Below are positions 1 through 32,000 of a stretch of DNA of 32,000 nt, piece after piece. The first letter of the stretch is position 1. Each line of letters opens with the position of its first letter. The notes under the pieces are model-generated. The model made no database searches, was not told where the DNA came from, and saw nothing but the letters and a program-made list of their open reading frames with translations. Position numbers and translations under genes: made by a program. This stretch comes from Nostoc punctiforme PCC 73102 (GTDB lineage Bacteria; Cyanobacteriota; Cyanobacteriia; Cyanobacteriales; Nostocaceae), in assembly GCF_000020025.1 (NCBI RefSeq), contig NC_010628.1:4530001-4562000 (forward strand), read 5' to 3'.

Positions 1-1116
1 ATTCACGCTGAGACGTTGGGAAATCAATATGCGCTGATTGTTTTTGATGAATGCCATCATTTACCGACAGATTTTAATCGGGTTATCGCTGAATATGCGA
101 TCGCACCTTATCGTCTGGGACTCTCTGCTACACCCGAACGTACTGATGGTAAACACGCTGATTTAAATATTCTCATTGGAGAAGAAGTATATCGCAAACG
201 GGCCGAGGATTTGGCGGGGAAGGCGTTAGCAGAACATGAAATTGTCCAAATTAAGGTAAAGTTATCGCAACTTGAACGGGAAAGATACAACCAGTTAATT
301 CAAACCCGCAACGACTTTTTGAAGCAATCGAAGATTTCTTTAGGAAGTCTGCAAGGTTGGCAAATGTTTGTGCAGATGAGTGCTAGATCGCAATCTGGAC
401 GTAGGGCGATGTTAGCGCACCGGGAAGCAAAAGATATTGCTTTGGGGACTGATGGGAAGTTGCGAATTCTGATTAATTTATTGGCAGAACATTATCCGGC
501 AAGAATTTTAATTTTTACTGCTGATAATGCAACGGTTTACCGCATTTCTCAAGAGTTGCTAATTCCGGCTATTACTCATCAAACTCCTGTGAAGGAACGG
601 CATGAGATACTAACTAAGTTTCGGGAGGGTAAATATAATACTTTGGTTGCTTCTCATGTGTTGAATGAAGGCGTTGATGTACCTGCGGCAACTGTTGCGA
701 TTATTTTATCGGGGACGGGTTCGGCTAGGGAGTATACTCAGCGCTTGGGAAGGATTTTACGGAAGGGGAATATTGAGAATAAGCAGGCGATTTTGTATGA
801 GGTTGTGGCGGAGGATACAAGTGAGGAGGGGACTTCGGCTAGGCGGAGAGGGGAGAGGAATAACGAACCGCAGAGGCGCGGAGGGCGCAGAGAGGAAGAG
901 GAGAAAAAGGGGAAGTTACAGGTTGTGTATGGGAGTGAGAAGGAAAGGAGTTTGAAGGCTGCGGAACAGTTAGAAATTAATTATTCAGTCCAAAATCCAA
1001 AACTTGTACTGAGCGAAGTCGAAGTATCTAAAATCCAGAATTCAGATGTTACCGACAGACTTACTGATGCATCGCCAAAACGGAGAGGAGATCATTCCGA
1101 AGAGACTGAAGATTGA
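1..1116 (+). CDS. SF2 helicase, XPB/Ssl2-like (COG1061, 'type III restriction res subunit' family); 5' end lies outside the window
   Basis: Frame 1 is open from nt 1, so the TTG at 16 is a track artefact. Motif II DECHH, motif III LGLSATPER, a second RecA-like domain (LIFTADNATV...TKFREGKYNTLVASHVLNEGVDVP) and motif VI QRLGRILR are present. The R/E-rich C-terminal tail from about nt 830 is built from dispersed-repeat sequence. Confidence 0.8.
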   Translation: MHAETLGNQYALIVFDECHHLPTDFNRVIAEYAIAPYRLGLSATPERTDGKHADLNILIGEEVYRKRAEDLAGKALAEHEIVQIKVKLSQLERERYNQLIQTRNDFLKQSKISLGSLQGWQMFVQMSARSQSGRRAMLAHREAKDIALGTDGKLRILINLLAEHYPARILIFTADNATVYRISQELLIPAITHQTPVKERHEILTKFREGKYNTLVASHVLNEGVDVPAATVAIILSGTGSAREYTQRLGRILRKGNIENKQAILYEVVAEDTSEEGTSARRRGERNNEPQRRGGRREEEEKKGKLQVVYGSEKERSLKAAEQLEINYSVQNPKLVLSEVEVSKIQNSDVTDRLTDASPKRRGDHSEETED

Positions 1117-2260
1117 TCGGGGAACTTCGGATTTGGCGATTGAGTTAATTAATTATTTTCAATCAGCAGTGGGGAAGACTCAGGGTGTACTTGAGCGACA
1201 ACTGACTGATTTTGAGGGAGATTCTACAGATTATCGGGTGAAGCGAGGGTTAGCTTATATTCTCAAAAGCAGTTTTTGCACTTTTGAGGTGGTTAGTCCT
1301 TTGGAACCACAAATGTTAAGAGAACGGGTGTTTTCGTTGGCGGCAAAATCGGTTTCTAGTCGAGAATCGACACAAATTACTTTGAGTAAAATTGCTGATG
1401 AGTTAACTCAAGAACTTGAGCGGGAAGTATTATTAGAACAGGTTCGTAATGGACTATACGCTGATTTATCTGAAAATAAAATTTTGACAGTGTTTGATGC
1501 ACCAACAGCGCCAGATTTGTTAAATAGATATAACTTATCTCAAGTGCAGGGTGTGTTTTATAAAGCCAGTCAACTGGTGTTAAATGCTCATCGTAATGTT
1601 CCGGGTGAATATAAGCTGTTATTTCGCTATCTGAAGTTGTTTCAATTGATGGCTTATATTGAGGGCGATGCTGACCACGGGTTTACTATTACCATTGACG
1701 GGCCGACGAGTTTGTTTAATCCTAGTACACGATATGGGTTAGCGATCGCTAAACTTATTCCGGCTTTACTTCACGTTACTAAATGGAGTCTTTCTTCGAT
1801 TCTCCAAACCCGCGACGCTTATACAAATGCTTGGAAAACTGGACGTTTCACCCTCAATTCTGAATGTGGTTTAGTATCCCACTATCCACCAGGGAAACCC
1901 TACGATAGTATGCTAGAAGCATCCTTTGCTGATAAGTGGGATGCTTTGAAAAGCGGCTGGGCATTAGAGCGAGAAGTTGATTTGATCCCAATCCCCGGTA
2001 GTGTGATGATTCCCGATTTTCGCTTAGTGCATTCTGATGGACGCACTTTCTTATTAGAAATTGTTGGTTATTGGCGACCAGAATATTTACAAAAAAAGTT
2101 TTCTCAGGTGCGGCGGGCTGGACGTGATGACTTAATTTTGGCAATTTCTGAAAGACTTAATTTAGAAAAGGCGGGAGTAAAATTAAATGATGTCCCCGCC
2201 AGAATTGTTTGGTTTAAAGATAAGTTATTGCCGAAAGCTGTCTTAGCTGTAATGGATTGA
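1046..2260 (+). CDS. DUF790 / Bax1-like endonuclease (partner of XPB helicases)
   Basis: ATG start with the N-terminus MLPTDLLMHRQNGEEIIPKRL typical of DUF790 as I recall it. The C-terminal block IPDFRLVHSDGRTFLLEIVGYWRPEYLQKK resembles a PD-(D/E)xK nuclease core. It lies immediately downstream of the XPB-like helicase on the same strand. Confidence 0.7.
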   Translation: MLPTDLLMHRQNGEEIIPKRLKIDRGTSDLAIELINYFQSAVGKTQGVLERQLTDFEGDSTDYRVKRGLAYILKSSFCTFEVVSPLEPQMLRERVFSLAAKSVSSRESTQITLSKIADELTQELEREVLLEQVRNGLYADLSENKILTVFDAPTAPDLLNRYNLSQVQGVFYKASQLVLNAHRNVPGEYKLLFRYLKLFQLMAYIEGDADHGFTITIDGPTSLFNPSTRYGLAIAKLIPALLHVTKWSLSSILQTRDAYTNAWKTGRFTLNSECGLVSHYPPGKPYDSMLEASFADKWDALKSGWALEREVDLIPIPGSVMIPDFRLVHSDGRTFLLEIVGYWRPEYLQKKFSQVRRAGRDDLILAISERLNLEKAGVKLNDVPARIVWFKDKLLPKAVLAVMD

Positions 2261-2341
2261 TTATGGGAGTGGGAACTGGGTTACTTGGTATTGGATATTT
2301 CATATTTGGAAAAGTCTTCCCTAATTCCCAGTCCCTAGTCC

Positions 2342-3673
2342 CTACTTAGAACGGCGCGATGCAGACGAACGAGCCCCAGGCTTCTCGCCATTAGTCGCGG
2401 GTGGTGCTGCTTTACGTTTAGCCGATGTCCGTGGTAACGGTTTAGGAGTCCGAGGCGATCGCTTTTCACCTCCAGATTTGGGTCTGTGTTGCCGTCCATT
2501 AGGGATTGGTTCGGCCGTTGTATCGGGGTTAGGGCCAAAGCCAGCAACTACTTCCCTTGGCAAACGCTGCTCAATCAGTTTTTCGATATCTGTCAATAAA
2601 CTGTATTCATCGACGCACACCAGCGATACGGCTTCACCTGACGCACCAGCACGACCAGTTCGCCCAATGCGATGAACATAATCTTCCGGTACATTAGGTA
2701 AATCGAAGTTGACTACATGGGGTAGTTCGCTGATGTCAAGACCTCTAGCAGCAATGTCTGTCGCCACCAATACCTGTAAGCTACCATTCTTGAACTTTGC
2801 CAGAGCATTGGTACGCACCGGCTGACTCTTATTCCCGTGGATTGCAAGTGCTTGAATGCGGTCTTCACCCAACTGCTTGACTAAACGGTCAGCGCCATAC
2901 TTAGTACGAGTAAACACTAGCACTTGATACCAATTATCGCGCCGAATCAGGTGAGCAAGTAATTGGCGTTTCTTGTCACGGTCTACTTGGTAAATTTTTT
3001 GGGCGATCGTCTCGGCGGTGACGTTGCGGCGTGCTACCTCAATCATCTTCGGGTTATTGAGTAGTCCGGCGGCTAGCGCTTTAATTTTGTCTGAAAAAGT
3101 AGCGAAGAATAGCAAATTTTGTCGCTGTTTGGGCAAAATTGCAAGGATGCGGCGGATATCATGGATAAAGCCCATGTCCAGCATCCGATCTGCTTCATCT
3201 AGAACTAAAACCTCAATATGTGACAGGTTCAGCGTGCCCTGCTGTACGTGATCCAGCAATCGCCCTGGAGTAGCAACCAAGATATCCACTCGGTTCTTCA
3301 AACGCTGTTTTTGCAGATTAATACCGACTCCCCCAAACATCACCATTGAGTTGAGCTGCAAGTATTTGCCGTACTCGCGCACGCTTTCTTCCACTTGGGC
3401 TGCGAGTTCACGAGTCGGGGTGAGAATCAGTGCCCGGATCGGGCGGTATCCATTAGATGTAACTTTGACGTTCTTCTCGGACGATAACCGATGTAGAAGC
3501 GGTAAGGTAAAACTAGCGGTTTTTCCAGTGCCAGTTTGTGCCCCAGCTAGTAAATCGCTACCCGATAAGACGGCAGGAATCGCCTGTCTCTGAATTGGCG
3601 TAGGTTCGGTGTAGCCTCGCTCTGTAACCGCACGGATAATTTCATTGGACAAGCCGAGAGTAGAAAAATTCAT
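2342..3673 (-). CDS. crhC: DEAD-box RNA helicase, CrhC-like (FAT-box variant)
   Basis: Q motif (GYTEPTPIQ), motif [19 protein letters not shown] (VLDEAD), motif III FAT instead of SAT (3098-3106), [10 protein letters not shown], and a basic C-terminal tail. I take the ATG at 3673 (MNFSTLGLS...) as the start; the 43 upstream codons in the track ORF resemble no helicase sequence. Confidence 0.9.
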
Positions 3674-3910
3674 AAAACTCCAAAAGTAACATCGGCCTGT
3701 CGCCAATGGCGGCGTCAGTCTTAGGCGGACGGATAAAAAAGTCTTGAAAGGCTGGATGGGCAGTAACGCAAAGACTGAAGAGCGAGTGCCGCAGTCCCAC
3801 ATTCTAACAGATTGTAGTTCATTGTGTGGTTAAAGTTGCTCTGATTCAGTGTTGTGTTAAATTAGCATTACTTGGAATGTAAAGTATTGAACAATTAGGA
3901 GAAATTCGTT

Positions 3911-4399
3911 ATCGCAATCCAAAAGCAACTGATTAATTCACAAATCAAGTCACCTCATGTCTTCTTGATTGACCATGAGAATAACAATCGTGGTCTGATC
4001 GACACCAATGAGGCGCTACAGTTGGCCGAGAGCTTAGAGCTTGACTTGGTTGTAGTCTCTCAAGGTAAAGAGGCCCCAATTGCCAAAATCCTGAATTATG
4101 GTAAGCTTCAGTATCAAAAGAAAAAACGTCAGAGCCAGAGTGCTAGACCTACGGTAAAAGAAGTTCGTTTCGGTTTAAACGTGGGTGTGGCTGATTACAA
4201 TTTACGTATTGAAAAAGCAGTTGGTTGGTTGAGTAAAGGCGATTCAGTGAAGTTTGCCATTCGTTTACGAGGCCGAGAACATCAATATCGTGACCAAGCG
4301 GGAGAACTGCTAGACAGAATTGCAAAAGACCTCAGTCAAGTAGGTAAAATCCAGTCACTGGATAAACGCTCATTAATTGTTCAAGTCATTCCTGCCTAG
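3911..4399 (+). CDS. infC: Translation initiation factor IF-3-like protein (divergent), probable non-canonical ATC start
   Basis: There is IF3-like N-domain sequence (INSQIKSPHVFLID..GLIDTNEALQLAESLELDLVVV...ILNYGKLQYQKKK) and C-domain sequence (VKEVRF...KGDSVKFAIRLRGRE). The homologous N-terminal strand lies upstream of the track's TTG at 3965. The frame is open from 3899 with no ATG/GTG/TTG before 3965. An AGGAG at 3897-3901 sits 9 nt before the ATC at 3911. The stop position is firm; the start is inferred. Confidence 0.75.
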   Translation: MAIQKQLINSQIKSPHVFLIDHENNNRGLIDTNEALQLAESLELDLVVVSQGKEAPIAKILNYGKLQYQKKKRQSQSARPTVKEVRFGLNVGVADYNLRIEKAVGWLSKGDSVKFAIRLRGREHQYRDQAGELLDRIAKDLSQVGKIQSLDKRSLIVQVIPA

Positions 4400-4446
4400 T
4401 TAATCTTGCGATCGCTGGAGGATGTATTTGTGCCAGCTTTTGAAAC

Positions 4447-4499
4447 TCCCACGGACATGAAAACATTGCTATTGCTCGTTTTCAGATCAAGCCGTGGGA
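4447..4499 (+). terminator. Possible two-tier hairpin downstream of the IF3-like gene
   Basis: TCCCACGG (4447-4454) pairs with CCGTGGGA (4492-4499). An inner pairing gaaaac/gttttc is present, and TTTTAG follows. The loop is long, so the terminator call is weak. Confidence 0.3.
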
Positions 4500-4579
4500 T
4501 TTTAGCTCCAAGCTAAGAAACCAAAAAAGCCAGAGCATAGGCAACAGCACTCCATCAGCTAACAATGGGACATAGCCAA

Positions 4580-5194
4580 TCAATCGGCGCATTTAGTGAT
4601 TAGGTGTGTTAACGCATCAATCAAGCGATCGCTTTCCATTGGCACAATGTCCTGTCCATGCATCACATTTTGAGTAATATGAAAATGCACTAATGTTCCT
4701 AAGAGGATTCTCGCTGTTGCTTCTGGATCGGGTATCTTTAGTTCCGGAGCCTCCAAGTACTGAGTAAGAGTTTCCACTACTGGCTTAATCATCACCCGAA
4801 CACAAATTTGAGCTAACTCAGGAAAACGCCCAGATTCCCCTATTAGTACTCGCATAAATGCACTATGTTCTTGGTCATTAATCATCTGCTCTAATGCTTT
4901 GGTTACTATTTGGCGCAGTATGGCGGCTGGTTCTCCCTCAATAGGTTCTGTGCCAAAAATGGAGCTGTTCTTTTTGCTTGTCAGTTGCTCTAACAGTACT
5001 TTAAAAAGTCCTTCTTTATCTTGAAAGTGGCTGTAGACTGTCGCTTTAGAAACACCTGCTGCTACCGCTACCCGATCCATGCTTGTTCCAGCATAGCCAT
5101 TTTGAAGGAACTCTTGCATTGCTCCTTGCAGAATTTGCTCCACTTTATCAACGGAATTGTCTCGATCCACTTCGCCAGTTTTGATGCGTACCAT
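4580..5194 (-). CDS. TetR/AcrR family transcriptional regulator
   Basis: N-terminal HTH signature (GYAGTSMDRVAVAAGVSKATVYSHFQDKEGLF). The gene is divergent from an exporter operon. Confidence 0.9.
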   Translation of the reverse strand: MVRIKTGEVDRDNSVDKVEQILQGAMQEFLQNGYAGTSMDRVAVAAGVSKATVYSHFQDKEGLFKVLLEQLTSKKNSSIFGTEPIEGEPAAILRQIVTKALEQMINDQEHSAFMRVLIGESGRFPELAQICVRVMIKPVVETLTQYLEAPELKIPDPEATARILLGTLVHFHITQNVMHGQDIVPMESDRLIDALTHLITKCAD

Positions 5195-5393
5195 TTATTA
5201 ATCATCCTTTCTTATAAACAATATTAATAGATGCTGCAAAATGCCCCAGTACAAAATGGCGAAAATAAATATACCCTTTCATAAAGCCCAAAAGCCTTTA
5301 TTATCAGCTTTCCTCGCTTCTACTTTCTTCTAGTAGACAATCAATCCCAATAGGGAATAGCATTCCCCTGCATAATGCCTTTTTGATTGACAA

Positions 5394-5461
5394 GTTTAGT
5401 TATATCATCTTGACTAAACTAGTCCGTTTAGTTTAGCATAAATTGAACTGAACAGTTTAGT
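5394..5461. promoter_or_regulatory. Cluster of 8-bp AGTTTAGT boxes (candidate TetR operator array) upstream of the devB-like gene
   Basis: AGTTTAGT occurs at 5394-5401 and 5454-5461, its complement ACTAAACT at 5413-5420, and the variants cGTTTAGT at 5425-5432 and AGTTTAGc at 5430-5437. ACTAAAC-N6-GTTTAGT forms an inverted repeat (5413-5432). There is also a palindrome AACTG-AA-CAGTT at 5446-5457, and TTGACA at 5387-5392. Confidence 0.5.
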
Positions 5462-5494
5462 ACAAGTTGCTACTGGTGGTAAGGGGAAAATAGT

Positions 5495-6802
5495 ATGGAG
5501 CAAAACAGGAATTCAGAGGGTCTAAGGTCTTCTCAGAATCTTGTGCGATCGCCTGTTCTACTTGCAATAATTACATCTCTAGCAATAGGCGGAATCAGCG
5601 TTTATGCTGTGATGAAGCTTCAGGCTACAGCTAATGAGAAGCAAAAGACATCAGTAGCGATTCAGCCTGTGGTAAAAACAGTCACAGCATTAGGGCGGCT
5701 AGAACCAAAGGGAGAAGTAATAAAACTATCAGCGCCTTCTTCTAATGAAGGAAATCGGGTAGAGCAACTATTGGTGAAAGAAGGCGATGCCATCAAAGCT
5801 GGGCAGGTAGTTGCGATTATGGACAACCGCGATCGCCTCCAAGCGACTTTGGGTGAAGCAGAAAAACAAGTTAAAGTTGCTAAATCCCGCCTTAACCAGG
5901 TAAAAGCTGGAGCCAAACAGGGAGAAATTGGAGCGCGTCAAGCTACCGTGAATCGTCTGCAAGTAGAATTAGAAGGAGACATTAAAACTCAGCAAGCCAC
6001 AATTAACCGTATAGAAGCAGAACTCCTTGGGCAACAACGGAGCTTGCAAGCAACAGTGGCTCGCGTAGCAGCCGAGAGACGTAATGCCCAAGCTGAGGTA
6101 CAGCGCTACGAGACTTTATATAAAGCAGGAGCAATTTCTAGCCAGGAAGTTGATAGCAGACGTTTAAGTGCAGAAACTTCCACTCAAGCGTTAATTGAAA
6201 GCCAAGCCACTCAGACAAGAACTGTGGCTACCCTACAACAGCAACTTAACGAAGCAAAAGCTAACCAGGATAAAACCCTCGCCAGCTTACAACAGCAGAT
6301 TAACGAAGCAAAAGCTAACCTGAATCAAACTGCTGAAGTCCGTCCCACAGATATAGCAAATGCACAGGCAGAGATAGAGAGCGCTCAAGCCACCGTGGAG
6401 AAAATTAAAGCAGAACTGGCGCAAGCATACATTGTGGCTCCTAAAGCCGGTCGAATTTTGGAGATTAATACACGAGCCGGAGAAACTGTTGGCGATGAAG
6501 GAATTGTGGCTCTAGGCCAAACCGACCAGATGTATGCAGTGGTAGAAGTCTACCAAAGTGATATCAAGAGAGTGCGTCCGGGACAGGATGTGCGGGTCAG
6601 CAGTGATTCCCTACGCAATGAATTAGAGGGAAGAGTAGATTGGATTGGTATGCAGGTAAAGCGGCAAAATCTGATCAACGCCGATCCCTCTAGCAATATT
6701 GATGCCAGAGTAGTGGAAGTTCATGTGCAACTGAATAAACTATCTAGCCAAAACGCTTCTAGCTTAACTAATTTGCAAGTCAAGGCGGTAATTGAACTGT
6801 GA
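5495..6802 (+). CDS. devB: ABC exporter membrane fusion protein, DevB/HlyD family
   Basis: N-terminal TM helix, lipoyl-like hairpin motifs and a long Q/A-rich coiled coil, then a beta-barrel C-terminus. It is followed by DevC- and DevA-like genes, and its stop overlaps the next gene's start (GTGA at 6799-6802). Probably one of several devBCA paralogues. Confidence 0.85.
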   Translation: MEQNRNSEGLRSSQNLVRSPVLLAIITSLAIGGISVYAVMKLQATANEKQKTSVAIQPVVKTVTALGRLEPKGEVIKLSAPSSNEGNRVEQLLVKEGDAIKAGQVVAIMDNRDRLQATLGEAEKQVKVAKSRLNQVKAGAKQGEIGARQATVNRLQVELEGDIKTQQATINRIEAELLGQQRSLQATVARVAAERRNAQAEVQRYETLYKAGAISSQEVDSRRLSAETSTQALIESQATQTRTVATLQQQLNEAKANQDKTLASLQQQINEAKANLNQTAEVRPTDIANAQAEIESAQATVEKIKAELAQAYIVAPKAGRILEINTRAGETVGDEGIVALGQTDQMYAVVEVYQSDIKRVRPGQDVRVSSDSLRNELEGRVDWIGMQVKRQNLINADPSSNIDARVVEVHVQLNKLSSQNASSLTNLQVKAVIEL

Positions 6803-7974
6803 TTGGATTTATCCAGCAACTGCGGCGGCGAACACCTTTAGGATGGTTGCAACTGAGTCACGAAAAAGGTCGTCTGTTGGTGGCATTGTCAGGCATTGCC
6901 TTTGCTGATGTTCTGATGTTCATGCAGCTAGGGTTTCAGACTGCCTTGTTTGAAAGTAATACAATCTTGCATCGGAGTATGCAGGCTGATATGTTTGTCA
7001 TCAGCCCCCAAGCACGTAACCTAGCAAATATGTCTAACTTTACGCGGCGGCGGCTGTATCAAGCAATGGATGTACCAGGTGTAAAGTCGGCAGAAGGAAT
7101 GTACGTCAACATTGTTGATTGGAAAAATCCCCAAACACAACAGAAGACGACAATATTAGTTATGGGGTTCAATCCCGATCGGCAAGTGTTTAACTTAGCG
7201 GATGTGAATCGCCAGGTAGATGCTGTTAAGCTACCAGATACCGTTCTCTTCGATCGCGCCTCTAGAGGAGATTACAATGAAGCGATCGCCAAAATTGAAC
7301 AAGGTAAAACTGTCACAACCGAAATAGAACGGCGGACAATTACCATTAGCGGCTTATTTACAGTCGGGGCTTCCTTCATAGCAGATGGTACTTTAATCAC
7401 CAGCGACCAAAACTTTCTGCGACTATTTCCCAGACGAGAAGCCAGCAGCGTTAGTCTTGGTTTGGTGCAGCTGCAACCAGGCTACGATCCAAAAGAGATG
7501 AAAGCAGCTTTAGAATCTCATTTAGATGATGATGTCAAAGTTTTAACTCAAGCAGAATTTATCGAATTTGAAATAAATTACTGGAAAACAAATACTGCAA
7601 TCGGATTTATCTTCAGCCTCGGTGTAGCAATGGGGTTTATGGTAGGCGTGATTATTGTCTATCAAGTTCTTTCTACAGATGTAAATTCCCATATTAAAGA
7701 ATACGCCACTTTTAAAGCGATGGGGTATAACAATCTCTACTTATTAGGTGTGGTGCTTGAAGAGGCGATAATTTTGGCAGTCTTGGGCTTTATCCCAGGA
7801 GCGATCGCACCTTTAGGACTTTATCATTTAACACGTAATGCGACTAATTTGCCACTTTACATGACCGTAGCACGGGCTTTGACGGTATTAACCCTGACTA
7901 TGATTATGTGTGTAATTTCTGGTGCGATCGCCACCCGTAAATTACAGTCAGCCGATCCCGCAGATATGTTTTAA
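6799..7974 (+). CDS. devC: ABC exporter permease, DevC/FtsX-like family
   Basis: N-terminus PLGWLQLSHEKGRLLVALSGIAFADVLMFMQLGF, a large periplasmic loop and three C-terminal TM helices (FtsX/MacB topology). The start is translationally coupled to the upstream gene. Confidence 0.85.
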   Translation: MIGFIQQLRRRTPLGWLQLSHEKGRLLVALSGIAFADVLMFMQLGFQTALFESNTILHRSMQADMFVISPQARNLANMSNFTRRRLYQAMDVPGVKSAEGMYVNIVDWKNPQTQQKTTILVMGFNPDRQVFNLADVNRQVDAVKLPDTVLFDRASRGDYNEAIAKIEQGKTVTTEIERRTITISGLFTVGASFIADGTLITSDQNFLRLFPRREASSVSLGLVQLQPGYDPKEMKAALESHLDDDVKVLTQAEFIEFEINYWKTNTAIGFIFSLGVAMGFMVGVIIVYQVLSTDVNSHIKEYATFKAMGYNNLYLLGVVLEEAIILAVLGFIPGAIAPLGLYHLTRNATNLPLYMTVARALTVLTLTMIMCVISGAIATRKLQSADPADMF

Positions 7975-7983
7975 TTTGTCATT

Positions 7984-8015
7984 TGTCATTTATCCTTTGC
8001 AAAGGACAAATGACA
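7984..8015. repeat. STRR-derived palindrome between the devC-like and devA-like genes
   Basis: TGTCATTTATCCTTTG (7984-7999) faces CAAAGGACAAATGACA (8000-8015). The arms are 16 bp with one mismatch and are built from TTTGTCA heptamers. Confidence 0.7.
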
Positions 8016-8040
8016 AGCATCACGAGTAATCAAGCTATTT

Positions 8041-8745
8041 ATGAGTAGTCAACCTGTCATCTCTGTTAAAAATCTCGATCACTATTTCGGTCATGGTCAG
8101 CTTCGCAAACAAGTTCTCTTTGATATCAACCTGGATATTAACGCTGGCGAAATTATTATTATGACTGGGCCTTCTGGTTCTGGTAAAACTACACTTCTTA
8201 CCTTAGCCGGCGGCTTGCGTTCTGCCCAATCTGGCAGTTTGCAGATATTGGAACAAGAACTATGTGGCGCTAAGACAGCACAACTTACCCAGGTGCGACG
8301 CAATAACGGTTATATTTTCCAAGCGCACAACTTGCACGGTAGCCTGACAGTACTCCAGAACGTCAGAATGGGCTTAGAAGTGCATAATAATATTTCACCC
8401 GCAGAAATGAAAGCTCGATCAGCCCAAATGTTAGAGGAGGTAGGATTAGGGCATCGCTTGAATTACTATCCTGATGATTTATCTGGGGGACAAAAACAAA
8501 GAGTTGCGATCGCTCGTGCGTTAGTAGGTCGTCCTAAAATTGTCTTAGCAGATGAACCCACCGCCGCCCTTGACAGTAAATCGGGACGAGATGTGGTCAA
8601 CCTCATGCAAAAACTAGCTAAAGAACAGTATTGTACCATTCTCTTGGTGACTCATGACAACCGCATTCTAGATATTGCCGATCGCATTGTCTATATGGAA
8701 GATGGCAAATTAGTAAATGACCGGGCTGTTGTTGAAGCCAGTTAG
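8041..8745 (+). CDS. devA: ABC transporter ATP-binding protein, DevA family
   Basis: Walker A GPSGSGKTT, signature LSGGQKQR, Walker B ILLADEPT-like (VLADEPTAALD) and an H-loop (VTHD). Confidence 0.9.
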   Translation: MSSQPVISVKNLDHYFGHGQLRKQVLFDINLDINAGEIIIMTGPSGSGKTTLLTLAGGLRSAQSGSLQILEQELCGAKTAQLTQVRRNNGYIFQAHNLHGSLTVLQNVRMGLEVHNNISPAEMKARSAQMLEEVGLGHRLNYYPDDLSGGQKQRVAIARALVGRPKIVLADEPTAALDSKSGRDVVNLMQKLAKEQYCTILLVTHDNRILDIADRIVYMEDGKLVNDRAVVEAS

Positions 8746-8896
8746 TTAGGCTGGTTGTTTTTTATGAAGCGTAAGTGTCCTGCGACTACGCAGATAAAGC
8801 GGTAATGTTATAGTACTATAGGAAATAGGATAAAATTTACCTCAATTTACGGCGTTTGAATATAAGATAGATACTCAAATGTGTAAATAAATATCT

Positions 8897-8981
8897 GGAG
8901 AGGTGTCCGAGCGGTTCATGGTGACGCACTCGAAATGCGTTTTGGGGAAACCCAACGGGGGTTCGAATCCCCCCCTCTCCG
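8897..8981 (+). tRNA. tRNA-Ser (anticodon CGA), class II with long variable arm, CCA not encoded
   Basis: Acceptor stem GGAGAGG/CCTCTCC plus discriminator G. Anticodon stem ACGCA/TGCGT with loop CTCGAAA. Variable arm TTTGGGGAAACCCAAC. T arm GGGGG-TTCGAAT-CCCCC. Confidence 0.9.
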
Positions 8982-9175
8982 TTTAAAAATGTTTCTAAAG
9001 AACTGGACAAACCGATAATGTTTGGCTTGATAACTGGCACGTATAATTATTTGCAAGTGAAACGAGCTTATATTTCCGTGGCTACTGAGTTAAATATTGT
9101 CGAATAAACACTAAAATATACAGCACCAACACAGATTTTTGGGATAAACTAATGCCATCGTGTGAGGAGTGAACG

Positions 9176-10357
9176 ATGGCAAATCTCAGCCTGGGGAGAG
9201 AGTTTTCATTTAGTTTTATCAGTATCTGTTTATATCTGGGTATTAGTATAGGAGTCGTAATTCGGCTTGGGCAATCACAGCAATTAAACGCTGCTACTAC
9301 ACCCACTGAACCTGTATCATTACCGTTTACTATTGCTGAACCTACGTCATTAACACCAAAGCAGCAAACTTCTTCAGATATTATTACTATCAAAGCTGTT
9401 GGAGATATTATTCCCGGCACTAATTTTCCTAACTATAGATTACCCCGGTTTCAGGAGCAATTATTACCAAAGCCAGTGAGATCCCACTTGCAAGGATCTG
9501 ATATTTTATTTGGTAATTTTGAAAGTAGCTTAACTAACTATCCTTACACTACCAAAGATACTAGTAGAGGACAAGTCTTTGCTTTTCGCTCCCCACCTGG
9601 ATATGCTCGGCTATTTGCTGAGGCTGGTTTTAATGTGTTTAATATGGCGAATAATCATGCAATGGATTTCGGTTCGGTAGGGTTCAAAGATACAAAGAAA
9701 AATCTTGAGGCTGTGGGCATTGCAACATTAGGTCATAAAAATCAAATTCTTTATTTGAAAGCTAACAATATCCCTGTGGCAATGGTGGGTTTTTCTCCTT
9801 ATGAAATGTATAATTCCATCCATAATTTAGGAGCAGCCCAAGCTCTGATAGCGAAAGCTAAAAATAAAGCAAATATTGTAATAGTATCGATGCACGCTGG
9901 AGCCGAAGGAACTGAGGCACTACATGTTAAGAATCAGACAGAGTTTTTTTATGGAGAGAACCGAGGTAATTCAATCCAGTTTGCTAGAAATATGATTGAT
10001 GCTGGAGCAGACCTAGTATTAGGACATGGGCCTCACGTTCCGAGAGCGATGGAAATTTATAAGGGAAAAATCATTGCCTACTCTTTAGGAAACTTTTTAG
10101 GATATCGAACTTTATCTACAAATGCCCAGACGGGTGACTCTATGATTTTAGAAGTTAAACTCAACTCTATGGGAGATTTGGTATCAAGTAAAATTATCCC
10201 CGTGCGAATGAATCGTCAAGGAATCCCTCAAATTGATCGGTATTTTCGGACTGTGAAACTTATGCGTGATTTGAATAATCAAGCTTTTCCCAAAAATCCG
10301 GTGAAGATTAATAAGAAAGGGGAAGTTGTTGTAAAGAAAAGGAAATCAGGGATTTAG
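9176..10357 (+). CDS. CapA family (PGA_cap metallophosphatase-like) protein with N-terminal membrane anchor
   Basis: Motifs IKAVGDIIPG, GNFESSLT, FRSPP, ANNHAMDFG, VSMHAG and GHGPHV. ATG start with GAGGAG at 9164-9169. Confidence 0.8.
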   Translation: MANLSLGREFSFSFISICLYLGISIGVVIRLGQSQQLNAATTPTEPVSLPFTIAEPTSLTPKQQTSSDIITIKAVGDIIPGTNFPNYRLPRFQEQLLPKPVRSHLQGSDILFGNFESSLTNYPYTTKDTSRGQVFAFRSPPGYARLFAEAGFNVFNMANNHAMDFGSVGFKDTKKNLEAVGIATLGHKNQILYLKANNIPVAMVGFSPYEMYNSIHNLGAAQALIAKAKNKANIVIVSMHAGAEGTEALHVKNQTEFFYGENRGNSIQFARNMIDAGADLVLGHGPHVPRAMEIYKGKIIAYSLGNFLGYRTLSTNAQTGDSMILEVKLNSMGDLVSSKIIPVRMNRQGIPQIDRYFRTVKLMRDLNNQAFPKNPVKINKKGEVVVKKRKSGI

Positions 10358-10434
10358 CTATGTCACAGAATGGTAACTCTCAAGTAGTTCTTGATACAGA
10401 AAATCTCGACTTTGAAGAAAAAATCTAAAATTGA

Positions 10435-12039
10435 CTAATTATTATCATCTTGTAGCTTTTCTTGCAATTTGCGATCGCTCTGGGGTTGATTATCAGTTGG
10501 TGAATTTTGCTTTTCCAGTGTTGGTACTACTACGGCAGAAGGATCTGACTGTTTGGATTGTGTCGGTGGTGCTGCTGGTATAACCACAGAATTTGGTGGA
10601 ATTATCGGTTGAGGGGAAGCAGAATTCTGATTAGAAGCGGGTGAGTTATTTTGTGGCAATGGTGCGGGAGAAGCACTACGAGTTGATCGGATCGCCCGTA
10701 GTTTCTCTACTAGCGAGGGTGTGGGTGAAACGCTAGGTGAAGGTGCAGATTGCTGCAAATCGCCTCGTTGTGAATCTCCTGTAGGGCTACTAGGAGTTTC
10801 TTCGGGGGAAGAACGGCGATTACGTCGGCGCTGCTTGGAATTAGAAAGAGGTGCTGATTCTGTTCTTGAGGTGGTGTTAGTCTCTGCACCATTTTCTACG
10901 CTAGGTACTTTCGCGGCTGGCTGTTGAGTAGGCTGTTCAAAAAGCGGCTTTGTAGTTGGCTGCGGCTGAGATTTGGGTAAAATGCTAGTGATGCCAAAAC
11001 CTGCGGTAGCAGCAACTAAGGCTACACCCATACCAATGAGTATTTGAGATGATCCCGGTTTTTTTGCCAGTGGGTTTCCTTTAGAGATGCCTTGGTTGGG
11101 TTGTGCAAGCACAGATGGCTTATGAAGGCGATTTCGGCCAGTTTTCCCAAGTAAAGTTGCAGCTTCTTTGGCAGATAAATTGACAGTTGGGACTGCATAA
11201 GTTGCTAAGGCTTCCGGTGTCATCAGCGCCTCATTTCCAGGTAGCAGTTGTAACCACTCGGCAACTGTTGCTGGTCGAAAACGAGACTCCACCGCCATAC
11301 CCCGCATTATTGCCTGATTGACAGCAGCACTCAAGTGTGGTTGTAATTCGCGCGGGGAAGGCATTTGTTCGCGATCGCGCAATAATGCTGGCATAGGAAC
11401 TTGTGCTGTCAAAAGTGCATACAAAGTTGCGGCTAAACCATAAACATCTGTGGCGGGTGTGCGCGGTGCTTGTGTCAAATACTGCTCAATTGGAGAATAG
11501 CCTTCAGAAACTAGACCAGTGTGAGTCTGTCTGACACCGCCATTAAATTCCCTGGCAATGCCAAAATCAATTAGTACTACTTCTTGTGTTCCTTGACGAA
11601 GAATAATATTATCTGGTTTGACATCTCGGTGCAGCAAACCATTGTTATGTACTACCTGTAAAGCTGCTCCAATTTGACGAATGTAATGAATTGCTGTGGC
11701 TTCAGGCAAAGTTATTCCTGGTAATACAAATGCGTCTCCCAAGGTTTCACCACGAATGTATTCCATTACCATGTAAGGCAGTCCAGCTTCCACAAAAAAG
11801 TCACTGACTCGGACTATATTTGGATGAATACACGTAGCTAATCGTCTGGCTTCATCTTGGAATTGGCGCTCAAATTTCGCAAAATCAGGATGTTGTCGCA
11901 GCCGTTCATTGATGGTTTTCATCACCACCTCCTGACCTAAGTAGTGATGGGTAGCTTTAAATGTAATACCAAAGCCACCCCGCCCTATTTCTTGAATTAG
12001 GGTATATTTTCCATCTTGCAAAATTGTGCCTGCTAACAT
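10435..12039 (-). CDS. Ser/Thr protein kinase with TM segment and P/S/Q-rich C-terminal region
   Basis: GRGGFG...[20 protein letters not shown] and SPIE (APE-like). A hydrophobic helix ([22 protein letters not shown]) is followed by a low-complexity tail. Confidence 0.9.
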
Positions 12040-12358
12040 AAAGAGTCCTGAATCCTGAGTGAGCAGATAAATAGCGAGTCCTGAGTCTTGAGGAATTTCT
12101 AAAAATTTTCCCGTATTTTTTATGAGGCAGGGTTTATCACCTGTCTATTCTACGGGATGATTTAGTTGTCGGAACTCCCTAAGCGAGAAAACCTCCCCAC
12201 CTCACAAAAGTTTTATCTTTTTCAGATGATAACGCGGGAGTAAAGAAATTCTGAAGTAGGAAAAAGACTTAAGCTATCTGCTACATCCGTAATGTCAAGG
12301 AGAAAATACGACTCGACGCGCTAGTTGCTACAACATAGTTTCTTAATTGACGCTTTAA

Positions 12359-12670
12359 TTTCGTCTTAATTCAGCACAAGCTGAAACACTCAAAGCACTC
12401 TCCCACCCAGCTATTCCCTGCTACCTTGACTACTTTGAGCTAGATTCACCCAACAGCAGAGGATTTGCACTCGTACAAAGTTATATCTATATCCCAGCCC
12501 AATCTCTAGAAGCACAACTCAAAATTGGGCGTAGTTTCAGTGAAGAAGAAGTTAAGAAACTAGCAAAAGCCATTCTAGAAATTCTCAAATATCTGCATGG
12601 CCGTCAAACGCCCATAATTCATCGTGATATCAAACCAAGCAATATTCTATTAATAAATCGCTCTGGTTGA
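12359..12670 (+). pseudogene. Remnant of a Ser/Thr kinase gene (subdomains III-VIb only)
   Basis: Frame 2 is open from 12359 to the TGA at 12668-12670 with no start codon. It translates to ...AETLKALSHPAIPCYLDYFELDSPNSRGFALVQSYI...ILKYLHGRQTPIIHRDIKPSNILLINRSG*. The glycine loop/VAIK and DFG/APE halves are missing. Sequence upstream (about 12230-12358) has stops in all frames. Confidence 0.7.
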
Positions 12671-12706
12671 GCGATTGGCTAGGCTTACCAATTACTAGAG
12701 AGTAAA

Positions 12707-14035
12707 TCACAAACTAAATTCGGCAGCGCCATTTTCATCCACATTTGGATTTTTACCCATAGCAGTAGGTTTAAATTTAGAGCCATGAATTAATTCAGCA
12801 AACACAATTCCTGGATTTTGGTGAAGAATATTCAGCACACTCATAAAATCTCGCACAATTTCTCCTGGTGTCAGTAATGCTTCCGCACCCAAACGATTAA
12901 TAATTTCTTGCACAAACTCCTTCAATTCACGATTTGTCAAAGTCTGTTCATACCCAAAATTAAGTGCATGAATCTCAGCTAAACGTTGCAGAAGCGTCAA
13001 TATTTCTGCTTCACTCAACGGATTTAGCCGAATCACTGGCCCTGAATTTTCTTGAACATTAGCTTGTGCAACAAAACGACTTTCTTTTGTGCGTCTTTGC
13101 CAAGCTTGGTCTGCAAAAAGTCCGCGTTTGGGATCTTCTAAAAATTTAGTTGTTCCACCAACGACAATGCCAAGATGTTCAGCTTTACACTGCATGGTGT
13201 CGTTAAACATTGCCAGGAGTCGATTATAATTCTTTTCGCGCGTGACTGTAGTAGATATTTGATATAAATGTACAGCTTCATCAACTAAAATTAACAGTCC
13301 TTTATAACCAATCTCAGCGACAAATTTCGCAAACAGTTTTATATAGTCATACCAACTATCATCATCAATAATGACGCGCACTCCTAAAGCTGCTTTCGCC
13401 TCAACTTTAGTAGTAAATTCTCCCCGCAGCCAGCGCATCGCCGCATTTTTTAAATTATCATCATCCATTCGGTAGCCACGCCAATAAGCGATAATCACGC
13501 TACCAAAATCAAAACCGTGAACTAAACCTTCAATATACTGAACTACTTCCCTAATTTTTGATTCAACTTGGTCATCAAAACCATCGTCATTGGGACGCAT
13601 TTCAGTTTCTTTAACCACTTCTTGTTGAATTTTATTAATCCATCCTTCTAAAATCGAAACTAAAGCACCACCATCAGGGCGAGTTTTTGTAGCTAGGTGG
13701 CTCATTAATTCTCTATAAGTGGCTACACCTTCATTGTTGCTTCCAGCTAATCGGCGTTCAGAGGATAAATCAGCATCAGCTACTACAAAACCTTGCTCCA
13801 TAGCACGGTTACGAATTAGTTGCAGTAAAAAACTTTTCCCGGAACCGTAGTTACCAATTATGAAGCGAAATGCTGCTACACCTTCTGCAATATCATCGAG
13901 ATTTTGTAATAGGCTTTTTAGTTCTTTTTCTCGACCTACTGCAATATATTCAACTCCTACTCTTGGTACTACTCCCGCACCAAGGGAATTGATTAAAGCA
14001 GTGGAGATTTTTTTCGAGATTTTGAGCTTTGCCAT
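12707..14035 (-). CDS. P-loop ATPase, DUF2791 / BrxC-BrxD-type BREX ATP-binding domain family
   Basis: N-terminus LINSLGAGVVPRVGVEYIAVGREKEL, Walker A GNYGSGKS (13832-13855) and Walker B LLILVDEA. Length (442 aa) and layout match DUF2791 (PF10923) as I recall it. Confidence 0.7.
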   Translation of the reverse strand: MAKLKISKKISTALINSLGAGVVPRVGVEYIAVGREKELKSLLQNLDDIAEGVAAFRFIIGNYGSGKSFLLQLIRNRAMEQGFVVADADLSSERRLAGSNNEGVATYRELMSHLATKTRPDGGALVSILEGWINKIQQEVVKETEMRPNDDGFDDQVESKIREVVQYIEGLVHGFDFGSVIIAYWRGYRMDDDNLKNAAMRWLRGEFTTKVEAKAALGVRVIIDDDSWYDYIKLFAKFVAEIGYKGLLILVDEAVHLYQISTTVTREKNYNRLLAMFNDTMQCKAEHLGIVVGGTTKFLEDPKRGLFADQAWQRRTKESRFVAQANVQENSGPVIRLNPLSEAEILTLLQRLAEIHALNFGYEQTLTNRELKEFVQEIINRLGAEALLTPGEIVRDFMSVLNILHQNPGIVFAELIHGSKFKPTAMGKNPNVDENGAAEFSL

Positions 14036-14131
14036 GTATTACACTTCACTTTATTCTAAACACATAAGCACGTAGTAAATAGGTAAGGTACATATTCACC
14101 TTACTACTAATCTTACGACGGCAATAATATT

Positions 14132-15469
14132 TTAATTTGGCGACGTATGTCTAGCCATGAGACTTTCATGCATTACAATCATTTTTTTGACATAGGTAAT
14201 ATGCTCATGGTAAACTTCTGGACTTTCCGAATCAGAGTTAATTATTAATTCCCCAATAGTATCATTTGCCCGTTCATTTATAGAATCGATTAAAAGATTT
14301 GGCATAGTGATATTTGCTTCGGCAATTTTTTTAATAGCAGCTTTGGGATTATCTTGTTCAACTATAGCTTTTAATACTTGTAGTTCGTATCCTGGGAGAT
14401 TTTCTAAAAAATTAGTCCATTCTTCAGGTATATTCTCTGATGTATCAATTTCCGAATTGCCTATAACTGCTGTAGTTTCCATTATTTCAGAAAAAGGAAA
14501 CAATTCAGTATCATCTTCTTGAAAACTATCTGCTAAAGGCTCTTGATTAAATGTTTCTAGTTGTTGGAGTAATTCCCATACTTGATTTTGTAATGAATCT
14601 CGTTCTTCTTGCAATAATGAAATTTGCCCTTGCAACTGCTGTAATTCGGATTTGTGTTCTACTAGTTTGGTTTGTGAAGAATGTAGGATAGCTTGAATAT
14701 TTTCTCTTTCAGTTTTTGTCGCTACCAGCAACTGATTTTTTTGCGTTGTCTCAACTTCTAACTCTTGAATTGCAATTCGCAGTTCGTATAGTTTTTCTTC
14801 TAATTGGGGTTTGAGTCTGCCTAAAAGAGTTAAATTACTTTCAACTTCTTGTCTCTCTTGCTGGAGTTCTGAAATTTGGCTTTGCAATTGCGTGATTTCA
14901 GCACGAGATACATTACAATTCGACTCTAGACGACGCTTCTCTGCTGTAAGTATAGAAAAAGCATTATTCAATTCTGTTTGATTTTTCTGCAAGTTATTAA
15001 TTTCAGTTTGCAGACTATTTATTTCAGTCTCTAGCTGTTTTTTTTGTCCGGCAAATGTTCTTAATTCTCGATGTAAACTATCCCTTTGGTTACGGCTTTC
15101 TGTAACTTGATTTTGCAGTTGCTGTGACTCTGCATATAATAAATTATGATGTTCTTCGATTTGATTTATTTCTCTGACAAGACGAGCTTTCAACCCTTCC
15201 ATTTCTTTAATTCGTTTGCGGAGAGAACCTAAAACAAACATTTCATAATTTCTCCGCCGTTTATCTACAAATAATGCTGCTGCATAGATAGTAGCGGCAG
15301 TAATTAAACCTGTGAGAAAAGCTTTATTAAAATCCCAGCTTGGGACGAGACTAAGACCAAAACTCACACTAAAGGCAACTATTCCTAGTATAAATCGATT
15401 GCTGATTGTTACTGATTGCATATTGCTCGTTTTTAGCGTAGTGAAATTATCAGAATAAGTAAGTTTCAT
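14132..15469 (-). CDS. Membrane-anchored coiled-coil protein with C-terminal TerB-C-like domain
   Basis: Two predicted TM helices (aa ~24-44 and 50-68), then a Q/E/L-rich heptad coiled coil of about 230 aa (aa ~80-305) and an acidic linker. The C-terminal ~80 aa (14195-14431: LPGYELQVLKAIV...MPNLLIDSINERANDTIGELIINSDSE) resembles the TerB-C signature (..INE.A.d.iGd.liE..). Confidence 0.6.
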   Translation of the reverse strand: MKLTYSDNFTTLKTSNMQSVTISNRFILGIVAFSVSFGLSLVPSWDFNKAFLTGLITAATIYAAALFVDKRRRNYEMFVLGSLRKRIKEMEGLKARLVREINQIEEHHNLLYAESQQLQNQVTESRNQRDSLHRELRTFAGQKKQLETEINSLQTEINNLQKNQTELNNAFSILTAEKRRLESNCNVSRAEITQLQSQISELQQERQEVESNLTLLGRLKPQLEEKLYELRIAIQELEVETTQKNQLLVATKTERENIQAILHSSQTKLVEHKSELQQLQGQISLLQEERDSLQNQVWELLQQLETFNQEPLADSFQEDDTELFPFSEIMETTAVIGNSEIDTSENIPEEWTNFLENLPGYELQVLKAIVEQDNPKAAIKKIAEANITMPNLLIDSINERANDTIGELIINSDSESPEVYHEHITYVKKMIVMHESLMARHTSPN

Positions 15470-15486
15470 ACTAATTCGTAATACTC

Positions 15487-15505
15487 GCTAGTCGCGTAGC
15501 GTCTC
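15487..15505. repeat. Copy of a short dispersed repeat (core GCGTCTCGTAGAGAAG)
   Basis: The identical 16-mer occurs at 15490-15505 and 18439-18454. Related inverted copies occur at 18801-18840 and 18923-18986. It is flanked by duplicated TAATTCGTAAT. Confidence 0.7.
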
Positions 15506-15722
15506 GTAGAGAAGGCAAAAAGCAAGCTACGTAATTCGTAATTACATTGGCGGATATCCGAATGTAATTAAAAATTAGAATACACAGGTTATTCTGCTTG
15601 GTTAAATAAGGCATTTTTCCAAAGTTTTGTATCATAGTATTTCTGAAATATCTAGTTTTAGTTACTGGCGCATCATAGTGTTATGTAACTAACAAAAAAC
15701 TTTAATAATCAATAAACTAATT

Positions 15723-17078
15723 TTAATCAGAAGTATTGGATGTATTGTTATTTGCATAAAAAAGTCTTAAATCTGCTTTTAAGAAATCAACAAACTGCCG
15801 TGCTGTGCGTCCAGAACGACCGTTGTGGCGAGTTGCCCACTGTAATGCTTGAAACTCTAAATTTTCTTGGGTAATATTAATTTCAGCTTGTGCAGCTAGA
15901 TGTTGTACTATCTTCAAATAAGTTTTCTGATCGGCTGGTTCAAAGGTCAAGGTTAAACCAAAGCGATCGCTAAACGAAAGTTTCTCCTGCATCGTATCCC
16001 AAGCATGGATTTCCTCAGTATCCTTGGGGGTAGGTCTATCCACAAAGAACTCCCGAATCAAGTGGCGGCGATTGGAAGTAGCATACACAACTACATTTTG
16101 CGGCCGCGCGGTTAAATTACCTTCTAAAACTACCTTGAGCGCTTTAAAGGCATCATCATCTTCTTCAAAGGAAAGATCGTCGACAAAGATAATAAACTTT
16201 TGTGACACTCCTCGTAAATGTTCCACAATTTCTGGTAAGTCTTTTAAATCAGATTTTGTCACTTCCAATAAGCGGAGACTACGCTCGCTATATTCATTCA
16301 ACAAAGATTTCACTAAAGAAGATTTGCCAGAACCACGACTACCGTAAAGTAATACATGAAGTGCCATCTCTCCTGATAATAAAAACTCTGTATTTTTTAA
16401 CAAAGCATCTCTTTGAGACTCGTAACCTACAAGCGCACTCAACTTAACTGGATCAGAATATTGGATACCGATAAACTGCCCAGCTTGCCAACGTAAAGCG
16501 CGATATTCTGCAAATAAACCAGAGCCACATTGCCGATAATAAGCCGCCAACTCTTTTACAGCATCACCCCAATTATCTAAGTCTTGCAAATATGTAGCGA
16601 ACTTTGTCTCTACTCCTACGAATTCTTGCTCTTTATACCACACTACTGGCGAAATCGGCATGTGAGCTACGTTTTGTATCCACTCACTCAAAGAGGCGCT
16701 GCTACATTCATAGAGACTTTGCAATATTTGTAAATCATGCTGTACTGCTGCTACTAAAGCTGGGGGCAATTCTTCAAATTCTTTCACTTCAGCCAGCTTT
16801 GTAAAAGGATTCTTAGAGAAGAGAAGTTGAGTAATTAAATAGTCTTCCCAGTTTTGATTTTTAGCAGCTAAAGCGTGGAAGTAACGACCGTAGGCTTGGA
16901 GACAACCACGTGCATCAGAGTCAGTGTAACGTATAGCTTGCAACAGTTCCAGAAATGCTATCCCTACTTCGCCTTGGAGAACAGACTGGTACAGTAAAAG
17001 TGAGTCCGCTTGACGCTGGAGATATTGGACTTTTGTATATAAGGAAGTACTTGTTATTGGCATCGCCTGATTATCCAT
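15723..17078 (-). CDS. AAA-type ATP-binding protein, DUF815 family
   Basis: Walker A GSRGSGKSS and Walker B FIIFVDDLSFEEDD, followed by ATSNRRHL, and the C-terminal block SGRTARQF. ATG at 17078 (the track starts one codon earlier, at a TTG). Confidence 0.75.
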   Translation of the reverse strand: MDNQAMPITSTSLYTKVQYLQRQADSLLLYQSVLQGEVGIAFLELLQAIRYTDSDARGCLQAYGRYFHALAAKNQNWEDYLITQLLFSKNPFTKLAEVKEFEELPPALVAAVQHDLQILQSLYECSSASLSEWIQNVAHMPISPVVWYKEQEFVGVETKFATYLQDLDNWGDAVKELAAYYRQCGSGLFAEYRALRWQAGQFIGIQYSDPVKLSALVGYESQRDALLKNTEFLLSGEMALHVLLYGSRGSGKSSLVKSLLNEYSERSLRLLEVTKSDLKDLPEIVEHLRGVSQKFIIFVDDLSFEEDDDAFKALKVVLEGNLTARPQNVVVYATSNRRHLIREFFVDRPTPKDTEEIHAWDTMQEKLSFSDRFGLTLTFEPADQKTYLKIVQHLAAQAEINITQENLEFQALQWATRHNGRSGRTARQFVDFLKADLRLFYANNNTSNTSD

Positions 17079-17165
17079 CAATCAACTGTGTGGTATAGCT
17101 ATTTAGCTATGGTAAATTGTCTGCTGACCTTGGCAGTAAAGTCAAAATCTACAGATGTATTAACA

Positions 17166-17486
17166 ATGAATTTAAGTATAATTGCTGCTTTCGCCTACGG
17201 CATATTAGCGATCGCTGGTGGCATTATCGGCTATATTCAGGCTAGAAGTAAGGTTTCACTGTTAAGTGGTAGTATTAGCGGTTTTTTACTAATACTTGCC
17301 GCTTACTTTCAACTCCAAGGACAAACCTGGGGTTCGATTTTAGCAGTGTTAGTTACTGCTGTTTTAGTGGTAGTCTTTGCAGTTCGACTAGCTAAAACAC
17401 GCAAGTTTATGCCGGCGGGATTAATGACGATTTTGGGGATGGTGGCATTGGCGGTGATGGTAAATCAAATTGTGGCTTTAAGGTAG
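17166..17486 (+). CDS. Small membrane protein, TMEM14/UPF0136-like (4 TM)
   Basis: From the ATG at 17166: MNLSIIAAFAYGILAIAGGIIGYIQARSKVSLLSGSISG..., with four hydrophobic helices. The upstream 26 codons of the track ORF overlap the divergent promoter region. Confidence 0.65.
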   Translation: MNLSIIAAFAYGILAIAGGIIGYIQARSKVSLLSGSISGFLLILAAYFQLQGQTWGSILAVLVTAVLVVVFAVRLAKTRKFMPAGLMTILGMVALAVMVNQIVALR

Positions 17487-17563
17487 CATCAGTCTTTAAG
17501 GAATAACCACGTTCTTGTTTTTATCCTTACGGTGTACACACAAGTTGAATTACCCCCCTTAAT

Positions 17564-17625
17564 CCCCCCTTGTAAAGGGGGGAAATACGAGATTCTAGTT
17601 CCCTCCCCAATACATACGGGGAGGG
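17564..17625. repeat. Pair of G/C-run hairpin repeats (Nostoc-type dispersed element) in a convergent intergenic region
   Basis: CCCCCCTT-GTA-AAGGGGGG at 17564-17582 and CCCTCCCC-N9-GGGGAGGG at 17601-17625. They may act as bidirectional terminators for the flanking convergent genes. Confidence 0.6.
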
Positions 17626-17671
17626 TTAGGGTGGGGTAATTCGAGGACTGGTAGTGATTCGATAAGGGTAT

Positions 17672-17835
17672 GCATTAACAATGCAAGCCAACGCATTAAC
17701 AATGCAAGCCAACGCACTAACAATGCAAGCTAACGCATTCACGAGGCAAGCCGACGCATTCACGAGGCAAGCCGACGCATTCACAATGCAAGCCAACGCA
17801 TTCACAATGCAAGCTGATGCACTAACAAAGCATGG
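17672..17835. repeat. 21-bp tandem repeat, about 7.7 copies (consensus GCATTMACAATGCAAGCCAAC)
   Basis: Units start at 17672, 17693, 17714, 17735, 17756, 17777 and 17798, with a partial unit at 17819. Units 1, 2, 6 and 7 contain an internal palindrome GCATT-N3-AATGC. Units 4 and 5 are an identical variant (GCATTCACGAGGCAAGCCGAC). Confidence 0.95.
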
Positions 17836-17879
17836 TATTGCCAAATTTAATTCACTACGAATTGATGAAATGCTGTGGT

Positions 17880-18761
17880 TCAACGCAAAATCTGGTCAAT
17901 CATCCGGTTCGCCTGGGAAGCATAACCGCCGCCGAATAAATTGAAGTGATTCAAAATGTGATAAAGGTTATAAAGTGTTTTTCTCTGCTCATAGCCTGCA
18001 TCTAAAGGAAAAACTTCGTTGTAACCTTTGTAAAAAGCTGCGGGGAACCCACCAAATAATTCTGTCATGGCAATATCAACTTCGCGATCGCCAAAATAAG
18101 TTGCTGGATCAAAAATCACGGGTTCTCCTGACGCAGTACACCCGGCATTTCCGCCCCATAAATCGCCATGTACTAAAGAAGGTTGTACTTGGTGCGTCAA
18201 TAGTTCACGGATAGCTGCTAGTAATTTTTCTTGCTGGGGGAAACTTCCTCCCCGTCGCCTTGCCAACTGAAATTGATAACCAAGGCGATGTTTAATATAA
18301 AATTCTGTCCAGTCTGCTGTCCAAGTATTGATTTGGGGCGTTGAACCAATGGTATTGTTAATTTTCCAACCAAAACCTTGGCTACTGCTAGCTTGATGCA
18401 TCGCCGCCAACTTGCGCCCCATCTCTTCCCATCGCGGAGCGTCTCGTAGAGAAGTATTGCTGTTGCCATTACCAAGTTCTAACCATTCCAGCACAATGTA
18501 GCTAGAGTTCTCAGCTACACCCCAGCAAATAGGTTGTGGGATGCGAATACTAGCTGTTGCTAGCATTTCTTTTAAACCCAATGCCTCAGCCTCAAACATC
18601 GCAACTTGGGATGCAAGGTTGAGCTTGACAAAGTAGGTAATCTCACCATTAGAAACAGCATAACCTTGGTTGATACATCCGCCACCAACCGATCGCCGTT
18701 GCTGACTCTGAAATTTTTCGCCAGTCACCTGGCTGATATGGGTGTCGATTTGAGTCCACAT
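17880..18761 (-). CDS. Fructosamine/ketosamine-3-kinase family protein
   Basis: MWTQIDTHIS...GGGCINQGY..., FGWKINNTIGSTPQINTW, LVHGDLWGGN and the DPA..YGDRE-like motif (DPATYFGDREVD). ATG at 18761; the track's 13-codon extension runs into repeat sequence. Confidence 0.9.
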   Translation of the reverse strand: MWTQIDTHISQVTGEKFQSQQRRSVGGGCINQGYAVSNGEITYFVKLNLASQVAMFEAEALGLKEMLATASIRIPQPICWGVAENSSYIVLEWLELGNGNSNTSLRDAPRWEEMGRKLAAMHQASSSQGFGWKINNTIGSTPQINTWTADWTEFYIKHRLGYQFQLARRRGGSFPQQEKLLAAIRELLTHQVQPSLVHGDLWGGNAGCTASGEPVIFDPATYFGDREVDIAMTELFGGFPAAFYKGYNEVFPLDAGYEQRKTLYNLYHILNHFNLFGGGYASQANRMIDQILR

Positions 18762-18800
18762 GATTGAATTGGGAAGGGGGTAGGGGGGCAGGGGGAGCAT

Positions 18801-18840
18801 ACTTCTCTACGAGAGGCTGCGCCAACGACTACGCTCAGTA
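18801..18840. repeat. Short dispersed repeat, short form
   Basis: ACTTCTCTACGAGAGGCTGCGCCAACGACTACGCTCAGTA. It is co-linear with 18923-18986 except for an internal segment of about 22 nt that is absent here. Confidence 0.75.
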
Positions 18841-18900
18841 TACCGGGGTAGGCAGAGGGAGCAGGGGAAGAAGCAACTATTGATTATTGGCTATTCCCCA

Positions 18901-19011
18901 TTCCCAATTTCCAATTCCCCATACTTCTCTAACGAGAGGCTACGCCAACGACTGCGCGGTAGTTGAGCGCAGTCGAAACTCAGTACAAGTTCCCAATTTC
19001 CAATTCCCCAT
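18901..19011. repeat. Short dispersed repeat, long form (18923-18986), bracketed by a perfect 22-bp direct repeat
   Basis: TTCCCAATTTCCAATTCCCCAT occurs at 18901-18922 and 18990-19011. The internal element contains the hairpin CGACTGCGC (18949-18957) / GCGCAGTCG (18967-18975). Confidence 0.8.
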
Positions 19012-19018
19012 TTTTAAT

Positions 19019-20344
19019 TTACGGCTTAACGACAACTACACCATAAGCATCTGGGGAAAGATACTCTTTGGCTGCTTGCATTAAGTCAGTTGCATCTTGA
19101 CTCTGAATATAGTCTGGGTAGTTAAAGGCGGGTTCTAAATCTCCCACCAAGGAATGATAGTAACCATACAACCCAGTGCGATCGCTTGGTGTTTCATTGC
19201 CAAAAATAAATCTGTTCGCTACTCGCCGCCGTACACGGGCAATTTCTGACTCTGTGACTAACTCGGTTTGGACTTTGCGAATGTGTTGAGCGATCGCATT
19301 TTCTACTTCAGCTAAATTTTCTACTGCACATTTAGCTGAAATATAAAATGTCCCTTGCAGCTGATTGCTCATATTGCTCACAGAAATTGAAGAAACTAAT
19401 CCCCGTTCTTCTCGTAAATCTCTCACCAGTCTTGATGTCCGTCCGTGCCCCAAAACTCCTGCTAAAACATCCAATCCATAGGTGCGATCTAACTGCACCA
19501 TTCCTGGAACCCGCCAAACCATCACTAGTCTCCCTTGCTGGAGACTTTCATCTGTAAATTCTCGGCGGACAATTTCTGTAAATGGTGACTCAGGGTTTAG
19601 TGAGGAGTGAGTAGAGACGCGATTAATCACGTCTCTACTGAGTGGGCTTGCCGTGAGCGTAGCCGAACGGGAGTGCTGAGTTTTATTAGCTTTTGTAAAT
19701 CCTTCAGCAACGATCGCAATTAATTCTTCTACAGGCAAATTGCCCACAGCTACAGCAGTAATTGACTGGGGTTGATACCAACTATGATGAAAATCCCGCA
19801 TCTGTTGGGGTTTAAGTTCAGCAATTACCGATTCTGGCCCCAATACCGCACGACGATAAGGTAGCTCATTATATGCTGTCTCCATTGCCCGGCGAAATGT
19901 CCGCCGTTGGGGATTATCTTCTGAACGCCTAATTTCTTCTAAAACTACTAATCGCTCGCGTTCAAAAGCATCATCAGGAATACTAGCATTTGATACTACA
20001 TCTATTTGTAGTGGAGCAAGGTGGGCAAAATCTTTGGGGGCAGTAGTTATATAGTAATGAGTATAGTCTTGGCTGGTAGCGGCATTGGTGACAGCACCCC
20101 GTTCTTCAATTCGACGTTCAAACTCGCCGCTAGCCAGTCGTTCTGTTCCTTTAAAAATCATGTGTTCTAAAAAGTGAGCCATACCGTTAATGGCATCAGA
20201 TTCGACGGCTGAACCAACTTTAATCCATAAGTTGAGGTTTACAGCTTCAACTGGCATCTGCTCCGCTATGATTGTCAAACCATTGGGTAACTGATGCAGG
20301 GTTGGGCTATGAAGACGAGTAAATTTCCGCAGGGTTGAAGTCAT
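19019..20344 (-). CDS. M16 family (pitrilysin/insulinase-like) zinc peptidase
   Basis: Inverted zinc motif HFLEHMIFKG (HxxEH) near the N-terminus, with the typical two-domain M16 length. Confidence 0.9.
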   Translation of the reverse strand: MTSTLRKFTRLHSPTLHQLPNGLTIIAEQMPVEAVNLNLWIKVGSAVESDAINGMAHFLEHMIFKGTERLASGEFERRIEERGAVTNAATSQDYTHYYITTAPKDFAHLAPLQIDVVSNASIPDDAFERERLVVLEEIRRSEDNPQRRTFRRAMETAYNELPYRRAVLGPESVIAELKPQQMRDFHHSWYQPQSITAVAVGNLPVEELIAIVAEGFTKANKTQHSRSATLTASPLSRDVINRVSTHSSLNPESPFTEIVRREFTDESLQQGRLVMVWRVPGMVQLDRTYGLDVLAGVLGHGRTSRLVRDLREERGLVSSISVSNMSNQLQGTFYISAKCAVENLAEVENAIAQHIRKVQTELVTESEIARVRRRVANRFIFGNETPSDRTGLYGYYHSLVGDLEPAFNYPDYIQSQDATDLMQAAKEYLSPDAYGVVVVKP

Positions 20345-20503
20345 TGCTACTTGTGTGAGGAGCTACGTTACCTCTTTATCTTATCCGCGACGCAAAATCT
20401 ATATAAAAAGACCTCTCGCTAGCTTTAGAACTTTCAAATAAAAAAATATCCCCAAGTCGATTGCAAAATCTCTCCATTCCTCTTCACTCTGTGTTCACTG
20501 CAC

Positions 20504-20543
20504 GGCAGTCGCTCATGGGGGAAACCCCCAAGACCGCGCTGCC
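20504..20543. repeat. Dispersed hairpin repeat (GGCAG...TGGGGG-AAA-CCCCCA...CTGCC)
   Basis: Core stem TGGGGG (20516-20521) / CCCCCA (20525-20530) and outer GGCAG (20504-20508) / CTGCC (20539-20543). This sequence accounts for the spurious ORF at 20461-20667. Confidence 0.6.
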
Positions 20544-20597
20544 TTGCCTCTGTGGTTCGATAATTTATTTCTTGGAAATCCCTTACTACACAAAACT

Positions 20598-20624
20598 TGT
20601 CCCTCACCGAGTCGGAGAGGGACA
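20598..20624 (-). terminator. Candidate rho-independent terminator of the 142-aa gene
   Basis: Stem TGTCCCTC (20598-20605) / GAGGGACA (20617-20624). Read on the minus strand it is followed by AAGTTTTGTG. It lies 40 nt downstream of the stop at 20664. Confidence 0.5.
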
Positions 20625-20663
20625 GACTTTAACTTTAGTTAAAGATAGGGAAAGTTCGGCGAA

Positions 20664-21092
20664 CTAACGAGAGTAAGGATTATTGAAGGTTTCCCAAGCT
20701 GCCATAGCCGCTTTTCGCAGGCGAAAATTGAAGTCCACTAAGTCTTTCATCAATAAATACCAGTTTCTCTCAACTTCATCCTGAATTACCGCCCAAGAGT
20801 CCTCTAAGCGATCGCGTTGCATCAGTTTTCTACCTTCAACCAATTCCCGTGCTTGTCGCACAGCTTTCAAATAGGTTTCACGTGTGAGAGTACCTGCTGA
20901 ATCAGCCTCAGCTTGAGCGCGTCTTTTTAGTGCCTCAATCAGCGCTTTAGTTTCGCGCTTCACTTCATCACTTTCGTTAGCCATTTCGGTTTCTACTAGT
21001 TCGTCGGTTTGAGAACTAATTTCTACAATTACTATGGATTCTGTAGATTCAATGACTGTGCTTTCAAAGGATTCGATGTTGTTAGCATTCAT
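20664..21092 (-). CDS. Hypothetical protein (acidic N-terminus, helical C-terminal half)
   Basis: Intact ATG-initiated ORF of 142 aa with a candidate terminator downstream. I recognise no motif. Confidence 0.55.
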   Translation of the reverse strand: MNANNIESFESTVIESTESIVIVEISSQTDELVETEMANESDEVKRETKALIEALKRRAQAEADSAGTLTRETYLKAVRQARELVEGRKLMQRDRLEDSWAVIQDEVERNWYLLMKDLVDFNFRLRKAAMAAWETFNNPYSR

Positions 21093-21152
21093 AGTTAAAA
21101 CATCCTTAATTGCAAAATTTACTCTTGGATGAAAACTACATCAAATGACAAA

Positions 21153-22022
21153 TCAATAAGCTTTTGTTGGCAGTTGTTGCTCTAATTTCAATAATGCTGC
21201 AACTCGTGCTTCTGTAGCAGGGTGACTGGAAAATAAGTTACCTAAAAACTGTCCAGAAATGGAATTGATAATTAATAACGGTTCAAAAGCTGGATTGGCA
21301 TTTAAAGGGATCTGTTTTGCTAAGGCTTCTAAGCGTTGTAATGCCCTAGCTAATGCACGAGGATTACCAGTTAATCTAGCTGAACCTGCATCAGCAGAGA
21401 ATTCTCGTGTGCGCGAAATTGCTAGCTGAATAATTGTTGCAGCTAATGGCGCAAGCATTACTGTTAACAAAACGCCCAAAGGATTTGCACCTCTGTTGTC
21501 ATCTCGTGAACCACCGCCAAACCATAAGCTATAACTCACCATTTGCGCTAGGAATGAGATCGCACCAGCAACGGTAGCAGCAACAGCTTGTGTCAGGGTG
21601 TCACGATTAATAATATGGGTAAGTTCGTGAGCGATAACACCTTCGAGTTCATCGTCTGGCAATATATTCAAAATGCCTTCGGTGACAGCCACAGCAGCAT
21701 GTTCGGGATCGCGCCCTGTCGCAAAGGCGTTAGCACCTTGGCTTGGGACAATATAAACTCTCGGCATAGGGATGTTAGCGCGATCGCTTAATCTCTGCAC
21801 CATTCGATAAAGTCCTGGTGCTTCTCCTTCACTCACAGGCTGGGCCTGATATACTGCTAGAGCAATCTTATCTGATTGATACCAGGAAAATAGGTTTGTT
21901 ACTGCTGCCAAGCCAATTCCAATTATCAAGCCACTACTACCGCCAATTACCCAATAACTAATTGCGATCAAAAGACCACTTAATGCAGCTAGTAAAGCAG
22001 CCGTTTTCACTTGATTTCCCAT
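21153..22022 (-). CDS. htpX: Zinc metalloprotease HtpX (M48 family)
   Basis: HELTHI (HExxH), N-terminal and central TM helices, and the C-terminal SHP motif (FSSHPATEARV). Confidence 0.9.
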   Translation of the reverse strand: MGNQVKTAALLAALSGLLIAISYWVIGGSSGLIIGIGLAAVTNLFSWYQSDKIALAVYQAQPVSEGEAPGLYRMVQRLSDRANIPMPRVYIVPSQGANAFATGRDPEHAAVAVTEGILNILPDDELEGVIAHELTHIINRDTLTQAVAATVAGAISFLAQMVSYSLWFGGGSRDDNRGANPLGVLLTVMLAPLAATIIQLAISRTREFSADAGSARLTGNPRALARALQRLEALAKQIPLNANPAFEPLLIINSISGQFLGNLFSSHPATEARVAALLKLEQQLPTKAY

Positions 22023-22357
22023 ATTTTCGCTCTCCTGCTAATGCTGTATGAATTTTCTAGAAAACAGCATTACTTAAGCCATACTTTAATTGTATCCAGC
22101 TAAACTTAGATATATGGTACAGAAAACCTATCTGATAAGTACGGTTTTCCTACTTAACTTTTATAAAAAATAATTTAGTCGTTTTTGATACTTGTTATTT
22201 TGATCAAATTTGTATTTGTAGATAATAAAAATACATCTATCTATAGAAGTAAATTATTTAGGCAGAAATTTCATAAGCGATCGCAATTGTATAAAGTAAA
22301 GTAGCCACTCAATCAAAAGGAGAGGAAGAAATCGTACACAAATTTGCTGGGCAAAAA

Positions 22358-22540
22358 GTGTCTGAAATCCTGAAATATAAAAAGGGTAGTATAAAACAGG
22401 CTCCACTCCCAGAAGAATCTCCCAGTTGGGATGAGTTTTGTGAAATGTTATGGGAGGAGATTGAAGCGGGAGCAGAGCTAAATCAACCGGGTTTTAAAGT
22501 TGTTCGTAAGTTATTAAGCGATAAGAGGTTTGATAAATGA
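22358..22540 (+). CDS. Hypothetical small protein (60 aa)
   Basis: GTG-initiated ORF whose stop overlaps the next ATG (ATGA at 22537-22540). The AGGAGAGG at about 22317-22324 is better spaced for an in-frame ATC at 22331, so the start is uncertain. Confidence 0.4.
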   Translation: MSEILKYKKGSIKQAPLPEESPSWDEFCEMLWEEIEAGAELNQPGFKVVRKLLSDKRFDK

Positions 22541-22833
22541 ATAATCATGGATTTGGCAAACTAGTTACCTTTGTAAATCAATTGGAACAAGAGAAAATTA
22601 GTTACACCTTAGCCCATAATCGAGATGAAACCATTATGGTGAATGTGGCGGTGGCTGGTGAACGATGGGAAGTAGAATTTTTTGAGGATGGTTCGGTTGA
22701 AGTAGAAAGATTTATTAGTAATGGAGAGATTAATGGGGAGGAGGTTTTTAGTGAATTATTTGCTATGTATTCAGAGCCAGAAAATCATTCTCTCAAACTT
22801 ACTCAAAATGCTAAGTTTACAAGCACGAAATGA
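22537..22833 (+). CDS. Hypothetical small acidic protein (98 aa)
   Basis: ATG start overlapping the upstream stop by 4 nt. The sequence has a beta-rich pattern (GERWEVEFFEDGSVEVERF). No family recognised. Confidence 0.5.
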   Translation: MNNHGFGKLVTFVNQLEQEKISYTLAHNRDETIMVNVAVAGERWEVEFFEDGSVEVERFISNGEINGEEVFSELFAMYSEPENHSLKLTQNAKFTSTK

Positions 22834-22982
22834 AGGCGATCTCACTGTGTATAATAGCTAGTATTTTTTGAATCAAGCGGTCATTTTTTAATGTTATTCA
22901 AAAACTTTCAGTGCGATGTTCTTGTTATTAACTACTTTCATTCATTTTAGTATGGAAGCTACCATTTTAAACAAATAAAATT

Positions 22983-23906
22983 ATGAAACTAGAAGATTTT
23001 CGTACAAATGATTTAGGCGAAGCTTACATTTGGTTCCCACATCTTGGAAATGAGACAGATCCTGGTAGTCGTGTCCTCTTGACATACCCCAATTTTGCTA
23101 TTAAAGCTTTTTATTTATCTTGTCAAAACCTTGAATTACTGGAACATTCTAAAGAAGCTATTAATCAAGGCAATACTTGCTCAACAGCAGTAGCACTTTG
23201 GTTTTTGACTTGTGAATCATATATAAATGCAATTTTGAAGGCTGGGTGTCTTCAGAGTAGTATACCATTTAGTAATTATCGTGATCGTGACCTTAAAGCC
23301 AGAATTAGCGGAGTTTTCGATGTACTTAAATTAGTCAAGGAAGATTTTTATAAATCAGGAATTTATCCAAAGCTACAAGAGTTTATGGAATTTCGTAATG
23401 AGATATTTCATGATCGTAGTCTAGGTGATGAACGTAATTTTAGCAAAACAAGTTTTAGTCCAATACCATTCTTGTGTAATCAAGTGGATGTTGTTCAAGC
23501 TACAATTATTGTTCTTGAATTATGTACAGCTTTTAGAAGAGTATTACCAAACTGTGATTTAATGCCAGATATTTTTGTTGAGACTAATGGTTCCTTTGGT
23601 TTCATCAAGTTTGATAATATGTACTCTAACTTAATACGTCCATTTTTTGGACAAGCGTTAGCAAAGCACACCTTATCTAGTGATTTGTTGCTAGAACCAA
23701 TAGTATTTACACTTCCTTGTACAAAAATTATCCCAAAAGGAAGTATAAAGGTAATAAGTAAAGCTTTGCCTGACTCAAAGTTTAACTTTAAAGCAAATTC
23801 AAACACCACTACGATTGGAACTAATTTGATGAATTGTGTAAGAGAAAATATAAGTTTTAATACTAGTAACCAATTTCAATTACCTAATTATATGAGTATT
23901 ACCTAA
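22983..23906 (+). CDS. Hypothetical protein with N-terminal HEPN-like domain (Rx4H motif)
   Basis: RNEIFH at 23394-23411 (aa 138-143) follows predicted helices (SKEAINQG..TAVALWFLTCESYINAILKAG), the layout of HEPN four-helix domains. The C-terminal ~150 aa are unassigned. The coding sequence is AT-rich. Confidence 0.5.
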   Translation: MKLEDFRTNDLGEAYIWFPHLGNETDPGSRVLLTYPNFAIKAFYLSCQNLELLEHSKEAINQGNTCSTAVALWFLTCESYINAILKAGCLQSSIPFSNYRDRDLKARISGVFDVLKLVKEDFYKSGIYPKLQEFMEFRNEIFHDRSLGDERNFSKTSFSPIPFLCNQVDVVQATIIVLELCTAFRRVLPNCDLMPDIFVETNGSFGFIKFDNMYSNLIRPFFGQALAKHTLSSDLLLEPIVFTLPCTKIIPKGSIKVISKALPDSKFNFKANSNTTTIGTNLMNCVRENISFNTSNQFQLPNYMSIT

Positions 23907-23919
23907 TATTATCTCTATT

Positions 23920-23953
23920 AGGTTGCGGTGGATAATCCAGCCCACCGTAACCT
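23920..23953. terminator. Hairpin between convergent genes (HEPN-like gene and dapL)
   Basis: AGGTTGCGGTGG (23920-23931) / CCACCGTAACCT (23942-23953). The stem is 12 bp with one G-T wobble position and a 10-nt loop. There is no clear T tract. Confidence 0.45.
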
Positions 23954-23999
23954 TTAGATTAATGAATTGAGTTTAACAAAAGCGGCTAAAAGCGATCGC

Positions 24000-25235
24000 T
24001 TACACCTTAAACTTCTTGGTAATCCGCTTCATCGCTTCTTCGACATTCTCCCGGCTGTTAAACGCCGAAATGCGGAAGTAACCCTCACCCGCAGCACCAA
24101 AGCCAGAACCAGGTGTCCCGACAACGTTGACGGTTTGCAGTAACTTATCAAAGAATTCCCAACTGGATAAACCATTAGGAGTTTTTACCCAAACGTAAGG
24201 TGCATTCACGCCACCATAAACTGACAATCCGGCGGCTGTGAGTTTCTCGCGGATAATTTTGGCGTTTTCTAGATAGAAACTAACCAATCCTTTGATTTGT
24301 GCTTGCCCTTCTTCAGAGTAAACCGCTTCGGCTCCCCGTTGAACAATGTAAGAAACACCATTAAATTTGGTAGACTGGCGGCGATTCCAAAGTTTCCATA
24401 GTTCTACATCGGAACCATCGGCGGCTTTTCCTGTGAGTGTCTTCGGTACAACGGTTAAGGCGCAACGAGTTCCTGTAAAACCTGCGTTCTTAGAGAAAGA
24501 CCGGAATTCGATCGCAACTTCTCTTGCACCTTCAATTTCATAAATTGAGTGCGGAATCGACGGATCGGTAATATAAGCTTCGTAGGCTGCATCAAAGAAA
24601 ATAATTGAGTTATTAGCTTTGGCATAGTCTACCCAAGCTTTGAGATATTCTTTGGTAGCAGTTGCGCCAGTGGGGTTATTGGGAAAGCAGAGATAAATTA
24701 AATCAACTTTCTTTGAGGGAATTTCGGCGGTGAAGTTGTTATCAGCCGTAATTGGTAGATAAACTAAGCCTTCAAATTCGCCTTTATCGTTGGCATCTCC
24801 CGTATTACCCACCATAACGTTAGTGTCTACATACACGGGGTAAACTGGGTCAGTAACGGCAATTAGATTGTCATGACCAAAGATTTCCAGAATGTTGCCC
24901 GTGTCGCACTTGGAACCATCGGAGATAAAGATTTCGGAAGCATCTATATTGGCTCCCCGTGCTTGGAAATCTTGAGCAGCAATTTTTTCCCGTAACCAAG
25001 CGTAGCCTTGCTCTGGCCCGTAGCCTTTGAAGGTATTGCGATCGCCCATATCTTCCACAGCCTTTATCATAGCTGTGCGGCAAGCCTCCGGCAGAGGTTC
25101 GGTAACATCACCAATGCCCAGTCGGATGATTTTAGCATCAGGATTGGCTTCTGCAAAGGCATTCACCCGCCGAGAAATTTCTGGAAACAGATAACCCGCT
25201 TTCAGTTTCAGGTAGTTGTTGTTAATAGTTGCCAT
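24000..25235 (-). CDS. dapL: LL-diaminopimelate aminotransferase
   Basis: N-terminus [19 protein letters not shown] and PLP-lysine context [14 protein letters not shown]. Length of 411 aa is typical of DapL. Confidence 0.9.
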
Positions 25236-25345
25236 GTGTAAATATGAAAAACGCCCTAAAATAGCTTACTGCTAATTCATGAGGGCGATAACTTTGTTAT
25301 GGGGAGTGGGGAGCAGAGGGAGAATAAATAATGACTAATGACAAA

Positions 25346-26701
25346 TTAGACATTTACCGGCTGTTTATTCTCGGCTGAATAATTGTTGCGATCGCTAATT
25401 ACAAACTCCGTGAGCGATTCTTTACCTGTAATTAATCTTGCTCCACGATTCCGGGTGAAATAATTCCATGCCCACTGAATGATTACTACTAATTTGTTGT
25501 CAAATTCAATTAAGAAGTAGATGTGAATCACCAGCCAAAACAGCCATGCAACGAAACCTTTCAGCTTGATAAAGCCCAAATCGACTACAGCAGAATTGTG
25601 CCCAATCATTGCTAAACTACCATGATCAGTATAAGCAAAGGGTGGCAAACTGTTACCTGCAAGCCGCTTTTGGACTAGTGTTGCTACATATTCACCTTCT
25701 TGCTTGGCTACAGGTGCAACACCAGGTAGGGGTTTACCATTTTGATGAGAGAAATTTGCTAAGTCGCCAACTACAAAAATATTGGGATGTCCCTTAATAC
25801 TCAAGTCAGGTTCGACAATAATGCGTCCAGCGCGATCGCACTCAGCACCTGTACGTTCTGCTAGCACTTTTCCCATTGCTGAAGCTTTTACACCTGCTGC
25901 CCATAATACCGTTTTTGAGGCAATTTCTTTAACTTCATCGCCTTGTTTGAGGCTAACAGTATCATTTTCAATATTCGTTACCAGTGTTTTTGTCTGGACA
26001 ACCACCCCCAAGCGCGTTAGGGATGCTTCCGCTTCTTGTGATAACTCTGGTGCAAAGGGTGGCAGAATCCGATCCAAACCTTCTAATAGCAGAATCTTGG
26101 CTTCTGATGTGTCGATGTTGCGGAAATCTTCTTTGAGGGTTTGATTTGCCAATTCTGCGATCGCACCAGCTAACTCTACACCAGTTGGGCCGCCACCCAC
26201 AATTACAAAAGTTAACCACGCACGGCGTTTTTCTGGATCGGTTTCTTTTTCTGCGGCTTCAAAGGCTGAAAAAATCCGGCTACGCATTTCTATGGCATCT
26301 TCTACAGTTTTCAAGCCTGGGGCGAATTCTTCCCAGTTATCTTTACCAAAGTAGGAATGCTTTGCACCTGTGGCGACAATTAACGTATCGTAAGCTATTG
26401 CTTCTTCACCCACAGTCACTTTTTGGGCTTCTGGATCGATATTATTCACCTCTCCCAGCAGCACTTTCGTATTCTTGCTCTTGCTGAGGACAGAACGCAA
26501 CGGTGAGGAGATATCAGCCGGAGATAGCGCTCCTGTGGCGACTTGATATAAAAGGGGTTGAAATAGATGAAAGTTACGTTTATCAATCAGAGTAACGTTT
26601 ACTGCCGCTTTGGCGAGTGTTTTTGCTGCATAAAGTCCACCAAAACCACCGCCAACTATTACTACTTTATGGGGTGGATTATTGTCAAGTGAATTTACCA
26701 T
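25346..26701 (-). CDS. Type II NADH dehydrogenase (NDH-2) family FAD/NAD(P)-binding oxidoreductase
   Basis: First dinucleotide fold VVIVGGGFGGL and second VIVGGGPTGVELAG. The C-terminal amphipathic/hydrophobic segment (FVAWLFWLVIHIYFLI) is typical of NDH-2. Confidence 0.85.
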   Translation of the reverse strand: MVNSLDNNPPHKVVIVGGGFGGLYAAKTLAKAAVNVTLIDKRNFHLFQPLLYQVATGALSPADISSPLRSVLSKSKNTKVLLGEVNNIDPEAQKVTVGEEAIAYDTLIVATGAKHSYFGKDNWEEFAPGLKTVEDAIEMRSRIFSAFEAAEKETDPEKRRAWLTFVIVGGGPTGVELAGAIAELANQTLKEDFRNIDTSEAKILLLEGLDRILPPFAPELSQEAEASLTRLGVVVQTKTLVTNIENDTVSLKQGDEVKEIASKTVLWAAGVKASAMGKVLAERTGAECDRAGRIIVEPDLSIKGHPNIFVVGDLANFSHQNGKPLPGVAPVAKQEGEYVATLVQKRLAGNSLPPFAYTDHGSLAMIGHNSAVVDLGFIKLKGFVAWLFWLVIHIYFLIEFDNKLVVIIQWAWNYFTRNRGARLITGKESLTEFVISDRNNYSAENKQPVNV

Positions 26702-26935
26702 AAGAAATATTATCGTGTATGCCGACTATTGTAACTATTCTTAACAGATTTGTATCAAAATTGTCATCATATATTTTGTATTGCCCTTTACATTTCAAGA
26801 ATGATTAAAGCAATCAAAAGTACAGGATAAATAGAACTTTTAAAGATATAGGGTTAGACAATAAGATTTGGCAATATTTAACATACTCTTTGCTTATGTA
26901 AATTTATCAACGGTAGATGTAGGATTTATGTAAAT

Positions 26936-27847
26936 TCATTCAGAACGAGTTGATTCTGGTAAATGATTTCGCCGCCAACGACTAAAGCCATAGACAAGAG
27001 CAACAAGAATTAACAAATAGGGACTGTAAACAATTAACCAAATACCCAGCTTGAGTAAGCCAACGGAAAATGCACTCAAAGAGTGGGTAGAGTTATTCCA
27101 AGTTTCCTGAACTTGCAAACCAAAGGCAGGTTGTGAACTGGTGCTAGAAACTGCTGCTTCTAGGTTCAGCGTAATCGTGGAATATGCAACTTGATTTTGT
27201 AGGCTTTTTAGTTGGGCATTAATTTGTTCTATCGTTTCTCTGACATTACTCAATTGTTGGGCAACACTAAGCACATCTGTAATAGAACCCGCCCGATCCA
27301 TAATTTTTTGGAAATTAGCTTCAGTTCTCTGCAAATTAGTTAATCTAGCTTGGAAATCCACTAGGCGATCGCCTACATATTCGACAGTAATATTACGGCT
27401 CTCTACGGTGCCCAATTTAGCTAGTTCTTCCAGGGTAGGTTCTAGCCGATTCTCTGGTATCCGCAATTGGATTGTTGCTGTGTAACGTGGGTTGTCACTT
27501 TTGGGTTGTTGTTGTTTCAACCCGATTAAATCCCCTTGCTGTTGATTGATAATTTGCGAAACAGCATCAATAGTGCGATCTACAGAATTGACAGTCAAAG
27601 AAATTGCTGCCTTTTTAATGAGTTGGGGACGAGAACGGTTTATTGGTGCAGCAGCTTCCACCTTTTGGGAAATCCTGCTTTCGCTAGCCGGTGCAGATGC
27701 TGGATTTGCCGCGCTATCAGCTGCAACTCCAGGTAACTGCTTATTTCCTAACCGATGGGAAGAGGCGCAACTGGTGAAAATCACCCCTCCTAATAACGCA
27801 CTTATAAATAAAGCAGATGTGCGCGGCAATTTAGTTGAAGCGTACAT
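26936..27847 (-). CDS. DUF4349-like lipoprotein (N-terminal lipobox, coiled coil, C-terminal TM helices)
   Basis: Signal peptide ending IFTSC, a central coiled coil (LQRTEANFQKI...QINAQLKSLQNQV) and two C-terminal hydrophobic helices. Confidence 0.65.
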   Translation of the reverse strand: MYASTKLPRTSALFISALLGGVIFTSCASSHRLGNKQLPGVAADSAANPASAPASESRISQKVEAAAPINRSRPQLIKKAAISLTVNSVDRTIDAVSQIINQQQGDLIGLKQQQPKSDNPRYTATIQLRIPENRLEPTLEELAKLGTVESRNITVEYVGDRLVDFQARLTNLQRTEANFQKIMDRAGSITDVLSVAQQLSNVRETIEQINAQLKSLQNQVAYSTITLNLEAAVSSTSSQPAFGLQVQETWNNSTHSLSAFSVGLLKLGIWLIVYSPYLLILVALVYGFSRWRRNHLPESTRSE

Positions 27848-27934
27848 AATCTACCCCCAGATGGATGAAGTTAACCCCAGTATTGCTGAAAGAAAACTCA
27901 AAATCTGTATTGTTGCGATTTATGTAACAGGTTT

Positions 27935-27976
27935 GTCATTAGTCATTAGTCATTAGTCATTAGTCATTAGTCATTT
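27935..27976. repeat. STRR heptamer array (GTCATTA x5 plus GTCATTT)
   Basis: Perfect 7-bp periodicity starting at 27935, in the divergent intergenic region between the DUF4349-like gene and ilvC. The same heptamer family occurs at 7977-8015 and, inverted, at about 25329-25345. Confidence 0.95.
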
Positions 27977-28067
27977 GTCCCCTTAGTCCAAAGAGATAAA
28001 TTGAATTATTTATAGTTCATCTGGGTTACTCAATTTGAGGTACAATCGTAAGCCTGCCAATAAATGA

Positions 28068-29090
<1,023 letters not shown>

Positions 29091-29109
29091 GCAACACAAG
29101 GATCTGAAC

Positions 29110-29138
29110 GTAGAGACGTTGCAATTAAACGTCTCTAC
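29110..29138 (+). terminator. Hairpin repeat downstream of ilvC (candidate terminator)
   Basis: GTAGAGACGT (29110-29119) / ACGTCTCTAC (29129-29138) with a 9-nt loop, followed by AATGATTTTG. The stem sequence belongs to a common Nostoc dispersed-repeat type. Confidence 0.55.
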
Positions 29139-29233
29139 AATGATTTTGAAATTACGCAAAATTATTTTTTATACCGCTATAGATGTTATTTAAAATTGTG
29201 TAGATAGGTGCATTTTTAATAACATCATTTGCT

Positions 29234-29707
29234 TTAGGTTTTGAGATAATCTGCAATGTACTCTCCATAGCGATCGCGCAACATTTGTTTGCGGAATTTG
29301 AATCCTAATGTTTTACCTCGACAGAATAGGGATTTGCACAAGCACCGTGATACAGCTATTGATTCATATTCAGTGGTTTCGTAGTCCCAGGTAATTTCCT
29401 CACCTACTTCGATATCGCCCAAAGCAACGAAGTCATATCCCCCAAACTGATTGTTGCTTACGCCAGTATTTGGATCGCAAGAATGATTAATTACGACAGC
29501 AGGCTCATCTAAGTTGACATACAAATTAAAATCCATCTGAAAAGAATAAATTGTTCGTTGGGGAACTTCTTCAATTGGGATACCCACCACAACGGTTTCC
29601 CCTTTGGCAAATTTTTTCGTAGCAAATACTCCTCTCCCTTTTGCTGTTTCCTGAATCGTCACATGAAAATTGAGCTTTGCATCTGAAATCGACTCTATTG
29701 TATTCAT
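29234..29707 (-). CDS. SET domain-containing protein (putative lysine methyltransferase)
   Basis: GRGVFATKKFAKGE, NHSCDPN, EEITWDY and a Cys-rich post-SET-like end (CLCKSLFCRG). The ATG at 29707 is preferred over the TTG at 29752. Confidence 0.8.
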   Translation of the reverse strand: MNTIESISDAKLNFHVTIQETAKGRGVFATKKFAKGETVVVGIPIEEVPQRTIYSFQMDFNLYVNLDEPAVVINHSCDPNTGVSNNQFGGYDFVALGDIEVGEEITWDYETTEYESIAVSRCLCKSLFCRGKTLGFKFRKQMLRDRYGEYIADYLKT

Positions 29708-29792
29708 AGATAAAGACCCGCTATGTTTAAATTTCTTGCTTCCAAATTTCAAACTTGGCTTAGTTAGATTTCACTTTCGAGGTGAAAGCTCG

Positions 29793-30674
29793 TTAACTGC
29801 TCTGTACCTCAACTTTTGCTTCCGGCTCAAGCTTTTGAGGGCTTTGACTTAGAAGCAGAGCAACTAAGACAAGAATCGCGCCAATTAGACCGCGTATTCC
29901 CAGATGTTCTCCAAGTAGCCAAAACGAGAAAATTGTGGCGAACAATGGCTCAAGTGTATACAGTAAAGCTGTTTCGTCGGCTGAAACCCATTGCTGTGCC
30001 AATGTTTGCAGCCAGATAACAGCAGCCGTTGCCAACAGCCCTAAGTAGACAATCACTCCCCAGTGCTGGTGAATTACCTCAAATTGGTTAAGAATTTGGG
30101 TATTATTCCAAAGCAGACCTAGCACCGCAATGAACAAAAGTTGAACACTGGTAAGCGTTAAGGTGGGGTGACGGGACGCAACCCGGTCTAGGAAAATTAT
30201 GTAGCCTGCATAGACAAAAGCATCAACGAACATCAAAAGATCGCCAATTCCTAGTTCTCCCCCTTCCCAAAACATTACGCCAATACCGATCACAGCGACT
30301 CCAGCGGCTAGGAAAGTTCTCAACGGTACGCGCTGACCACTCAGCCATGCTAGTAGCGGGACGATGAGTGCGTTCAAACTGCCAATGAATGCAGCCCGAT
30401 TCGCTGGTATAGTCTTGAGTGCAATTGTTTCTATAGCTAAGAAAAAGAAAAGGAAAAGACCTAGTACTGTACCATCACGAAGTAAAAGTGCGTTAATATT
30501 ACGTAAATTTACAGCAAAAACCGCTGCTGCTATGACAAAGCGTGTAGTAATCAATGCACTTGGTGGAAGACTACTAACGATGTCTTTAGTCAATGGAAAA
30601 GTTGTAGCGCTAATTACATTAACAAGGATAAGCAGCATTATTCCTTTTAAACGTAACGTATTTTCAATTTGCAT
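29793..30674 (-). CDS. EamA/DMT superfamily transporter
   Basis: About 10 hydrophobic helices in two repeated halves, with a length and pattern typical of EamA. ATG at 30674. Confidence 0.8.
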   Translation of the reverse strand: MQIENTLRLKGIMLLILVNVISATTFPLTKDIVSSLPPSALITTRFVIAAAVFAVNLRNINALLLRDGTVLGLFLFFFLAIETIALKTIPANRAAFIGSLNALIVPLLAWLSGQRVPLRTFLAAGVAVIGIGVMFWEGGELGIGDLLMFVDAFVYAGYIIFLDRVASRHPTLTLTSVQLLFIAVLGLLWNNTQILNQFEVIHQHWGVIVYLGLLATAAVIWLQTLAQQWVSADETALLYTLEPLFATIFSFWLLGEHLGIRGLIGAILVLVALLLSQSPQKLEPEAKVEVQSS

Positions 30675-31449
30675 CAAATTAATTGATTGAATAATGTTTC
30701 TTTACATCCATAGAGAATGCGATCGCATAGAGAATGTTGGTTTTGCTGCATCCAGTCAGCGCCTTCTGAATTGAGGATTTTTAGTTGGGAAAGTTGTACG
30801 AAGTAAGTTGGCACAATAAAATCAAACTATCTAAATAAAAATGAACTAGCCTAAAACCCTTATACCTATTGCCTGTTGCCTATTTTCTATTGCCTTATCC
30901 CAACGACAATTATTCACGCCCACTTAACTTAATCTGATTTTGGTAATTTCATGTCTTTTTTCACATTGCAATTAAAAGGTAAAAGAAATTCGCATTAATC
31001 CAATCCAAATTGTATCATTTGCTGCATTATGTTTAAAATTTTTAATTACTAAAAATCTCCTATTCACAAAAATTATGTCACTAAGTAGATAGCGATAAAA
31101 TAATTACAAATGTTAGTAGACTGAAAATTTTTGCGATCGCCTACGGTGAGTGCTTCGTGCGATCCCTTGCTGATGAATACCTGCAAATCAGATTGTCTCG
31201 TACACTGCGGTAAGCCGCTACACATCATCTATGGATGCGATTATTTTGACATTGCTTCCATTCCTCTTTCCTAAAAGAAGAGAGGCTTTGAGGTCTAGAG
31301 CCACCAACGCTAGCAGAAAGGGGCTGTTCTTGTTCGGTCTGTATTCAATACAATTGAGAAACGCTATTTATAATCTGGTGAAATACAAAAATAAATAATT
31401 TATACTTGCAAAAAGGCTTTAATTCCATAACTACTACAAGGATGTAGGT

Positions 31450-32000
31450 ATGAGAAAATTTTTTAATTTCTGCTTCGAAGTTGAATTTTATCTAAAGATT
31501 GCTATTACTTGCACCATTGTTCAGCAAATATTTTATTGGTTGTTGCACAATATAGAACTCAATTTTATAACTCAAGTGCTGTTATACTGGCTTGTTGGTT
31601 CTATTTCATTTTATAGCATTGGTCTTTTCATCGAAAAGGTAATTAAAAACAATGATAATTTGAGAGAGAAACTAACTGCCAGAGTTAAGAAAGTCAAAAC
31701 ACAACCATTTCCTTCCTTTACTGCGAAAGGTATCATTACTGGAGAAATCAAAAGTTTCATAGCAGCTTTAATTATTCTCTACTTAGCGCCAGAGGTAAAT
31801 AGAGGAAATAGTTTGCTCTCAAACCTTGGATGGTTTTTGATGAGAATAATTGTTGCTGATTTCTGTTTTTACGTTTCTCATTCGCTACTTCACAGAAAAT
31901 TTTTACAAAAAATACATTTAAAACATCATGAGTTTGCCGACTCATCAAGTTTTGTTGCTGGACATAAGAGTTTGACTGAATATATTATTGTTACTATTAC
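31450..32000 (+). CDS. Fatty acid hydroxylase / sterol desaturase superfamily membrane protein, 3' end outside the window
   Basis: By my own translation, frame 1 is open from the ATG at 31450 to the window edge. It has hydrophobic helices followed by histidine boxes HSLLH (HX3H) and HLKHH (HX2HH). It is absent from the ORF track because no stop is reached. Confidence 0.6.
   Translation, partial: MRKFFNFCFEVEFYLKIAITCTIVQQIFYWLLHNIELNFITQVLLYWLVGSISFYSIGLFIEKVIKNNDNLREKLTARVKKVKTQPFPSFTAKGIITGEIKSFIAALIILYLAPEVNRGNSLLSNLGWFLMRIIVADFCFYVSHSLLHRKFLQKIHLKHHEFADSSSFVAGHKSLTEYIIVTI

Follow-up and report, generated by a model that had tools for sequence, protein, structure and literature searches.

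The SepT locus of Nostoc punctiforme pairs a membrane-anchored TerB-C protein with a Shango-type ATPase

The genes at the locus

The window analyzed here, a 32-kb stretch of N. punctiforme DNA, contains two co-oriented minus-strand genes for proteins of 442 and 445 amino acids, which are 96 bp apart (14036 to 14131), as the original prediction described. Consensus promoter and terminator scans of this spacer did not exceed the shuffled expectation. The upstream gene (14132 to 15469, minus strand) encodes 445 amino acids when counted from the first ATG; the start annotated by NCBI is M17 (coordinate 15421), giving 429 amino acids. Its product matches the N. punctiforme protein P0002 at 100% identity and shares 63% identity and 82% positives over 397 residues with SepT (All2460) of Anabaena PCC 7120 (E 3e-179). 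From M17 onward it corresponds to WP_041565500.1, which Data Set S1 of the publication on SepT (PMC10653889) includes among the SepT homologs. Because of this identity and this entry, the protein is, by sequence, the N. punctiforme ortholog of SepT.

SepT was described in 2023 as a septal protein of Anabaena PCC 7120 that affects peptidoglycan growth and nanopores (PMC10653889). It is found at midcell, binds divisome proteins, and its contacts include FtsW, RodA, MreB, ZipN, SepF, SepJ and PBPs. Deleting its N-terminal transmembrane region abolishes septal localization, and sepT mutants are viable with mild phenotypes. The same study reported the all2459-all2460-all2461 synteny block, in which both neighbours of all2460 encode P-loop NTPases, and showed that this block is kept in all heterocyst formers tested (PMC10653889). 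All2459 (442 amino acids) co-precipitates with SepT-GFP, a co-immunoprecipitation that rests on three peptides (PMC10653889). The architecture had originally been regarded as undescribed, which is incorrect, since the ortholog was published together with its synteny block, localization, interactors and mutant phenotype.

The predicted order of two transmembrane helices, coiled coil, acidic linker and TerB-C segment was confirmed by hydropathy, charge and profile matches. The N-terminal transmembrane hairpin (aa 24-69; 15263 to 15400, minus strand) comprises hydrophobic segments at aa 24-45 and aa 50-69, which correspond to two 19-residue hydropathy windows with KD >= 1.6. It is followed by a coiled-coil stalk of approximately 235 residues (aa 71-305; 14555 to 15259, minus strand), which gave SMC-type matches in NCBIfam and many coiled-coil matches in Pfam. 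The content of Q, L, E and N in the stalk is 51% and its hydrophobic residues are spaced in a heptad-like manner; the SMC match simply reflects this coiled-coil composition. The linker (aa 306-344; 14438 to 14554, minus strand) has a net charge of -10, is devoid of K and R, has an AlphaFold pLDDT below 50 and belongs to the least conserved regions of the protein.

The C-terminal end domain (aa 345-440; 14150 to 14437, minus strand) matches PF15615 (TerB_C) with an E-value of 2.2e-17 and 64.1 bits against a cut-off of 26.3. TerB_N had no Pfam match at E <= 1, which supports the predicted replacement of TerB-N by a membrane anchor and a coiled coil. The TerB domain proper (PF05099) was likewise absent from the best 25 of the 41 families at E <= 1, and TerB_C alone was found. 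The core of the end domain (aa 346-413) is the most conserved region of SepT in every lineage group (93, 70, 55 and 45%), and its AlphaFold model is moderately confident (pLDDT 80-89). With this model, Foldseek returned LysR/MarR winged-helix domains for nearly all of the top 50 matches (TM 0.55-0.63), although these matches are weak (E >= 7.5e-3). The domain carries a net charge of -9, and its putative recognition helix contains D, E and N instead of basic residues; DNA binding is therefore unlikely.

The downstream gene (12707 to 14035, minus strand) encodes a 442-amino-acid AAA+ ATPase of the DUF2791 family, which matches PF10923 (BrxC_BrxD) with an E-value of 3.2e-167 and 557 bits over profile positions 1-411 of 414. 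The searches against PF15615 and PF10923 thus both returned significant hits, and the profile matches of the two proteins are strong and well beyond chance. Within PADLOC, the ATPase is best described by the SngB model (2.4e-177, 588 bits, model positions 1-425 of 439), whereas BrxD reaches only 1.4e-52 and 177 bits; the NCBIfam equivalog BREX_BrxD gives 179 bits, below its cut-off of 350. The predicted Walker A (GNYGSGKS, aa 61-68; 13832 to 13855, minus strand) and Walker B (LLILVDE, aa 247-253; 13277 to 13297, minus strand) motifs are present. In an alignment of 62 family members, the Walker A residues G64, G66 and K67 are invariant, and D252 and E253 of Walker B are conserved in at least 90%. 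The AlphaFold model has a pLDDT of 94.2, and its best structural neighbours in the PDB are RdrA, the N-terminus of BrxC, ORC/Cdc6 and STAND proteins. The ATPase is equal in length to All2459, of which it is the positional counterpart.

A vertically inherited chromosomal block in Nostoc

Upstream of sepT, the first gene of the block (15723 to 17081, minus strand) encodes a DUF815 AAA+ ATPase (PF05673, E 6e-96), for which PADLOC gave no defence match better than E 5e-5. It is the positional counterpart of All2461; both Anabaena counterparts are known from published descriptions and were assigned by position, in the case of All2459 also by equal length. A divergent gene for a Tmemb_14 membrane protein follows (PF03647, E 1.5e-25; 17088 to 17486, plus strand). 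Tmemb_14 is also found beside DUF815 in Kastovskya, Chroococcidiopsis-like contigs, Gloeocapsopsis, Nodularia and about ten metagenomic loci; it belongs to the conserved chromosomal frame and not necessarily to the system. DUF815 itself lies upstream of SepT-like genes in Coleofasciculus, Kastovskya, UBA11149, Chroococcidiopsis-like contigs, Fortiea and Nodularia.

Across 80 Nostoc species, synteny is retained for the ATPase in 80, for SepT in 78, for DUF815 in 76 and for Tmemb_14 in 71. The mean identity is 96.3% for the ATPase and 91% for the upstream DUF815 protein. With a dN/dS of 0.073, the ATPase is the most constrained gene of the block (SepT 0.160, DUF815 0.135) and is under stronger purifying selection than the housekeeping neighbours (0.151 and 0.165). 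Housekeeping genes flank the block according to Pfam, no plasmid copy above 60% identity was found among 72,556 plasmids, and neither integrase, transposase nor repeat borders were found around the pair in the window. DUF815, sepT and the ATPase gene thus form a vertically inherited chromosomal block. The synteny check revealed a fixed position beside housekeeping genes in 78 to 80 of the 80 species instead of a variable island. Universal synteny of this kind throughout the Nostocales, combined with the low dN/dS of the ATPase, points to a structural role and speaks against the conflict system that was originally proposed.

Convergent to the ATPase gene lies the remnant of a membrane Ser/Thr kinase gene (12359 to 12688, plus strand), which is context only and outside the system. 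The truncated kinase gene noted earlier is real: it contains in-frame stops and is 81% identical to aa 60-167 of the intact 477-amino-acid kinase of another Nostoc locus (L011). Compared with the gene at other Nostoc loci, it has undergone two internal deletions, and locus L001 has the same structure. An intact convergent kinase gene is located 52 bp past the ATPase in 17 other Nostoc loci; therefore, pair and kinase coexist. An acquisition of the pair by insertion, as the original prediction had assumed, is not borne out by this pattern or by the synteny of the pair.

The remnant marks the start of an insertion- and deletion-prone stretch. Uma2 genes occupy a variable spot just downstream of the ATPase, where Gloeocapsopsis has a TIR-NACHT gene. 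The GC content at the pair (0.34-0.39) is somewhat below the window mean.

Relationship to Shango and the position of the helicase

The proposed homology to Shango is well founded. Over its last approximately 75 residues, SepT is 40% identical (E 4e-12) to the tail at the C-terminus of a genuine Paenibacillus SngA. The PADLOC SngA model scores SepT with 57.5 bits, covering only positions 263-526 of 528 and hence its C-terminal half, compared with 360 bits for the genuine Paenibacillus SngA, in which TerB_N is present. The nearest non-cyanobacterial relatives of the ATPase (54.5% and 46.5% identity) are encoded in canonical TerB-N/ATPase/DEAD-helicase operons of Paenibacillus and Bacillus thuringiensis. 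In a simple neighbour-joining tree with bootstrap, the cyanobacterial ATPases form a clade (100/100) that is sister to the Paenibacillaceae (70/100). The Shango homology of the SepT pair is real, and it seems to be unreported, as no mention of a SepT-Shango link turned up in the literature searched. The SepT publication labels the neighbours as generic P-loop NTPases 'as in MinD/ParA' and mentions neither DUF2791/BrxD, Shango, helicase, phage nor defence (PMC10653889).

The original prediction of a helicase-less system holds for the locus: neither an SngC-type helicase nor a nuclease is present in the 32-kb window. The sole helicase-like ORF is a generic DEAD-box gene (2342 to 3802), the product of which is 21-23% identical to SngC, and no SngC-type helicase is encoded within 10 kb of the pair in 80 Nostoc loci. 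The claim fails as a description of the system, because the helicase gene is contiguous in Fortiea, Chroococcidiopsis-like contigs and metagenomic loci. In the Chroococcidiopsis-like loci L089 and L091, the order is DUF815, SepT-like gene, ATPase and helicase, with a 4-bp overlap; this full-length helicase scores 836 bits on the PADLOC SngC model, and the helicase of these relatives also matches BrxHI (452 bits). The heterocystous Fortiea contorta contains the full SepT-ATPase-helicase trio. At least 23 metagenomic loci likewise have the DUF815-SepT-ATPase frame followed by a full-length SngC helicase. Among the metagenomic loci, the SngA position is occupied by a SepT-type protein in 23 and by a canonical SngA in one. 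These loci come without taxonomy, and their cyanobacterial origin is deduced from synteny and identity. In L089, L091, L096 and 18 of the metagenomic loci, the helicase gene directly adjoins that of the SngB-type ATPase. In Nostoc, an insertion-prone gap of more than 10 kb, probably about 48 kb in N. desertorum, would separate the helicase from the pair, and an unlinked sngC appears to persist in at least one Nostoc. 'Helicase-less' therefore describes the N. punctiforme locus and not necessarily the genome.

The ATPase is 86-88% identical within the Nostocales, 71% to L091 and 55% to Paenibacillus; the helicase is 73% identical between Fortiea and L091 and 47-49% to Paenibacillus; the values for DUF815 are 75-77% and 68%. 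The divergences of ATPase, helicase and DUF815 are congruent. Intermediates are visible: the full trio, a trio split by insertions, the pair, a solitary SepT whose tail has decayed, and a SepT that has lost its tail. SepT-like genes persist with DUF815 after loss of the ATPase and helicase in Coleofasciculus, Kastovskya and UBA11149. TerB_C is undetectable in three lineages without the ATPase, and in Gloeocapsopsis the end domain was lost together with ATPase and helicase. Yet, SepT-like proteins without an adjacent ATPase in L086, L094 and L095 still score 33-45 bits for TerB_C.

Proposed function and alternative explanations

In the best explanation, to which we assign a probability of about 0.72 as a whole, the window pair represents N. 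punctiforme sepT and its ATPase (the equivalents of All2460 and All2459) in a block with DUF815 (the equivalent of All2461), and this block derives from a Shango-like trio, of which it is the cyanobacterial, SepT-type form. The TerB-N half of SngA would have given way to a membrane hairpin with a coiled-coil stalk, whereas the TerB-C end domain and the SngB ATPase would have been retained, as would the SngC helicase in many lineages. As shown in Anabaena, a SepT dimer would reside in the cytoplasmic membrane, both where the cell divides and at mature septa. Its acidic, winged-helix-like end domain on the flexible acidic linker would recruit the SngB-type ATPase; the co-precipitation was observed in Anabaena and the docking site is putative. 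We infer the end domain as the partner site because it is the most conserved region of SepT and was lost together with ATPase and helicase in Gloeocapsopsis, although its correlation with the presence of the ATPase is imperfect. The ATPase, with intact Walker motifs and an ORC/STAND-like fold, may act as a nucleotide-dependent switch or oligomer. Via the contacts of SepT, the output would be to control peptidoglycan synthesis, both lateral and septal, as well as the nanopore array of the septum, in line with the phenotype and the interactions determined in Anabaena. A septal and nanopore role in N. punctiforme is suggested by analogy with Anabaena PCC 7120, where it was measured. In Nostoc, the helicase gene would have been parted from the pair by the insertion-prone region or lost, and the helicase may still act in trans.

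An unlikely alternative is that the block is still an anti-phage module of the Shango type, in which SepT serves as a membrane- or septum-anchored sensor, the ATPase as transducer and the unlinked helicase as effector, and in which the wall phenotypes arise indirectly because the mutants lack an abundant protein associated with the envelope. The strong SngB and SngC matches and the SngA tail homology are compatible with this, as Shango protects E. coli and P. aeruginosa against phages, TerB proteins have been proposed as membrane-surveillance modules, and the defence ATPases RdrA and BrxC are among the best structural neighbours. The insertion-prone spot beyond the ATPase, with its Uma2 genes and the Gloeocapsopsis TIR-NACHT gene, points in the same direction, and the viable, mildly affected sepT mutants would fit a defence or surveillance role with pleiotropic envelope effects. 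However, the locus has a fixed position and vertical descent in all 80 Nostoc species sampled and in all heterocyst formers tested (PMC10653889), it has no plasmid copy and is flanked by housekeeping genes, and the ATPase evolves under tighter constraint than these neighbours, unlike patchy defence genes with fast turnover. In addition, phenotypes in the absence of phage and specific interactions with divisome and elongasome proteins have been measured, and SepT-like genes stay with DUF815 once ATPase and helicase are gone.

It is even more improbable that the proteins form a membrane-tethered DNA handler, in which the SepT end domain, the ATPase and SngC clear or process chromosomal DNA where the septum closes in polyploid cells, with secondary effects on the wall. 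The long conservation of the helicase partner, with the 73% identity between Fortiea and L091 equalling that of the ATPase, the midcell localization and divisome binding of SepT, and the winged-helix-like fold of the end domain would agree with such a role. Anantharaman et al. reportedly predicted, in 2012, a membrane-linked DNA-processing complex for TerB-N/C proteins with ATPase and helicase. The authors of the SepT study proposed a function in 'chromosome biology' on the basis of a CDD SMC match (PMC10653889), but this match reflects coiled-coil composition only. Further arguments against DNA handling are the acidic end domain with D, E and N in its putative recognition helix, the tolerance of Nostoc for unlinking or loss of the helicase, and the fact that a DNA segregation phenotype was not reported for sepT mutants. 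Finally, a recently inserted, mobile and truly helicase-less two-gene conflict system that disrupted the kinase gene can be dismissed as highly implausible: the remnant of the kinase gene lies directly at the end of the ATPase gene and the GC content is somewhat low, but the same place is occupied in 78 to 80 of the 80 Nostoc species, intact kinase genes adjoin the ATPase in 17 loci, the helicase is encoded within this same frame in related genomes, and integrase, transposase and repeat borders were not found.

Implications

The genes of the block are already known as SepT, All2459 and All2461, and the window adds no new element. Apparently new is the bridge between the literatures on SepT and on Shango, a defence system of unknown mechanism, which do not cite each other. 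Tentatively, and with somewhat less than even odds, SepT, which was published as a cytoskeleton-like protein restricted to multicellular cyanobacteria, would be the SngA subunit of a vertically inherited, DUF815-framed Shango-type machine (SepT, SngB and SngC) that was co-opted from phage defence for the biogenesis of septum, peptidoglycan and nanopores and that, in Nostoc, would still work with its helicase, now encoded elsewhere; or, conversely, the localization and interactors of SepT would reveal the native target that the TerB-C/SngB half of Shango surveys, which would be the membrane-located machinery for cell-wall synthesis. If true, an immune module would here clearly have been retained or exapted to serve a core function in cell biology, which is supported by the series of intermediates.

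The chromosomally fixed and slowly evolving cyanobacterial form of Shango has an SngA equivalent for which localization, interactors, a co-precipitating SngB and a mutant phenotype are already at hand. It suggests for Shango that the TerB-C end domain may be an ATPase-docking module and that the envelope and peptidoglycan machinery may be the monitored site. With regard to multicellularity in cyanobacteria, the SepT pathway is predicted to include All2459 and an SngC-type helicase that has so far gone unnoticed.

Comparison with known systems

Several known proteins share single aspects with SepT. SepJ, ZicK/ZacK and SepI are likewise coiled-coil-rich and act at the septa of heterocyst formers, and SepT interacts with SepJ; they have no sequence relationship to SepT, and a pairing with a defence-type ATPase or helicase was not found for them in the literature consulted. 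Bunzi BnzA, Dionysus DinB and TerB of the Ter tellurite-resistance system share the general idea of a membrane-associated TerB-related module, but they carry TerB proper (PF05099), whereas SepT has only TerB-C, and their partner genes, such as those for pore-forming toxins, are absent beside SepT. BREX types with BrxD and BrxHI combine a DUF2791 ATPase with an Lhr-like helicase, and their ATPase belongs to the same Pfam family (PF10923) as the window ATPase, which BrxD models score far below SngB (177 versus 588 bits). PglZ, PglX, BrxA, BrxB and BrxC were not found among the ORFs flanking the pair that the Pfam scan covered.

Shango (SngA-SngB-SngC; Millman et al. 2022; Johnson et al. 2022/2023) shares with the window the SngB-type ATPase, the homology of the SngA tail and the order of an SngA-like gene followed by SngB. 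It differs in that SngA has TerB-N where SepT has a transmembrane hairpin and a coiled coil of about 235 residues, and in that SngC lies beside SngB, whereas none accompanies the window pair or is found within 10 kb in 80 Nostoc. Moreover, the window block has an extra conserved DUF815 ATPase upstream. Shango is expected in a patchy distribution and in a defence-island or mobile context, whereas the window block is chromosomal, vertical, constrained and outside a defence island. The known phenotypes also differ, being phage resistance in E. coli and P. aeruginosa for Shango and morphogenesis of cell wall and septum for SepT. The closest match is the SepT/All2459/All2461 block of Anabaena (Velazquez-Suarez, Springstein et al., mBio 2023, PMC10653889), which has the same protein architecture and the same three-gene arrangement as the window. 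There is no structural difference between the two, and only the interpretation of the neighbours of SepT differs.

Identity of the locus

The ATPase open reading frame (12707-14035, minus strand, 442 amino acids) and the neighboring SepT open reading frame (14132-15469, minus strand, 445 amino acids) are separated by 96 bp, and coordinates, strand, lengths and gap of the original prediction were all reproduced. SepT (All2460) of Anabaena PCC 7120 was described in mBio in 2023 as a protein with two N-terminal TM domains and three coiled-coil regions, for which CDD reports matches to SMC and TerB-C (PMC10653889). [quoted passage not shown] Mutants lacking SepT differ in cell size, in the incorporation of peptidoglycan and in the array of septal nanopores, and the gene is part of a conserved all2459-all2460-all2461 block, in which the flanking genes were termed 'P-loop NTPases' (PMC10653889). 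All2459, which with 442 amino acids has the same length as the ATPase of the window, co-precipitates with SepT in Anabaena (PMC10653889).

The SepT protein of the window is orthologous to All2460, with 63% identity over 397 residues, and it is contained in Data Set S1 of the same paper as WP_041565500.1 (N. punctiforme PCC 73102), read from M17. The upstream DUF815 gene (15723-17081, minus strand) is the equivalent of All2461. Thus, the architecture that had been considered as undescribed corresponds to a published protein with published neighbors. The SepT paper does not mention a helicase, phage, defence or an ATPase (PMC10653889), and the literature searched contained neither a joint mention of SepT/All2460 and Shango nor a function for DUF815; in one study, the DUF815 protein Slr0930 of the unicellular Synechocystis was co-precipitated with the RNA-binding YlxR. 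What appears not to have been reported, for a locus that is otherwise known, is its interpretation as a SepT-type Shango derivative with intermediates that still bear the helicase.

The start of sepT is ambiguous (15421-15469, minus strand), because the open reading frame begins at M1 (445 amino acids) and the NCBI annotation at M17 (429 amino acids). Within Nostoc, the conservation of the 16 additional N-terminal residues is 63%, and the table in PMC10653889 has a '...TLKTSNMQS'-like prefix for N. azollae, Fischerella and Mastigocladopsis as well. Scans for promoters (20 versus 15.4 expected after shuffling) and terminators (5 versus 3.7) revealed no excess of either.

Protein features and predicted structures

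SepT contains two hydrophobic segments in hydropathy analyses (aa 24-45 and 50-69), approx. 235 residues that match SMC and coiled-coil profiles, and an acidic linker (aa 306-344) with a net charge of -10. All three features had been proposed from the sequence, as had the TerB-C segment, which is supported by a match of the C-terminus to PF15615 TerB_C (E 2.2e-17; 64 bits versus a cut-off of 26). The proposed DUF2791 assignment of the ATPase also holds, since PF10923 spans the 442 residues end to end (E 3e-167). PADLOC prefers SngB (2.4e-177, 588 bits) by far over BrxD (1.4e-52), and the NCBIfam BrxD equivalog does not reach its cut-off (179 versus 350 bits). Neither ATPase motif is disrupted: Walker A reads GNYGSGKS (aa 61) and Walker B LLILVDE (aa 247).

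The ATPase was modeled with a pLDDT of 94.2 and a pTM of 0.90, and its closest structural neighbors in the PDB are the RdrA ring, the N-terminal part of BrxC, ORC/Cdc6, TnsC and STAND NLRs. It is an ORC/STAND-like AAA+ switch, for which the low TM scores (0.28-0.39) indicate no close solved homolog; sequence searches of the PDB provided nothing usable for the three proteins or the ATPase profile. A model of SepT aa 296-445 shows a disordered linker, and residues ~345-440 form four helices, a β-hairpin and a final helix (pLDDT 80-89), including a conserved TMPNLLIDSINERANDTIGELI helix. In each of the four lineage groups, no other part of SepT is as conserved as the core of this end domain (aa 346-413). 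The top 50 Foldseek matches of the end domain are nearly all LysR/MarR winged-helix proteins, although these matches are weak (TM 0.55-0.63, E ≥7.5e-3), and its net charge of -9 favors protein docking over DNA binding.

Inheritance and constraint in Nostoc

ATPase relatives were scanned in one genome per species, which identified 301 genomes with relatives, and the best 80 were used for locus comparison. These 80 are all from Nostoc, with three carrying other MAG labels, and display 94-98% identity. The ATPase is encoded at all 80 loci (mean identity 96.3%, dN/dS 0.073), SepT at 78 (87.1%, 0.160), DUF815 at 76 (91.4%, 0.135) and Tmemb_14 at 71 (87.7%); the fructosamine kinase gene is found at 38 loci (89.9%, 0.151) and the M16 peptidase gene at 36 (89.8%, 0.165). 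The block is therefore under strong constraint, and no copy with more than 60% identity was detected on 72,556 plasmids. The main rival explanation, in which the module is still active in defence, is weakened by this inheritance pattern and also by the phage-free phenotypes, both of which count against it.

Conserved synteny in the 80 Nostoc loci ends directly 3' of the ATPase, where other Nostoc strains contain epimerase-like, aspartoacylase-like, Uma2, cupin or LRR protein genes. In 17 Nostoc loci, an intact convergent kinase gene is located 52 bp beyond the ATPase. In the window, the ATPase stop codon is abutted by a kinase remnant (12359-12688, plus strand), which covers aa 60-167 of a 477-aa membrane Ser/Thr kinase and contains in-frame stops; the intact full-length kinase gene at 10435-12039 is a separate gene. 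Two internal deletions account for the remnant, and Nostoc sp. LEGE 12447 shows the same decayed structure, indicating that the pair was not inserted into the kinase gene. The proposed acquisition by insertion is thus ruled out by the structure of the remnant and by the synteny of 78-80 of the 80 Nostoc loci.

Between the Tmemb_14 and fructosamine kinase genes, a 21-bp tandem repeat (17672-17832; consensus GCATTAACAATGCAAGCCAAC, 7.7 copies, 87% matches) yields spurious repetitive open reading frames on both strands. The region 22000-24000 has a GC content of 0.33, versus ~0.43 elsewhere, and a positive GC skew.

The SepT tail and the ATPase in distant homologs

As the genome scan provided only the 80 closest Nostoc loci, the wider distribution in cyanobacteria was approached via distant SepT homologs from the table in PMC10653889. 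If the SepT tail, i.e., the C-terminal TerB-C part, binds the ATPase, lineages with a Nostoc-like tail are expected to keep the ATPase, and this prediction was tested. In Coleofasciculus, Kastovskya and UBA11149, the tails have diverged, TerB_C is undetectable, and DUF815 is kept, in Kastovskya with Tmemb_14 beside it, but the ATPase is absent. The tails are conserved in a Chroococcidiopsis TS-821-like lineage and a related one, in which the order is Tmemb_14, DUF815, SepT-like, ATPase, DEAD helicase (4-bp overlap) and a 4HBT gene. Gloeocapsopsis has lost tail, ATPase and helicase together. Exceptions are three SepT-like proteins that score well for TerB_C but lack an adjoining ATPase; the strict rule that the tail is conserved only with an adjacent ATPase holds only in part, and the correlation is no more than suggestive. 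The DUF815-SepT linkage spans more lineages than the SepT-ATPase linkage.

Several individual loci deserve mention. A 5.5-Mb genome (GCA_034541955.1; locus L094, 6001-10351) encodes a 530-aa SepT-like protein with TerB_C and without DUF815 or ATPase; its gene is convergent to genes matching FraC (PF24301), DUF5357 and ABC2_membrane, which resemble the fraC-fraD-fraE septal-junction operon. At the Gloeocapsopsis-like locus L093 (7117-9561), a TIR-NACHT gene is located 3' of the truncated, tail-less SepT-like gene, in the position occupied by ATPase and helicase in relatives. Finally, a 2.4-kb MAG contig labeled 'Candidatus Obscuribacter' (L095) encodes a SepT-like protein (P0348) whose tail is Nostoc-like. 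Obscuribacter is a non-photosynthetic relative of cyanobacteria, and this entry could be due to misbinning or to a broader distribution.

Presence of the helicase and its possible separation or loss

The N. punctiforme locus, although not necessarily the genome, is helicase-less, as originally stated: no SngC-type helicase is present within the 32-kb window, and the sole related open reading frame is a generic DEAD-box gene (2342-3802) with 21-23% identity. As a trait of the system the statement fails, because the full trio of SepT-type protein, ATPase and helicase is found in Fortiea and in Chroococcidiopsis-like relatives. One of the latter (L091) encodes a full-length SngC as helicase (836 bits) and a SngB as ATPase (575 bits). 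The heterocystous Fortiea contorta contains DUF815, SepT, ATPase and, after 14 bp, a 720-aa helicase (L096, 8777-10939), which rules out a loss of the helicase at the base of Nostocales; Nodularia has the pair only. ATPase identities are 86-88% within Nostocales, 71% to L091 and 55% to Paenibacillus; those of the helicase are 73% between Fortiea and L091 and 47-49% to Paenibacillus, and those of DUF815 are 75-77% within Nostocales and 68% to L091. These values fit a shared descent of ATPase, helicase (SngC) and DUF815.

A metagenome scan anchored on the helicase retrieved 80 loci, of which 66 with at least 1.5 kb of upstream sequence were assessed. The ATPase adjoins the helicase in 18 of these; in 13, the two genes are co-oriented and an insert of 0.3-3.8 kb separates them, and in the remaining 35 the helicase is alone. 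In the ATPase-bearing loci, the SngA position is occupied by a SepT-type protein in at least 23 cases and by a canonical TerB-N protein in one. The sngB-sngC spot is thus an insertion hot spot. A turnover zone 0-7 kb 3' of the ATPase, in the Nostoc loci (L001-L080) and in six metagenomic ones (L106, L113, L114, L119, L120, L136), contains Uma2 endonuclease-like, cupin, 1193-aa LRR and HEPN/toxin-like small genes.

A plain loss of the helicase in Nostoc is weakened by orphan helicases and by a Nostoc-like helicase cluster (88-96% identity) with unconserved flanks. One orphan helicase, encoded on JAESFO010000073.1, apparently shares a contig with the N. desertorum pair, from which it would be separated by ~48 kb in the downstream direction, in the same orientation. 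Tblastn searches (E up to 10) for remnants of helicase or ATPase pseudogenes were negative for the region 3' of the ATPase in the window, for Nodularia and for the UBA11149 gap. The best plasmid match of the helicase is the Paenibacillus Shango operon described below.

A possible mechanism and its relation to Shango

In Anabaena, SepT is membrane-anchored, has a septal/divisome location, interacts with itself and contacts peptidoglycan synthases and MreB (PMC10653889). On such a scaffold, the ATPase might act as a nucleotide-dependent switch that is docked by the SepT end domain, and the helicase, where kept, would be a downstream partner. DNA handling at the septum is a minor alternative.

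The closest non-cyanobacterial ATPases are from Saccharibacillus (56%), Paenibacillus cellulositrophicus (54.5%), P. peoriae (52.8%) and B. thuringiensis (46.5%). In Paenibacillus and B. thuringiensis, the ATPase genes are part of a tight operon of TerB_N+TerB_C protein, ATPase and DEAD helicase, i.e., canonical Shango. In neighbor-joining bootstraps, the cyanobacterial ATPases form a clade in 100/100 replicates, joined with Paenibacillaceae in 70/100. Downstream of the Paenibacillus operon, a co-oriented gene for a 461-aa protein (L081, 10543-11928) with a weak GdpP-like GGDEF match (27.6 bits, below the cut-off) may encode a fourth Shango component. The SngA of B. thuringiensis pKK1 (L082, 5071-7011) has an N-terminal TM2 membrane domain before TerB_N and TerB_C, so that a membrane-anchored SngA is not confined to the SepT type. 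The alignment of SepT with Paenibacillus SngA is limited to the end domain (aa 342-413; 40% identity, E 4e-12). By sequence comparison, the predicted relationship to Shango is borne out, with an ATPase homologous to SngB and a SepT end domain homologous to the SngA tail.
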